Assembly (NCBI GenBank): GCA_964461785.1
Contig: CAYWWE010000002.1
Span: forward strand, 3,609 to 67,608
Direction: 5' to 3'
DNA: 64,000 nt
From: an uncultured Bacteroides sp.
Lineage (GTDB): Bacteria; Bacteroidota; Bacteroidia; Bacteroidales; Muribaculaceae
The position numbers and the translations under genes are program-made. Under the pieces are notes generated by a model. That model was not told the DNA's origin and did no database searches. It saw only the letters and a program-made list of their open reading frames with translations. Shown here in pieces: positions 1-64,000 of the stretch; the first letter of the stretch is position 1, and each line of letters opens with the position of its first letter.

Positions 1-1
1 T

Positions 2-1660
2 CGCGAAGTGACCGAGGGCACCGTGATTGCACTCAACAAGCGCGAGGCCGTTGTCAATATCGGCTACAAGAGCGACGGTATCATCCCCATCAACGAATTC
101 CGCTACAACCCCGACCTCAAGGTTGGCGACAAGGTAGAAGTCTATGTCGAGAATCCTGAGGACAAGAAGGGTCAGCTCGTTCTCTCCCACCGCAAGGCTC
201 GCGCAGCCAAATCATGGGAGCGCATCAATCAGGCTCTTGAAAACAACGAGATCATCAAGGGTCTTATCACCTCCCGCACCAAGGGCGGTATGATTGTCGA
301 CGTGTTCGGCATCGAGGCCTTCCTCCCCGGCTCGCAGATCGACGTTCGTCCGATCCGTGACTACGATATCTTCGTAGGCAAGACCATGGAGTTCAAGGTC
401 GTTAAGATCAATCAGGAATTCAAAAACGTGGTTGTCAGCCATAAGGCACTCATCGAGGCCGAGCTTGAGCAGCAGCGTCGCGAGATCATCTCCAAGCTGG
501 AGAAAGGTCAGGTTCTCGAAGGTACTGTCAAGAATATCACCAACTATGGTGTGTTCATCGATCTTGGCGGTGTTGACGGCCTCATCCATATCACCGATCT
601 CTCATGGGGCCGCGTAAGCCATCCCAGCGAGGTTGTGGAGCTCGATCAGAAGCTCAACGTCGTTATCCTCGAATTCGACAACGAGAAGAAGCGTATCGCT
701 CTCGGTCTCAAGCAGCTCATGCCCCATCCCTGGGATGCTCTCGATCCCGACCTCAAGGTTGGCGACAAGGTTCAGGGCCGCGTAGTTGTCATGGCCGAAT
801 ACGGCGCATTCGTAGAAGTTGCTCCCGGTGTAGAGGGTCTTATCCATGTAAGCGAAATGTCATGGAGCCAGCACCTCCGTTCGGCTCAGGACTTCATGAA
901 GGTTGGCGACGAGGTAGAGGCCGTGATCCTCACCCTCGACCGCGAGGACCGCAAGATGAGCCTCGGCATCAAGCAGCTCAAGAGCGATCCCTGGGAAAAT
1001 ATCGAGACCAAATATCCCGTTGGCTCACGCCACACCGCAAAGGTTCGCAACTTCACCAACTTCGGTGTATTCGTAGAGATCGAGGAAGGTGTCGACGGCC
1101 TCATCCATATTTCGGATCTCTCATGGACCAAGAAGGTTAAGCACCCGAGTGAATTTACTCAGATCGGTGCCGATATCGACGTTCAGGTTCTCGAGATCGA
1201 CAAGGACAACCGTCGCCTCTCGCTCGGCCACAAGCAGCTTGAGGAGAATCCCTGGGATGTGTTCGAGACAGTGTTCACTGTAGGTTCGATCCATGAAGGC
1301 ACAATCGTTGACCTCGTTGAGAAGGGTGCTGTTGTTGCTCTTCCCTACGGTGTCGAAGGCTTCGCTACTCCCAAGCACCTCGTTAAGGAAGACGGAAGCC
1401 AGGCCAAGGTTGACGAGAAGCTCAACTTCAAGGTCATCGAATTCAACAAGGACTCGAAGCGCATTATCCTCAGCCACTCACGCATCTTCGAAGATGAGGC
1501 TAAGAACGAGCGCAACGAAGCCCGCAAGGCCCGCAAGGCTGCTGCCGCCAACAAGCGTCAGTCAGAGGAGCCCGCACTTGCCGCTCCCGCCATCGAGAAG
1601 ACCACTCTCGGCGATCTCGCTGCACTTGCCGCTCTCAAGGAGAAGCTCTCTGAGAAGTAA
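2..1660 (+). CDS. rpsA: 30S ribosomal protein S1 (5'-truncated by window edge)
   Basis: Tandem S1 OB-fold repeats (YGVFIDLGGVDGLIHITDLSW, FGVFVEIEEGVDGLIHISDLSW); frame open to the window start. Confidence 0.98.
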   Translation, partial: REVTEGTVIALNKREAVVNIGYKSDGIIPINEFRYNPDLKVGDKVEVYVENPEDKKGQLVLSHRKARAAKSWERINQALENNEIIKGLITSRTKGGMIVDVFGIEAFLPGSQIDVRPIRDYDIFVGKTMEFKVVKINQEFKNVVVSHKALIEAELEQQRREIISKLEKGQVLEGTVKNITNYGVFIDLGGVDGLIHITDLSWGRVSHPSEVVELDQKLNVVILEFDNEKKRIALGLKQLMPHPWDALDPDLKVGDKVQGRVVVMAEYGAFVEVAPGVEGLIHVSEMSWSQHLRSAQDFMKVGDEVEAVILTLDREDRKMSLGIKQLKSDPWENIETKYPVGSRHTAKVRNFTNFGVFVEIEEGVDGLIHISDLSWTKKVKHPSEFTQIGADIDVQVLEIDKDNRRLSLGHKQLEENPWDVFETVFTVGSIHEGTIVDLVEKGAVVALPYGVEGFATPKHLVKEDGSQAKVDEKLNFKVIEFNKDSKRIILSHSRIFEDEAKNERNEARKARKAAAANKRQSEEPALAAPAIEKTTLGDLAALAALKEKLSEK

Positions 1661-1693
1661 GAATCCGCGTCAACAGTAAACGCACAATAAATC

Positions 1694-1735
1694 AAAGCCC
1701 GCACGGCCGAAGCAATTTCCGGCCATGCGGGCTTT
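1694..1735 (+). terminator. Intrinsic terminator of rpsA
   Basis: aaagcccgca...tgcgggcttt inverted repeat with inner ggcc/ggcc arms, T-rich end. Confidence 0.8.
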
Positions 1736-1766
1736 GCTTGTCACCGACTGTTTACGAAAAAATATG

Positions 1767-1774
1767 TATCTTTG
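1767..1774 (+). promoter_or_regulatory. Bacteroidetes -7 promoter element
   Basis: TATCTTTG matches TAnnTTTG, 31 nt upstream of ATG 1806. Confidence 0.65.
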
Positions 1775-1805
1775 CCGTAAATCACCGACATTAAGAAAAC
1801 GCAAT

Positions 1806-2012
1806 ATGGAACTTTACGAACTTCAAGCGATAATCCGTCAGCTTCGCGACGAAAAGGGTATGACACGAGACCAGATCAGACAGGAAATAGAACGAAGGAT
1901 AGAGGCGGAGACAGATGATGACGACTACGACGAGGTGGAGTGTGGCTACGACCGTCCGATAGCAGGTGTCCCTCTGCCCCCGATAGATATCATGATAGAT
2001 TCCTGCCTCTGA
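1806..2012 (+). CDS. Small hypothetical protein (68 aa, acidic tail)
   Basis: ATG after -7 element; MELYELQAIIRQLRDEKG...DDDDYDEVEC; the ORF-track start at 1725 runs through the terminator/promoter. Confidence 0.6.
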   Translation: MELYELQAIIRQLRDEKGMTRDQIRQEIERRIEAETDDDDYDEVECGYDRPIAGVPLPPIDIMIDSCL

Positions 2013-2114
2013 TGGAAGAGGCGGGCACGTGGAGTGATTGTGAAAATTTTTTTGATTTCTCACAAAAGTTTTCATAAATTTACGACCTGAAAACAGACCT
2101 TTAATCATACCAAT

Positions 2115-3221
2115 ATGAAAATCGGAATACCAAAAGAGATTAAGAACAACGAAAACCGTGTGGGAGCTACTCCATCGGGCGTGAAAGAGCTCGTGGCTCA
2201 CGGCCATGATGTGTATGTGCAGCACACAGCAGGCGAGGGCAGCGGATTTGCCGATGAAGAATATGTAGCTGCCGGGGCCAAGATCCTTCCTGCAATAGAA
2301 GATGTCTATGGCATAGCGGAGATGATAATAAAGGTGAAGGAGCCGATCGAGCCCGAATATCATCTGATCCGCAAAGGTCAGGTGCTTTTCACCTATTTCC
2401 ATTTCGCGTCTGACCGCGCGCTGCTTGACGCCATGCTCGCCTCCGGATCTATCTGCATAGCCTATGAGACAGTCACCGACCGCGACCATCGTCTGCCTCT
2501 GCTCATACCGATGAGCGAGGTTGCCGGAAGGATGTCGATTCAGGAAGGCGCGCGATTCCTTGAGAAGCCTCAGGGTGGCCGCGGAATACTCCTCGGCGGC
2601 GTGCCCGGCGTCAAACCCGCCAAAGTGCTTGTGCTCGGTGCCGGTGTCGTTGGCCGCAATGCAGCCCTGATGGCTGCCGGCCTCGGTGCCGACGTTACGC
2701 TCACAGATATCTCGCTTCCCACTCTTCGCCACTGTGCCGAGGTGATGCCGCGCAATGTCAAGACGCTCTACTCCTCGCGCCACAACATCGAAAGCGAGCT
2801 CCCGACTACTGACCTCGTAATCGGATCGGTACTCGTTCCCGGTGCCAAGGCTCCTCATCTCGTGACGCGCGACATGATCAGCCTCATGCGTCCCGGCAGT
2901 GTGATGGTCGATGTTGCGATCGATCAGGGCGGATGTTTCGAGACCTCACACCCCACGACTCACTCTGAGCCCACATTTGAGATCGACGGAGTGATCCAGT
3001 ATGCTGTTGCAAATATTCCCGGCGCTGTGCCCTACACATCGACCCTCGCTCTGACCAATGCCACGATGCCCTACGCCCTCCGTCTTGCCGACAAGGGCTG
3101 GAAAGCTGCCTGCGCTGCTGATCCCGGTCTGGCCCAGGGTGTCAATGTCGTTGATGGCAAGATCACATTCAAGGCTGTTGCCGAGGCTTTTGACCTTGAA
3201 TATACTCCGCTGAGCCTCTAA
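2115..3221 (+). CDS. ald: Alanine dehydrogenase
   Basis: [22 protein letters not shown] Rossmann motif, [18 protein letters not shown]. Confidence 0.97.
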
Positions 3222-3251
3222 TCGGCCCCGCACAATCGGGTAAAAAAAGAT

Positions 3252-3300
3252 TTCCGGCAGGACATCGCCCCCAATCATGAGGGAAAGTGTCCTGCCGGAA
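3252..3300. terminator. Bidirectional terminator between ald and prs
   Basis: ttccggcaggaca...tgtcctgccggaa 13-bp stem flanked by A- and T-tracts. Confidence 0.8.
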
Positions 3301-3327
3301 TAATTTTCTTTTAATGGATCAGTCCGT

Positions 3328-4272
3328 TTACTTGAAAAGGTACTGCGAAGAAATGGACTGGTTGTTGTGTACGCGCGAGATGGTGTCGGCAAACATGCGG
3401 GCCACTGAGAGAACAGTCACTTTCGGGCACTCCTTCTTGTAAGGGATCGAATTGGTGAAGATCATCTCGATCATGTCGGAGTTGTTGATGCGTTCGGTGG
3501 CGGGATCACTCATGATGGCGTGAGAGGCGAGTGCGCGGACCGACTTGGCGCCTTTGCTCATGAGGAGGTCGGCAGCCTTGGAGATGGTGCCTGCGGTGTC
3601 TACCATGTCATCGATGAGGATCACGTTCTTATCCTTGACGTCGCCGATTACGGTCATGTCAGCAACCACATTGGCGCGGGCACGCTGCTTGTGGCAGAGC
3701 ACGAGGGGGCAGTCAAGATATTTGGCATAGGAGTTGGCGCGCTTGGCTCCGCCTACGTCGGGTGTGGCGATGCAGAGGTCGGGAAGATTGAGCGACTTGA
3801 TATAGGGGATGAAGACCGACGAGGCGTAGAGATGATCAACAGGCACATCAAAGAAGCCCTGAATCTGATCGGCGTGGAGATCCATAGTGATGATGCGGTC
3901 TACACCGGCAGCGGTGAGGAGATTGGCAACGAGCTTGGCACCTATCGAAACACGGGGCTTGTCCTTGCGATCCTGACGTGCCCAGCCGAAGTAGGGCATG
4001 ACAGCTATGACGGAGTGGGCCGATGCGCGCTTGGCAGCGTCGATCATAAGGAGAAGCTCCATGAGATTGTCGCAGTTGGGGAATGTCGACTGGACAAGAT
4101 ATACTTCGCAGCCACGGATGGGCTCCTCGAAGGACACCTCAAATTCGCCGTCGGCGAAGTGGGTGATGTTCATTTTGCCGAGTTCGATACCGAGCTCGCG
4201 GCAAATCTCTTCGGCCATGTATTGTGACTTGCTGCCGGAGAAAATCTTGATAGGATGGATGATGGATTTCAT
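3328..4272 (-). CDS. prs: Ribose-phosphate pyrophosphokinase
   Basis: FADGE, PYFGWARQDRK, DLHADQIQGFFD, LIDDMVDTAGT. Confidence 0.98.
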   Translation of the reverse strand: MKSIIHPIKIFSGSKSQYMAEEICRELGIELGKMNITHFADGEFEVSFEEPIRGCEVYLVQSTFPNCDNLMELLLMIDAAKRASAHSVIAVMPYFGWARQDRKDKPRVSIGAKLVANLLTAAGVDRIITMDLHADQIQGFFDVPVDHLYASSVFIPYIKSLNLPDLCIATPDVGGAKRANSYAKYLDCPLVLCHKQRARANVVADMTVIGDVKDKNVILIDDMVDTAGTISKAADLLMSKGAKSVRALASHAIMSDPATERINNSDMIEMIFTNSIPYKKECPKVTVLSVARMFADTISRVHNNQSISSQYLFK

Positions 4273-4311
4273 ATCTCGGGAATGAATGAAAAATCAGGTT
4301 TGCAAGGTATA

Positions 4312-6033
4312 TTATCTGGACCCTTCGTTGGGAAATCGCCAGACAACAGCGTTGTATGGCCGGAGGAAAGTGTGGAAAGGGGTGTCGGGTGAGAACACTT
4401 TCTTTTCTTTCTCGCCGGTGATCAGTTCGGTGGCCAGGCAAGGAGTGTCGTCGGCCTTTATGCCAAGCACTTCAAATGCGTGCGCAGGGATATTGATGCG
4501 CAGGTCGGCCGACTCCGAGCCGAAATTGACGGCAACGAGGAGGGTCTCTGTAGACGAGGAGCGCAGGAAGGCATACTGCCGGTGAGGGTCAAACGATGGA
4601 TTTTCGTAGTTGACATACATAAGATCGAAGAAGCGGCCTTCCGTGATGGCTTTCTGCGATGCTGCTATCTGGAGTATGTTGATATACTGACCGCGGAGCC
4701 ATTGCTCGCGAGGGGTAAGATGCTCGGACGAGGGGCATCCGGGGCCATCTCCGGTGAGCCAGCGGCGTATCGTGCCGACGCTCCAGTAGTCGAAAATCGT
4801 TGTTCGCCCGTCGCGGCCCGAATATCCTTCCTCGTCGGTGCCTGACTCGCCTAATTCCTGTCCCATATATATCATCACGGGACCAGTGTTGATCATTGAC
4901 GAAACAACGAGAGAGGGAATGATCTTGGCAGGATCTCCGGCATACTGGGGTGAGGCAAAACGCTGCTCATCATGATTTTCAAGGAAGTTGAGCATGTGAT
5001 TGCCCAATCCCTCGGTCTGCTGCCAGCAAGATGTGAGTGCTGCTGCCGACACTGAGCCGGTCTGGATGGCACGCAGGGTATCATAGAGCCCCGACTTATC
5101 ATAGAGGTAGTCGAATCCGCCCACCGTTATGAACGGGCGGTAGAGATGCAGGTCATAGAGCTCGGCAATGAATATTATGCCGGGATATTCCGCCTTGATC
5201 TTGCCGATAGCCCAATGCCAGAACTCGAGGGGCACCATGTGGACCATATCGCAGCGGAATCCGTCGACACCCTTCGATGCCCAGAAACGCAGGATATGAT
5301 ACATCTTCTCCCATGTGGAGGGTATGGGGTCGAAATGGCGTGAGCCGTTGGCCGGGTCAACACCATAGTTGAGTTTGACGGTGTCATACCAGTCGTTGCG
5401 CGACGGGAATGCGTTGTAGCAATCATTGCCGGAGGCTTTGGCCGGAAATTCGACATAGGCTTTCTTGCCTTCGCCGAGATCTACATCATACGGGGCAAAG
5501 AGCTGCCGGGTGATGTAGTAGAAATTATTGGCGGGCGAGAAAAACATATCGGTGTTGTCGCCGGATCCGAGATCGCCGGGAGCGTCGGCAGGAGCCGAAT
5601 CCGAGGCATAGCGCCGGGCAACATGGTTGGGCACGAAATCGATTATGACTTTAAGGTCGGCCTGATGGGTGCGGGCAACCAGCTGCTCGAACTCCGACAT
5701 ACGCCCGGCCGGGTCGACTGCCAGATCGGGATCTATATCATAATAGTCACTTATGGCGTAGGGAGAGCCTGCCTGACCCTTGACGACGTATGGATTGTCA
5801 GGAGTGATGCCGAAGGCAGAGTAGTCGGGGCAATGGGCGTGTTCGATGACTCCGGTATACCAGACGTGACTGACCGAGAGCTCCTTGATTCCCTTAAGGA
5901 TCTCGGGAGTGATGTCGGCGAGTTTTCCGCAGCCGTTTTCCTCGATTGTTCCCGATGGTATGCATTCCTCGTTGTAGTTGGTAAACAGTCGGGGGATCAG
6001 TTGGTAGATGACTGGCTTGCGGGAATGATTCAT
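4312..6033 (-). CDS. GH13 alpha-amylase family glycosidase
   Basis: DFVPNH, GFRCDM (nucleophile), IAELY (acid/base), NHDE. Confidence 0.9.
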   Translation of the reverse strand: MNHSRKPVIYQLIPRLFTNYNEECIPSGTIEENGCGKLADITPEILKGIKELSVSHVWYTGVIEHAHCPDYSAFGITPDNPYVVKGQAGSPYAISDYYDIDPDLAVDPAGRMSEFEQLVARTHQADLKVIIDFVPNHVARRYASDSAPADAPGDLGSGDNTDMFFSPANNFYYITRQLFAPYDVDLGEGKKAYVEFPAKASGNDCYNAFPSRNDWYDTVKLNYGVDPANGSRHFDPIPSTWEKMYHILRFWASKGVDGFRCDMVHMVPLEFWHWAIGKIKAEYPGIIFIAELYDLHLYRPFITVGGFDYLYDKSGLYDTLRAIQTGSVSAAALTSCWQQTEGLGNHMLNFLENHDEQRFASPQYAGDPAKIIPSLVVSSMINTGPVMIYMGQELGESGTDEEGYSGRDGRTTIFDYWSVGTIRRWLTGDGPGCPSSEHLTPREQWLRGQYINILQIAASQKAITEGRFFDLMYVNYENPSFDPHRQYAFLRSSSTETLLVAVNFGSESADLRINIPAHAFEVLGIKADDTPCLATELITGEKEKKVFSPDTPFHTFLRPYNAVVWRFPNEGSR

Positions 6034-6066
6034 AGTCGGTGTCAGGAATTATAAACGGGTTAAGGT

Positions 6067-6852
6067 TTACAGTTTCAGATTGGAGGAGCGGAGGGCTTTA
6101 ACTGCGGCGTCATAGCCGGCAGAGAATACATGTTCGGTCTGGGAGAGGTCAAAGACCTTATAATCGGCAATATCGTCAAAGGATATGACCATGTCGCAAA
6201 GCGCCATATCGGTCACGGCATTGCTCTTGGCAACGATGTTATACGATTGGATCGCGGTGTCGATGATGTTGTTGCGCGACTTGTCACGCGCCCGCATGGG
6301 TGAGCAATTGATTCCTATCAGGTACTTGCACTCCCTGCGGATGGCCCATGCCGGAAGATTGTGAGTAAGGCCGCCGTCGACATATTTGGAGCCGTTCATT
6401 TCGGCCGGCTGGAAAACGATAGGGATTGAGCAGGATGCTGCCACGATCTCAGGCACTGATCCCTTGCGAAATGACTCGGGCAGACCGGTATCGAAGTTGG
6501 TCACTCCCACCACCGTGGGGATCGGCATATCTTCGAGATTTCTCACGGGAATGGTTTCGGAGAGGAATTTCCTGAACCTGTCGAGACTGAAAAATCCTCC
6601 GTGAGGGACAGTAAATTCGGTGAGATCATTGAACTTGGCATTATCAAATGATTCAAGGATCTCCCGGGGATGCAAGCCCGCCGAATACATGGCGGCAACA
6701 ACTGAGCCGGCAGATACTCCGGCAATGATGTCGGGGCGGATTCCGGCCTGCTCAAGAGCCATAAGAGCTCCTGCGTGGGCAAATCCTCGCGCACCGCCCC
6801 CTGATAGGGCGATACCGATCCTGTGGGTAGATTTGGTAAACAGGCTTAGCAT
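6067..6852 (-). CDS. Patatin-like phospholipase
   Basis: GGGARG, GVSAG, DGG motifs; start moved to ATG 6852 downstream of TAATTTTG at 6879-6886. Confidence 0.92.
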   Translation of the reverse strand: MLSLFTKSTHRIGIALSGGGARGFAHAGALMALEQAGIRPDIIAGVSAGSVVAAMYSAGLHPREILESFDNAKFNDLTEFTVPHGGFFSLDRFRKFLSETIPVRNLEDMPIPTVVGVTNFDTGLPESFRKGSVPEIVAASCSIPIVFQPAEMNGSKYVDGGLTHNLPAWAIRRECKYLIGINCSPMRARDKSRNNIIDTAIQSYNIVAKSNAVTDMALCDMVISFDDIADYKVFDLSQTEHVFSAGYDAAVKALRSSNLKL

Positions 6853-6940
6853 TGAAGGGCCGAAATGTTTTATGACTGCAAAATTACAAAAGTTTCCCGA
6901 CATAACGCAATATGTCATGGATTAAGCGCAGTCGGCGAGA

Positions 6941-7330
6941 TCACTTATGTGAGAAGCGCCCCAGAATCCACGCGCCTGAGGCGGCAGCCACACCAATGGC
7001 ATCGGCATAGAAATCGGCTCTTTCAGCCTGGCGGCCAAGTCCCATTCCCCGCTGCAGGATCTCGATCAGGGCTCCTGAGCCCATTCCGGCACAGATGATA
7101 AGGACGAGCAGGAAGAAATTGAGGCGTCGCCGTCTGAACGCATCCGACAGCACTACAACGGTCATCCCGCCAAACATAAGTGCATGGGCCATCTTGTCGG
7201 CTCCAACCCAGAAAGTCCATTTATTTGAGGGCATGGGGTCGGGCGAAAGGGTAAGCCATGCAAGCAGTGCAATCGCGATAAATGAGGGCAGATAGCGGAG
7301 CGGTCCCGAAAATAGTGATTCTACTGTCAT
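6941..7330 (-). CDS. VanZ-like membrane protein
   Basis: ADKMAHALMFG, IEILQ, DFYADAIG motifs; hydrophobic helices. Confidence 0.85.
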   Translation of the reverse strand: MTVESLFSGPLRYLPSFIAIALLAWLTLSPDPMPSNKWTFWVGADKMAHALMFGGMTVVVLSDAFRRRRLNFFLLVLIICAGMGSGALIEILQRGMGLGRQAERADFYADAIGVAAASGAWILGRFSHK

Positions 7331-7349
7331 TGATGCTGAGCGTTGGAAA

Positions 7350-8429
7350 TCAATATATTTTTGCGGCTTCGGCTTTCATGGCAGAGTCAACCTTGGTCTC
7401 GGTGTGTCTGTTCGTTGCCCCGGCAGTTGTATCGGATTCCGCGTTGTGGGTGTTGAAATGATGGCGCGGAAGGGTGACATACGGACGCAGGGCCATTCTC
7501 ATTGCAGGGAAATCAATCAGTAGATCCTGGGTGAAGACATTGAGGGGATTGAGGGCGTATGGTTCCTCTCCGTTGTCGCTGTAGAATGCTTTCTGCGAGC
7601 CTGCGCGGTTGCCTACTTCTACCCACACGTTGTCTGATTTTGCGGGGAATGTGCCCAACGGCGAAATGAGTGAATCATCCGACAGTCGACGGCGCGAAAG
7701 CCCGGCGCGCGACATAGGGAGTTTTACGGCGATGTTGCGCAGTCCTGTGTCGATGAAATATGCATCGGTGACATTGTCAACTTCCAGATCAAGGTAGAAG
7801 CGCTTGCCTGGCCAGATAAAGTGGGAGGGCCAGAAAGAGGGGTGGAAACTGGCAAAGTCCTGATATCCGTCGGGACGCGAAGCGTGAAGTCGGATAAGCT
7901 GATCGGCATAGAGATATTCTACCATAAAATTCTGAAGTATATCTATTCCGATGGTCGAAGGGACTTCTTTGTCATCGACGAGCACAAACTCTGCTCCGGT
8001 AAGGATATTGTCTTGTCCGGGAATCCGTCGGTTGGTGTATCCCGATCCGGTGGAATCCGGGGTGGTGGTGACAAATTCAAGCGGCAGATCAATTACATAG
8101 CGCGTTGACGATACTGCCATATCGCCAACAGCGTTGCGGCCTATGACCGGAAGATTTTTTTCAGTTATTTTTACGCCATGCGATCTCAGTTTCTCCAGAT
8201 CTTCAGGGGAGATACAGGAGATGTCGCTTCCGGTGTCGAGCTTGAATATGATTCCGTCTGCAACTTCGACCTGTAGAGGCGATGTGGCAACAACCGGGAG
8301 CGACGCAATTATGTCGGTTTCATGAGCAGGCGCGATATCGCTTTGGGTGTCGAGTGAATGTAATGCGAACACAAGCGCTGTCACGACCCCCAGAAGACAC
8401 AATATCGTTACTTTAATCTTCCGTTTCAT
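7350..8429 (-). CDS. Putative secreted/anchored aspartyl protease with two retropepsin-like domains
   Basis: N-terminal hydrophobic segment; FKLDTGS and YFIDTG motifs; IGIDILQ after first domain; ATG 8429 downstream of TATCTTTG (8439-8446). Confidence 0.6.
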   Translation of the reverse strand: MKRKIKVTILCLLGVVTALVFALHSLDTQSDIAPAHETDIIASLPVVATSPLQVEVADGIIFKLDTGSDISCISPEDLEKLRSHGVKITEKNLPVIGRNAVGDMAVSSTRYVIDLPLEFVTTTPDSTGSGYTNRRIPGQDNILTGAEFVLVDDKEVPSTIGIDILQNFMVEYLYADQLIRLHASRPDGYQDFASFHPSFWPSHFIWPGKRFYLDLEVDNVTDAYFIDTGLRNIAVKLPMSRAGLSRRRLSDDSLISPLGTFPAKSDNVWVEVGNRAGSQKAFYSDNGEEPYALNPLNVFTQDLLIDFPAMRMALRPYVTLPRHHFNTHNAESDTTAGATNRHTETKVDSAMKAEAAKIY

Positions 8430-8599
8430 AATGTGATACAAAGATATGTATCATTGATGAAACGACAAAATATGATGCAATTTTGTAATAAAATTGACAA
8501 ATTATTATAGGAGATCATGCCATCGTGGGCGGAACAAAAGAGAGTCCGGAGCTGTTGTACTATAATCGAATGTTTAATCTAATAAAACACACCGAAGAA

Positions 8600-8851
8600 A
8601 TGACACATCCTGAAACAAGCGACCGTCTGAGCTATGAGGAAAAGAAAGAGTTGCCCGACAGCGTGTTCGGACTCCCCGAGCGACGTGAATACCCTATGCC
8701 CGATGCGGCTCATGTGAGGGCTGCCGAGGCTTATTTCCGTTATTGTCCCGAGGATCTTAAGCCGCGTCTGGCAAGGGCAATACTCCAGCGAGCAAAGCAG
8801 TTCGGGGTCGATGTTGAAAGCCCCACCATTCTTTCATACGCCTCCGAGTAA
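8600..8851 (+). CDS. Small hypothetical protein (83 aa)
   Basis: ATG in A-rich context; LSYEEKKELPDSVFGLPERREYPMPDAAHVRAA motif. Confidence 0.7.
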   Translation: MTHPETSDRLSYEEKKELPDSVFGLPERREYPMPDAAHVRAAEAYFRYCPEDLKPRLARAILQRAKQFGVDVESPTILSYASE

Positions 8852-8935
8852 GTCTCTTTTTGAAGAAAGATATGACAAAGGCTGCCGACCGCAATCGCGG
8901 GGCAGCCTTTGTCAATGTCATGGTGTGTGGAGAAA

Positions 8936-11900
8936 TCAATATTCATCCCACGCCTTGATCTCTATGTCGCTTTCCTTTAGGGTGGTGAAGGCATTGATGA
9001 AAGCCGATGCGAGACGCGCGTTGGTCAGCAAGGGTATGTTGAGATCAATGGATGCACGGCGGATCTTACGGCCGTTTGAGAGTTCGACCGGCGTAAGGTT
9101 CTTGGGCACGTTGACCACCAGGTCGATCTCGTGATCGTGGAGCAGCTGGAGAGCCTGGGGCTGCATATCGGGCTGCGACGGCCAGTAGACATGGATTGCC
9201 GGGATTCCGTTATCGTTGAGGAAGCGGTGGGTACCTCCTGTGGCGTAGATGCGGTAACCGGCATTGTGGAGCTTGTGGGCCGACTCGAGGAGATCGGCTT
9301 TCTGCTTGGGTGTGCCGGTCGACATCAGTATGCCCTTATCCTTCGATGGAACGCGCATTCCGACCGAGAGCATCGCTTTGAGGAGCGCCTCGGAGGTTGA
9401 ATCGCCGATACATCCTACCTCGCCTGTAGAGCTCATGTCCACTCCCAGTACCGGATCGGCTCCCTGAAGTCGAGAGAAGCTGAATTGCGAGGCCTTGATG
9501 CCTACATAGTCGAGATCGAAGGCATTCTTGGCAGGCTGCTCCACGGGCAATCCGAGCATAACCTTGGTGGCAAGGTCGATAAAGTTGATCTTCAGCACCT
9601 TGCTCACGAACGGGAACGAACGCGATGCGCGCAGGTTACATTCAATTACCTTGATGTCGTTGTTCTTGGCCAGGAACTGGATGTTGAACGGACCCGAGAT
9701 GTTGAGCGCTTTGGCAATCTGTGACGAAACCTTTTTGATGCGCCTCATGGTCTCGACATAGAGTTTCTGAGGCGGGAACTGGATGGTGGCATCGCCGGAA
9801 TGGACGCCGGCAAACTCTATATGCTCCGAGATGGCGTAGACCTTGATCTCGCCTTCCTGAGCCACGGCATCCATCTCTATCTCTTTGGCAAACTGGATAA
9901 ACTCGCTCACTACCACGGGGTGATCCTGCGATACTTTGGCGGCAAGCCTGAGGAAGCGTTCGAGCTCCTCCGGATTGGAGCATACATTCATCGCAGCTCC
10001 CGAAAGGACGTAGGACGGGCGCACGAGCACCGGGAAGCCTACTTCATCAATAAAGCTGTTGATATCGGCAAGGCTTGTCAGCTCACGCCATCTGGGTTGG
10101 TCGATTCCGAGACGGTCGAGCATGGCCGAAAATTTGTTACGGTCTTCGGCGTTGTCGATCGATCGGGCTCCGGTTCCGAGGATATTCACTCCGGCTGCAT
10201 CCAGACTCGTTGCGAGATTGTTCGGGATCTGACCGCCCACCGAGAGTATCACGCCATGGGGCTGCTCAAGATCGAGGATGTCCATCACTCTCTCGTATGT
10301 GAGCTCGTCGAAATAAAGGCGGTCACACATATCGTAGTCGGTCGAGACGGTCTCCGGGTTGTAGTTAATCATCACGGAGCGCCATCCTTCTTTCTTGACG
10401 GTGAGAAGGGCATTGACCGAACACCAGTCAAATTCAACTGATGATCCTATACGGTAGGCTCCCGATCCGAGCACTACAATAGAGCGATGGTCATGGAGAT
10501 AGTCTACATCGTTGGTCGAGCCGTTGTAGGTGAGATAGAGGTAGTTGGTCTGGGCGGGATATTCGGCTGCGAGGGTGTCGATCTGCTTCACTACGGGAGT
10601 GATGCCCAGACTCTTGCGGAGTGCCCGGACATCGGCCATCGAGTTGCGGGTTGCCTTGTCGCCCAACACTGCCCTTGAAATCTGGAAGTCGCTGAATCCT
10701 TGCTCTTTTGCCTGGCGCAGAAGCTCGACCGGCAGCTGAGCGAGCGATTCGTTTTCAGCCAGCTCGCGCTGAGTGTCTATGATATTTTGCAGGCGGTAGA
10801 GAAACCACTTGTCTATCTTTGTGAGATCGTGGATCCGGTCTACGGAATATCCCTCCGACATGGCCTGGGAGATAACGAAGATACGCTTGTCGGTAGGATC
10901 GGCAAGTGCCTTGTCTATTCCGTCGGGGACGGGAACGGGTCGGTTGCCGACAAACCCGTGCATACCCTGGCCGATCATGCGGAGGCCTTTCTGGATCACT
11001 TCCTCGAAAGTGCGGCCTATGGCCATCACTTCACCCACGGATTTCATCGACGAGCCTATCTCGCGGCGGACTCCATGAAACTTGCCGAGATCCCAGCGGG
11101 GTATCTTGCAGACAATGTAGTCGAGAGCCGGTTCAAAGAAGGCGGAAGTGTCTTTGGTGACGGAGTTGGAGAGCTCGAACAGACCGTAGCCGAGGCCAAG
11201 TTTGGCAGCCACGAACGCAAGGGGATAACCGGTTGCTTTCGACGCAAGAGCCGACGAGCGCGAGAGGCGTGCGTTTACCTCGATGACACGGTAGTCCATG
11301 GATGCGGGATCGAAAGCATACTGCACGTTACACTCGCCAACGATACCGATATGACGGATGATCTTTATAGCCAGTTTGCGAAGATAGTGATAGTCTTCGT
11401 TTGTAAGGGTCTGCGATGGTGCCACAACGATGCTCTCGCCGGTGTGGATGCCGAGAGGATCGAAGTTTTCCATGTTGCAGACGGTTATACAGTTGTCGAA
11501 TCGGTCGCGGACAACCTCATATTCGACCTCTTTCCATCCCTTGAGGCTCTTCTCGATAAGCACCTGGGGAGCGAAAGCGAGGGCTTTCTCAGTGAGCGAG
11601 GTAAGTTCCTCCTCATTGTCGCAGAAGCCTGATCCGAGACCTCCGAGAGCGTAGGCGGCGCGGACAATCACCGGGTAGCCGAGCTCGGCGGCTGCCTTGA
11701 TCGCATCAGGCACCGAGTCGACAGCCTGGCTCTTGATGGTCCGGACGTCGATCTCATCGAGTTTGCGGACAAACAGCTCGCGGTCTTCCGTGTCCATGAT
11801 TGCCTGGACCGGAGTGCCGAGGACTTTCACTCCATATTTCTCAAGGATGCCCGAGCGATAGAGCTCCACGCCGCAGTTGAGGGCGGTCTGGCCGCCGAAT

Positions 11901-12175
11901 GCGAGCAGAATACCGTCGGGGCGTTCTTTTTCGATCACTTTCTCCACAAACACGGGGGTGACAGGGAGGAAGTATATCTTGTCGGCAAAGCCGTCGGAGG
12001 TCTGGACAGTGGCGATGTTAGGATTGATCAGGACTGTCTCGATTCCTTCCTCCTTCATTGCTTTGAGAGCCTGTGATCCGGAGTAGTCAAACTCTCCGGC
12101 CTCGCCTATCTTGAGGGCGCCGCTGCCAAGAAGAAGGACTTTCTTAATATTAGGGTCGATATTGGGAGATTTCAT
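8936..12175 (-). CDS. carB: Carbamoyl-phosphate synthase large subunit
   Basis: GSGALKIGEAGEFDYSG, duplicated ATP-grasp halves, MGS domain. Confidence 0.99.
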   Translation of the reverse strand: MKSPNIDPNIKKVLLLGSGALKIGEAGEFDYSGSQALKAMKEEGIETVLINPNIATVQTSDGFADKIYFLPVTPVFVEKVIEKERPDGILLAFGGQTALNCGVELYRSGILEKYGVKVLGTPVQAIMDTEDRELFVRKLDEIDVRTIKSQAVDSVPDAIKAAAELGYPVIVRAAYALGGLGSGFCDNEEELTSLTEKALAFAPQVLIEKSLKGWKEVEYEVVRDRFDNCITVCNMENFDPLGIHTGESIVVAPSQTLTNEDYHYLRKLAIKIIRHIGIVGECNVQYAFDPASMDYRVIEVNARLSRSSALASKATGYPLAFVAAKLGLGYGLFELSNSVTKDTSAFFEPALDYIVCKIPRWDLGKFHGVRREIGSSMKSVGEVMAIGRTFEEVIQKGLRMIGQGMHGFVGNRPVPVPDGIDKALADPTDKRIFVISQAMSEGYSVDRIHDLTKIDKWFLYRLQNIIDTQRELAENESLAQLPVELLRQAKEQGFSDFQISRAVLGDKATRNSMADVRALRKSLGITPVVKQIDTLAAEYPAQTNYLYLTYNGSTNDVDYLHDHRSIVVLGSGAYRIGSSVEFDWCSVNALLTVKKEGWRSVMINYNPETVSTDYDMCDRLYFDELTYERVMDILDLEQPHGVILSVGGQIPNNLATSLDAAGVNILGTGARSIDNAEDRNKFSAMLDRLGIDQPRWRELTSLADINSFIDEVGFPVLVRPSYVLSGAAMNVCSNPEELERFLRLAAKVSQDHPVVVSEFIQFAKEIEMDAVAQEGEIKVYAISEHIEFAGVHSGDATIQFPPQKLYVETMRRIKKVSSQIAKALNISGPFNIQFLAKNNDIKVIECNLRASRSFPFVSKVLKINFIDLATKVMLGLPVEQPAKNAFDLDYVGIKASQFSFSRLQGADPVLGVDMSSTGEVGCIGDSTSEALLKAMLSVGMRVPSKDKGILMSTGTPKQKADLLESAHKLHNAGYRIYATGGTHRFLNDNGIPAIHVYWPSQPDMQPQALQLLHDHEIDLVVNVPKNLTPVELSNGRKIRRASIDLNIPLLTNARLASAFINAFTTLKESDIEIKAWDEY

Positions 12176-12189
12176 GGGGCGGAAAGGGG

Positions 12190-13269
12190 TCAGAGAAGTT
12201 TGATAAATTCGTCGAACAGAAATTCTGTGTCTTTTGGGCCTGAGCTTGCTTCGGGGTGGAACTGGGCCGAGAAGAAGGGTTTGGTCTTGTGACGGATGCC
12301 TTCGTTAGTGCCGTCGTTCATGTTGACGAAGAGCGGTTCCCAATCTTCGGGGAGTGAGTCGGAGTCGACGGCAAAGCCATGGTTCTGAGAGGTGACATAA
12401 CACTCGTTTGTCCCGACGCGGCGCACCGGCTGGTTGTGGCTTCGGTGGCCGTATTTGAGTTTATAGGTCTTAGCTCCGGCTGCGAGCGACAGTAGCTGAT
12501 TGCCCATGCAGATGCCGCAGATGGGTTTCCCTGTCTCCATTGCCTTGCGGATATTCTCAACGGTGGCTTGGGCCATATCCGGATTGCCGGGGCCGTTGGA
12601 GATAAAGAGGCCGTCGTAGGGAATGGTGTTGAAGTCATAGTCCCAGGGCACGAGGATGACCTTGACACCGCGACGTGTGAGGCAACGGATGATATTGTGT
12701 TTCACTCCGCAGTCAACGAGCACTACTGTTTTGTCACCTTCGCCGTGGACAGAAACCTCTTTGGTCGATACTTTGGCCACGAGGTTCTCGACATTCGGAT
12801 CATACCAGGCCACTTCGTCTTCCGTTTCCGACCCCTCAATTATAATTTTGCCAAGCATTGATCCGCGTTCGCGGAGATGCTTGGTCAACGCACGGGTATC
12901 GATACCGTAGATTCCGGGAATTTTCTCTTCCTGGAGCCACTGGGCCAGTGAGCGGGTGGCCTGCCAGTGGGAGTGGTTGTAGGAATAATCCTGAGCTATG
13001 ATGGCACGGGGATGGATCCGGTCGCTCTCGAGATACTCACTCACTCCGTCGAGCCGACGGCGGGGAGGAACACCGTAATTTCCCAGGATAGGATAGGTGG
13101 TGACGAGAATCTGTCCCTCGTAGGAGGGGTCTGTAAGGCTTTCAGGATAGCCGGTCATGGCGGTGTTGAATACCACTTCGCCGGAGGTGGAAGCCGGGTA
13201 TCCGAACGACTTCCCCTCAAACCGGGTGCCATCTTCAAGGATGAGGGTGGCGCGCTTTGGTTCTCTCAT
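12190..13269 (-). CDS. carA: Carbamoyl-phosphate synthase small subunit
   Basis: GEVVFNTAMTGY, GICMGNQ, QFHPE. Confidence 0.99.
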   Translation of the reverse strand: MREPKRATLILEDGTRFEGKSFGYPASTSGEVVFNTAMTGYPESLTDPSYEGQILVTTYPILGNYGVPPRRRLDGVSEYLESDRIHPRAIIAQDYSYNHSHWQATRSLAQWLQEEKIPGIYGIDTRALTKHLRERGSMLGKIIIEGSETEDEVAWYDPNVENLVAKVSTKEVSVHGEGDKTVVLVDCGVKHNIIRCLTRRGVKVILVPWDYDFNTIPYDGLFISNGPGNPDMAQATVENIRKAMETGKPICGICMGNQLLSLAAGAKTYKLKYGHRSHNQPVRRVGTNECYVTSQNHGFAVDSDSLPEDWEPLFVNMNDGTNEGIRHKTKPFFSAQFHPEASSGPKDTEFLFDEFIKLL

Positions 13270-13335
13270 GTGTTTGCGTTAAGCTGGAAGATATGATAGA
13301 TACGGCCTTAAGGACTATGGATCCGAAAAACCTTG

Positions 13336-13343
13336 CAAAGGTA
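13336..13343 (-). promoter_or_regulatory. -7 promoter element of carAB
   Basis: TACCTTTG on minus strand. Confidence 0.6.
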
Positions 13344-13443
13344 ATCATTTTCCGCCGGATTTTGTGTCATACTGATATAAAAAGGACAGCATCGCCGAAA
13401 AAGTGTGTTCCGGAGATGCTGCGCCAAATATTGTTATGAGATC

Positions 13444-14193
13444 TTATCGTAGGCAGTCAAAGCCCTGTCGCTTCAGTGCTTCGAGGATACGGTAGCCCAT
13501 TGCCTCGCGGTAGTAGCTCACGATGTGGTCTACCCAGTCGTTGGTTGTCTGAGATCCTGAGCGGGTCTGATTGTAGAGTGAAATCTGATCGTCGTAGGCC
13601 TGGAGCATGGGCAGCATTTCATGATCCGACGGATAGCGGTCCTGGTGGATAGCCAGTCGGAGGGGCTGCTTGGGCTTCATGTCAGGCAGCTCGCGGGGGA
13701 TGCCTATTGCCAGACCGCATACTACAAATGTAAGCTGCGGCAGCCCGAGGACTTTGCTGACTCTCTCTGGATCGGCGGTGCGGGCGTAGCCTATGCAGCA
13801 GGTTGCGAGCCCGCAGGACTCAGCTGCCGTAAGGGCGCTCATCATGGCCAAAGCGGCGTCTACCACTCCTACTATCACGCCGTCGGCGGTATGGGTGAAG
13901 TCAGGCATCTCGACTCCTTTGGCCTTTGCGGCAACGGCTATCTTGTGATAGTCAGCCAGAAAGACGAGAAAATGATTGCAGGTCTTGATCTGTTTCTGCC
14001 CTATGATCTCGTAGAGTTTTTCCTTTGTCTCCTGATCCGATACATCGATCACTGAAAATTGCTGTCCGTTGTAGCTTGTAGGAGTATTTCGTATTGCCTG
14101 ATAGATGAATTCCATGGTGGAATCGTCGATGGCCTGACGCTCGTAGCGGCGGATCGAGCGGCGTTCGAGCAGTGTTGACTTAACTGTTTTCAT
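13444..14193 (-). CDS. Nitroreductase, NfsA/FRP-like
   Basis: RRSIRRY, TPTSYNGQQFSVI, KPKQP. Confidence 0.9.
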   Translation of the reverse strand: MKTVKSTLLERRSIRRYERQAIDDSTMEFIYQAIRNTPTSYNGQQFSVIDVSDQETKEKLYEIIGQKQIKTCNHFLVFLADYHKIAVAAKAKGVEMPDFTHTADGVIVGVVDAALAMMSALTAAESCGLATCCIGYARTADPERVSKVLGLPQLTFVVCGLAIGIPRELPDMKPKQPLRLAIHQDRYPSDHEMLPMLQAYDDQISLYNQTRSGSQTTNDWVDHIVSYYREAMGYRILEALKRQGFDCLR

Positions 14194-14275
14194 TGGAGGG
14201 GGGATGTAAAGTGTCCGGACCTTTTCCGGCTACTTATCTAACAATCATCCCGCTCCTAATGTTTGTAGGCCGCGG

Positions 14276-15427
14276 CTATCGGTAGGCATGGATCGACGGC
14301 AGATAGCGTACTCCTATATATGTCATGACAATACAGAGGAACGAACACACCAGGAATACGGCAAGCCGGCGCGGAGTCATCCTGAAATGCAGCGGAATGA
14401 CATATACCATCAGGGTGATCAGTGCCCATGTTTCTTTCGGATCCCAGGCCCAGTATCGTCCCCATGCTTCTCCGGCCCAGACTGATCCGGTTGCTATCCC
14501 CGCAGAGAGCAGACATAAAGCGGGATAAAGAATGATAAGGCTCAATGCCGAATATTTTTCTGTCGGATGTGAGATGGAGGCAACGGAGAGGATAAAAGTG
14601 ATGCAAAGCAGGAAATAGGAGGTGAATATCAGACCGAAATGAATGACGAGCCAGTGGGAGGACAGGATCGGCCTTACGGGTGCACCTGAGCCGTAAGGAG
14701 AGATAAACCAGAAAATTGCGGTTGCAATGAGACAGACCGACATTATCAGCCCGGCACTTTTGTGACGGTGGCCAAGCAATTGCCGGAACTGTCCGCGGGG
14801 ATTGATGATGACAATAAGGAAGCCGGTGATCAACATCACGAAAGCTATGTAACAAATCGTCATTCCTCCGGCTGGATCATGGTTTACGGTGATGAGCGTG
14901 GCGCCCGTCCCATCGTATGATGCCTGATAAAAGCGGTATGAGCCGATTGTCAGTGGACGGTTTGCGCCGATAGTCTCGTGCTCTCCGTTTGCCAGGGTTA
15001 TGTGGCTAATATAGTCGGAGGGGAGGTCAGACGAGGCGTGTGTCTTGACTACGAAGGAGTCGAGCGACATTGAGACAGGCAATCGTCGCGGAGCCCCATC
15101 GGCATCGTCAATCCATGACCCGATGCTCACGCCCCCGGGTGGCAGCAACAGCTTGCCGGATTCTCCCCGGCAGGCCGTCAACAATCCTCCCGCGATGAGC
15201 AGGATAAAAGCGGTATGAATAAACAATGACCCGACGTTGCGCCACATCCTCGTTTTTATAATGGCTCCGGCTAACCCGGCTGCCATAAGGATCCAAACAG
15301 CCTTGAACCATGTGGACGAATAACTGAATGTGGCAGTGAAAAAGGTTGAGAAGGCGAGAAGCGTAATTACGGCCAACCATGCTGTCAGCCCTAATGTACG
15401 GATCCTTTTGCTTTCAGAACGGGGCAT
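14276..15427 (-). CDS. ccsA: Cytochrome c biogenesis protein, compact CcsB-CcsA fusion
   Basis: FIHTAF (ResB-like His), [17 protein letters not shown] domain [14 protein letters not shown]-terminal SIHAY. Confidence 0.88.
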
Positions 15428-16583
15428 AGCAAGGCATTGACGTAGGGACTATGGCCATACACTCCATCTCTATGAGCCATCCGGGACGGCACACCGGAGC
15501 CTCGACAATGATCCGCGGTGCTGAACAAGCCTCGGGAAATTGCTGCTCCATAAGGCGGTCGACAGCAGGGCGGTGGGCCGGATCGCGGAGATAGATGATT
15601 ATGTAGGCTACATCCGACCACGTTGCTTTACCGTTGCGGAGGAGGGCATTGACATTCTCGATCATGCGTCGGGTCTGGCCGCATATATCGCCGGGTGACA
15701 CGATTCTTCCTTCGTAGTCGATAGACGCTGTGCCTGAAATGATCAGGTGGCGGCGGTCGGCATAGTCGATAGCAGTGGCTCGCTCGAACGCTACACCGTA
15801 TTCATGAGTGGGATTGAGGTAGTCGGGAGCCTTGATATAGGTAATCTGATCATCGACCAGCCCTGACACCGCCCATGCATCCATATTGACCGTCACTTCC
15901 GGGTTTCCGGGATTGCCTTCGATTCCGGTCGATGCGATGAAATGTGTGTCGGGAGTGAGGCCGAGGTCAGCAAACACTTCGTTGCGGCCCGTTACCATCC
16001 CTTTGTAGAAGTAGTCGATGTCGCGGACAAAAAACCATGTGCGGACGCATCCGGAGGCGAGCGAAGATTGTCGGCCGGTCAGGAGCCGGTTATAGTCCCT
16101 CAGCAAAGCAGTAGTAGCTTTGTGGGAGTCAAGGCCGCTGATAGATGCGGAGCCGGTAAAGATATGGCTACGACCTCTACGGCTTGCGGCGACCGAATAA
16201 TCATCGATCCGCTCAACCTTGTCGGTTGCCATGAAATAGAGCCAAAGAGCACAGTGGGTGTAGTTGAGCGGCGCCTGACCGATAACTGATGTAGCGACAG
16301 GCCCGCACGTCAGCCCGGGAAGAAGGGGAGCGAGATTGGCGGCATCTGAAAGAAGCCAGCGCGCCATTATGGGGCGGAGGCCAGCCGGCTCAAGCTCCGT
16401 AATGAGTGAGTCGGCAGCGCGGGCGATACGGCCTATCTGCGCTTCAGGCTGCTCGCCCGAATCCTGGTCGGGGAGGGATATTATGGCGTGAACCTCAGAG
16501 GCTTTGGTGCCATCGGCTGCAAAACGACTGATGGCGACCCGTGCGCCAGATCCTGCGTAATTGCTTGAAAGGATATATTCCAT
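15414..16583 (-). CDS. Rid/YjgF-fold protein of FkbO/Hyg5-like type
   Basis: [40 protein letters not shown]; start moved to ATG 16583, just after the maf stop. Confidence 0.75.
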
Positions 16584-16590
16584 GCTTGGC

Positions 16591-17181
16591 TCAGAATGAA
16601 TCGCGCAAGAGGGTATAGAGCCGGTGGATGGGGAGGCCCATGACATTGTAGAAACTGCCGTCGATGCGCGCCACGGCAGCTGCGCCGATCCATTCCTGAA
16701 TTCCGTAAGCTCCTGCCTTGTCAAACGGCTTGAAGCGGTCGATATAAAAGCTGATTTCCTCATCCGATAGAGGGGCGAATGTTACTTCGGTCGAGCAGGT
16801 GACCATCTCGCGTCGCTCCGGTGTGGCAACAACCACTCCTGTGACAACCGTATGGGGGGCACCGGCAAGACGGCGCAACATGAGGCGCGCGTCGGATGAG
16901 CCGCGGGGTTTGCCGAGCACCATCCCGTCGGGTGCGACAACAACAGTGTCGGCCGTTATGATCATCTGATTGTCGGTCGGAGTATAGGCTTTGCTCTTGA
17001 GCATGGCGAGATAGGGTGCCACTTCGGTCGACGGAAGATCGGTAGGGTAGCTCTCTTCGATGTCGAGCGGCGGAGCGATGGTGAACGGGAGCTCAAGCAT
17101 GGAGAGCAACTCGCGTCGGCGCGGCGAAGCACTCGCGAGCATTATGTCATATTTTTCGAGATGCGACAGCGGATTATTCAT
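16591..17181 (-). CDS. maf: Maf family nucleoside-triphosphate pyrophosphatase
   Basis: LASASPRRRELL, ITADTVV, DKAGAYGIQ, NVMGLP. Confidence 0.97.
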   Translation of the reverse strand: MNNPLSHLEKYDIMLASASPRRRELLSMLELPFTIAPPLDIEESYPTDLPSTEVAPYLAMLKSKAYTPTDNQMIITADTVVVAPDGMVLGKPRGSSDARLMLRRLAGAPHTVVTGVVVATPERREMVTCSTEVTFAPLSDEEISFYIDRFKPFDKAGAYGIQEWIGAAAVARIDGSFYNVMGLPIHRLYTLLRDSF

Positions 17182-17206
17182 AGCGAGAATTGTATTAAAC
17201 ATTAGA

Positions 17207-17731
17207 TTACCAGCCGAAGGCCTTGGCATCGGTCAGCCACAGTCCTTTGGCGCGAAGAATCTGCTCGAGAATATCGCGCCCCACTCCATAGCCCCCCGTG
17301 ACGGGTGATATGTAGCGCGCCACTGCTTTTACGTCGGAACAGGCATCGGCCGGACAAGCCGGGAGACCAACCTCGCACATTGCCTTAATATCAGGCACAT
17401 CGTCGCCAACGTATGCAACTTCGGAGGGCTGGAGCCCGTTGGCTGCCATCCACTGATGGAGGATGGGCACCTTATGGGCTACCTTGGTGAAGACATCGGT
17501 TATGCCGAGCCCGCGATAGCGGACTTCAACCGCCTTTGAGTCTGCACCGGTGATTATTGCTATCTTGAGCCCGAGTTTCACGGCGAGCTGCAGGGCGAAT
17601 CCGTCGCGGACATTGACCATGCGCAGTGGGGTTCCGTCGGCAGCCATAGGGATTGTGGCAGGTGACAGAACGCCGTCGATGTCAAACGCGATGCCGCGCA
17701 GTTGTGTCAGATCGTAGTCAATCTTGCTCAT
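17207..17731 (-). CDS. kdsC: KDO 8-phosphate phosphatase (HAD)
   Basis: FDIDGVL, RDGFA, AIITG, YVGDDVPD, GGYGVGRD. Confidence 0.9.
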   Translation of the reverse strand: MSKIDYDLTQLRGIAFDIDGVLSPATIPMAADGTPLRMVNVRDGFALQLAVKLGLKIAIITGADSKAVEVRYRGLGITDVFTKVAHKVPILHQWMAANGLQPSEVAYVGDDVPDIKAMCEVGLPACPADACSDVKAVARYISPVTGGYGVGRDILEQILRAKGLWLTDAKAFGW

Positions 17732-18506
17732 AAGCGTTTGCGATAGAGGTTGAGAGAAGTCGGTATATTTCCCGGGTAAGCGGGGTGAGCATGGCCTCAT
17801 GGGCTTTCATCACACCATCGGCTCCGCGGCGGGCGGGGCCTGTCTGGCCGGCGTACGGACCGATTGATTTGGCCTTGCGCAGGGTCTCGTCAATTAGAGG
17901 CATGAAGTCGTCGATGGTAGCTCCGGCTTCCCGGGCTATTCCGTCGGCTATGCTCCAGAGATGGTTGGTGAAATTGCAGGCGAAGACGGCCGCACAATGA
18001 AGCCTTCGACGGGCATTGCTGTCGGCCTCCCTCACGTTGGAGGATACTGATAGTGCTATCTCCCTGAGCGTTTCGAGCAGGGCCGGAGAGGACGCTTCGA
18101 TGAATAGAGGCGCTCCGGAGAGATCAACAGGCACTCCGCGGGTAAAGGTCTGCATCGGGTAGACTACGCCATAATTTTCTGAGGCAGATGCAAGAACCGA
18201 TGCATCCACGCTGCCTGAGGTATGGATCCATACGGCTCCGGAGCCTGGGCAGGCGGAAGCGATGGGTGCTATTGCATCGTCAGAAGCAGCCACGATGACA
18301 AGATCGACATCCTTGTCGGCACCGTAAGGATTGCATGATGCCTCAACATTGGAGCCGATTGTCGAAGCCAATGCCTGAGCGCTCTCTTTAGAGCGGGCTA
18401 TCACGCGACAGATCTTGACCATGCCCCCTTTTTCGAGGGCCGGGGCCAGACCCCATGCCACATTTCCTGCTCCTACGATGGTCGCTCTGATCGGGCAGTC
18501 CATCAT
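17718..18506 (-). CDS. Rossmann-like and DUF2520 domain protein
   Basis: GAGNVA, HTSGS, YPMQTF, LHCAAVFACNFTNH, QTGPARRG. Confidence 0.9.
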   Translation of the reverse strand: MMDCPIRATIVGAGNVAWGLAPALEKGGMVKICRVIARSKESAQALASTIGSNVEASCNPYGADKDVDLVIVAASDDAIAPIASACPGSGAVWIHTSGSVDASVLASASENYGVVYPMQTFTRGVPVDLSGAPLFIEASSPALLETLREIALSVSSNVREADSNARRRLHCAAVFACNFTNHLWSIADGIAREAGATIDDFMPLIDETLRKAKSIGPYAGQTGPARRGADGVMKAHEAMLTPLTREIYRLLSTSIANAYEQD

Positions 18507-19048
18507 TCAGCCTGATCCGGATGCCATCCGCCGAGGTGCACGCTCTCCCAGGTCAGTTTCTCAAGATTCTGAGGCTTGCGTTGCTCGGCCGGATGGCCTA
18601 TAGTGATGATACATAGCACAGGGAGTGTTTCGGGCATACCGAGGAGTGAGGTCACGAACTCATCCGACGGCGTACCGTCGGCTGTCTGACGGCCATGGAT
18701 CTGGACCCAGCAGGTGCCGAGACCGAGATCGGCAGCCTGAAGCTGCATATAGGTTGCGGCGATCGAGGCATCTTCAATCCAGGGATCAGACTGCATCGGG
18801 TCGGCGGTCACAACTATTGCCAGAGGGCAGCTTTGAAGCGAGACGGCTCCTGCCGGTTTGCAGTCGGCGAGTCGCGCAAGAATATCGGGGCTGTCGATGC
18901 ACACGAACTTCCAGCTGCGGGTGCTCTTTGATGTAGGGGCCATCAGGGCTGCCTCGAGAATGAGGCGGACATCGTCGGAATCGACAGGTTCAGACGTGTA
19001 ACGACGTATGCTGCGGCGCTCTGTTATGAGGTCGTGGAAACTTTTCAT
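18503..19048 (-). CDS. Nitroreductase family protein
   Basis: RRSIRRY, APTSK, LGLGTCWVQI; start moved to ATG 19048. Confidence 0.9.
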   Translation of the reverse strand: MKSFHDLITERRSIRRYTSEPVDSDDVRLILEAALMAPTSKSTRSWKFVCIDSPDILARLADCKPAGAVSLQSCPLAIVVTADPMQSDPWIEDASIAATYMQLQAADLGLGTCWVQIHGRQTADGTPSDEFVTSLLGMPETLPVLCIITIGHPAEQRKPQNLEKLTWESVHLGGWHPDQAE

Positions 19049-19085
19049 GCTCGGATGATTAACTTGTGAAGGGGAATAAAAAGGA

Positions 19086-20030
19086 TCAGCGACGGCGGTA
19101 GACCCATGCCTCAGGATTCTGACGGGCAAATTCCGGGTCTGATTTGAGCCTGAATGCTTCTTCAATCGATGACCCGGTGGCGGCATACACTCTGTAGCGA
19201 CCGTGGCGCTCTACTATGCCTTTGGCATATTCAGGATGGCGCGCCATCCATTTTTCAGCTTCTTCATTGCTGTTGAGAGATCCGATTATCAGATAATAAT
19301 CAGCTTCATGGAATGGAGTGGCAACCGGCTTTGGCGATACAGGGGCAACAGCATCAGCAGAGTCAGGGAGGGCAAGGATAAACCGGTAGCCGGCGGGAAT
19401 GGAATAAGATTCTTCCTGCTGGTGGCGTGGAGCCTGCCCTACAGAAGCAAAATCAGGTGTCCGGTCAAGATTGACTGAGATGGGTGTTGAGAGCGTCAGG
19501 GCAAGCCCGAGAAGAATTGCGACGAAAGCGGCAACCCTGAGTATGCGCCGTCCGAGACTCTCGTGCGGCATGATATGGATCTCATCGGCTGAGGATTCTG
19601 AAGATCCGGATGTCGCGGCAGTGGAGGGGAGGGACAAGGGGGAAAGAGCTGCAAAACGCGCTGCACCGATACCTGAGGGGTCGACATCAAACTTCATCGT
19701 CGAATCAGGCAGCCGACGGAAAGTGCCGATGCGTGGCAGAATAGCGATTCCGTTATTATCGAATGAGTTGCGCATTGCCGACACTTCACCTGCTATTGCC
19801 TCCCGGGCGTTATCGTAGGATATTCCTTCACGTCGGCAAATAGATGAAGCGAGCAGGCCGTCGTCGTGGGTGAGCGACGGGTTGAAAACGAGAGTGCGCG
19901 AAGGCGGGTAAAAATTATTTCCTTCGACATAAGCCGGGATCGAAGAGGCTATAAAGCCTCCCCAACCGGGGATGATCACGCAGTCGGACGTGGCTACGAG
20001 ATATTGGATATGTCGCTGAACATTGGTCAT
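19086..20030 (-). CDS. HU-like (CCDC81-type) / SPOR domain protein
   Basis: DCVIIPGWGGF, FNPSLTHDDGLL, central TM helix, C-terminal YYLIIGSL...AWVY. Confidence 0.8.
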   Translation of the reverse strand: MTNVQRHIQYLVATSDCVIIPGWGGFIASSIPAYVEGNNFYPPSRTLVFNPSLTHDDGLLASSICRREGISYDNAREAIAGEVSAMRNSFDNNGIAILPRIGTFRRLPDSTMKFDVDPSGIGAARFAALSPLSLPSTAATSGSSESSADEIHIMPHESLGRRILRVAAFVAILLGLALTLSTPISVNLDRTPDFASVGQAPRHQQEESYSIPAGYRFILALPDSADAVAPVSPKPVATPFHEADYYLIIGSLNSNEEAEKWMARHPEYAKGIVERHGRYRVYAATGSSIEEAFRLKSDPEFARQNPEAWVYRRR

Positions 20031-20125
20031 TTCGCGTACTGGCGCTTTTTGCAACGGCAAAGTTAACGTTTTTTAGCCGCGATTGCAAATAAAAATTTGG
20101 CTCGGCCTCTTCTGCAGGCTATCGT

Positions 20126-21157
20126 TCACTCGGAGTAGTAGAACCATTCACCCCATGTCATGAGGCTGTTGGGGATCGGGAAATCCTCGAGTTTGTTGTA
20201 TGACAGCCAGTAGGGTTCGCGGTGATCGATGGTGTGGTGTCCGAGCTCATTTTCATGGCCGGTGAGCACGACTTTAGCCTTGAAAGACTGACACATCTCC
20301 GGCAATTTGGCTGCCCAGCATATTGGCATGAGAACATCGACAGGCGGAATTTTTCCGTCGAGGCTGAGCATCATCTCGAGATCATCCTTAAGCCATTGAT
20401 CGCCGGTGGAGCAAACGGTGTATCCTTCGGGTGTCGTCACAACGTAGATGTTGTTTTGCAGGTGGTCCTGATGCCCGGGGATTATCGTTGTGGCGAGCGA
20501 CGCACCGTTTGCTGCCGTGAAGCTCCCGTTGCCGATCGTATCCTTCCTGATATGGGTTATCCCGGAATTATCGGGCATGATCTCGTCGGGGGCAATGACT
20601 GGTTTGCCCTTAGAGGTGAAGCGGTCAATAATAAACGGATCGACATGATCGCCGTGATTATGGGTGAGAAACATTATGTCGCAGGCATCGGCCAGGGCAG
20701 CCGCGATGGTGTCGCTCATCAGGCGTCGGTCGGTGTCGCTTATTTTCCGCCCGCGGTATATGTCCCATCCTATTGTCACTCCGGGTGTGCGGACGATCCA
20801 GCCGTCATTGTATAGTTTATAGATTTTCATTCCGCTATCGAGAGGCTGCTCCAAATCGGAGAGAACTTTCATCATGCGCCGGTCAAGGAACTCACCGGTA
20901 TAAGGAGAGTTGTCAAGGCGGGTGTCGTGAAAAATCTGATCGAGCAGATAGAGGGCGGCTTTGCGCGCCTGCGATGGCGGCTCGGTTGAAGGCGGATCGT
21001 TGTCGATAATTTCGTTGACAAGCTCAAATGTAAGCTCGGTCTGAGCATTTATGATTCCGTCTTTGTCCTGCCAGAAGTGAGTGAGATCCTTTCGGGCTTC
21101 AACGGAGAGCCACGCTATGGCAGCGAAAGAGAGTAACAATATGATGCGTCGAAACAT
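20126..21157 (-). CDS. Secreted MBL-fold metallo-hydrolase
   Basis: Signal peptide; THNHGDH, GH, TGD, GHENE motifs. Confidence 0.8.
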   Translation of the reverse strand: MFRRIILLLSFAAIAWLSVEARKDLTHFWQDKDGIINAQTELTFELVNEIIDNDPPSTEPPSQARKAALYLLDQIFHDTRLDNSPYTGEFLDRRMMKVLSDLEQPLDSGMKIYKLYNDGWIVRTPGVTIGWDIYRGRKISDTDRRLMSDTIAAALADACDIMFLTHNHGDHVDPFIIDRFTSKGKPVIAPDEIMPDNSGITHIRKDTIGNGSFTAANGASLATTIIPGHQDHLQNNIYVVTTPEGYTVCSTGDQWLKDDLEMMLSLDGKIPPVDVLMPICWAAKLPEMCQSFKAKVVLTGHENELGHHTIDHREPYWLSYNKLEDFPIPNSLMTWGEWFYYSE

Positions 21158-21211
21158 TAGAGAGGGAGTGTTGAGTTTATATTTTCTGGGGACATAACTG
21201 TTCGCGCGATT

Positions 21212-22000
21212 TCAGGCCGGCGAGACTCCGAGTCCGAAGAGGGCAAAATCGTAGATGACAGGATCGTCGGGCCGAAATTCAGCGAGAGCAGATGTGATGA
21301 TTTCGGCAGATTTGCGGTCGTCGCTCGCACGGCTGAGAAGACCAAGGTCGCGCGAAGTGCGGCTTACATGCACGTCGAGTGGAATGAGAAGACGTGATGG
21401 GGAAAGGACTGAGGAATCCCATACGCCCATGTCGACGATGCCGTCCTGTCTGACGAGCCATCGCAATGCCATGTTGAGGCGTTTGAGCGGTGTGGTGGCG
21501 AGATTGACCGGAAGACAACGTGAATCGTTTGCTCCGCCGTTGGCCTCCGCGAGCGCTTGGCCAAGATATCGAGCAAGAGTAAAAGACGGACAATCCGTCG
21601 ACCCTATGTCGTGATGTCTGGCAAAATCGGCAAGTGATCCGAAGCGGCTATAGATGGCCCGGAGCCCACGCAGATAGTATCTGAGATTTTTTGAGAAGAA
21701 AGTGCGGTGGATGTTGAAATCCGGCAAGCTCTCGAAGTCGCCGGACATGACGTAGTCGTAGGGTCGGTCGGAGAGCACGTCAGTAAAGAGCCGGTTACAG
21801 TCGCGGCATATCATGTCGCGTCGACCCCAGGCGATGGTCGAGGCAAGCAGTGAGGCGATCTCTATATCCTGAAGTGAGGTGTAGCGGCGTGGAAACTGCA
21901 CCGGATCTTTGCCGATAAAATCCGGCGTATTGATCCGGGCAACATGAAAGTCGAGGAGCTGACGAAGCTCGTCGCGCGACAGGTCGATGGGCTGATCCAT
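21212..22000 (-). CDS. TIGR02757/DUF2400 family (HhH-GPD-like) protein
   Basis: DPVQFPRRY, AWGRR, KRLNMALRWLVR, IPLDVHV, DPVIYDFALFG. Confidence 0.9.
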   Translation of the reverse strand: MDQPIDLSRDELRQLLDFHVARINTPDFIGKDPVQFPRRYTSLQDIEIASLLASTIAWGRRDMICRDCNRLFTDVLSDRPYDYVMSGDFESLPDFNIHRTFFSKNLRYYLRGLRAIYSRFGSLADFARHHDIGSTDCPSFTLARYLGQALAEANGGANDSRCLPVNLATTPLKRLNMALRWLVRQDGIVDMGVWDSSVLSPSRLLIPLDVHVSRTSRDLGLLSRASDDRKSAEIITSALAEFRPDDPVIYDFALFGLGVSPA

Positions 22001-22022
22001 AATTGAGGTGTTATAAAAAGAA

Positions 22023-22055
22023 GCAGTGCGATACCCTCAACGGGCCGCGCACTGC
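22023..22055 (-). terminator. Terminator of the tRNA-rpsT-tRNA unit
   Basis: gcagtgcg...cgcactgc stem followed by ttcttttt on minus strand. Confidence 0.65.
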
Positions 22056-22101
22056 ACAAGCTCTTTTCGCAAAGTAACAAAAATAAACATAAAAAAGTAT
22101 G

Positions 22102-22173
22102 TAGCCCATAGGAGAGTCGAACTCCTCTTTCAAGAATGAAAATCTTGCGTCCTAACCGATAGACGAATGGGCC
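22102..22173 (-). tRNA. tRNA-Glu(TTC)
   Basis: Cloverleaf: GGCCCAT/ATGGGCT acceptor, anticodon arm CAAGA-TTTTCAT-TCTTG, GTTCGA T-loop; CCA not encoded. Confidence 0.97.
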
Positions 22174-22267
22174 GTCAATGAGGGGATGACCACAAGGCAG
22201 GAGTGGCCTTTACCCTCAGACAATTTATCAACAGCTGTCTGCTCTCGCGTAGAGAAGATGCTCAATA

Positions 22268-22525
22268 TCAAGCGCCGAGGCGATTGATGTGGAGGGCGAG
22301 CTTGCTCTTGAGGTTGGAAGCCTTGTTTTTAGAGATGGTCTTCTTTGAAGCAAGGCGGTCGAGCATGGCTGTAACCTTAACGTAAGCAGCCTGAGCTTCA
22401 GCCTTATCAGTCATAGCGCGCAGCTTACGCACGGAAGCGCGGGCGGCTTTGGCGTAGTAGCGGTTGCGGAGGCGACGGCTCTCGGTCTGACGAATTCTCT
22501 TGATTGAGGATTTATGGTTTGCCAT
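22268..22525 (-). CDS. rpsT: 30S ribosomal protein S20
   Basis: [13 protein letters not shown]...[11 protein letters not shown]. Confidence 0.98.
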
Positions 22526-22572
22526 TATGTTTTGATTGATTTAACGTCGTTGTGGGTTAAATTGATTGATTG

Positions 22573-22644
22573 TAGCCCATAGGAGAGTCGAACTCCTCTT
22601 TCAAGAATGAAAATCTTGCGTCCTAACCGATAGACGAATGGGCC
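22573..22644 (-). tRNA. tRNA-Glu(TTC)
   Basis: Identical copy of 22102..22173. Confidence 0.97.
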
Positions 22645-22684
22645 TCGCAGCCTTGGCAGACGGGGATCTGTCTCAAAGCGACGG

Positions 22685-22715
22685 CAAAGGTATGAAGAAA
22701 TCCTGATATGACAAA
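22685..22715 (-). promoter_or_regulatory. Promoter of tRNA-Glu/rpsT/tRNA-Glu
   Basis: TTTG (22712-22715), 19-nt spacer, TACCTTTG (22685-22692) on minus strand. Confidence 0.75.
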
Positions 22716-22767
22716 ATCTTATCAAGAAAAATCATCAAGGTTTGCTAAAAAAAGCTACTTTTGCGCT

Positions 22768-23493
22768 GTGAAACAGAAGGTGAGACTCATATTGCTCCGC
22801 ACAACCCGCTATAGCGACCGCAACGACATCGCGCTTGGCCTGACCCGAGAGGCCGGCGTGGTGAGCTTTCTTATGAGTGCTTCACGCGGACGATCGGCAT
22901 CGCGCCAGAGAGCACTCCTTATGCCGATGAGTGTGGTGGAAGGTGAGCTCAATGTCCAGCCGGGCCGATCGATCGGATCGTTGAGGGATGTCAGTATGTC
23001 GATGCCGCTCCACGGGGTTTATTCCAATCCTGTCAAGTCGTCGATAGCCATGTTTATGGCCGATCTGATGGCGGTTGTGGTGAGAGAGGGCACCGGCGAT
23101 GCGGTGCTGTGGGATTTTACAGCCGCAAGCATGGAGGCGCTCAATACACTTCCGACAGCTCACACCGCCAATTTTCCTCTGATTTTTGTGATGACGCTCG
23201 CTGACATGCTCGGCATTGCCCCCGACAGCGCGTCATATTCGCGAGGGCGTATTCTCGATCTGCGCGACGGTGTCTACAGAGCCATGTTTCCTCTCCACAG
23301 TGATGTGGCCAATGCCGAGGAGAGCCGTCTGATTGCTCTCTTGTCAAAACTCGACTACAGCAATATGCACCGTGTCAGACTCAATCGTGATACCCGCAAT
23401 CAGATCCTCGACGGTATGTTGCGGTTCATAAGCATGCACTATATCCGGGTCGACGCGCTGAAATCGTTGCCGGTGCTTAGGACGCTCTTCTGA
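22768..23493 (+). CDS. recO: DNA repair protein RecO
   Basis: ILLRTTRYSD, TREAGVVSFL, KSSIAMF, LKSLPVLRTLF; GTG start inferred. Confidence 0.88.
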   Translation: MKQKVRLILLRTTRYSDRNDIALGLTREAGVVSFLMSASRGRSASRQRALLMPMSVVEGELNVQPGRSIGSLRDVSMSMPLHGVYSNPVKSSIAMFMADLMAVVVREGTGDAVLWDFTAASMEALNTLPTAHTANFPLIFVMTLADMLGIAPDSASYSRGRILDLRDGVYRAMFPLHSDVANAEESRLIALLSKLDYSNMHRVRLNRDTRNQILDGMLRFISMHYIRVDALKSLPVLRTLF

Positions 23494-23501
23494 TCGGTTG
23501 G

Positions 23502-23882
23502 TCAGAGTTCGATCGTTATGTCGATTCCGCCCCAACGGCTGGCGATCAGATTGCGTGAGCGCGCCAGTGCCTGAAGATCGCTGATGTCGATAGGATGGCA
23601 TTGCGCCCCGGTTGTCTGCGCAAGCAGATTTCCGGCTTTGGAGTCGATATCGGTAAATGCGACCTTGCATCCGGAGGAACACAGCAGTTTGATCAGCGCA
23701 ACCGCGCGCTCGGATCCGGAGGCCGACGGAGTGATCAGAAACACTCTTGATCCGGAAAGCGCCTTGGTGCTGTCGGGGTCGGGAATGATATTGCGGACAT
23801 TCGAGCTGTTGATGTGACGCCGGATCGACAGTCTGCCGTTCCGGTAGTCGTCCATACGTTTTTCGAGATAGTTGTCTGCCAC
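23502..23882 (-). CDS. Truncated SDR-like protein (N-terminal Rossmann half only)
   Basis: MADNYLEK leader, RVFLIT, KVAFTDID, WGGIDI then stop; no YxxxK. Confidence 0.55.
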   Translation of the reverse strand: MADNYLEKRMDDYRNGRLSIRRHINSSNVRNIIPDPDSTKALSGSRVFLITPSASGSERAVALIKLLCSSGCKVAFTDIDSKAGNLLAQTTGAQCHPIDISDLQALARSRNLIASRWGGIDITIEL

Positions 23883-23897
23883 GATGAGCCTCCGGGA

Positions 23898-24869
23898 TCA
23901 GATTTTCACGTTTGCGGATGTGGGACTTGCAGGAGCAGCGGATGCTTTATTCGTCGACTCGTGATGGTGGGGAGTCTTGACTTTGAGCTTGAGTGTGTCG
24001 AATCCGCGTCCATAGACACCATTGACATTTCCTTGAGAGATGAATGCATCCGGGTCTATGCTCTTGGTGATACGGAATATCGTGATCGCTTCAATCTTGC
24101 GGCAGAAGACCATAAGAATCTTGACCGAATGGCGGGTGTACCAGCCTGTGCCGTCAATTACCGTGCAACCGCGTTTGGCATCGTTGTTGATCGCGGCAGC
24201 TATCTCGTCCCAGTGGCTTGAGATGATAGTGAACTGGACGGCCTGGCGGTTGGTGTTGATCACCATGTCGCAGACATAAGACATAATGACGAGCACCACA
24301 AAGCCGTAGACAACCTTATCGACCTGACCGAAGAGGATGAGCGACGAAGATATGATGCACATATCCACATATAGCATCGTGCGGCCTATGGTGACATTGC
24401 TCTTCTTCGCTACCATAGCGGCAATGATGTCCGTGCCGCCCGATGATCCGTTGTGGACAAAGACTATGCCTATGCCGAATCCGCAGCAGATCGCGCCAAT
24501 TATCGCGCTCATGAAAGGCTGACCTACAATCAGCGGCTGGGGAAAGAGCGGGGTGAGGACACCGATGCCGATTGACAATATCGTGGCACCGAAAATCGTT
24601 CGCCACACAAAGAGTTTCCCGACTGTCCGGCTTGCAAAGGCAAGAAGAATGAGGTTGGCGACGTAGGATGTGACGGCAACCGGGATTCCGTAGCCAAACA
24701 AGCGTTGGGTGACGAAAAATATTACCGTGCCGAAGCCGGCCATGCCTCCTATGACTATCTTCTCAGGGAATATGAAGGCAGAGAATCCAAACGAATACAT
24801 CATGATGCCGAAGACGATCATGAAATAGTCGCGTGTGGAGGTCCAGACATTCTTTCGGGATAACTTCAT
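23898..24869 (-). CDS. YitT family membrane protein
   Basis: GGMAG, NGSSGGTDIIA, RGCTVIDGTGWYT, DPDAFI. Confidence 0.93.
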   Translation of the reverse strand: MKLSRKNVWTSTRDYFMIVFGIMMYSFGFSAFIFPEKIVIGGMAGFGTVIFFVTQRLFGYGIPVAVTSYVANLILLAFASRTVGKLFVWRTIFGATILSIGIGVLTPLFPQPLIVGQPFMSAIIGAICCGFGIGIVFVHNGSSGGTDIIAAMVAKKSNVTIGRTMLYVDMCIISSSLILFGQVDKVVYGFVVLVIMSYVCDMVINTNRQAVQFTIISSHWDEIAAAINNDAKRGCTVIDGTGWYTRHSVKILMVFCRKIEAITIFRITKSIDPDAFISQGNVNGVYGRGFDTLKLKVKTPHHHESTNKASAAPASPTSANVKI

Positions 24870-24992
24870 GGTTTGTGGGGTGATTAAGGTTGTTTTATGC
24901 CGTATGGCACAGTTGTAATCGGTATTTGCAGCCACAAAGTTACGGCTGACTCGTGTTATTTCAAAATATTTTAGCTAATTTCGCTCACCCAA

Positions 24993-25787
24993 ATGCAAAC
25001 ATCACTTAATAACTCCATACAACCCGATATGAGACACATGAGCGTAATGGCAGGACTGCTGATGACAATCCTTGTTGCTTTCGGCGCCTCAGCCCAAAGT
25101 TTTGTTGATTATGGTCCGGCACCGAGATTTCTTGAACTTGAGATTCATGGCATAGCCGGCAATTCGCGCATCACTGAAAACTATGTGGGATGTTTCCCGA
25201 TGATAAGCCAGATGAACACATCGCCAGGCACGTCGTTGGGTGTAGGTGTGGCTGCTGTTTTCGGACTCCGCAACTGGCTCGGACTTGGAACAGAGGCAAA
25301 TATCCTAAGGGGTAACTACAGGATGGATCTGGCCGTGTCGGCAGAAGACGGTTCGTCGATGAGCAACATCTTCCTGCGTAATGGCATGACCTATCTTGAA
25401 ATACCGCTTTATCTTCAGTTCAGGTTCAACATTGCAAGAAATGTCAGGTGGCGTGTTAATGGCGGTGTTTATTATGCATACGGACTTGCCGGACATCAGA
25501 GTCAGGACATATACAATGCCCAGGTCAATCAGCTCGGACAACTTGTGTCGACTTCTATCTCGATCAAGCCGTCATATTTCTGCAATGGTTCGACTTTTAT
25601 CAATGCCTTCCGGCGCAGCGATATAGGTATTCATCTCGCGACAAGCCTGCTTTTCGGCCGGGTGTCGATCGGCGGACGCCTCGGAATCGGCTTGAAGAAT
25701 ATCGCATACATACCCGGAGGCCGCGGCATCGTGACTCCCAACATCCATAATATCAACTATACGCTCACTGTAGGCTACAGGCTCTGA
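24993..25787 (+). CDS. Outer-membrane beta-barrel (porin family) protein
   Basis: Signal peptide, YLEIPL motif, alternating strands, C-terminal LTVGYRL. Confidence 0.8.
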   Translation: MQTSLNNSIQPDMRHMSVMAGLLMTILVAFGASAQSFVDYGPAPRFLELEIHGIAGNSRITENYVGCFPMISQMNTSPGTSLGVGVAAVFGLRNWLGLGTEANILRGNYRMDLAVSAEDGSSMSNIFLRNGMTYLEIPLYLQFRFNIARNVRWRVNGGVYYAYGLAGHQSQDIYNAQVNQLGQLVSTSISIKPSYFCNGSTFINAFRRSDIGIHLATSLLFGRVSIGGRLGIGLKNIAYIPGGRGIVTPNIHNINYTLTVGYRL

Positions 25788-25807
25788 CCATTCTACTGAT
25801 AAGAAAG

Positions 25808-25870
25808 AACAGTTCCGGCATCTGCAGATATGAGTCCGATAGGGTTCATACGGCAGATGCCGGAATTGTT
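25808..25870. terminator. Bidirectional terminator between porin gene and trxB
   Basis: aacagttccggcatctgc...gcagatgccggaattgtt long stem with inner tatga/tcata arm. Confidence 0.75.
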
Positions 25871-25889
25871 TATGGGTGGATAATTGGGA

Positions 25890-26831
25890 TCAGAGAGGAT
25901 TGGCCATCAGGAAGCGCTCGACATCGAGAGCGGCGCGGCAGCCTGAGCCGGCAGCTGTGATGGCCTGACGGTAGATGGGATCGGCCACATCACCGGCTGC
26001 AAACACGCCGGGAATATTTGTGGCGGTGGTGGGAAGGGCAGTGACGATATAACCCTGCTCGTCGGTGTGAATGTCCGGGAAAAGCTGGGTGTTTGGGTGA
26101 TGACCGATTGCAAGGAAGAAGCCGTTGATCGGAATGTCGATGTGCTGCTCGTTTTCTTCTCCTTTGTTTTCTACGAGATGTGCGCCTTCTACAAATTCGT
26201 CACCGTAAAGACCCGTGGTGTTGGTATTGAAGAGCACCTTGATCTTAGGATTGTCGAGCACGCGCTGCTGCATCACTTTCGACGCACGCAGATAGGGCTT
26301 GCGGACAATGAGGAACACCTCGGAGGCGAGACCGGCAAGGTAGAGAGCCTCTTCGCAAGCGGTGTCGCCGCCGCCTACCACTGCTACTCGCTTGTTGCGG
26401 TAGAAGAATCCGTCGCAGGTGGCGCAAGCGCTTACGCCCATGCCCTGATATTTCTTCTCGTCGGGGATGCCGAGATACTTGGCTGAGGCGCCGGTCGAGA
26501 TTATGATGGTCTCGGCAGTGATCTCGGTGCCATCGACGGCTACGGCCTTGAACGGACGCTGCGAGAGATCTACACTCTTGATCAGGCCCGGACGGATGTC
26601 GGCGCCGAAGCGCTCGGCCTGCTTGCGCAGATCGGTCATGAGCTGCGGACCCTGGATCCCTTCGGGGTAACCGGGAAAGTTTTCTACTTCGGTGGTGGTG
26701 GTGAGCTGTCCTCCGGGCTGATTGCCCTCGTAGAGCAGGGGAGCGATATTGGCTCTCGATGCATAAATGGCGGCTGTGAAGCCGGCGGGGCCGGAGCCGA
26801 TGATGAGGCAGCGGGTATGTACGGGTGTCAT
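25890..26831 (-). CDS. trxB: Thioredoxin reductase
   Basis: GSGPAG, GGQL, CATCDG, GGGDTA, AAGDV. Confidence 0.98.
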   Translation of the reverse strand: MTPVHTRCLIIGSGPAGFTAAIYASRANIAPLLYEGNQPGGQLTTTTEVENFPGYPEGIQGPQLMTDLRKQAERFGADIRPGLIKSVDLSQRPFKAVAVDGTEITAETIIISTGASAKYLGIPDEKKYQGMGVSACATCDGFFYRNKRVAVVGGGDTACEEALYLAGLASEVFLIVRKPYLRASKVMQQRVLDNPKIKVLFNTNTTGLYGDEFVEGAHLVENKGEENEQHIDIPINGFFLAIGHHPNTQLFPDIHTDEQGYIVTALPTTATNIPGVFAAGDVADPIYRQAITAAGSGCRAALDVERFLMANPL

Positions 26832-26874
26832 ATATACTTGTATACTTGGGTTAAATTTTGATTATTCCGGATGG

Positions 26875-27510
26875 TCAGCGCAGATCTATGATCTCTGCTC
26901 CTGGAACTTTGGCCGGTGTGAACCGGAATGTAGAGACAGGAAGATCGTTGCCGGGGGTTACAGACGTTATATTGATCGTAATATTTTCGCCCGAGGATGT
27001 CCGCAGTTTCATGAGCGATGGATAGCCATTGGCTGCGAAGGTGATCACGGCATGAAGGATGGGCGGATCAGGCATTGAGGGGGTGAGCACTACAGTGCGT
27101 GCCGATGGTTGACCCTGATAGCGCGCTTTGTATCGTGACCGCAACGAACAGAGGATGGCGTAGGGGTTGACCTGAGCCACTTCTTCTATGGTCGGTTCGG
27201 TGATGTTCACCTCTTCTCCATCTGCAGTCCATGCCCATTGAGTTTTTCCGTCATACCATACTTTGGCCTCGGGTGAATCAATTACGAAGCGGTCTCCGGC
27301 AATGGTGAAAAGGCCTTTGGAGATCTGTCCCTCCTGCGATCCGGTGGCAGTGAAACCGATAGTCACTGATTTGGCAGAGCGCAGTTTGGTGGCGGCTTCG
27401 TCTATCAGCTCGGAAGCGGTGGGCGCGGCGGCGCTCACCGAGGGGAGTGTCAGCAACAGAGTGAGAAGGGTCAATATGGAGCGGAGTCTGTTCATTTGGA
27501 AGTAGAACAA
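26875..27510 (-). CDS. lolA: LolA-like lipoprotein carrier
   Basis: Signal peptide, WYDGKTQW, EVNITEP; conserved ftsK-lolA-trxB order. Confidence 0.85.
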   Translation of the reverse strand: MFYFQMNRLRSILTLLTLLLTLPSVSAAAPTASELIDEAATKLRSAKSVTIGFTATGSQEGQISKGLFTIAGDRFVIDSPEAKVWYDGKTQWAWTADGEEVNITEPTIEEVAQVNPYAILCSLRSRYKARYQGQPSARTVVLTPSMPDPPILHAVITFAANGYPSLMKLRTSSGENITINITSVTPGNDLPVSTFRFTPAKVPGAEIIDLR

Positions 27511-27540
27511 TTATAGGAAAAGAGTGGTTCAGGATGAGGC

Positions 27541-30477
27541 TCAGTCGCCATTGAGCGGGGTGTATTGGGTTGTGCCGGTGCTTGAAAGCCATTGGTCGAA
27601 GTCCATGTGAGTCATGAGCACCTTGCGCGGTTTGCCACCCTGCGCGGGGCCTACAACTCCGGCCCTTTCGAGCTGATCCATGATCTTTCCGGCTCGCGGA
27701 TATCCTATTTCAAACCTGCGCTGCAGGAGGGTGGTGGAGCCGACATTCTGATCGAGAACCTCGCGTGCGGCCGCCTCGAAGAGCGGATCGCGATCAACTG
27801 ATACACCGTTGCGTCCGGCATCGCCGCCTTCGGCAGTCGGGGGCACATATTCGGGTAATTCGTAGGCCATTGGAAATCCTGCCTGCCGCCCTATGGCGTC
27901 GCATATAGCCTCAACCTCGTGGGTGTCGATAAAGGCGCATTGCACGCGCTCAACGATGCCGTCGCGGGAGAAAAGCATATCGCCGCGGCCTATGAGCTGA
28001 TTGGCACCCGGACGGTCGAGAATGATGCGGCTCTCGAGCTGCTGGGTCACGCGGAATGCAATGCGGCCCGGGAAGTTGGCTCGGATCACGCCGGTGATGA
28101 TATTTGCCGACGGGCGCTGTGTGGCAAGAATCACATGGATGCCCACGGCGCGGGCTTTCTGTGCTATGCGGGCTATCGGGGTCTCTACCTCTTTGCCGGC
28201 GGTCATGATAAGATCGGCAAACTCATCTATCACCACCACGATGTAGGGGAGATAGCGGTGACCCTGGGTCGGGTTGAGTTTCATGTTGACGATCTTGTCG
28301 TTATATTCCTTGATGGAGCGCACATTGGCTTTCTTGAGCAGCTCATAGCGATTGTCCATCTCGATACATAGCGAGAGCAGCGTGGGCACCACCTTGTCGG
28401 TGTTGGTTATGATCGGCTCGTCTTCGCCGGGCAGCTTGGCAAGGTAGTGGCGCTCGATCTTGTTGTAGAGCGAGAACTCGACCATCTTGGGGTCGATAAG
28501 GACGAATTTGACTTCGGCCGGATGTTTCTTGTATAGGATCGACGCTATGATGGTGTTGAGGCCCACCGACTTACCCATACCGGTTGAGCCGGCAACGAGA
28601 AGGTGAGGCATTTTGGTCAGATCGGCTATATAGACATCGTTGGAGATGGTAGCTCCCATGGCCATCGGGAGCTCGGCAGTGCTTTCCTGATATTTCTTAG
28701 ACGCAAGGATGGAGCGGATGGAAACAATCTGGGGCTTCTTGTTGGGCACCTCGATACCGATTGTTCCCTTTCCCGGCATCGGGGCTATGATGCGGATGCC
28801 GAGGGCTGAGAGAGAGAGGGCAATGTCGTCTTCGAGCGAGCGGATCTTGTTGATCCTGATTCCCTCGGCCGGGACGATTTCGTAGAGGGTGACGGTCGGT
28901 CCGACGACGGCCTCGATCCTGGCTATCTCGATACCGAAGTTTGACAATACGCGGCGTATGTTGTTGATATTCTCGGTCTGCTCCTGTTCGTTACGCTCGG
29001 ATGCCGACACCGGGTGATCATCAAGAAGATCAAGCGAGGGCTTGCGGAAAAGGGAAAGCTCGGCAGTGGGATCGAAGAAATTCTGCGATGATGCGGTGTC
29101 GGAAGCCTGTTCGATCGGGGCCGCATCGGTAATGGTGTCGACAGGCTGTCCGGGAGCGGTTTCCTCGGCCGGGGTAGGCTCTTCGTCGGGAGTTGTGTGG
29201 CCGGGGAAAGGAGTGATTTCCGTCGGTTCGGGAACGGCAGGCTCGATAACCGGGGCGGTAGATATGACTATATTTCCCGAATCTATGGTGAGGGGTTGGA
29301 GATGATCGGGGTCAGAGAGGGGAGTGGGTTCTTCGAGCACTTCGAGAGGATCGGGCTGATCAGGTTCGGCATGAGGGTCAAACGCGAGGGGTTCGGGCTC
29401 TGGCTCGGGTGACGTTTCATCCTGGGTCTCCTCAACCAGTATTTCGGGGGTGAAGTCGGAGTCAGGGCGGAACTCAGAGTCGGGAGCTCCATCCTCGGGT
29501 CCGGTGTCGGAGTTGGCCGGAGGCTCCTGCTCGGCAGCTTGCCGTGCAGCCTGTTCAGCTGCCAGCTGGGCGGCTTCCTCTGCGGCCTGACGCTTGGCGG
29601 CGATAGCGTCGCGTCGACGTTTGATCATTCTCGAAATGGAGGCTCCGATGTCTGTGATCTGCTTAAGGAATATCATTGCGACAGATGCTACGAGGATGAC
29701 GCTCACACCGATCATGCCCCATATCCCTGTGGTCTGCTTCAGGAGCATATTGATGTCGTGGCCGTGCCTGCCACCCCAATAGAATGTCGTAGTCATATTG
29801 AATGTTATCATGCCTACAACAATCGAGAGGGCAATCATCGAGAGAAGTGATTTGGCCGTGGTGCTCCAGAATCGGCAATGTATGAGCCCTACAAGAGAGA
29901 GCCCGAGCAGACATAAATAATAGGGGATGACTAATGCGCCGAGACCCAGACCGTTGGAAATCAGGGTTTCCGACAACCATGCTCCGAGAGGGCCTGCCGT
30001 GTTGACAACATTGTCGGTTGCGGCAATGGCTCCGTTGAGGCCACCCGTATGAAGGATACTCTGATCGGCGGCTCCCGCTGTGGCGAAGAAGCTGATAAAC
30101 GACACGATCATATAGATGGCAGCGACAAGACACACTATGCCTGTGAAGATAGCCGGACGCTTGTCGGCTTTGAGTCTGGTAAAGAATCCCGGGCCCTTGA
30201 CTTTAGGAACGGTGGGGGCTTTCTTTCTAACTGCTGGCTCGGGCGTGGGCCGCGATTGGGTGGCGTGGGGCTGCTGGTGCTGAGGCTCAGAGTGACTGGC
30301 TTTGAAAGCATCGGGTGCAACGGATACCGGTGGAGCAGCCGGAGCGGGTTCGGCTGCCGGAGCAGGTGCCGGATCAACCATAGCGCGCCGACGCTGTCGC
30401 CGGGGGCGCGAAGGCAGTTCTTCCGATTCAAACGGGGTGTTGGACGAGGTGTCTCGATCCTGATATATTCGATCCAT
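27541..30477 (-). CDS. ftsK: DNA translocase FtsK
   Basis: 4TM N-terminus, Pro/Glu-rich linker, AGSTGMGKS, IDEFAD, ATQRP, gamma domain IGYPRAGKI. Confidence 0.98.
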   Translation of the reverse strand: MDRIYQDRDTSSNTPFESEELPSRPRRQRRRAMVDPAPAPAAEPAPAAPPVSVAPDAFKASHSEPQHQQPHATQSRPTPEPAVRKKAPTVPKVKGPGFFTRLKADKRPAIFTGIVCLVAAIYMIVSFISFFATAGAADQSILHTGGLNGAIAATDNVVNTAGPLGAWLSETLISNGLGLGALVIPYYLCLLGLSLVGLIHCRFWSTTAKSLLSMIALSIVVGMITFNMTTTFYWGGRHGHDINMLLKQTTGIWGMIGVSVILVASVAMIFLKQITDIGASISRMIKRRRDAIAAKRQAAEEAAQLAAEQAARQAAEQEPPANSDTGPEDGAPDSEFRPDSDFTPEILVEETQDETSPEPEPEPLAFDPHAEPDQPDPLEVLEEPTPLSDPDHLQPLTIDSGNIVISTAPVIEPAVPEPTEITPFPGHTTPDEEPTPAEETAPGQPVDTITDAAPIEQASDTASSQNFFDPTAELSLFRKPSLDLLDDHPVSASERNEQEQTENINNIRRVLSNFGIEIARIEAVVGPTVTLYEIVPAEGIRINKIRSLEDDIALSLSALGIRIIAPMPGKGTIGIEVPNKKPQIVSIRSILASKKYQESTAELPMAMGATISNDVYIADLTKMPHLLVAGSTGMGKSVGLNTIIASILYKKHPAEVKFVLIDPKMVEFSLYNKIERHYLAKLPGEDEPIITNTDKVVPTLLSLCIEMDNRYELLKKANVRSIKEYNDKIVNMKLNPTQGHRYLPYIVVVIDEFADLIMTAGKEVETPIARIAQKARAVGIHVILATQRPSANIITGVIRANFPGRIAFRVTQQLESRIILDRPGANQLIGRGDMLFSRDGIVERVQCAFIDTHEVEAICDAIGRQAGFPMAYELPEYVPPTAEGGDAGRNGVSVDRDPLFEAAAREVLDQNVGSTTLLQRRFEIGYPRAGKIMDQLERAGVVGPAQGGKPRKVLMTHMDFDQWLSSTGTTQYTPLNGD

Positions 30478-30511
30478 TAAGTGATGTGCAGAAGGATAAA
30501 TGATAAGGTTG

Positions 30512-30519
30512 CAAAATTA
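30512..30519 (-). promoter_or_regulatory. -7 promoter element of ftsK
   Basis: TAATTTTG on minus strand. Confidence 0.6.
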
Positions 30520-30570
30520 CAAAAAAACGGCTGAACAGTAGCGGCTGGTTTCTCAAAAATATATAAAAAT

Positions 30571-30600
30571 CAGCGTCGGAAAAATGGAAGTCCGACGCTG
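30571..30600 (-). terminator. Terminator after rpe
   Basis: cagcgtcgga...tccgacgctg 10-bp stem followed by attttt on minus strand. Confidence 0.8.
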
Positions 30601-30630
30601 ACGTGTATGATGTAGAACGCAGGGCGAGGA

Positions 30631-31278
30631 TCAGAGGGCCGCCAGTCCGGCTATGGCTTCTTTCGGATCTGGGGCCGAGAAGACATAATTGCCGGCTACA
30701 AGGATGTCGGCACCGGCCTCGACGAGCGACTTACCGGTCTCGAGATTGACGCCTCCGTCCACTTCGATGAGAGCTTTGGAGGAGGAGTTGGCGATCATCT
30801 TGCGCAGACGCGCAGTGCGGTCGATGGCACGGTGGATGAATTTCTGACCGCCGAATCCGGGATTGACGCTCATTATCAATACCATATCGAGCTCGTCAAG
30901 AATGTCGGACAGAAGCTCAACAGGGGTAGCCGGATTTACAGTGACGCCGGCTTTCATTCCGGCCTGATGGATGTGTTGCACGACGCGGTCGAGATGAGTG
31001 CACGCTTCGTAGTGGACATTCATGATCTCGGCGCCGCAGTCGCGGACCTGATTGACATACCTGTCGGGATCAACTATCATGAGATGGACATCCAGGGGCT
31101 TTGCGGCGATCTTGCTTATTGCCTTGATGACAGGAAAGCCAAAGGAGATGTTGGGAACAAACACACCGTCCATCACATCGAGATGGATCATTGATGCTTC
31201 GGAGGCGTTGAGCATCTCCAGATCGCGGTGAAGATGGCAGAAGTCGGCGCTCAGGAGCGAGGGTGAGACTTGGGTCAT
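30631..31278 (-). CDS. rpe: Ribulose-phosphate 3-epimerase
   Basis: SPSLLSADF, HLDVMDG, MSVNPGFGGQ, EVDGG. Confidence 0.98.
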   Translation of the reverse strand: MTQVSPSLLSADFCHLHRDLEMLNASEASMIHLDVMDGVFVPNISFGFPVIKAISKIAAKPLDVHLMIVDPDRYVNQVRDCGAEIMNVHYEACTHLDRVVQHIHQAGMKAGVTVNPATPVELLSDILDELDMVLIMSVNPGFGGQKFIHRAIDRTARLRKMIANSSSKALIEVDGGVNLETGKSLVEAGADILVAGNYVFSAPDPKEAIAGLAAL

Positions 31279-31288
31279 TTGGTGGTGA

Positions 31289-32002
31289 TTATGATTGGGT
31301 ACGCCTGGGTCGGAAGGCGTTGAAAAGAATTATTGCGAGACATACCAGTCCGATTGCCAGACCGATGTATGTGAGGTAGCTGTTGTATTTCTCAACCTGA
31401 ACAAACAGATCGTCGATAGAGACATGAAGGCCGAGCCAGTAGCCCAATCCGGCAAGGACACCATTCCACAAACAGGCACCGAGAGCAGTGTAGAGGCAGA
31501 ATTTTCCGATGTTCATGCGGGCGAGACCGGCCGGAATGGATATGAGCTGGCGCACTGCGGGAATGAGACGGCCTACGAATGTTGACACTGCACCGTGCTT
31601 GTCAAAATATGCTTCGGCTTTGTCTACTTTAGCCCGGTCTATGAGACATGCGTGGCCTATCCTGGAGTCGGCAAAGCGATAGACGAGCGGCCGGCCGATC
31701 CACACTGACAGCCAGTAGTTGATGAGCGCTCCGACGAGCGCTCCGGCAGTGGCGACCAAGATGATGATCCATACGTTCATATCGGCCACGGCTATGGAGT
31801 GTCCCTGATATGTCAGGGTCCTGACGCTCTGAGAGGCAAGGAAAGCGGCGGGGGGCACGACAACTTCACTCGGGAAGGGGATAAAAGAGCTTTCCACCAC
31901 CATCAGCAGAAAAACCATGAGATAGGAAGCGTTTTCAACCACCCATTGGAAGATGGCAGAGGCATCAAGGCCGGCAAAGAGGGTAATGAGACAGTCGGTC
32001 AT
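31289..32002 (-). CDS. DedA family membrane protein
   Basis: ESSFIPFPSEVV, GRLIPAVRQLISIPAG. Confidence 0.95.
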   Translation of the reverse strand: MTDCLITLFAGLDASAIFQWVVENASYLMVFLLMVVESSFIPFPSEVVVPPAAFLASQSVRTLTYQGHSIAVADMNVWIIILVATAGALVGALINYWLSVWIGRPLVYRFADSRIGHACLIDRAKVDKAEAYFDKHGAVSTFVGRLIPAVRQLISIPAGLARMNIGKFCLYTALGACLWNGVLAGLGYWLGLHVSIDDLFVQVEKYNSYLTYIGLAIGLVCLAIILFNAFRPRRTQS

Positions 32003-32027
32003 GAAGTCGGGCTAAGAGTTATGCGGT

Positions 32028-32714
32028 TCAGAGTAAGTCGATGGATTGAAAAAGGGATTTGTAGGCCTCGGCCTTGCGAGCGAGGGGCAGAGGATAAGCG
32101 CGCGACGTCGATGGCATCCGCCACAACCGGATTGGGCGGCCATGAGAGTTGAGGAGATCCGCGGCCTCCACAGAGTTGCCGATAGCGGGAACGGCGGTAG
32201 AGGTGAGGCCGGCAATCACTTCGGCGGCAAGGGTGCCGGTCGTTGCGATAGCGCGGCATTCGGGCATCAGCGGAAGCATAGCCTGAAGATCTACTGCCTC
32301 AACAATCTGGAGATAAGCGTCGGAGGCATTGTTGCGGAGGCGTTTTACCTTACGCCCGGTGTCGCTCAGTGCTATCCCTCGCTCTGTGAGGAATGAGGTG
32401 ATATCGTCAAGACGGAATGTCTTGGAGAGATTGTCGTAGAATCTGTCGGGATTGTTGTAGAATACCAGTCCCATCACCCTCCAGAAGTCGTTTATCCGGT
32501 TGGGATAGTAAAATGGCATTGACCATCGCTCAGGCGACGGCGGGAAAGTACCCATAATCAGCACCCGGGTGCGGTCGGGAATGAAAGGCTGCCAGGGATG
32601 CGACTCTACAGGGATGGAATCGGGGGCGAAAGATACGTTGCTTTTCATATCCGTATAACGGCCTTGCAGGGCGTATTGTTGAGCGTCGGAGCTGGAATGG
32701 GTATAAAAGTACAC
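32028..32714 (-). CDS. Uracil-DNA glycosylase-like family protein
   Basis: LIMGTFPP, FYYPN...NDFW, MPSTS. Confidence 0.85.
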   Translation of the reverse strand: MYFYTHSSSDAQQYALQGRYTDMKSNVSFAPDSIPVESHPWQPFIPDRTRVLIMGTFPPSPERWSMPFYYPNRINDFWRVMGLVFYNNPDRFYDNLSKTFRLDDITSFLTERGIALSDTGRKVKRLRNNASDAYLQIVEAVDLQAMLPLMPECRAIATTGTLAAEVIAGLTSTAVPAIGNSVEAADLLNSHGRPIRLWRMPSTSRAYPLPLARKAEAYKSLFQSIDLL

Positions 32715-32761
32715 TCCCCCGTCTGGCGAAATGCCTGACGAGGGAGCGAATGGGATCGGGA

Positions 32762-33328
32762 TTACTGTTTGATGCGCTCAACGTAGCTTCCGTCGCGGGT
32801 ATCGACGCGGATCTTGTCGCCGATATTGATGAAGAGAGGCACGCGGACTTCGGCACCTGTCTCGACGGTGGCGGGCTTGAGGGTGTTTGTGGCGGTGTCG
32901 CCCTTGATGCCGGGTTCGGTGTAGGTCACTTCGAGAACAACAGAAGTGGGCATCTCGCAGGTGAGTATGGTATCGGTAGCGGCATGTACCTGAGCCTCGC
33001 AGATGTCACCTTCCTTCAGGAACTGTACACCCTCGATGCTTTCGCCGGGGATCGCAACCTGTTCGAATGTCTCGGTGTGCATGAAGTTGTAGCCCATGTC
33101 GTCCTTGTAGAGATACTGGTAGGGACGACGCTCGATGCGTACTTCCTCCACTTTCACGCCGGAGTTCCAGGTCTTGTCGAGAATACGACCGGTCTTGACG
33201 TTTTTGAGCTTGGTGCGGACGAAGGCAGGGCCTTTGCCGGGCTTAACGTGGAGGAACTCCACGATGAAGTAGTATTGGCCGTCGATATCGAGGCACATAC
33301 CGTTCTTGAAGTCTGCAGTTGTTGCCAT
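32762..33328 (-). CDS. efp: Elongation factor P
   Basis: KPGKG, PGIKGDT, VPLFI. Confidence 0.99.
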
Positions 33329-33369
33329 ATATTTTGTTAAGTCTGTTATTCGTTTTGTTATCGGGTCTG

Positions 33370-33377
33370 CAAAGTTA
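33370..33377 (-). promoter_or_regulatory. -7 promoter element of efp
   Basis: TAACTTTG on minus strand. Confidence 0.6.
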
Positions 33378-33433
33378 GTAATAATCCTGCAATATTTTCA
33401 GTTATGGGCGGAAAAAAGAGCCGCACGCCGGAT

Positions 33434-34615
33434 TTACTTGCATGTAAAGGTAAGATGGCTCTGGGCGCGGTCGGCTTTGGCGCGGGCGTCTTCGATATCT
33501 TTGCCGGTTGCCAGGACAACAGCCATGCGGCGATGACCCTTGACCTCCGGTTTGCCGAAGATGCGCATAGCTGTTCCGGGCTCTTCGAGGGCTTTTTCTA
33601 TCCCGTCGATTATCATCTCGCGGGTGTCGCCTTCCACCACCACTGCGTGGGAGGCCGATGGCCCGTAGAAACGGATCTCGGGCACAGGAAGTCCGAGCAC
33701 TGCGCGGGCATGGAGTGCAAACTCGCTGAGATCCTGAGAGATCATCGTCACCATACCGGTGTCGTGAGGGCGGGGAGATACTTCGCTGAAGATGACCTCG
33801 TCGCCCTTGACAAAAAGCTCTACGCCGAAAATGCCGTAGCCTCCGAGGGCGTCGGTGATAGAACGTGCAATCGAGCGGGCGCTCTCTTTCGCCTTGTCGG
33901 TCATGGGCTGCGGCTGCCAGCTCTGGCGATAGTCGCCGTTTACCTGATGATGGCCTACGGGCTCGCAAAACTTTGTCCCGCTGACGGAGCGCACTGTAAG
34001 CATGGTGATCTCATAGTCGAAGTCAATGAATCCTTCTACGATCACTCTGCCGGCGCCGGCACGGCCACCCTCCTGAGCTTCATGCCAGGCAGCATCTATA
34101 TCAGCCTCAGATCGCACTACGCTCTGGCCATGTCCGCTTGAGCTCATGACCGGTTTTACCACACAAGGGAAGCCAATCTCCCTGACAGCCGAGACAAATT
34201 CTTCCTTGTCGGATGCGAAGAGGTAGGGCGATGTCGGGAGTCCGAGCTCTTCGGCTGCCAGACGGCGTATGCCCTCGCGATTCATCGTGAGGAATGTGGC
34301 GCGGGCGGTGGGGGTGACATTGTAGCCTTCCTTTTCAAGCTCGACGAGGGCAGAGGTGGCGATGGCCTCGACTTCGGGTATTATGTGATCCGGGTGTTCA
34401 AGCTCAATGACATGTCTGAGCTCATCGGGATCAAGCATATTGATGACGTAGCTGCGATGGGCAACTTGCATGGCCGGAGCGCCGGGATAACGGTCTACGG
34501 CGATTACTTCAACACCATAGCGCTGAAGCTCTATCGCAACCTCCTTGCCGAGCTCTCCGCTGCCAAGCAGAAGAGCCTTCACGGCCGAGGGAGTGGCGGG
34601 TGTTCCGATTTTCAT
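33434..34615 (-). CDS. purT: Formate-dependent phosphoribosylglycinamide formyltransferase
   Basis: [38 protein letters not shown]. Confidence 0.98.
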
Positions 34616-34832
34616 ATTACTTAGGTGATGGCACCCCTGACGGTGCGCTGTGTTTATCTGTTTCGGGCTGCAAAGTTAGCTATTATCCCTGATATAGCCA
34701 AGGGGAGCCGGTCGGACTGAAAAAAGCTCTTTTCGCCGCGTTCATGATTGCGTCGGATTTAATGACTAATCCGATTATTTAGTATATTTGCAAAGTATTA
34801 GTGGGGGCCAAGAGCCTCCGGCCTGATTAGAA

Positions 34833-35765
34833 ATGGAAATTGCAGAGGTAGACGGTAAAGACTACGGCAAGATTTTCAGCCGCCCGACGGTAGTCTATAA
34901 CTCGGTATCCTTCACCACTCTGAATGAATATAAGGTGGAGGAGGTGAGACGTATGATAATTTCTGAAGGCGGGAAGCCGCGTTTCGGCCTCACGGTAGGC
35001 CTGCGTAGCGACGGCAGCTTTGCAGCTCCGTTTTCGGCTCCTTTTGCCTGCTTCGATCTCAACCGTCATCAGAGTGCTCCGACAGTTGTCAGGGCCGTGG
35101 AGTCGTTGAGCCGAAAGTTTACCGATCTGACCATTATCCTGCCTCCGTCATTTTATTCTCCGGATCTGATATCCAAGATGGAGTTGGCGCTGATTCAGAC
35201 CGGGAGCCGGCTGTGTCATGCCGATTGGAATTGCCATATCGACCTTACACAGTTTGACGATTATAAGCAGATACTGCCTTCGTATGAGCGGAATCTGCTC
35301 GGGAGGGCCAGGCAGGAGGGCTTCGGGTTGGTGAATGTCAACGATGATCCGGCGCGGGCATACGCTGTCGTGGTAAAGAACCACCTCCACAAAGGCTACC
35401 CTGTAAGGATGACTCTCGAGCAACTGACCGCTACAGCGTCCGGACCGTCGCGTGTTGTCGATGGATATTTCTTCGTGCTGACAAACGGTCGTGAGGATGT
35501 TGCGTCGGCTATTGTCTATGATGTGACTCCCGATATAGTGCAGGTGATCTACTGGGGCGATGTGCCAGGCACGTCTTGCCGCTATCCAATGAATCTCCTT
35601 GCCTACTGTCTGGTCGATTTTTTCAAGCAGGCCGGTAAAAGGATTCTTGATATCGGGCCATCTTCCGAGTCAGGCCAATTATCAGAGGGGCTGTGCTCAT
35701 TTAAGGAGAGAATCGGATGCTCCGTCTCCCCTAAGTTTACCTTTCAACTCGGGAGGAGGATTTAA
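34833..35765 (+). CDS. GNAT/FemAB-like acyltransferase
   Basis: APFSAPF, VQVIYWG, YPMNLLAY, LDIGPSS, GLCSFKERIG. Confidence 0.7.
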   Translation: MEIAEVDGKDYGKIFSRPTVVYNSVSFTTLNEYKVEEVRRMIISEGGKPRFGLTVGLRSDGSFAAPFSAPFACFDLNRHQSAPTVVRAVESLSRKFTDLTIILPPSFYSPDLISKMELALIQTGSRLCHADWNCHIDLTQFDDYKQILPSYERNLLGRARQEGFGLVNVNDDPARAYAVVVKNHLHKGYPVRMTLEQLTATASGPSRVVDGYFFVLTNGREDVASAIVYDVTPDIVQVIYWGDVPGTSCRYPMNLLAYCLVDFFKQAGKRILDIGPSSESGQLSEGLCSFKERIGCSVSPKFTFQLGRRI

Positions 35766-35879
35766 TTTTTTTTGAAAAAATAGGGCGGCAGATTGCCTGC
35801 GAGTGGAAATGTATAAGTATTTTTGCAGGAAATATGGCTCAGAAACGTTTCAACCAATCATTATAAATCCAATACCGAA

Positions 35880-37043
35880 ATGCTGACGCAGATAATTAAT
35901 GCTAAGATACTCACACCGTCGGGCTGGCTCAACGATGGCTCGGTCCTTATCCGCGATAATAAGATCCTTGAAGTGACCAATTGCGATCTGGCCGTTGTCG
36001 GCGCCGATCTTGTAGATGCCAAAGGAATGTATGTTGTGCCCGGCGGCGTGGAGATCCACTGCCACGGAGGCGGCGGCAGAGACTTCATGGAGGGCACCGA
36101 AGATGCTTTCCGCCAAGCCGTCAAGACACACATGAAGCATGGCACCACCAGTATTTTCCCGACCCTATCGTCATCGTCTGTGCCGATGATCAATGCTGCG
36201 GCCGAGACCTGCACAAAACTGATGGCCGAGCCCAACAGTCCGGTGCTCGGTCTTCATCTCGAGGGCCACTATCTCAACCAGAAGATGGCGGGAGGCCAGA
36301 TGCCTGAATATATCAAGGATCCGGATCCGAAAGAATATATTCCTATCGTGGAGACATGGGACTGCATCAAGCGCTGGGATGCCGCCCCGGAACTTCCGGG
36401 AGCCATGCAGTTCGGCAAATATATCCACAGCAAGGGTATCCTGGCATCAGTGGCACACACTCAGGCTGAATTCGAGGATATTCGCTCGGCATGGGAGGCT
36501 GGCTATACCCACGCCACACACTTCTACAATGCTATGCCCGGCTTCCACAAACGTCGCGAATATAAGTACGAGGGCACTGTTGAAAGCATCTACCTCATCG
36601 ACGATATGACAGTAGAGGTTGTGGCAGACGGCATCCACGTTCCTCCCACCATTCTCCGTCTCGTCTACAAGATCAAGGGCCCGGAACGTGCGTGTGTAGT
36701 GACTGATGCCCTTGCCTGCGCCTGCTCAGAAAATGCCGAGGCTTTTGATCCTCGCGTGATCATTGAAGACGGTGTTTGCAAGCTCTCCGACCGTTCGGCG
36801 CTTGCCGGCAGTGTGGCTACTATGGACCGTCTGATCCGCACACTCGTTCACGGTGCGGAGATCCCTCTTGACGATGCCATTAGGATGGCTTCCGAGACAC
36901 CCGCCAAGATAATGGGTGTCTACGACCGCAAGGGTTCGCTTGCACGTGGCAAAGATGCCGACATACTCATTCTCGACAAGGATCTCAACCTCCGTTCAGT
37001 CTGGGCGATGGGCAAACTGGTTGAAGGCACAAATACCCTCTGA
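35880..37043 (+). CDS. nagA: N-acetylglucosamine-6-phosphate deacetylase
   Basis: PGGVEIHCHG, HLEG, APE, THFYNAM, DGIH, VTDA, LAGS; ATG 35880 after TATTTTTG (35818-35825). Confidence 0.93.
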   Translation: MLTQIINAKILTPSGWLNDGSVLIRDNKILEVTNCDLAVVGADLVDAKGMYVVPGGVEIHCHGGGGRDFMEGTEDAFRQAVKTHMKHGTTSIFPTLSSSSVPMINAAAETCTKLMAEPNSPVLGLHLEGHYLNQKMAGGQMPEYIKDPDPKEYIPIVETWDCIKRWDAAPELPGAMQFGKYIHSKGILASVAHTQAEFEDIRSAWEAGYTHATHFYNAMPGFHKRREYKYEGTVESIYLIDDMTVEVVADGIHVPPTILRLVYKIKGPERACVVTDALACACSENAEAFDPRVIIEDGVCKLSDRSALAGSVATMDRLIRTLVHGAEIPLDDAIRMASETPAKIMGVYDRKGSLARGKDADILILDKDLNLRSVWAMGKLVEGTNTL

Positions 37044-37062
37044 GATCTCCTTTTACTCGAGC

Positions 37063-37116
37063 TTATACACTCTCAGCCCGCTGTAGCTTGATGCACAGCG
37101 GGCTGAGAGTGTATAA
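37063..37116. terminator. Long perfect hairpin after nagA
   Basis: 22-bp perfect inverted repeat ttatacactctcagcccgctgt / acagcgggctgagagtgtataa, 10-nt loop. Confidence 0.6.
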
Positions 37117-37146
37117 CGCAGAAAGCTGCAATTCCCTTTCGGAGGA

Positions 37147-37178
37147 TTTGATCTTCTCAAGAAAATGTGTTAACTTTG
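37147..37178 (+). promoter_or_regulatory. Canonical Bacteroidetes promoter
   Basis: TTTG (37147-37150), 20-nt spacer, TAACTTTG (37171-37178). Confidence 0.8.
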
Positions 37179-37380
37179 CGGCGCAAATCCGATGGAGGAT
37201 TGAGACATATATAAAGTTTAGAGAAACTTTTGTTAACGCTTGATATGCCCATGGCAGAATCAATAATTTATTAACTGTAAGCCATCAGTGTACCCTTACG
37301 CCAAGGCTTATGTTGATAATAACATTGATATTCTGAATGGACAACCGGAGGTACTTCTCCGGCAGCAATAATCAAGTTTT

Positions 37381-37434
37381 GCTGATTGCGACGGTCAAAT
37401 GTCCACGACCGCATGGCAGTCGGCTTTTGTTTTC
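37381..37434 (+). terminator. Leader terminator (attenuator-like) upstream of orphan ORF
   Basis: gctgattgc/gcagtcggc stem plus cggtc/gaccg inner stem, followed by ttttgttttc, 17 nt before ATG 37452. Confidence 0.6.
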
Positions 37435-37451
37435 TTTAAACTTTTAATAAC

Positions 37452-38045
37452 ATGAAGAAAAATCTCAGTCTCAAATCCGCTCTCTCACTCCGTGCACTCG
37501 AAGCTATGGCTATAAAGGCCTCGGCTATGTCGGAGGTCCGTAAGCATCTGGAATCAGCTGTTTCTTCGAAGAAAAAGAGAAATATCTCCCATCCGGCTCC
37601 CTCTCGCCGAAACATCCCTCAAATCGAGCGAGATGTTCGTTCGATCATCCGGTCGCTTTCATCACAGACCGGCAAGGGTATGACCATGGCGGCTTCCCAA
37701 CTCGGTCAGGGATTGTCGGCAAGATGGTCTGCCTCAGCCTTCCGTCTTGACGATCTTCGTCGCCAAAAAGAAGAGGAGGCTTACTACCGCGAGCAGTTGA
37801 GGCTCGGATCAGATCGCCGGTCCATTAAAAAACCTTTCAAGGCAAACCCGGTGGTGATGTATGTGTTCTATCCTGATACAAACCATCCGGATCGACTCGG
37901 ATCTGTCGCTGTTTATAGTGATGACGCACCTCTTCGCAAAGCAGCGATCGACCGTAAGGGAAGCCTCTTCGGCCTAAAAGTTGTAAGCACCTCTCTGGAA
38001 AAGGGGCGTCGGCTATTTGTCGACGTGAAATTTGCAGTCTTATAA
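37452..38045 (+). CDS. Hypothetical basic protein (197 aa)
   Basis: Long ORF with A-rich start context, upstream promoter and downstream terminator; no family recognised. Confidence 0.65.
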   Translation: MKKNLSLKSALSLRALEAMAIKASAMSEVRKHLESAVSSKKKRNISHPAPSRRNIPQIERDVRSIIRSLSSQTGKGMTMAASQLGQGLSARWSASAFRLDDLRRQKEEEAYYREQLRLGSDRRSIKKPFKANPVVMYVFYPDTNHPDRLGSVAVYSDDAPLRKAAIDRKGSLFGLKVVSTSLEKGRRLFVDVKFAVL

Positions 38046-38080
38046 ATCGGAAACGAAAAAACTTTATAGATGTGTCTGAG

Positions 38081-38112
38081 GAGGCCGTCTGAAAATGAAG
38101 TCGGACGGCCTC
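38081..38112. terminator. Terminator between orphan ORF and GH32 gene
   Basis: gaggccgtctga...tcggacggcctc stem. Confidence 0.7.
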
Positions 38113-38153
38113 CCACAGCCTCTGAGTAGAATTTAGGGAAGTATCAAATCTTT

Positions 38154-39629
38154 TCAGGGCCAGATAGACTTCATGGGATAAGCGGTAAGGGAGACGTTAG
38201 ATCCGCCCCGCTGTGAGAATAATTCTATTGCCGTCTGATCGGGAGCAGCGTAGGTGAGCAGGGTCATGACTTTTTTGCCTTGGTCGGCAAAAACCTCGAT
38301 TGATGACTTATCAACCAATATTCTCAGGTTTGGTGAGTCTGAGATCCGGGTATAAGCCACACGACTGAACTTAGGAATGTCTGTAGCCGCAGAATTGGTG
38401 CGGTCAACCGTAAGGAAGCCGGAAGAGGCATCGTAGCTGATAGCGACCTTGCGTCCCGATCCGCAGCATAGATTCAGCCCTACGACATCGTTTTCAGATG
38501 GATCAATGCTTACTTCAAGCTCATATTGGTTTGACATCGATGTGACCTCGGGAAGGGGGACAATACCGGGTCGGAGTTTACGTTTCAATGAATAGGGAGT
38601 GCCACGGAGTTGAGTTAACTGGTCGGCAGGGAGCTGGCGCAGGCGCAGACCTGCGGGAGTGTCATAGAGAGACAGCTTGCGCGGAACAGACCATAACCCT
38701 TTGCCCCATTCCGACGGAGCCTGTTGGGCATAGTCCCATGTATTGACCCATCCGATGGAATAAACCTCAGAGGTGTCGCCGTCGTAGTTCTGAAAGGTGC
38801 GGGAGGCATAATAATCGAGTCCGTCATCGACATAGAGCGGCTCGGCATAAGGGTGATCGGGGATGAATTGCTTACCGTCAAATTCGCCAACAAAATATTG
38901 TTCCCTTGCCCAGTTGACCGAAACTAACAGGACCCATTTCTTTTCATCAGAGCCTTCGATCTCCAGTTGAAAGAGATCGGGGCACTCCCATGATTTCTCA
39001 TTGTCGCCCATCGGACCGAAGTCGCTCAACCACACCCAGTTCTTCAAATCTCCGGATTCATAGAACGCTACTTTCTTTTCCAGAGCTTTGGCCACAGCCA
39101 TTACCCACTTACCTGTAGGCTCATATCTGATGACCGTCGGATCGCGAAACTCGGTGCTCCAAATGTCGATTACGGGGTTGAGATCATAGTATTGAAAAGT
39201 GTGGCCTCCATCATGGCTGAAGGCTACAGACTGAGATTGCTTTCGCGACTCTTCGTCGAAAGAGGTGAATGCTGCCACGAGTGTATTTTCGCCCCAGCCC
39301 GCAGTATTATTCTTGTCGACAACGACACTTCCGGTGAACGGGGCCGTTTTTGGTGGAAGTCCTTTTATTGCATCTCTGTTGATTTCGGTCCAGTGCACGA
39401 GATCGGATGACTCAGCGGCTCCCCAGCTGTAGGCAAGAAACTTACCGCCATATTTGACAAGCCCACAAGGATCACCAATCCAGCGGTGGGCCGGAGTGAA
39501 ATGATATTGCGGCCTGTATGGCTCGTGGTAGAGGACTGTGTCAACGGCTACCGGGGCGGCTACCGGCATGGAAACGGCGTGGCCGGATGCAAACAAAAGC
39601 AGGATGGATACAAGAGTCTTGGCTGTCAT
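38154..39629 (-). CDS. GH32 beta-fructosidase/levanase
   Basis: Signal peptide; RPQYHFTP, WIGDP, FTGS, FRDP, WECPD; C-terminal LVDKSSIEVF. Confidence 0.93.
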   Translation of the reverse strand: MTAKTLVSILLLFASGHAVSMPVAAPVAVDTVLYHEPYRPQYHFTPAHRWIGDPCGLVKYGGKFLAYSWGAAESSDLVHWTEINRDAIKGLPPKTAPFTGSVVVDKNNTAGWGENTLVAAFTSFDEESRKQSQSVAFSHDGGHTFQYYDLNPVIDIWSTEFRDPTVIRYEPTGKWVMAVAKALEKKVAFYESGDLKNWVWLSDFGPMGDNEKSWECPDLFQLEIEGSDEKKWVLLVSVNWAREQYFVGEFDGKQFIPDHPYAEPLYVDDGLDYYASRTFQNYDGDTSEVYSIGWVNTWDYAQQAPSEWGKGLWSVPRKLSLYDTPAGLRLRQLPADQLTQLRGTPYSLKRKLRPGIVPLPEVTSMSNQYELEVSIDPSENDVVGLNLCCGSGRKVAISYDASSGFLTVDRTNSAATDIPKFSRVAYTRISDSPNLRILVDKSSIEVFADQGKKVMTLLTYAAPDQTAIELFSQRGGSNVSLTAYPMKSIWP

Positions 39630-39732
39630 TTTGGGAATGGGATTTCGGATGCAAAGTTACGGTGAATCCCATTGCCACGCTGTCAATCCTGTTGCAGATG
39701 CTATCGTAAATGAGGATAGCCGGTGATTTTTT

Positions 39733-40620
39733 TCAGCGTAGGAACCTGTTTGTCAGTCCTGAATAGGCGTCTATGCGGCGGTCGCGAAGAAACGGCCACC
39801 AGCGGCGTACATTTTCCGACCGGTCCATATTTATGTCAACTACCTCCACGGCCTCTTTGTCGTCGGGCGCGAGATAGAGAAGCTCGCCCTGAGGCCCCGC
39901 TACGAAGCTCGATCCCCAGAACTGTATGCCTCGGGTTGCCCCTGACGGATCCGGTTCATGACCAACGCGGTTGACGGTCACTACAGGGATTCCGTTGGCA
40001 ACCGCATGAGCTCGCTGGACTATCATCCATGCCTGACGCTGACGCTCTTTTTCGGCCTCTGTGTCGGAACTTTCCCATCCGATGGCGGTGGGATAGACAA
40101 GGATCTCAGCACCCGCGAGCGCCATGAGCCGGGCGGCTTCGGGATACCACTGATCCCAGCATACGAGGACACCTATGCGGCCTATGGATGTGTCGATAGG
40201 CTGGAAGCCGAGATCGCCGGGAGTGAAGTAGAATTTCTCGTAGTAAGCAGGATCGTCGGGAATGTGCATCTTGCGGTAGATGCCGGCTATGGATCCGTCG
40301 GCCTCAAACACAACGGCAGTGTTGTGGTAGAGTCCCGGGGCTCTCCGCTCAAAAAATGAGCCGACAATCACCGTTGAGGTCTCCCGGGCAATGGAAGCAT
40401 AGAAATCTGTTGCATCCGACGGTATGCCGACAGATAGATCAAAAAGATCAACATTTTCGGTCTGACAGAAATACAGCGAGTCATGTAGCTCCTGATTGAC
40501 GATGAGACGTGCGCCCTTGGATGCGGCTTCACGGATTGCTTGGCCGAGGCGCTGTCTGTTCTGGTCTACGTCATCTGTCTTTGACAGTTGGATCAGTGCT
40601 GTTGGGATTATTCTTGTCAT
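39733..40620 (-). CDS. aguB: N-carbamoylputrescine amidohydrolase (nitrilase superfamily)
   Basis: QELH, YRKMHIPDDP, YYEKFYFTPGD, VCWDQWYPE; coupled to agmatine deiminase. Confidence 0.93.
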   Translation of the reverse strand: MTRIIPTALIQLSKTDDVDQNRQRLGQAIREAASKGARLIVNQELHDSLYFCQTENVDLFDLSVGIPSDATDFYASIARETSTVIVGSFFERRAPGLYHNTAVVFEADGSIAGIYRKMHIPDDPAYYEKFYFTPGDLGFQPIDTSIGRIGVLVCWDQWYPEAARLMALAGAEILVYPTAIGWESSDTEAEKERQRQAWMIVQRAHAVANGIPVVTVNRVGHEPDPSGATRGIQFWGSSFVAGPQGELLYLAPDDKEAVEVVDINMDRSENVRRWWPFLRDRRIDAYSGLTNRFLR

Positions 40621-41681
40621 ATTGCGTGGTGATGTGGCGGGGTGAGGATCTTTGAGGGTATCTGCATTGTCATGCAATGGAGCGACCCATGCTGCCTGAC
40701 CAGGACTCTGCAATCGATCTCTATGACCGGACGGGCGAAGGTCTTGCTTAAGATCGAGGCAGCGCGCCTGTCGGCTTCGGGCTGGCCATAGGTGGGCATA
40801 AGTATTGCTTCGGGCAGCGCGAGAAAATTGGCGTATGTGGCCGGAAGCTGATGACCGTCTTCCGGATCGAAAACGGGGTCGGGGAGTGGCAGGGCAACCG
40901 GGGTGAGACCCAATTGAGGGGCTAATGTCATGATCTCATTTTCCATTCGGCAGATGGCGTCATAGTTGGCATCCGTCGGATTGAGACATGAGCAATAGAT
41001 AAGTCGGTTGTCGGGGGCGAAGCGCGCCAGAGTGTCGATGTGTGAGTCGGTGTCGTCGCCGAGCAGGGCTCCATTCTCGAGCCAGATGATTCGGTTGGCT
41101 CCAAGGGTCGATTTCAGATAAGTGTCAATCTCTTCTTTGGGAGTGGAGCCATTGCGGTTGGGCGATAGCAGACATTCGGATGTTGTGATGATCGTGCCTT
41201 TGCCGTCGGAGTCAACCGATCCGCCTTCAAGGATAAAGCTACGGCGATTTTCAAGCGGGGTGTTCAGGATCCCTACCCGTTGGAGCGCTGAAGAAGCGAG
41301 ATTGTCGCGGTCGGCGGCAAATTTCAAGCCCCAGCCGTTGAATTGGAAATCAATAGGTATGAGAGATCCGTCGGGACCGATGATGGTGATGGGCCCGAAA
41401 TCGCGGGCCCAGGTATCGTTGGTAGTATATTCTACAACAGTGATCAGCTCAGGCGTTGACTTTTTGCCAAGGGTGCTCAATGTTGCCTCGGGCTCGGGGG
41501 TGAGGATAATCACCCTTCGCCCGAGCGAGGTGACGGCACCGGCAATGTCGGCAACACATTCCTGAGCCTGATCGAGAATGGGAGCCCAGTCGGTATCGGC
41601 ATGAGGCCAGGCAAGCAACACGGCGGGATCATTTTCCCACTCCGCGCCCATGAGACGTCCCGGATTATTCTTCGTTGTCAT
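40617..41681 (-). CDS. aguA: Agmatine deiminase
   Basis: LLAWPH, NDTWARD, LEGGS, DTDSHIDT, YANF, GSLHCMT. Confidence 0.95.
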   Translation of the reverse strand: MTTKNNPGRLMGAEWENDPAVLLAWPHADTDWAPILDQAQECVADIAGAVTSLGRRVIILTPEPEATLSTLGKKSTPELITVVEYTTNDTWARDFGPITIIGPDGSLIPIDFQFNGWGLKFAADRDNLASSALQRVGILNTPLENRRSFILEGGSVDSDGKGTIITTSECLLSPNRNGSTPKEEIDTYLKSTLGANRIIWLENGALLGDDTDSHIDTLARFAPDNRLIYCSCLNPTDANYDAICRMENEIMTLAPQLGLTPVALPLPDPVFDPEDGHQLPATYANFLALPEAILMPTYGQPEADRRAASILSKTFARPVIEIDCRVLVRQHGSLHCMTMQIPSKILTPPHHHAI

Positions 41682-41913
41682 AGTCGTTGAGCGAGTCCCA
41701 TACCTCATTCTGTCGGTCGAGGTATTCTTCGCAATAGTCGGTAAATCCCTGTTTCTCTGAAGAGCCTACTTCATGGCACCACTCTTTGTAGGCAGCGCGG
41801 AGGTCGGGATTCTCGCTCAAATCGTGTTTGAACGCGCTCTCGGCTATGTCCACGCTCTTGTGAGCGGCGAGATAGGAGTTGAAAATTTCAGTGATATCGG
41901 CGTCTTTGTACAT
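41665..41913 (-). CDS. Small acidic hypothetical protein (82 aa)
   Basis: ORF downstream of TACCTTTG (41956-41963); overlaps the aguA start by 17 nt. Confidence 0.75.
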   Translation of the reverse strand: MYKDADITEIFNSYLAAHKSVDIAESAFKHDLSENPDLRAAYKEWCHEVGSSEKQGFTDYCEEYLDRQNEVWDSLNDYDNEE

Positions 41914-42003
41914 GATGATGTGTGAGGCTTACAGCGCAACAGCGCTATAAGCCTCCAAAGGTATGAATAAAAAGCAAATCCACCAAATATTATGGTAGGA
42001 TTC

Positions 42004-43326
42004 TCAAGATCTGCATCTGCGCTGTCCGTAGAGTGCTATGACGATGAAGCAGATCATCGGCAGGACAAATGATACGTTGACGGCGGGCATGGTTCCTACT
42101 GTGCCGCAATCTATGATGGCGGCCTGCACCGGAGGAAGGACCGAACCGCCGAGGATGGCCATTATGAGGCCGGCGGCTCCGAATTTGGCGTCGTCGCCCA
42201 TACCTTCAAGTGCGATGCCATAGATCGTGGGGAACATGAGCGACATACATCCCGAAACCCCGACCAGACAATAGAGACCATAGATGTCCTGGAAGAAGAT
42301 CACTCCGAGGGTGAGTAAAACAGCTACGATAGAGAGTGTGCGCAGAAGTGCCCCCGGCCGGAAATATTTCAGGAGGAATGTGCAGAAAAAGCGGCTTGTG
42401 CAGAAGATGATCATTGCGGCGATATTGTACTTCTGTGAGAGCACTTCGGCTGCCTTCTCGGCCATACCCTGTTCCATAAAGATCCTTGTGCCATACTGGA
42501 TGATGAATGTCCAGCACATGATCTGAGCGCCGACATAGAAGAACTGGGCTATCACCCCTTCCCTGTAGTGGCGGACGGCGAATATGCGGCGGATGGTGGT
42601 AAGGAACGATCCGCCCAGCTGCTTATCGCCGTTGCGCGGCATCCTGACTACCTTGATCAGGAGCATCATCAGCAAGACAACGGCACCGATGGCCAGATAG
42701 GGCTTGACGAGGATCCACAGATCGGAGTCGCGCACGGCGGCAAATGCTTCGGGCGAGAGCTCGGCGCGCTGCGCGGTGTCCATCGGGTCAAGCATGTTCT
42801 GGATAAAGTTCATGGCCACATACATACCCAGCAGCGACCCCAGTGGATTGAAGCACTGGGCAAGATTGAGGCGGCGTGTGGCGGTGTCTTCCGGTCCCAT
42901 CGTCAGGATATACGGATTGCAGCTCGTCTCGAGAAATGACAGGCCGCAGGTGAGGATAAAGTAGGCGATCAGAAACGGGAAGTATGCACCCGTCAGCATG
43001 GCCGGGTAGAAAAGGAAGGCGCCGAGGCCGTAAAGCCCGAGTCCGAGGAGCACTCCGGCTTTGTAGGAATAACGGCGTATGAACATGGCAGCAGGAAAGG
43101 CCATGACGAAATATCCTCCGTAGAAGGCAACCTGAATGAGTGTGCCGTCGGTCACGCTCATCCTGAAGATCTTGGAGAAAGCCTTGACCATCGGGTTGGT
43201 GATGTCGTTGGCAAAGCCCCACAGAGCGAAGCAGCTCGTGATCAGGATGAATGGTATGAGATAGTTGACTCCGTTGGCGGATAGTATGGATGATTGCCGG
43301 TCGGGCCGACTGGTACTGTTTGACAT
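42004..43326 (-). CDS. fucP: L-fucose:H+ symporter
   Basis: LWGFANDITNP, FLETSCNPY, RRLNLAQCFNPLG, QFFYVGAQI, MFPTIYG. Confidence 0.96.
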   Translation of the reverse strand: MSNSTSRPDRQSSILSANGVNYLIPFILITSCFALWGFANDITNPMVKAFSKIFRMSVTDGTLIQVAFYGGYFVMAFPAAMFIRRYSYKAGVLLGLGLYGLGAFLFYPAMLTGAYFPFLIAYFILTCGLSFLETSCNPYILTMGPEDTATRRLNLAQCFNPLGSLLGMYVAMNFIQNMLDPMDTAQRAELSPEAFAAVRDSDLWILVKPYLAIGAVVLLMMLLIKVVRMPRNGDKQLGGSFLTTIRRIFAVRHYREGVIAQFFYVGAQIMCWTFIIQYGTRIFMEQGMAEKAAEVLSQKYNIAAMIIFCTSRFFCTFLLKYFRPGALLRTLSIVAVLLTLGVIFFQDIYGLYCLVGVSGCMSLMFPTIYGIALEGMGDDAKFGAAGLIMAILGGSVLPPVQAAIIDCGTVGTMPAVNVSFVLPMICFIVIALYGQRRCRS

Positions 43327-43379
43327 GGTATCTTGTTTGGTTGATTCAGGAATAAATGCTTGGGGACACGGAGGCTGAT

Positions 43380-43727
43380 CTATTCATAAAGATGGAATAT
43401 CTGCTCCATGTCCTGCCACTTGTCGGCCGACGATGCCCCCGGTTCTGAGTTCTGAAACACTGACATGAAGTCTTCCCATTCCTGCTGACGCGGAAGGGTG
43501 GCCAGACGAGTCATTGCATCGTCAAGATCGACAGTGGCGGGCACCTCGAGTATCATCACGAGGCGGGTGCCGAGCAGAAAAATGTCCATTCGGGTGATTC
43601 CAACCTCGCGTATTCCGGCAATTATCTCCGGCCATACGGCTCCTTCGGCATGACGGCGGCGATATTCGGCAATCAGCTCGGGATCATCACGCAGATCCAT
43701 TGTCCGGACATATCTTTTTGTTTCCAT
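43380..43727 (-). CDS. L-rhamnose/L-fucose mutarotase
   Basis: LIAEYRRRH, VWPEI, QQEWE, W..MEQIF; position in fuc operon; start moved to ATG 43727. Confidence 0.88.
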   Translation of the reverse strand: METKRYVRTMDLRDDPELIAEYRRRHAEGAVWPEIIAGIREVGITRMDIFLLGTRLVMILEVPATVDLDDAMTRLATLPRQQEWEDFMSVFQNSEPGASSADKWQDMEQIFHLYE

Positions 43728-43734
43728 AATCTGG

Positions 43735-45117
43735 TCAGTTGAGATTGCGAAGGGTTTCAAACTGGAGTGTAATGCTACCTATTGCCGTGGCTTCGACCGG
43801 TCCGGCGATAACTGGCAGCCCGGTCTCCTCTTCGGTCAGGCGGTTGAGATATTGGTTGCGGCTTCCGCCCCCAACGATGTTGATGGCTTCCGGCCGGTCG
43901 CTTTCGGGTAAGATAGCGATGAGGCCTTCGATGGCCTTGCGGTAGCGGCGGGCAAGCGAGCGGATGGCTACACGGGCATAATCGGCCGGGGTCACGGGGA
44001 TGTCCAGGCTGTGGTCGATGCAATAGGTAGTGATGGCCGATGCCATATTGACAGGAGCAACGAAAGCCGGATCGTCGACGTCGATTATCGTGTCGATCGC
44101 AGATTCCTGAGCCGAGGCTATGAGGTTGTCATATCCCTCGAAGATTCCGGCGGCTGTCCATCCGGCAACAAGCTGCTGGAGGATCCACATTCCCGGTATG
44201 TTCTGAAGAATACGTATGGTGCCTCCTACAGCTCCTTCGTTGGTATATCCGCAGTCAAATGCGTCGGGTGTGCATACGGGTTCGGGAATCTCCTGACCGA
44301 ACAGGCTCCATGTGCCTGAGCTGATGAAGGCCTGTCGCCGGCCATCCGACTGCTTGCGCGATGCGTAGACTGCGCAGGCAGTGTCATGGCCTCCTGAAGC
44401 TATGACGGGAACGTCATAGTCTATGCCCAGCGCGGAGGCAACCGACGGCAGGATATATCCCTTTATGCTCCCGGAGTCGATCAGCCTGCCGAACAGCCTT
44501 TCGGGCAACCCGAGTTGACGGATAAGCTGCCAGTTCCAGTCCTCTCCTCCGGCGGTGAGGAGCTCGGAAGTCGATGCTATGGTGCGTTCACACGATGCTA
44601 CGCCCGTGAGGAAGAATGAGAACAGATCGGGCATAAATAGCAGCGATCCGGCTATCTCGACCATCTCAGGCTCGCGCTCACGCAGGGCTGCGAGTTGATA
44701 GAGGGAGTTGATGTTGATCGGGAAGATCCCTGAGTCGCGGAAATGATGGAGCTTCTCCTCCGTCGTGGGCCACATACGTTCGGGAAGCCCTGCGGTGTGG
44801 GAGTCTCGATAGCAAAGAGGATTGGAGAGCAGACGGCCCGAGGGGGTGATCAGACCGAAGTCCACCCCCCAGGTGTCAATGCCTACCGACAGGATGTGGA
44901 ATCCCATGGCCGATGCCAGACGGATGCCTTCAAGCATCTCGGAATAGAGAGCGGGGAAATCCCAGTAGAGAGAATCGCCGAGACGCACCTGACGATTGGC
45001 GAAGCGATGGATTTCGGTGAGCTCGATCAGACCGTCGGGAAGCATCTCGCCGGCTATGACACGTCCGCTGCCGGCTCCGAAGTCTATTGCCAGACAGGCG
45101 TTGCGCTGACTGTCCAT
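43735..45117 (-). CDS. fucK: L-fuculokinase (rhamnulokinase/FGGY family)
   Basis: AIDFGAGSGR, GIDTWGVDF, GGHDTA, SSGTWSL, GGGSRN, GPVEAT. Confidence 0.9.
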   Translation of the reverse strand: MDSQRNACLAIDFGAGSGRVIAGEMLPDGLIELTEIHRFANRQVRLGDSLYWDFPALYSEMLEGIRLASAMGFHILSVGIDTWGVDFGLITPSGRLLSNPLCYRDSHTAGLPERMWPTTEEKLHHFRDSGIFPININSLYQLAALREREPEMVEIAGSLLFMPDLFSFFLTGVASCERTIASTSELLTAGGEDWNWQLIRQLGLPERLFGRLIDSGSIKGYILPSVASALGIDYDVPVIASGGHDTACAVYASRKQSDGRRQAFISSGTWSLFGQEIPEPVCTPDAFDCGYTNEGAVGGTIRILQNIPGMWILQQLVAGWTAAGIFEGYDNLIASAQESAIDTIIDVDDPAFVAPVNMASAITTYCIDHSLDIPVTPADYARVAIRSLARRYRKAIEGLIAILPESDRPEAINIVGGGSRNQYLNRLTEEETGLPVIAGPVEATAIGSITLQFETLRNLN

Positions 45118-45120
45118 TGC

Positions 45121-45753
45121 TCAGTGTTTACCGGTGAGCACACGGAGAGCGGCAAGGTCAGCGGCAGACATTACGCTCGTGTTTCCCTGAGTCAGCACGG
45201 CGAGGCGGCAACCCATTTCAAAGAATACCGCTTTCTGGAATGCATCGGCAAGAGACGATCCGGCAACGACCTCGCCATGGTTGGCAAGGAAGCAGCTGTC
45301 GCTCGTCTTCATGGCATCGATCACAGCTTCGGCCAGTTCAAGAGAACCAGGCATGAGATAGGGCACAACCGGAATCTCCTCGCCGACATAGATGGGTATC
45401 TCAGCGGTGAGATTGATGCTTGCGGGGGGATTTTTCATGCAGGCGATGGTCGTGGCATAGGTTGACTGGAAATGGAGGATGGCCTTCACTTCCGGACGCA
45501 TCCTGAAGATGCCGAGATGAAAGCGGGCCTCGCGCGAGGGTTTGACACCATTGAGGACGGTCTCGTCGGAGAGGCGGCAAACCGACACATCTTCAGGCCG
45601 GAGATCGCTGAGCCATGATCCGGTTGCCGACACGAGTACCTCATCGTCGGATATGCGCCATGACAGATTGCCGCTTGAGCAGAGACTGAGCTGTTCGGCT
45701 CCTGCCCGATGGGCCCATTTTATAAATTCCTGTATCTGGGATTCTGTAGCCAT
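45121..45753 (-). CDS. fucA: L-fuculose-1-phosphate aldolase (class II)
   Basis: SSGNLS, PSRE..FH, LHFQS, LANHG. Confidence 0.9.
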   Translation of the reverse strand: MATESQIQEFIKWAHRAGAEQLSLCSSGNLSWRISDDEVLVSATGSWLSDLRPEDVSVCRLSDETVLNGVKPSREARFHLGIFRMRPEVKAILHFQSTYATTIACMKNPPASINLTAEIPIYVGEEIPVVPYLMPGSLELAEAVIDAMKTSDSCFLANHGEVVAGSSLADAFQKAVFFEMGCRLAVLTQGNTSVMSAADLAALRVLTGKH

Positions 45754-45786
45754 TGTGGTAGAGTGAATGATAGATGGTAAAAAACA

Positions 45787-45837
45787 GGTGAAGATGTCGC
45801 AGGAAGGCAGGTCGGTTTCCGTGCTGACATCTTCACC
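45787..45837. terminator. Internal stem-loop between fucI and fucA
   Basis: ggtgaagatgtc...gacatcttcacc 12-bp stem. Confidence 0.6.
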
Positions 45838-45891
45838 CGGAGTATGATAGTTAGCTGTCAGTTGTTATGACATTTCCTTTGAAAAGGCAGA

Positions 45892-47682
45892 TCAGCGGCC
45901 GCAGGTCTTCTTGTAGATAGGACCGTAGTTGGAGCAGGCGCGATAGTCGGCACCCTCCTTGTCCATGCCGAAGGCATTCCACGCGGCAGGACGGAAGATC
46001 TCGGTGTCGGGAATATTGTGCATGCAGACGGGGATGCGGAGTATCGAGGCCAGAGTGATCAGATCTTTGCCGATATGGCCGTAGGAGAGAGCGCCGTGGT
46101 TGGCTCCCCAGTTGTTCATCACTGAGTATACATCCTTGAAAGCATCGCGCTCAGGCATAAGGCGGGGCACAAACCAGGTGGTGGGCCATGTGGGATCGGT
46201 ACGCTCGTCGAGGATGTGATGAACCTCGGGATCAAGCTCGGCTGTCCATCCCTCGGCGATCTGAAGCACGGGGCCGAGACCCTTGACGAGGTTGAGGCGG
46301 GTCATGGTGACAGGCATGCCACCCTTGGTGAGGAAGTTGCTCGAGAAGCCGCCGCCACGGAAATAGTCGCGGTTGGCAGGACACCAGTTGGTGGCCGAAA
46401 GACACTTCTCAACCTCCTCTTCGGTGAGATCCCAGTGCTGCTTCATCTCGGGTGTGCCGTCGGCAGCTGTGGCGCGGGCAGTGGAGTCGAGGGTGGTTGC
46501 GCCGGAGTTGATGAGGTGGATGATACCGTTTGAAGCCAAACCGGTGAGCTCCTTGCCGGTGACGCGCTTCACTGCCTCGGGACTCCAGTAGGTGCGGACA
46601 TCCGAGAACTGCTGGGCGCGGTTGGTGAGGAGATGGCCGAAGAGCATCGCAACTCCGTTGCAGGCATCGTTTTCGGTGGCGAGCACGAAGGCTTCGCGTA
46701 TGCCGTTCCAGTCAAACGAGGTGTTGAGGAGCGATTCGGTGAAGTCGCCGTTGGGATAGAAGTCGGTCCACTGGCGCTGACCCTGGAATCCGCCGGCAAT
46801 GGCGTTGTGGCCGAGACTCTCTTCCTTAAATCCCATTTCGCGGAGCTTGGGATTGCCGGTCATGAGATCGCGGGCAATGATGGTCATCTTAACCACAAAC
46901 TCCCAGTCGGCATCTTTCTGTTCGCGAGTCTTGGCCTTTGCGGGGATGTTGCGGTCGGCAGCTTCGTTGACCTTGCAGTATTTTTCGGTCCAGGCCATGG
47001 CCTTCTCGTATTCGTCGTGATCATAGATCCCCTCTTCCATGCGGCGGATGATCTCTGTGAGGTCAACCGACTCGCAGCGCATACCGAGATAATCCTCGAA
47101 GAAGTCGGGGCTCACGATCGATCCGGCAATGCCCATGCACACCGAGCCCATCGAGAGATAGCTCTTGCCGCGCATTGTTGCAACGGCCTGAGCCGAGCGG
47201 GCGAAGCGGAGAATCTTTTCAGCCACATCGGCGGGGATGGTGTTGTCGTCGAGATCCTGGACATCGTGTCCGTAGATGCCGAAAGCGGGGAGCCCCTTCT
47301 GAGCGTGGGCTGCGAGAACGGCAGCAAGATATACGGCTCCCGGACGCTCGGTGCCGTTAAAACCCCACACGGCTTTGGGGTATTCGGGATTCATATCCAT
47401 GGTCTCCGAGCCGTAGCACCAGCAGGAGGTGACGGTGATAGTCGATCCTACACCCTCGCGCTCAAATTTTTCGGCGCAGGCAGCGGCTTCGGCCACGCGG
47501 CCTATTGTTGAATCGGCGATGACGCACTCTACGGGCGATCCATCGCCATTGCGGAGATTAGCTGAAATGAGGTCGGCCACAGCCTTGGCCAGATTCATGG
47601 TCTTCTCTTCAAGGCTCTCACGCACACCACCTTGACGGCCGTCGATAGTGGGGCGAATGCCTATTTTGGGATATTTCTTCAT
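45892..47682 (-). CDS. fucI: L-fucose isomerase
   Basis: [41 protein letters not shown]. Confidence 0.98.
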
Positions 47683-47726
47683 GGTTTGGTTTATCACGTA
47701 AGATTAAGTGATTTCGTTTCAGACCA

Positions 47727-47734
47727 CAAATTTA
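47727..47734 (-). promoter_or_regulatory. -7 promoter element of fuc operon
   Basis: TAAATTTG on minus strand, about 45 nt upstream of fucI. Confidence 0.6.
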
Positions 47735-47821
47735 ATATCAAAAAGCGGGGCATCCCACCTGCCAAGAGTTAAAGCGTGTTAATTATTTGCCGAGTCAATC
47801 TGACGATATTCGTGATACATG

Positions 47822-47857
47822 AAAAAAGAGAGGGGGCCTCACGGCTGCCTCTCTCTC
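47822..47857 (-). terminator. Terminator downstream of sod
   Basis: gagagaggc...ccctctc stem followed by tttttt on minus strand. Confidence 0.7.
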
Positions 47858-47962
47858 CATTCATCACATTATGCTTATTCAGTTGACTATGTTAGGAATT
47901 GATAGCTTTTGTTTTTTCAACGGTGCTATCTCCGTTGTGTATGTGTCGTTGTCAAGACGGGA

Positions 47963-48538
47963 TCAATAGCGGCTTTCAACCACATCCCAGTCTACGATGT
48001 TCCATAGAGCCTTGAGGGCATCTGCTCGACGATTCTGGAAATCAAGATAGTAGGCATGTTCCCAGACATCAAAGGTGAGCAGGGGTGTGAGACCATCGCG
48101 GAGAGGGTTCTCGGCGTTGCGTCCCTGGGTGATAAAGAGCTTTCCGTTGTCGTCTTTTGATAACCAGACCCAGCCTGAACCGAAGAGCGAGACACCTGCT
48201 TCGACAAACTCGCGTTTGAAGTCGTCGAAAGAGCCGAAATCGCGGTCGATCGCGCGGCGAAGATCGCCTGAGGGCTCACCACCGCCGTCGGGCGAGAAGG
48301 TGAAGAAATAGAAGATATGATTCCACGCCTGCGATGCATTGTTGAAAAGCGGGCCGTCGGCCTGACGGATGATATCCTCAAGAGGCATATCGGAATATAT
48401 GGTGTCGCGGATAAGACGGTTGAGATTGTCGATATAAGCCTTCTCGTGACGGCCATAGTGGAAGTCGATTGTACGGGCCGAGATGGCGGGTTCGAGTGCG
48501 TCGTTGTCGTAGGGGAGCTGGGGCTGGGTATATTCCAT
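47963..48538 (-). CDS. sod: Fe/Mn superoxide dismutase
   Basis: LPYDNDALEP, HYGRH, NNASQAWNH, FGSGW, DVWEHAYY. Confidence 0.98.
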   Translation of the reverse strand: MEYTQPQLPYDNDALEPAISARTIDFHYGRHEKAYIDNLNRLIRDTIYSDMPLEDIIRQADGPLFNNASQAWNHIFYFFTFSPDGGGEPSGDLRRAIDRDFGSFDDFKREFVEAGVSLFGSGWVWLSKDDNGKLFITQGRNAENPLRDGLTPLLTFDVWEHAYYLDFQNRRADALKALWNIVDWDVVESRY

Positions 48539-48651
48539 ATCGAGATTAAGAGTTTCTTTTGTTATAAATCTTGATGTATCATTTATTTTGATTACGTAAA
48601 GAAAACGGTTGAGGGGCCGCGATGGTTCGCCGGAGCAGGCACGTTAACATT

Positions 48652-49695
48652 TCAACCGTTGTTTTTAACATAACTCTCATCTTCCTGACCGATCCAGCGG
48701 AATAGGAAGCGGTAGAGGGGACGCACAACGTCGGGGGCCGAGAGAAAGAGATCATGGAGTCCGCCGACCACAACAACATCTGTGGCGCCATCGGCTGGAA
48801 GCGTAATGCCGATCTTCCGTATGGCTTGAGGATTGAGCACTGCGTCGGCGCTGTTGGCTGCCGGGCTCCATTCAGATCCCGAATAACCACGCTGTGAAGT
48901 CATGAGAAGGACAGGAACCTTTATACAACTCGGGTGTGAACGCAGATAATTCTGTGCACGGGTAATGGAGCGAATCCAGCCCGCTGTGACATCAGGAGAG
49001 TGGAGTGCTTTCCAGTTGGTGTTGTAGGTCCACCGGCCATTATATTGTTTCAGGAGTGAGTGGGAATAGGCGTTGCTGTCGCCTTGTTTGAATTTCATTC
49101 CGGGGATAACGGCACCTAAGGCGCTCACCAGCGGAATGGCCTTGTTGAGTTTCCCGAGATTCCAGGCAAGGAAAGGGGAGTTGAGCACGAGATTTGCAAC
49201 CGGGGCATCTGGACGCCTGGCAAGATAGTAGGCCGATGTAAGTCCTCCGGTTGAGTGGCCCATTAGGGTTATGGTCGAAACCCCGTTGCGCTTCATCACT
49301 GCAAGAGCGGAGTCGAGAGCCGGGAAATATTCCTCAAGACCGTGGCGGGCGTCGCAGTGCACCTGCCCGGGTCGGAGCGAGCGGCCATAACGCTGAAGAT
49401 CGACAGCATAAAAAGCATAGCCATGGGCCACAAAACTGTCGGCCATCTCCGCCTGAAAGAAGTAATCGTTGAAACCGTGGACATAAAGGACACCCTCGGA
49501 GCTTCTTCTAAGAGTATCTGCTGCCGGACGAATCACGGTGCAGGGGATATCCTTATCTGAGGGAAGGGATATGGTGAGAGTCTGGAATGATGATCCGAGA
49601 GCTGCTGAGTCGGGGAGCCAGCGGTCGAAAGCCGAGGCTGCCGGGGCAAGGACAATGCCTAATAAAATAGCTGCTGTTCCGAAGATGGATTTCAT
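48652..49695 (-). CDS. Secreted alpha/beta hydrolase (lysophospholipase-like)
   Basis: Signal peptide, YVHGFNDY, DLQRYGRS, GHSTGG, GLHD. Confidence 0.88.
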   Translation of the reverse strand: MKSIFGTAAILLGIVLAPAASAFDRWLPDSAALGSSFQTLTISLPSDKDIPCTVIRPAADTLRRSSEGVLYVHGFNDYFFQAEMADSFVAHGYAFYAVDLQRYGRSLRPGQVHCDARHGLEEYFPALDSALAVMKRNGVSTITLMGHSTGGLTSAYYLARRPDAPVANLVLNSPFLAWNLGKLNKAIPLVSALGAVIPGMKFKQGDSNAYSHSLLKQYNGRWTYNTNWKALHSPDVTAGWIRSITRAQNYLRSHPSCIKVPVLLMTSQRGYSGSEWSPAANSADAVLNPQAIRKIGITLPADGATDVVVVGGLHDLFLSAPDVVRPLYRFLFRWIGQEDESYVKNNG

Positions 49696-49835
49696 GAGTG
49701 ATAAGGGAGATGTGATGAGTTGAAAAAACTGTTTGAATGATCAACGAGTGCGCGCCAGTAAATGTTTTGTCAGTCCTGTGATAGAAAACGGTTGGAGCAC
49801 ACGGTTTATTTAATTACCTTTGCGCTCTCTAATTC

Positions 49836-51008
49836 ATGGATATGTCAGAAGCAAAGAAAAAAGTTTTCGTGTCGGGCTGCTACGATATGCTCCACTCGGG
49901 TCATGTGGCTTTCTTCAAGGAGGCATCTAAGTTTGGCGACCTCTATGTAGGCATAGGGTCGGATGCTACTGTTGCCGAACTCAAACACCGGCAGACGGTC
50001 TGTTCCGAAAACGAACGCCTTTACATGGTCAAGGCCATCCGCTATGTTACCGACGCTTATATCAACCGCGGAAGCGGAATGCTTGATTTTCTCGATACTC
50101 TTGATATCGTGAAACCAGACATATTTGTGGTTAACACCGACGGCGGAAGCGACGCTAAACGCAAGCTATGTGAGGATCGCGGTATAGAATATATAGAGCT
50201 TCAACGGATGCCGGATGCCGGGCTTGAGGCGCGGTCTACAACTTCGCTCCGCGCCGGCGCGAAGTCCAACATTCCTTACAGAATAGATATTGCGGGGACA
50301 TGGATCGATCAGCCATACGTGTCCAGACTCGGGGCCGGATGGGCCATTACGGCGTCGGTAGAGCCAACGATTGAGTTTAACGAGCGCAGCGGCATGTCGA
50401 CCTCCACCCGCAATGCAGCCCGGAAGATATGGCCCTACCAGCTCCCCGACTACCATGAGGAGCAGCTCGCCAAACTTCTTTTCTGTCTGGAAAACGATCC
50501 GGAGAACGACGGACATGTATCAGGCGCGCAGGATGCCATAGGAATATGTGTGGCAGGTCTCAGCCGACATTATTATAACGGCCACTACTGGCCCGAGAAG
50601 ATCGAGAGCTGCAACGACGAGGATGTACTGTCGTGGCTCGAGAGCCATATATGTCTCGTCGAGATGTTTCCCCGCCGAGAGGGATGCAACGTGACCGAGG
50701 GGATGGATCTGACAGCAGAAAAGGTAGCGGCCCTGACGGACGCAGCCGACCGCTGCTGGGATGCCATAATGGATAGAGATCTTGACCGCTTTGCAGCTGC
50801 GTTCCGCGACTCCTACGAGGCACAGACAGCTATGTTTCCCGCAATGATACAGCCCGGAGTGGAGGAGCATATCGCGCACTGGCGCGACAAAGCCCTCGCG
50901 TGGAAGATGCTCGGAGCAGGCGGCGGAGGCTATCTGGCTCTTGTCGTAGACCGGATCCCTGATGAGGGCGTGATTCCTATCAGGATCCGCCGCAAGGGGA
51001 TGTGTTGA
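49836..51008 (+). CDS. HxGH nucleotidyltransferase fused to GHMP-kinase-like domain
   Basis: GCYDMLHSGH, RSTT; then PYRIDIAG, SGMSTS, GAQDAIG, KMLGAGGGGY; TACCTTTG at 49815-49822. Confidence 0.85.
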   Translation: MDMSEAKKKVFVSGCYDMLHSGHVAFFKEASKFGDLYVGIGSDATVAELKHRQTVCSENERLYMVKAIRYVTDAYINRGSGMLDFLDTLDIVKPDIFVVNTDGGSDAKRKLCEDRGIEYIELQRMPDAGLEARSTTSLRAGAKSNIPYRIDIAGTWIDQPYVSRLGAGWAITASVEPTIEFNERSGMSTSTRNAARKIWPYQLPDYHEEQLAKLLFCLENDPENDGHVSGAQDAIGICVAGLSRHYYNGHYWPEKIESCNDEDVLSWLESHICLVEMFPRREGCNVTEGMDLTAEKVAALTDAADRCWDAIMDRDLDRFAAAFRDSYEAQTAMFPAMIQPGVEEHIAHWRDKALAWKMLGAGGGGYLALVVDRIPDEGVIPIRIRRKGMC

Positions 51009-51030
51009 CTCCGGCCCGAAGGTTTGGCCG

Positions 51031-51999
51031 TCACACTGTGACGACTATTTTGCCTATCTCTCCACGCTGCTCTGCCAGTTCGTGGGCGGCGGCTATATCT
51101 TCAAGCCTGAATGTGCGGGCAATGATGGGATGTATCCGTGCGCGGTCGATCAGATCCATCATGTCGGTGATTTCTTTCTGTGTCGGGGAATTGCTGTAGA
51201 ATCCGGTGAGATATACCCCGGAAGGAATTTCCTTGATCGGATCAAAATCTTTCATGCCGAATATGCCTCCGAGCAGGCCGGTGTGACATACGATTCCGTG
51301 CAACGATGTAAGCCGCAGCGACTCAAGCAGGGTAGCGGCACCGATCAGTTCGAGCACTTTAGTTGCACCATAGGGGTATTTATCGAGAAATTGCTGTCTT
51401 AGATCGGGCCCTTCGATCATGGCGTCGTCTGCTCCATATTGTCTCAGAAGACTGCACTTTTGTGTGCTGCGGGTGGTGGAAACGACTGTGGCTCCGATTG
51501 CCTTGGCAAGCTGCAGGGCTGCCAACCCCACCGTGGAGGTGCCACCACGGATAAGCAGAAGATCGCCTGACTTCAGCTGCAACGATCCTACGAGCGAGCC
51601 GTAGGCCGTGTAAAAGGTCTCCGGAATAGCGGCAAGTTCCTGCCAGTCAAGACTACTGTTGACAACAAACAGATGGCTTGCCGGCAAAAGGGCGTATTCC
51701 GAGTAGCTTCCGTCGAAACTGCGGCCCATTCCACCCATCAGGGCAATCACGCGATCGCCCTTCCTGAATCGGGTGTCGGAGGGATCTTCAACCACACCTA
51801 CACATTCGATGCCGGGTATGATCGGTTTCCGGATATATGGCCGGGCTATCTCAAACTGACGGAGAAGTATCTCGGAATGATTGATGCCGAAGGCTTTGAC
51901 TTTGACAAGCACCCATCCTGGGCGCACCGTAGGGATGGCTCTTTCGGTTAATTTCATTTCTCCGGCCTTGCAAGGCTCGGTGAGTACAACAGCTTTCAT
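51031..51999 (-). CDS. Zn-independent MDR-family (quinone) oxidoreductase
   Basis: VLVKVKAFGINHSE, PGIECVG, DGSYSEY, RGGTSTVG, GKIVV; no catalytic Zn Cys/His set; ATG overlaps the rSAM stop. Confidence 0.88.
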   Translation of the reverse strand: MKAVVLTEPCKAGEMKLTERAIPTVRPGWVLVKVKAFGINHSEILLRQFEIARPYIRKPIIPGIECVGVVEDPSDTRFRKGDRVIALMGGMGRSFDGSYSEYALLPASHLFVVNSSLDWQELAAIPETFYTAYGSLVGSLQLKSGDLLLIRGGTSTVGLAALQLAKAIGATVVSTTRSTQKCSLLRQYGADDAMIEGPDLRQQFLDKYPYGATKVLELIGAATLLESLRLTSLHGIVCHTGLLGGIFGMKDFDPIKEIPSGVYLTGFYSNSPTQKEITDMMDLIDRARIHPIIARTFRLEDIAAAHELAEQRGEIGKIVVTV

Positions 52000-53015
52000 A
52001 CTTCCTTCCAGCATTGGGGGTCAGGTGCATAAAACGAGCGGTGGTAGCCGTATGCCACAGCCGGGCATCCTCGGCAGAAGCGGAGCAATTCGCATCGCGA
52101 GCATTTCTCAAATTTCTCATGCTGACGATAGGCCTCCATTTCTTTTCCGGTCCAGAGATCATGAATTGGAGTGTGGAAAAGATTGCCTACTACGCTATCA
52201 AAGCGGCGGCAGGCCATGACACTGCCGTCGGGCTGAATGGTGAAATGGCAGTCGCCGCAGTGACATCCGTCGTAGATAGCCTCAGGATCGCTGTTGGCCG
52301 GAATCTGAAACAGCCCTTTCTCATAAAGATACAGGGTCCACAGATGATCCTTGAGGTTGAAGACGGTCGACGAATCCTTATGCTGCTCAAACTTTTTCCA
52401 GATGCGGTCGAGGAAGTCGCGGTATTCAAGCGGCGAGATATGAGTAGATTTTTCTTCGGAGGTGGGGCAATAACGTCCGAAGGCAAACAGGTCGACCCCT
52501 TTGTCAACTACCAGGTCAATAATGTCGGGGATCTCGCTGATATTTGTACCGGAGACGGTTGTCATTACCGCAACCCGTATACCGGCTTTTTTCAGGACGT
52601 CAATCTTGTCGATGGTAGTGTCGAACGATCCGGGCTTTCGAATGGAGTCGTGGGTGTCTCTCATTCCGTCGAGCGACAACTGATATTTGGCGCATCCCAT
52701 GTCTTTCAGGCGGATGCACACCTCATGGGTGAGATGAAAAGGATTGCCAAGGATCGTGAATGGAATATCACGCTCCTTAAGGAGTGAGAGAATCTCCCAA
52801 AAGTGTCGGTGAAGGATGGGATCGCCACCTGTTATATAAAAATATGGTAGGCGGTGTATCTTCCGGCACATCTCCTCACATTGAGCGACAACCTCCTTCG
52901 CCCTTTCGAGTGATATCTCGATCAGGTGTGGATGTCCTTCCGAGAAAATGTAGCAGTGTTCGCAGCGCTGATCGCAGCTATCGGTTATGTGCCACTGGAA
53001 AGCAAAATATTCCAT
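51996..53015 (-). CDS. Radical SAM/SPASM peptide maturase (ACGX-system type)
   Basis: QWHITDSCDQRCEHCY (CxxxCxxC), ITGGDP, SLDG; SPASM Cys array GCHCGDC, MAC, CSRCELLRFCRGC, DPQC. Confidence 0.92.
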   Translation of the reverse strand: MEYFAFQWHITDSCDQRCEHCYIFSEGHPHLIEISLERAKEVVAQCEEMCRKIHRLPYFYITGGDPILHRHFWEILSLLKERDIPFTILGNPFHLTHEVCIRLKDMGCAKYQLSLDGMRDTHDSIRKPGSFDTTIDKIDVLKKAGIRVAVMTTVSGTNISEIPDIIDLVVDKGVDLFAFGRYCPTSEEKSTHISPLEYRDFLDRIWKKFEQHKDSSTVFNLKDHLWTLYLYEKGLFQIPANSDPEAIYDGCHCGDCHFTIQPDGSVMACRRFDSVVGNLFHTPIHDLWTGKEMEAYRQHEKFEKCSRCELLRFCRGCPAVAYGYHRSFYAPDPQCWKEV

Positions 53016-53141
53016 ATCATAGATTTATGTTCCGTATTTAATGGTTTCTCGCCATGGGGCGAGCCGTGATAAAACGACAGACTCCGACAGAAAGGCGGGT
53101 TGCTCAGCTGCCGGAGTTGTCGGGGAGGGTACTGGACGGAG

Positions 53142-53315
53142 TTATTTTTCTCCTGCACCGCAAGCCGAGCCACATGCTGCGGGCTTGGGTTCGGGTTTTT
53201 CCTCGCCGGCTCCGCAGGCAGAGCCGCATGCGCCTGAGGGTGTTTCGGTTGCGGCCTGAGCACAGAGATATGCCTGTGCGGTGTGCTTTACGGCACTATT
53301 GGCAATACGCTTCAT
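53142..53315 (-). CDS. ACGX-repeat RiPP precursor peptide, 57 aa (not in ORF track)
   Basis: Hand translation MKRIANSAVKHTAQAYLCAQAATETPSGACGSACGAGEEKPEPKPAACGSACGAGEK*; directly upstream of and co-oriented with the rSAM/SPASM gene. Confidence 0.88.
   Translation of the reverse strand: MKRIANSAVKHTAQAYLCAQAATETPSGACGSACGAGEEKPEPKPAACGSACGAGEK
53148..53231 (-). repeat. Two 30-nt direct repeats encoding ACGSACGAGE (53202-53231 and 53148-53177)
   Basis: gcatgcggctctgcctgcggagccggcgag vs gcatgtggctcggcttgcggtgcaggagaa; 7 differences, all at third codon positions. Confidence 0.95.
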
Positions 53316-53360
53316 AATCGGATGGGGTTGATTAGAGGGTTAAACATATTTTTTCAATGA

Positions 53361-53368
53361 CAAAATTA
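53361..53368 (-). promoter_or_regulatory. -7 promoter element of peptide-rSAM-oxidoreductase operon
   Basis: TAATTTTG on minus strand, 45 nt upstream of the peptide ATG. Confidence 0.65.
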
Positions 53369-53394
53369 ATCTGTTATGGTCTATTGATCAAGAG

Positions 53395-53430
53395 CTTACG
53401 AAAGGGTAACCAAGTAATATATTTGTTACT
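53395..53430. promoter_or_regulatory. Candidate HxlR-family operator
   Basis: CTTAC-N6-GTAAC, AGTAA-N8-TTACT and GTAAC-N14-GTTAC inverted half-sites between divergent promoters. Confidence 0.45.
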
Positions 53431-53518
53431 AATAATGATTTTCAGATGTTTGCATGAGATAAAATTTTTATAAAAAATTATTATTTGCCAGAGGGTTGCA
53501 ACTGTCTGCAAGATGGAG

Positions 53519-53526
53519 TAACTTTG
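53519..53526 (+). promoter_or_regulatory. -7 promoter element of hxlR-like gene
   Basis: TAACTTTG, 19 nt before ATG 53546. Confidence 0.7.
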
Positions 53527-53545
53527 CGGATAAACAGCAAAGAGA

Positions 53546-53917
53546 ATGAGAAGAAAAGAGCAGCTTAATTCCATCATAGAGATCTGTCCGGTCAGAAATG
53601 TTGTGGCCCGTTTCGGCAATAAATGGGCTTTGCTTGTCATACTGGTCCTGAGCGAGAATGACCCGATCCGGTTCAATGATCTGGGACGTAAGATACCTGA
53701 CATTTCATCGCGGGTGCTATCGTCGACACTGAGGACTCTTGAAGCCGACGGGCTTGTCAGCCGCGAATACTTTCAGGAGGTTCCTCCGAGAGTGGAATAT
53801 TCGCTTACCGACACAGGGCGATCACTGGTGCCGATCATTGTGCAACTCACTGAGTGGGCTCAAAAAAACATGAAGACCATTATCGAGCATCGACGTCTCA
53901 GCACTCCTGAAAGCTGA
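53546..53917 (+). CDS. HxlR/DUF24 winged-helix transcriptional regulator
   Basis: CPV...GNKW, RFNDL, ISSRVLSSTLRTLEADGLV, VPPRVEYSLT. Confidence 0.95.
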   Translation: MRRKEQLNSIIEICPVRNVVARFGNKWALLVILVLSENDPIRFNDLGRKIPDISSRVLSSTLRTLEADGLVSREYFQEVPPRVEYSLTDTGRSLVPIIVQLTEWAQKNMKTIIEHRRLSTPES

Positions 53918-53988
53918 GTGGAGACCACGGCATGAGCAGCGAACAAGTCGACGGACGCTATTGTTTCAACAGAAAATCTAAAGAATAA

Positions 53989-55233
53989 ATGGCATCCGAT
54001 TCATCTGTAAAGCCGGCACAGACCACTACCGCCGACTTATCTTCTGCTCCCAAACATTATGGCCTCTTTGTGGTGTTCATTGCCATAATAGGCGCATTCT
54101 CCTCGCTCGTCAACGATATGTACCTCCCGACAATTCCTTCGATGATGAAGGAGTTTCACACTACGCCTTCGATGACCCAGATGGGCATATCGATGGCTAT
54201 GATCGGAATGGGTCTCGGCTCGGTATTATGGGGCTCGGCAAGCGACCACTACGGGCGCAAACCGATTTTGATCGGGTCGCTGATAATATTTGTGATAGCA
54301 ACTGCGCTCTCACTGTTTTCGCGCAATATAACTTTCTTCATAATCTGCCGTCTGTTTCAGGGGCTTGGAGCCGGTGGAGCAATGGTGCTATCCACCTCTA
54401 TCCCGGCCGATGTCTATATGGGGCGTCAACTTGCCAAACTCATGGCTATTGTAGGTGCCATCAACGGTGTGGCACCGGCTCTCGGGCCTGTTGTCGGTGG
54501 TTTCATGGCCGATTGGGTCGGATGGCATGGAATATTTGTTGTTCTCCTCGTGGTAGGGGTTGTAATGACTTTCTGGACCACACATTATACTGAGACGCTC
54601 CCTCCGGCGCGCCGTCTTAAGGCACAGAGTCTCAAGGGCTACGTCAAAGCCTACCGATCGCTGTTTGCCAACGGTCGCTTCATGCTCTATGTCACGATCA
54701 AAGCTGTTGCGATTGGTCTGCTGTATGCCTATATATCGTCTGCGCCCTTTATCATACAGACACACTATGGATTCAGCGCCATGACTTTCGGACTGATTTT
54801 CGGAGGAAACGCACTTGCCATGAGCATAGGTTCATCGCTCGCACTGAAATTTAAGGTGATGAAGCAGGCTATGGTCGTCGGTTGTTTCGGTATGTTTGTG
54901 TTCGCCGTAGCAGAAGCGTTCGTGATGTGGCATGAAACACCGTTTATCTATTATGAACTATGCGCCATACCGATGCTTCTGTTCTCAGGCATGATCTTCT
55001 CAAGTGCCAACACACTTTCGATGGAGGTAGGACGTGATGAGGCCGGTACAGCTTCGGCTATCCTCAGTGTGGTGAAGTATGCTTTCGCTGCCGTTGTGTC
55101 GCCTCTCGTAGGTCTCGGAAATATCTTCCACTCCACGGCAATAGCATACGTTGCCGTGACCTCGGTAGCGGTAGTGCTCGCATGGCGCGCCATACGCCTC
55201 GCTCCTTTAGCCGATATGGAGAGAACTAAATAA
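53989..55233 (+). CDS. Bcr/CflA family MFS efflux transporter
   Basis: DMYLPTIP, SDHYGRKP, RLFQGLGAG, PALGPVVGG; about 12 TM. Confidence 0.92.
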   Translation: MASDSSVKPAQTTTADLSSAPKHYGLFVVFIAIIGAFSSLVNDMYLPTIPSMMKEFHTTPSMTQMGISMAMIGMGLGSVLWGSASDHYGRKPILIGSLIIFVIATALSLFSRNITFFIICRLFQGLGAGGAMVLSTSIPADVYMGRQLAKLMAIVGAINGVAPALGPVVGGFMADWVGWHGIFVVLLVVGVVMTFWTTHYTETLPPARRLKAQSLKGYVKAYRSLFANGRFMLYVTIKAVAIGLLYAYISSAPFIIQTHYGFSAMTFGLIFGGNALAMSIGSSLALKFKVMKQAMVVGCFGMFVFAVAEAFVMWHETPFIYYELCAIPMLLFSGMIFSSANTLSMEVGRDEAGTASAILSVVKYAFAAVVSPLVGLGNIFHSTAIAYVAVTSVAVVLAWRAIRLAPLADMERTK

Positions 55234-55318
55234 ATATTCAATCTTTGTCTGAAATTCTTTCAGGAATAATCTGTCTTTTTCTTAATTTTGTGGCACAGAA
55301 CTCTAATCTGCCTCAGAA

Positions 55319-55879
55319 ATGGAAAAGACAGAAAAGGATAAGATGCTCGCCGGCGAGATCTATGATGCGGGTTATGACCCTCAACTTATAGAGGAACGCC
55401 TGAGGTGTAAGGAATTGTGTCGCGACTACAACGATCTGCGCCCAAGGGATACACCAGCCCGTGAGAATCTTCTCTCGCGGATTCTCGGAAGCATAGGTGG
55501 CGCGATACTGATTGAGCAGCCATTCTACTGCGATTACGGCTATAATGTCTCCGTCGGTCAAAACTTCTACGCAAATTATAATCTGGTGATCCTCGATGAG
55601 GCTCCTGTCACATTCGGCGACAATGTCTTTATCGCTCCAAACTGTGGCTTCTACACAGCCGGACATCCTCTTGACCCGTCCGAGCGCAACAAAGGTCTCG
55701 AATATGCACGCCCCATTTCTGTGGGCAACAATGTTTGGATCGGTGCAAACGTGTGTGTACTGCCGGGAGTAACGATAGGGGATAACTGTGTCATCGGTGC
55801 CGGAAGCGTGGTGGTGAGGGATATTCCTGCAAATTCGGTAGCGGTGGGTAACCCGTGCAGGGTGGTGAAATCTATTTGA
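55319..55879 (+). CDS. Maltose/galactoside O-acetyltransferase family
   Basis: KMLAGEIY, PFYCDYGYN, hexapeptide repeats, AVGNPC; TAATTTTG at 55283-55290. Confidence 0.93.
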   Translation: MEKTEKDKMLAGEIYDAGYDPQLIEERLRCKELCRDYNDLRPRDTPARENLLSRILGSIGGAILIEQPFYCDYGYNVSVGQNFYANYNLVILDEAPVTFGDNVFIAPNCGFYTAGHPLDPSERNKGLEYARPISVGNNVWIGANVCVLPGVTIGDNCVIGAGSVVVRDIPANSVAVGNPCRVVKSI

Positions 55880-55907
55880 ATAAATCTATCAGTTATAGAG
55901 AGACTAT

Positions 55908-56561
55908 ATGAATAGGAACTTTTTGATGGCGATCATGCTGGTCATGACTTCGTTTTGCGGGACGGCTCAGACTCTGGAAAAAATGAACTGGTTTAACGAG
56001 CCGCAGCAATGGAGCATCGCCGACGGTAAGCTGACAATGGATGTGACGCCCAAGAGCGACTACTGGCGGATATCGCACTACGGGTTTACGGTCGATGACG
56101 CGCCTTTTTATTACGCCGAATATGGAGGCGAGTTTGAGGCCAAGGTTAAGGTGTCGGGCGACTATAAGGTGCGTTTCGATCAAGCCGGCATGATGATCCG
56201 CATTGATCATGAGAACTATATCAAGACCGGCATTGAATATGTCGACGGTAAGTATAATCTCAGCACAGTTGTGACCCATCACACTTCCGACTGGAGCGTT
56301 ATCGCTCTCGACCGTCCGGTTGAGGCAATCTGGATCAAGGCTGTGCGCCGCCTCGATGCGATTGAGATTTTCTACTCCTTCGACGATAAGGAATATGTGA
56401 TGATGCGCAATGCATGGATGGAGGCCAACCGCCCGGTGAAGATCGGGATGATGGCTGCCTGTCCCGACGGTGATGGGTTTAAGGTGACATTCTCAGACTT
56501 CAAGGTAACGCATCTTCCGGACAAGGTCAGGACCGAATGGCTCCGCAACAATGCGGAATGA
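55908..56561 (+). CDS. DUF1349 (concanavalin-like) protein
   Basis: Signal peptide, WFNEP, DYWRISHYGF, FDQAG, DWS. Confidence 0.88.
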   Translation: MNRNFLMAIMLVMTSFCGTAQTLEKMNWFNEPQQWSIADGKLTMDVTPKSDYWRISHYGFTVDDAPFYYAEYGGEFEAKVKVSGDYKVRFDQAGMMIRIDHENYIKTGIEYVDGKYNLSTVVTHHTSDWSVIALDRPVEAIWIKAVRRLDAIEIFYSFDDKEYVMMRNAWMEANRPVKIGMMAACPDGDGFKVTFSDFKVTHLPDKVRTEWLRNNAE

Positions 56562-56639
56562 ATCATACCGTAACGATCTATAATGATACTGTTTAGCTTC
56601 CATGCTCAGGCGGAGGAGTGTTATTAGACAAAGCAGAAT

Positions 56640-57986
56640 ATGAGAAAAAGCATCATTTCATTTCTTTTTGTATTCAGTCTTTCAGTGATGATTCCATGCG
56701 CAAAGGCTGATACCACTCCAGAGGAGAGAGTTTACATCCTTTCAACGGTCTGGAGAAATGTGCGGGACAACTTTGCGTTTCCTCAACATTTTGAGCAGGC
56801 ACCGCCCGACAGCTTGTATCAGGCTTTTTTGCCTAAGGTGATGAATGCCGACAGCGAACAAGTGTTTTCTCGCCTAATGACTGAATTTCTCGCTAAATTC
56901 GGTGATGCCCATACTCGTTTCATTGCCGACACCCCTACAGCATCCGTGCCGATTCAATTTATTGGACTCAATAATATAATCTATGTCAAGAATATCGGCA
57001 AACAATTTGCTAACAGGATACATGTTGGCAGTCAACTCGTGAAGATTGATGATGTGCCGGTTGCAGATTTCCTTGAAGCGAATATCTACCCATATATTTC
57101 AGCATCCAACGCTGATTGGAAATTTCGTAAGTCATTGGATTCATTTCTCAATGGAGAGATCGGCACAGAAGTTAGTCTGGAATTTTTCACGCCTGAACAC
57201 AAGTCGGAGCTTGTTACTTTCAACCGCATAGATGCTCAGAGTATGGAGCCCGATGAATGGTACACTCCAGTAGATGGAAGGGTTGCCTATGTTGAAGAGC
57301 TTCCGGGTAATATCGCATATATGCGAATGTCGGATTTCACTAAGCCGGCTGAAGTCAATCAGGTTTTCAACGAGCATTTGTCTAAGTTTCGCGAGGCAAG
57401 GGGTGTAATTTTTGATATAAGAGGCAACCGCGGAGGAACAGATGAGAGTTGGAATCCTACATTTATTGAATACATTGCTCCTGCTGATAAAGACCTGAAT
57501 AAAGCCCTCATTATAAAATGTCGGGTTGCCAACGCAGCTTTTGAGGAATATGGCAGTCAGATTCCTCAGCTTAAAGATTATGCAAGCGAGACCGCAATGG
57601 AAGTTGTGCGCACAGGCAGCAGTTATTTCAGTCAAACGCCCGATTCTCTGAAAATCAAAAGCCCGGTTGTGGTGTTGATCGATGGTTATACCGGTTCTGC
57701 AGCCGAAGATTTTGCTGTAACAATGAAAAATCTGGGATTAGCTACATTGGTAGGCACTCATACTGTTGGCGTAATCTCACATCCTCGGGTCTATCAGTTG
57801 CCTCATGGCTATAAGTATATTTTATCCACCTGGGCTTTCTTAAATCCGGATAATACTAATATCATAGAGACAGGTATAATTCCGGATGTAGAGGTCGAAT
57901 ACACCGTCAGGGACTTGATCAGTGGTAAGGACTCTCAACTGATTGGAGCCGTAGAGACATTGCAGCAACACAAAAGTAGGAGATAA
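56640..57986 (+). CDS. Secreted S41 family peptidase
   Basis: Signal peptide, GDAHT, PDZ-like segment, DIRGNRGG, TGSAAEDF (Ser), GIIPDVEV. Confidence 0.9.
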   Translation: MRKSIISFLFVFSLSVMIPCAKADTTPEERVYILSTVWRNVRDNFAFPQHFEQAPPDSLYQAFLPKVMNADSEQVFSRLMTEFLAKFGDAHTRFIADTPTASVPIQFIGLNNIIYVKNIGKQFANRIHVGSQLVKIDDVPVADFLEANIYPYISASNADWKFRKSLDSFLNGEIGTEVSLEFFTPEHKSELVTFNRIDAQSMEPDEWYTPVDGRVAYVEELPGNIAYMRMSDFTKPAEVNQVFNEHLSKFREARGVIFDIRGNRGGTDESWNPTFIEYIAPADKDLNKALIIKCRVANAAFEEYGSQIPQLKDYASETAMEVVRTGSSYFSQTPDSLKIKSPVVVLIDGYTGSAAEDFAVTMKNLGLATLVGTHTVGVISHPRVYQLPHGYKYILSTWAFLNPDNTNIIETGIIPDVEVEYTVRDLISGKDSQLIGAVETLQQHKSRR

Positions 57987-58040
57987 ACACCTGCTAACAG
58001 GGTTTACCTCCTACTTCAATAGGATCGTAAGAAAAAGAGG

Positions 58041-58370
58041 TCAGAGAGCGAGGAGCTTCTCTACATTGGTGCGGAGGGTATCGATGTTCTGCGAGCCGGC
58101 GAGGCGGAGATCCTTAACCTGCTTGCCGTTTTTGAAGAAGAGGAAAGCGGGGATCGACATGATGCGGCACTCGGTGGCGAGCTCGCTCTGCTCGTCGATG
58201 TTATACTTGCCGATCACAATATCTTTATCGGCATATTCATCGGCGAGCTGACTGAAGATGGGTGACATGCCCATGCAGGGGCCACACCAGGTGGCCCAGA
58301 AGTCGATCACAACGGCTTTGCCTGATTCGATGGCCTCCTTGACGGTGGCGTCGGTAAATTCTATTGCCAT
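58041..58370 (-). CDS. trxA: Thioredoxin
   Basis: DFWATWCGPC, SIPAFLFFKNG. Confidence 0.95.
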   Translation of the reverse strand: MAIEFTDATVKEAIESGKAVVIDFWATWCGPCMGMSPIFSQLADEYADKDIVIGKYNIDEQSELATECRIMSIPAFLFFKNGKQVKDLRLAGSQNIDTLRTNVEKLLAL

Positions 58371-58411
58371 GATTGTCTTTTGGATTATGGTATTTAGGTT
58401 TGGTTAGTTAG

Positions 58412-61400
58412 TCATAGGGTATTGGTGTCGATTGAGTATTCGACATCCATCTCTTTGAGGGTCTCTGTAAGCTGGCGGGAAAGGACAACTCTCTGCTGGC
58501 TGGTGAGAGTGAGCCAGCGACGGCTACGCGGTTCGAGCAGCTTGAGTGTAAGTGTCCCGATGGGGTTTTCTATCGAGTTGTCGTCGGTGCGCTGGCCGGT
58601 GCGCTTAATTGCATCGGCAATGATTCCATGGAGCGTGTCGTCGATCTGGTCGGGCGCGAGGCGGATGGTGATTCCCGTACACAGTTTGCCCCTCACATCC
58701 TCAAGAGGCTGGATTGAGCTGATATTGAAGCGAAGCTCCTGTGAGTTGAATCGGCGGCCGTAGCTGCCGCGGATGAGGAGCTTGGTGCCGACTTCACAGT
58801 ATGGAGAGTAGGTGTAGAAGTCGCGACCGAAGAGTGCAAATTCATGTACGCCTGTAAAGTCCTCGACCTTGATGCGTCCGAACGGTTCGCCTTTGCGTGT
58901 AGTGGCTTTTTCAAATTTGACCACCATTCCGCCAAATGCCATCGGAACACCTTCGGCCTGCACTGCATCCTCGTCGCTGAAATGTTTTAGTGGCAGACAA
59001 CCGAAGTTCAGGTCCATATAATATGGATCCAGAGGATGAGCCGAGAGATAGAGACCGACGAGATCACGCTCCTGATCGAGGCGGTAAGCATCGGTCCAGG
59101 GTGTGGAGATCGGTATCTGCGGTCGGCCCGCTGTTGAGCTGAAAGTATCGTCGTCGCCGAAAAGGCTCATGCTCTGGGCCTGACGGTCTGACTGGAACAG
59201 TTGTCCGTAGCGGATGATTGCCTCAGTGAAGGTCTCGCCTTTGGGCATGGGTGTGAAGAATGTCTCACGCCTTATATCGGGGCTGAAACAGTCAAAAGCG
59301 CCAGCCAGTGCAAGGGCCTCGAATATGCGTCGGTTGAGAGTGCCGGCCGGGATTCTTTCTACAAAATCATAGATCGAGGTAAACGGCCCGCCTTGGTCGC
59401 GAACTTTGATGATCTCGTTGACCACGCTTTCGCCTACTCCTTTTATAGCTGCCAGTCCGAAACGGATGTCACCCTTGCTGTTTACGCCGAATGAGACAAA
59501 CGATTCGTTGACATCCGGACCCTTGACGGGAATACGCATTTTCTTGCACTCTTCCATGAAGCCGGTGAGTTTGGTGGTGTCGCCCATATTGCGGGTTAGG
59601 ACGGCAGCCATGTATTCGGCTGGATAGTTGGCCTTTAGATACGCAGTCTGGTAGGCTACCCAAGAGTAGCAGGTGGCATGGCTCTTGTTGAAGGCATAGG
59701 AGGCAAACTTCTCCCAGTCGGCCCATATCTTTTCGAGCACCTTCGGGTCGTGGCCGTTGGCCTGACCGCCGCTGAGAAATTTTGCCTTCAGGGCCTGCAT
59801 CTTATCGATGAGTTTCTTACCCATTGCCTTACGGAGGGTATCGCTCTCGCCTCGTGTGAAATTGGCCAGCAGACGCGACAGCAGCATGACCTGCTCCTGA
59901 TAAACGGTCACTCCGTATGTGTCCTTCAGATAGGTCTCCATCTCCGGGATGTCATAGACTATAGGACTTCGGCCATGCTTGCGGGCAATGAAGTCGGGGA
60001 TATAGTCCATAGGCCCGGGACGATAGAGGGCGTTCATCGCGATGAGGTCCTCGAAGGTGGAGGGCTGCAACTCGCGGAGATATTTCTGCATTCCGGCCGA
60101 CTCAAACTGGAATGTGCCGGTGGTGCGTCCTTCGCAGTAAAGCCGATAGGTGGCCTTATCATCGATGGGAATTGTGTCAGTGTCGATGTCGATGCCCCGG
60201 GTCCGCTTGATGTTTGCTACGGCTTCCTTCAGGATCGACAATGTTTTCAGACCGAGAAAGTCCATCTTGATCAGTCCGGTCTCCTCGATCACTGATCCCT
60301 CATATTGGGTAACGATAATCTTGTCTTTATCGCCTGAGGCTTTGTCGATGGCTGTTGAAACGGGCACCCAATCGGTTATGGCATCGCGGCAGATTATGAC
60401 TCCGCAGGCATGGACGCCGGTGTTGCGCATGTTGCCTTCGAGCTCTTTGGCATATTTAAGGGTCTCACGGATGAGAGGATTGCTGCTCTTGAGCTCCGCG
60501 TCAAATTCGGGAACGTATTGGTAGATATTGCTCAGTGTCGGCTTGAGTTCTTTACCGTTGACCTGAGGCATTCGCTTGGGAATGAGCTTGGTCAGGCGAT
60601 CGCTCTCGCTGAGGGGAAGCTGCTCTACGCGCGCCACATCCTTGATGGCGCTTTTGGCGGCCATCGTGCCGTAGGTGATGATGTGGGCCACCTTTTCCTC
60701 GCCGTATTTCTGAGTGACATAGCGCAGGACGATGGCGCGGCCATCGTCGTCGAAGTCAATGTCAATATCTGGCAGGGAGATGCGGTCGGGGTTCAGGAAG
60801 CGCTCGAAAAGAAGATCATATTTGATGGGGTCGATCTGCGTGATGCCGAGACAGTAGGCAACGCAGCTGCCGGCTGCCGATCCACGACCCGGGCCGACAC
60901 TGACACCGAGCTGGTGGCGGGCTGCATTGATGAAGTCCTGCACAATCAGGAAGTAGCCGGGGAAACCCATTGTCTTCATGATGTGGAGCTCAAACTTGAT
61001 CCGCTCCTGAAGCTCGGGTGTTAGTGGGTTGCCGTAACGCCTTTCCGCTCCTTCGTAGGCCAGTTTTGACAGATAGTCGGCCTCAAACTTTATGCGGTAG
61101 AGCTTATCGTAGCCACCGAGCTTATCGATTTTCTTGCGGGCATCTTCTTCGCTCATCACCACATTGCCGTTTTCGTCGCGCGTAAATTCGTTGAAAAGAT
61201 CTTCTTCGGTGAAGCGCTTGCGATATTCTTCTTCCGAACCGAATTCGGCAGGGATCTCGAAAAACGGCATTATCGGACCGTGGTCAATCGAGTAGGTCTC
61301 TACTTTATCAAGGATTTCAAGCGTGTTGGAGAGAGCTTCGGGGATGTCAGAGAAAATCTCGTTCATCTCGGCAGTGGTCTTCATCCATTCCTGCTTGGTA

Positions 61401-62257
61401 TAGTGCATACGCTTCTCGTCGGTGAAGTATGAGCCGGTGGAGATGCAGATGAGGCGGTCGTGAGCTTCGGCATCCTCTGCATTGACAAAGTGTACGTCGT
61501 TGGTGGCTATCAGCTTGATGTCCAGCTCGCGGGCTATGCGGATGAGCTCGGCGTTCACAATCTTCTGTGTCTCATACACGTCTCGCGGGCCGAGAGGATC
61601 GGTGCAGCGGTGGCGTTGGAGCTCGATGTAATAGTCGTCGCCGAAGGTTTCTTTCCACCATCGCGCCGATTCCATAGCAGCTTCGATATTGCCCGAAGCG
61701 ATTAGGCGCGGCAATTCACCGCCCAGACAAGCCGAAGCGATGATCAGGCCCTCGCGGTGGGCGGCCAGCTGCTGCTTGTCTGTGCGGGGATGCGAGTAAA
61801 AACCTTCGGTAAAGGCTTGGCTGACAAGTTTTATAAGATTTTTGTAGCCTGTCTGATTCTTTGCAAGGACAATGAGGTGGCGGCCTGTGTCGCGCTTGTC
61901 CGTCTGCTCGTGAAGATCTTTATTTGCCACATACATCTCGCAGCCGAATATGGGCTTGAATATTTTTTTTCGGAGCGCATCGGCTTCAGCCTCGGCGGCT
62001 GTGGCTGCTTCCGTGTCACCGGCTGAGCGGGCTTCGGAGGCGCGGGCTTCGGCATCTTTTATGGCACCCTTTGTCTTACCGTTCTTCTTGTTGACTGTGT
62101 TGAAAAACTCTTTTATGCCAAACATATTGCCGTGGTCGGTTATGGCAAGACCCGGCATTCCGTCGGCCATGGCTTTGTCTATCAGATTTGATATGGATGC
62201 CTGGCCGTCGAGCAGAGAGTATTGAGTATGTACGTGGAGATGAACAAATGGTGTCAT
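58412..62257 (-). CDS. dnaE: DNA polymerase III alpha subunit
   Basis: FVHLHVHTQYSLLDG, GRGSAAGS, PDIDIDF, KMDFLGL, FNKSHA. Confidence 0.99.
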   Translation of the reverse strand: MTPFVHLHVHTQYSLLDGQASISNLIDKAMADGMPGLAITDHGNMFGIKEFFNTVNKKNGKTKGAIKDAEARASEARSAGDTEAATAAEAEADALRKKIFKPIFGCEMYVANKDLHEQTDKRDTGRHLIVLAKNQTGYKNLIKLVSQAFTEGFYSHPRTDKQQLAAHREGLIIASACLGGELPRLIASGNIEAAMESARWWKETFGDDYYIELQRHRCTDPLGPRDVYETQKIVNAELIRIARELDIKLIATNDVHFVNAEDAEAHDRLICISTGSYFTDEKRMHYTKQEWMKTTAEMNEIFSDIPEALSNTLEILDKVETYSIDHGPIMPFFEIPAEFGSEEEYRKRFTEEDLFNEFTRDENGNVVMSEEDARKKIDKLGGYDKLYRIKFEADYLSKLAYEGAERRYGNPLTPELQERIKFELHIMKTMGFPGYFLIVQDFINAARHQLGVSVGPGRGSAAGSCVAYCLGITQIDPIKYDLLFERFLNPDRISLPDIDIDFDDDGRAIVLRYVTQKYGEEKVAHIITYGTMAAKSAIKDVARVEQLPLSESDRLTKLIPKRMPQVNGKELKPTLSNIYQYVPEFDAELKSSNPLIRETLKYAKELEGNMRNTGVHACGVIICRDAITDWVPVSTAIDKASGDKDKIIVTQYEGSVIEETGLIKMDFLGLKTLSILKEAVANIKRTRGIDIDTDTIPIDDKATYRLYCEGRTTGTFQFESAGMQKYLRELQPSTFEDLIAMNALYRPGPMDYIPDFIARKHGRSPIVYDIPEMETYLKDTYGVTVYQEQVMLLSRLLANFTRGESDTLRKAMGKKLIDKMQALKAKFLSGGQANGHDPKVLEKIWADWEKFASYAFNKSHATCYSWVAYQTAYLKANYPAEYMAAVLTRNMGDTTKLTGFMEECKKMRIPVKGPDVNESFVSFGVNSKGDIRFGLAAIKGVGESVVNEIIKVRDQGGPFTSIYDFVERIPAGTLNRRIFEALALAGAFDCFSPDIRRETFFTPMPKGETFTEAIIRYGQLFQSDRQAQSMSLFGDDDTFSSTAGRPQIPISTPWTDAYRLDQERDLVGLYLSAHPLDPYYMDLNFGCLPLKHFSDEDAVQAEGVPMAFGGMVVKFEKATTRKGEPFGRIKVEDFTGVHEFALFGRDFYTYSPYCEVGTKLLIRGSYGRRFNSQELRFNISSIQPLEDVRGKLCTGITIRLAPDQIDDTLHGIIADAIKRTGQRTDDNSIENPIGTLTLKLLEPRSRRWLTLTSQQRVVLSRQLTETLKEMDVEYSIDTNTL

Positions 62258-62274
62258 TGCGGGGGGAGATAAAA

Positions 62275-62311
62275 GGGGTCGGTCAACGCAGCCTGTGCGT
62301 TAGCCGACCCC
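62275..62311 (-). terminator. Terminator upstream of dnaE
   Basis: ggggtcgg...ccgacccc stem with inner aacgca/tgcgtt, tttt tail. Confidence 0.7.
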
Positions 62312-62358
62312 AAAATTACTAAAAATTTCCGTCCGCCGCGTTTTTTTAACTCCTCTTA

Positions 62359-63246
62359 TCAATAGAAGAGGATCAGGCCGGTCGAGAGGCTTTTGAAATC
62401 AGGCTGCCCGACACCTCTCAGGACGCTGAGCGGCTGATAGCGGACATAGACCCCGACTTTGCTCGAGACTCCCAGAATACCTATCAGTTCGCATGTCCAC
62501 CGGCGGTGGCCTATTTTATTGTCAGTTACTCTGACCCTGCGCCCTGACTCATCTGTCCACCGGGTAAGGACTGAGCCATGGGGCGAATAGCCGAGTGAGG
62601 CTCCAACGGCGATCCACTGCCGCTCTCCGTAGAGCCTGAATGGCATCCTCTGTCTAATCATAAGTGGGAGCGAGAGGGTGAAGGTCTTTATTCGGGAGTA
62701 GCGGGGAGTGACGTCGGCGGTGTAGGGGAGTGTTTCGATTCCTCCGTTGCCGTTGGGTGAAAAGTAGTAGTCGGGCGTCGTGATTTTGTAGTTTTTCCAG
62801 TCCATTCCGATGCCGATGGAGACCGAAGTGAGGCGGGAGAAATCGTATCGGGCGCCTGCGATCTGAAACCAGCCGATTTCCCATGATTTGCCTGCCTCGA
62901 CCGGAGCTGAATGTCCATGCCCTGGAGCAAAATTCCAACCGATATTTAGGGCGCCGGTCTCAAAGTGCCATTTCTGTGATGAGTTAGAATAGGTTTTGGT
63001 GTAATTTGTAACGTGTTCCGACCGGTTTGAATTTATGATGATGGTGCGGTTGCTCACGGGATTAAGTTTTGTGATCGTTGTGTCGCCATCGGTGTCCGTC
63101 AGTTCAAGCAGGGTTGTTCCGTCGGGCATCTCTTTGATTATGATCTTGTCGGACTTTTTGCTAAGCGTTGTATCCTGTTTTTCTTGGCCGTGGCAGGTGA
63201 GGGCAATCAGGATGGAGCAGAAGATAGATAATATATAACGTGTCAT
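62359..63246 (-). CDS. Putative outer-membrane beta-barrel protein
   Basis: Signal peptide, WEIG, FTLSLPL, C-terminal TGLILFY. Confidence 0.7.
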   Translation of the reverse strand: MTRYILSIFCSILIALTCHGQEKQDTTLSKKSDKIIIKEMPDGTTLLELTDTDGDTTITKLNPVSNRTIIINSNRSEHVTNYTKTYSNSSQKWHFETGALNIGWNFAPGHGHSAPVEAGKSWEIGWFQIAGARYDFSRLTSVSIGIGMDWKNYKITTPDYYFSPNGNGGIETLPYTADVTPRYSRIKTFTLSLPLMIRQRMPFRLYGERQWIAVGASLGYSPHGSVLTRWTDESGRRVRVTDNKIGHRRWTCELIGILGVSSKVGVYVRYQPLSVLRGVGQPDFKSLSTGLILFY

Positions 63247-63276
63247 AATGATTCATTTTGTCGTTTGAGAGTCGGT

Positions 63277-64000
63277 TCAGAGCGGTATGGTAGCGCCAAC
63301 GGAGAGGGTCTTGTATTCGGGACCATATCCATCTATCCATTTTTTCATAGGAGAGTAGTTGACATAGACGCCAATGCTGTTGAACCATCCGAGAGCAGCC
63401 TTCATGTCGATAGTTGCAATCCGCTGATGGAGTCCTTTGATGGAATTGCTCACTTTATTGCCATTCTCCATTCTCCAGGATGATGAGGCAGTTGTGTAGG
63501 TGTTGAGGTGCAATTCGCCCGTGAGGGTGAGGCCGAAACTCCGGCTCATGGGCAGCTTCAGGGAGAGCGGCACTGTGAAATGGAAGTTTTTTATGCGGCT
63601 CTTGATCTTTCGGCTACCTTCGGGAGCGGGGACAACCATCAATCTTCCATACATCTTTTCGAGTATGCAGCCACGATCCATATTCAGGATCTCCCATCCA
63701 AATCCGGCTCCGATACTGACCGAGGGATATTTGCTACCGGCGCTCCATTCGCCTCTTACGAAGTTGCTCAGCCCGATTTCCCATCCGGTTTTGACCGGTG
63801 AGTTGCTGCCGAGCGGGATGATGCCTCCGGCATAGAATCCTCTGAAATATTCGGTGTTGACATAGCTTCGACGGTAGCGCCTCGTGTTTGTCGACAACAA
63901 TCGGTTGAGGTTCCATCGTTTCGGCTGGGTGAAGTCGAAGAAGGAGGGGATCGATGAGGCATCGGTGCTCATATCCGACATATCATCATTGTCGATCACT
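63277..64000 (-). CDS. Putative outer-membrane beta-barrel protein, paralogue of neighbour (5'-truncated by window edge)
   Basis: WEIG, FTVPLSL, GVYVNYSP, C-terminal SVGATIPL. Confidence 0.65.
   Translation of the reverse strand, partial: VIDNDDMSDMSTDASSIPSFFDFTQPKRWNLNRLLSTNTRRYRRSYVNTEYFRGFYAGGIIPLGSNSPVKTGWEIGLSNFVRGEWSAGSKYPSVSIGAGFGWEILNMDRGCILEKMYGRLMVVPAPEGSRKIKSRIKNFHFTVPLSLKLPMSRSFGLTLTGELHLNTYTTASSSWRMENGNKVSNSIKGLHQRIATIDMKAALGWFNSIGVYVNYSPMKKWIDGYGPEYKTLSVGATIPL

Follow-up and report, generated by a model that had tools for sequence, protein, structure and literature searches.

A one-cysteine HxlR-family regulator and a candidate operator block accompany the ACGX peptide operon in Muribaculaceae

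DUF24 thiol-switch regulators with adjacent reductase genes are known from several bacteria. The redox-sensing MarR/DUF24 protein HypR (YybR) from Bacillus subtilis (structures 4A5M/4A5N) activates the nitroreductase gene hypO, of which it protects positions -53 to -95, and a HypR box downstream of hypR's own promoter is thought to be repressive; the thiolate of its Cys14 lies at the N-terminal end of helix alpha-1, its pKa being 6.36 (PMC3351151). HxlR of B. subtilis, the formaldehyde-activated activator of hxlAB (7BZD/7BZG), also works through an N-terminal cysteine, the modification of which raises both DNA binding and activation, and it senses formaldehyde through a Cys11-CH2-Lys13 bridge (PMC7835342). 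Several characterised DUF24 regulators of adjacent reductases (YodB, CatR, QsrR), in contrast, are repressors (PMC3351151).

The ACGX system is known as a catalogue entry (NCBIfam/TIGRFAMs) that consists of a precursor peptide (TIGR04341) and its radical SAM maturase (TIGR04340). In our literature search we came across no paper that treats ACGX or TIGR04340, and none that treats HxlR in connection with ribosomally synthesized and modified peptides (RiPPs). Related precedents concern modified cysteines: bufferins, copper-chelating 5-thiooxazole RiPPs made by MNIO enzymes, protect against copper (PMC11626156), and the same source mentions a single earlier report of 5-thiooxazole in a natural product, the work of a radical SAM enzyme, and cites SbtM as the one radical SAM enzyme known to form thiooxazoles.

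We analyzed a 64,000-nucleotide stretch of DNA (hereafter, the window) from a member of the Muribaculaceae, a family that is dominant and poorly studied in the rodent gut. In this stretch an ACGX operon faces an HxlR-family gene across a short intergenic spacer (Table 1). Our analysis indicates that this HxlR is probably dedicated to regulating the operon divergent to it, which encodes the ACGX peptide, its radical SAM/SPASM maturase, and an NAD(P)H reductase.

Table 1. Features of the locus and of the intergenic spacer; conservation refers to 56 aligned spacers, and H1 to H4 and TGATT are the elements of the conserved block.
Feature	Position	Strand	Evidence or conservation
Quinone oxidoreductase (PIG3/zeta-crystallin-like MDR), last operon gene	51031..52014	-	TIGR02824 1e-54 (below its cut-off), ADH_N, ADH_zinc_N
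Radical SAM/SPASM maturase, ACGX system	51996..53015	-	TIGR04340 573.8 bits vs cut-off 400
57-aa ACGX-repeat precursor peptide, two ACGSACGAGE cores	53142..53315	-	TIGR04341 29.8 bits vs cut-off 28
Spacer, 230 nt, 31% G+C	53316-53545		Between peptide gene and HxlR
-7 box of peptide operon promoter, TAATTTTG on minus strand	53361..53368	-	CAAAnnTA kept in 55/56 spacers
-33 element of peptide promoter, CTTG on minus strand	53389..53392	-	CAAG 41, CAAT 8, CAAC 7 of 56 spacers
Conserved operator-like block, H1/H2/H3/H4 + TGATT	53395..53440	.	Highest information content in spacer
H1, CTTAC in window	53395-53399		(G/C)TTA(C/T) in 35/56 spacers
H2, GTAAC in window	53406-53410		Not conserved in ACGX-linked spacers, degenerate in most; window and class-2 type only
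H3, GTAAT in window (rare variant)	53414-53418		GTAAC in 47/56 spacers
H4, GTTAC in window	53425-53429		TCGC in 34, TTAC in 11 of 56 spacers
TGATT	53436-53440		Further conserved position of block
Middle TAnnTTTG element	53418-53425	+	Window-specific
-33 element of HxlR promoter, GTTG here, TTTG in consensus	53495..53498	+	Conservation 8-9-8 on TTG (53496-53498)
-7 box of HxlR promoter, TAACTTTG	53519..53526	+	TAnnTTTG in at least 49/56 spacers
Winged-helix regulator of the HxlR/DUF24 family, 123 aa, with C14 as its sole Cys	53546..53917	+	PF01638 101.3 bits
Bcr/CflA MFS efflux transporter	53989..55233	+	TIGR00710 232 bits; starts 72 nt downstream of HxlR
Maltose-type O-acetyltransferase	55319-55879	+	

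The assignment of the operon to the ACGX system is straightforward, as the peptide and maturase models both score above their cut-offs and the two genes are adjacent on the same strand. The start of the quinone oxidoreductase gene overlaps the stop of the maturase gene (51996-52014 region, minus strand). The regulator matches PF01638 over residues 24-110, far above the cut-off of 20.8 bits, and is one of four HxlR-family genes in the genome, one of which is broken.

An earlier sequence-only reading of the window had proposed that the regulator controls the peptide operon. Comparison with other genomes gives this link strong support. A scan with the maturase over one genome per species returned 343 relatives, and we inspected the best 80 loci (75-86% identity). 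Among these best 80 of 343, a divergent HxlR orthologue (71-91% identity) is present in 71 of the 71 assessable loci, mostly across a spacer of 222-230 nt; the nine loci in which HxlR was not seen are cut by a contig end, which removes the upstream region. We clustered the open reading frames in the 3-kb flanks of the 71 modules and found no family common to more than eight loci; as the flanking genes vary in this way, the four-gene module behaves as a self-contained unit. The arrangement of quinone oxidoreductase, maturase, and peptide genes opposite an HxlR gene recurs in a distant Bacteroidales family (genome G101; maturase 65%, HxlR 44% identity). Another distant family (G379) has the peptide and maturase with no adjacent HxlR, which means that the radical SAM system does not universally depend on this regulator. 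Among 400 other genomes of the Bacteroidales, three carried TIGR04340 (one with HxlR, one without, and one cut by a contig end), and no further genome scored above the cut-off among 400 sampled across the phylum.

The spacer is AT-rich, as the sequence-only reading had described it, and we aligned 56 spacers (median identity to the window, 53%) to obtain a phylogenetic footprint. Two divergent promoters and one conserved block emerged. The Bacteroidetes sigma-A consensus has a -7 box TAnnTTTG and a -33 element TTTG about 19-21 nt apart. In both spacer promoters the -7 and -33 elements are 20 nt apart with their defining bases conserved across the 56 spacers, and both fit the sigma-A pattern as judged from their sequence; the transcription start site (TSS) of the peptide operon would then lie near 53355 on the minus strand and that of hxlR near 53532 on the plus strand. 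These promoters account for the TAnnTTTG elements, which the sequence-only reading had described as back-to-back. Three such elements are indeed present, on the minus strand at the peptide promoter and on the plus strand at the other two positions. However, the conserved ones are the outer two, a pair about 150 nt apart that corresponds to the -7 boxes of the divergent promoters.

The block lies where an operator had been suspected, just upstream of the peptide promoter, and its conservation is the highest in the spacer, at 1.08 bits per column versus 0.57 for positions 53441-53500 (56 spacers). It spans about -40 to -85 relative to the predicted peptide TSS, and its consensus reads (G)GTTAC-N14-GTAAC(C)-TTTTT-ATCGC-TTTT-NN-TGATT. 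Just 2 nt separate H1 from the peptide -33 element. The block overlaps neither core promoter, being upstream of the peptide -33 element and 90-135 nt upstream of the predicted hxlR TSS, and across the 56 spacers we found no conserved dyad that overlaps the -33/-7 boxes of the peptide promoter or its 5'UTR.

The inverted half-sites read from the window alone fared less evenly. All three do exist: CTTAC (53395-53399)-N6-GTAAC (53406-53410), AGTAA (53413-53417)-N8-TTACT (53426-53430), and GTAAC (53406-53410)-N14-GTTAC (53425-53429). By number, however, they are unremarkable, since the spacer contains 8 perfect 5-nt inverted repeats versus a mean of 5.2 in 2000 dinucleotide shuffles (P = 0.20); as this count is at the shuffle level, we do not use it as evidence by itself. 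The clustering of four GTAA/TTAC words inside 36 nt of the spacer is above chance under dinucleotide shuffling (P = 0.0015). Conservation upholds the region and the word family but only part of the pairing, as two of the three pairs need the non-conserved GTAAC at 53406-53410. CTTAC-N6-GTAAC joins the conserved H1 to the non-conserved H2; GTAAC-N14-GTTAC joins H2 to H4, a conserved position that is present here in a minority variant; and AGTAA-N8-TTACT joins H3 to that same minority H4. The best-conserved dyad, GTTAC-N14-GTAAC (53395-53418), is not among the three pairs.

A change of target gene is informative here. In the same genus and family, HxlR orthologues with 63-73% identity are divergent to a Cupin_2 gene instead of the ACGX operon. 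In the three cupin-linked spacers that we inspected, the length, both promoters, and the block are all as in the ACGX-linked ones. An HMM of the block matched every ACGX-linked spacer read and 10 of 11 spacers linked to this cupin type (cupinA), and the recognition helix, SSRVLSsTLR, is identical in the cupin-linked and ACGX-linked regulators. Paralogues that are 54-59% identical and face a second cupin type (class 2) have the helix SPKVLTxTLK and a related but different half-site array (e.g., GTTAC-N6-GTAAG-N3-CTTAC-N6-GTAAC at locus L030); no class-2 spacer was matched by the block HMM. We also observe that H1-N6-H2 of the window resembles this second type of array.

The regulator class was present in 50 of 401 sampled Muribaculaceae genomes. 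We read 29 of its loci, which comprised 16 ACGX-linked loci, 8 cupin-linked loci, 1 convergent radical SAM-nitroreductase pair, and 4 that were other or decayed. In a quick HxlR tree, which is mostly unresolved, the regulators that face a cupin gene group as a single clade, inside the ACGX-linked set or beside it. The regulator-operator-promoter cassette appears to stay constant while the gene that it faces is swapped, and this comparison provides the best computational evidence that HxlR would act on the divergent promoter through the block. The exchange of a cupin gene and a RiPP operon behind one regulator-operator-promoter cassette is a clean example of modular regulatory capture, and the cassette itself is a compact candidate for an inducible promoter part in Bacteroidota.

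The proposed sensor is the regulator's cysteine. C14, followed by P15 in an N-terminal CP motif, is the only cysteine of the window protein, as the sequence-only reading had noted; it is invariant in 79 of the 79 relatives examined and the sole cysteine in 60 of them. A CP cysteine is a family-wide feature of HxlR proteins, however, so its presence alone is no proof of redox sensing. The best relative in the PDB is HypR (4A5M, 2.9e-23), followed by HxlR (7BZE, 1e-20), with YodB (5.2e-12) and QsrR (6.5e-9) giving much weaker sequence matches than HypR; C14 aligns to HypR Cys14 and HxlR Cys11. In an AF2 model (25 orthologues), the winged-helix core with alpha3-alpha4 and the beta-wing has a pLDDT of about 90, and C14 caps the helix formed by residues 15-22, although residues 1-14 are of low confidence.

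The switches described for the two closest relatives do not carry over. For the two-cysteine switch of HypR, the motif RRICPSI aligns to GRKIPDI here, with Ile in place of Cys49, and 60 of the 79 relatives have no second cysteine; the one activation mechanism that has been solved is thus inapplicable as such. The formaldehyde chemistry of HxlR uses a C-x-K motif, which is missing, as the window protein reads C14-P15-V16, with V16 almost unchanged across the orthologues. Membership in RrpA or RrpB (NF047367/NF047364), MarR-type redox regulators of Campylobacter, was also rejected, at 69.5 and 71.1 bits versus cut-offs of 185 and 175. For a one-cysteine member, S-alkylation, S-thiolation, or a symmetric disulphide is possible.

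Taken together, these observations suggest a mechanism in which HxlR dimers, probably two side by side, would bind the GTWAC-type block at 53395-53440, which adjoins the -33 element of the peptide promoter on the upstream side. Cys14, capping helix alpha-1 as in HypR, would be the sensor of a thiol-reactive signal, which may be an oxidant, a quinone or other electrophile, or possibly a soft metal. With no second cysteine available, the switch would be an S-alkylation, an S-thiolation, or a symmetric C14-C14' event. Its output, a cytoplasmically made, cysteine-derived modified peptide together with a quinone/nitro reductase, would constitute a stress-protection module.

The sign of this regulation is a closer call. 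We slightly favor activation over derepression, at about an even chance or a shade above, because the block is located at about -40 to -85 and leaves both core promoters clear. The alternative is that HxlR is a repressor of the YodB/QsrR type that occupies the block and comes off upon alkylation or oxidation of C14, so that the peptide operon is derepressed; we regard this as possible but the less likely course, keeping it in view because the gap between H1 and the -33 element is just 2 nt, so that a dimer bound there might impede RNA polymerase. The single-cysteine layout here resembles the dependence of QsrR on one essential N-terminal cysteine. Repression is also what YodB, CatR, and QsrR, as DUF24 regulators of adjacent reductases, exert (PMC3351151). 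However, the block is clear of the -33/-7 boxes and of the predicted TSS and reaches about 50 nt further upstream, which is the topology of HypR, and the matches to QsrR and YodB are far weaker than those to HypR and HxlR. The sequence-only reading had cited YodB and QsrR beside HypR; the block topology matches that of the activators HypR and HxlR rather than that of these two repressors, and the closest solved relative is HypR.

Two further explanations would detach the block from the peptide operon's regulation by HxlR. The block could be a UP-like promoter element or the site of some other, global factor, with HxlR co-inherited for a different reason, e.g., autoregulation only. In favor of this, the majority form of H4, ATCGC, together with the T-rich run does not make a clean palindrome. 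ATCGC is also not a GTWAC half-site, H2 is degenerate in most spacers, and the 14-nt gap of the conserved dyad is unusual, so that the dimer-binding geometry proposed above is tentative. A global factor, on the other hand, should have more sites, whereas neither the block HMM nor GTWAC-N6-GTWAC patterns found a second site in the 2.6-Mb genome; moreover, the regulator keeps the block in front of two unrelated targets, and the block changes with the recognition helix. We therefore consider a different factor improbable. It is more improbable still that the main targets of HxlR in this genome are its own gene and the Bcr/CflA pump, with the RiPP operon adjacent only by accident. Efflux pumps are often under MarR-type regulators, and the 72-nt gap has no terminator-like site and, by eye, no TAnnTTTG, so that the pump is probably co-transcribed with hxlR. 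Yet the pump is a genome-specific neighbour, absent downstream of HxlR in all other loci and so rejected as a conserved target, compared with a peptide operon beside HxlR in every assessable ACGX locus. The distances point the same way, with the block about 55 nt from the peptide promoter versus about 90-135 nt from the hxlR TSS.

If HxlR is a dedicated regulator of the peptide operon, the contents of that operon bear on what is being regulated. Among the best 80 of the 343 relatives, the gene after the maturase encodes a quinone oxidoreductase in 67 loci and a Nitroreductase-family protein in 12, the remaining locus ending with the contig. Judged by gene content, this is a non-orthologous displacement, with a reductase being obligatory in the operon. 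The precursor's leader and cores hardly vary among about 75 orthologues, which share the leader KHTAQAYLC, cores of the form ACGSACGAG(D/E), and the linker EKPEPKP; most loci have two repeats, and a few have three. On inspection, the precursor shows no hydrophobic N-terminus of the signal type. In the 3-kb flanks of the 71 modules we found no conserved exporter, leader peptidase/protease, or immunity gene, as would be expected of a bacteriocin-type RiPP. Among named families, the thio(seleno)oxazole maturase SbtM comes closest to this enzyme after TIGR04340 (1.2e-55).

As genomic context, the reductase, the missing export and immunity genes, and the SbtM-like maturase fit the idea, already put forward in the sequence-only reading, that the modified peptide might be a thiol/metal/electrophile buffer and not a bacteriocin, and they suggest that the ACGX peptide may be a stress-induced protective product rather than an antibiotic. 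A fuller version of this idea, which we offer tentatively and think may well prove wrong, is that the system makes a cell-retained protective RiPP or peptide-derived redox factor, switched on by a one-cysteine, HypR-like activator together with its maturase and NAD(P)H reductase. The inducers would be thiol-reactive oxidants, quinones, or soft metals of the gut, and modified cysteine units (e.g., thiooxazole or thioether) would act as scavengers of the stressor or cycle together with the reductase. If true, ACGX would be to radical SAM enzymes what the bufferins are to MNIO enzymes, equipped with a redox sensor of its own and widespread in Muribaculaceae.

In the papers searched, we did not find a description of a one-cysteine, HypR-like regulator that, with a candidate operator block, appears fixed to a RiPP operon in dozens of species, nor of an apparently obligatory reductase or of the putative cassette swap between cupin and RiPP targets. 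For an orphan RiPP this amounts to a testable hypothesis, as it points to inducers, a DNA fragment, and a partner enzyme.

Compared with HypR, the system shares Cys14 at the alpha-1 N-cap, an operator region (here a candidate) upstream of the -35/-33 element (-53 to -95 for HypR, about -40 to -85 here), and a regulated unit (here the proposed one) that has an NAD(P)H flavin/quinone-type reductase. It differs in three respects: HypR needs Cys49 for a C14-C49' disulphide, where Ile is present here; the HypR box is GTATCAAAATTGATAC (7-2-7), unlike the GTWAC half-sites with 6- and 14-nt gaps; and HypR acts on one gene at another place in the genome, as opposed to a divergent RiPP operon. With B. 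subtilis HxlR the regulator shares the Pfam family and a similar length, but Cys11 and Lys13 of that protein are replaced by C14-P15-V16, with no Lys. YodB and CatR (B. subtilis) and QsrR (S. aureus) are quinone-/diamide-sensing repressors that use an N-terminal cysteine as the electrophile sensor and, as proposed here, control reductase genes. Their targets are azoreductase, nitroreductase, dioxygenase, and quinone-reductase genes and include no RiPP, and their boxes overlap promoters, whereas the block here is upstream of the -33 element. The peptide and maturase match the two halves of the ACGX catalogue entry. Bufferins, finally, have a Sec signal and MNIO/DUF2063 enzymes as their makers, unlike the ACGX precursor with its SPASM radical SAM enzyme and its N-terminus that does not resemble a signal; both are nevertheless Cys-rich ribosomal peptides that lack a dedicated exporter, protease, or immunity gene, and bufferins provide a precedent for a protective "buffer".

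Among the 80 ACGX loci compared (the best 80 of 343 rSAM relatives, one genome per species), a nitroreductase-family protein (PF00881) replaces the quinone oxidoreductase after the rSAM gene in 12, and no locus lacking a reductase was found among these 80, one of which ends at the contig end. Such non-orthologous displacement of one reductase by another suggests that the reductase is a functional part of the ACGX system. In the precursors themselves, we observed three ACGSACGAG(D/E)-EKPEPKP units instead of two in the peptide genes of four loci (L072, L092, L106 and L108), so that core repeats are gained or lost as whole units.

Features discussed here (L, loci read from relatives; G, genomes, G000 being that of the window; C, contigs)
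Feature	Location
Nitroreductase-type ACGX loci	L049:5012-5587, L050, L058, L108, L110-L113, L115-L118
Cupin-facing HxlR loci	L027, L028, L029, L144-L147, L149-L151, L153
Second HxlR paralogue/cupin cassette beside ACGX module	L090:3783-4679, L104:3766-4644, L139:2387-3265
Distant ACGX-type precursor	L124:7359-7583 (G379)
Short HxlR-family match outside the window	G000:C7:285-473
hxlR stop to MFS pump start, window	53918-53988

At L124, which encodes a distant 74-aa ACGX-type precursor with SCGS/SCGT repeats, a membrane protein lies upstream in the expected place of HxlR, so the rSAM system of at least one family does without this regulator. At L143 (G866:C73), the rSAM (60% identical) and its companion nitroreductase lie downstream of a class-1 HxlR (73%) and converge on it, where a divergent upstream position would be expected; L143 thus resembles an ACGX locus that has been rearranged or belongs to a second type. 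Muribaculaceae-like ACGX modules are also found in several MAG records (L068, L078, L082, L084, L091 and others) that bear the names "uncultured Staphylococcus sp.", "Alistipes sp." or "Prevotella sp."; these organism labels look unreliable.

In the window, neither a terminator-like site nor, by eye, a TAnnTTTG box was found between hxlR and the downstream MFS pump gene, and, judging from this sequence, the two are therefore probably co-transcribed in this genome; the arrangement was seen in none of the relatives. A TGA stop breaks the genome's fourth HxlR-family match, which is also short; it probably represents a pseudogene, or else a gene fragment where a contig ends.

In other Muribaculaceae species, the same HxlR class faces a 149-aa Cupin_2 gene rather than the ACGX operon, in a cassette that keeps the spacer length, promoters and operator block (the candidate HxlR site) of the ACGX-linked version; rSAM was absent from the cupin-version genomes searched for it (G007, G008, G024). 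A second HxlR paralogue (54-60% identity), with a cupin of a second type as its partner gene, was also observed directly adjoining the HxlR-ACGX module, placing two regulator-target cassettes in tandem at three loci.
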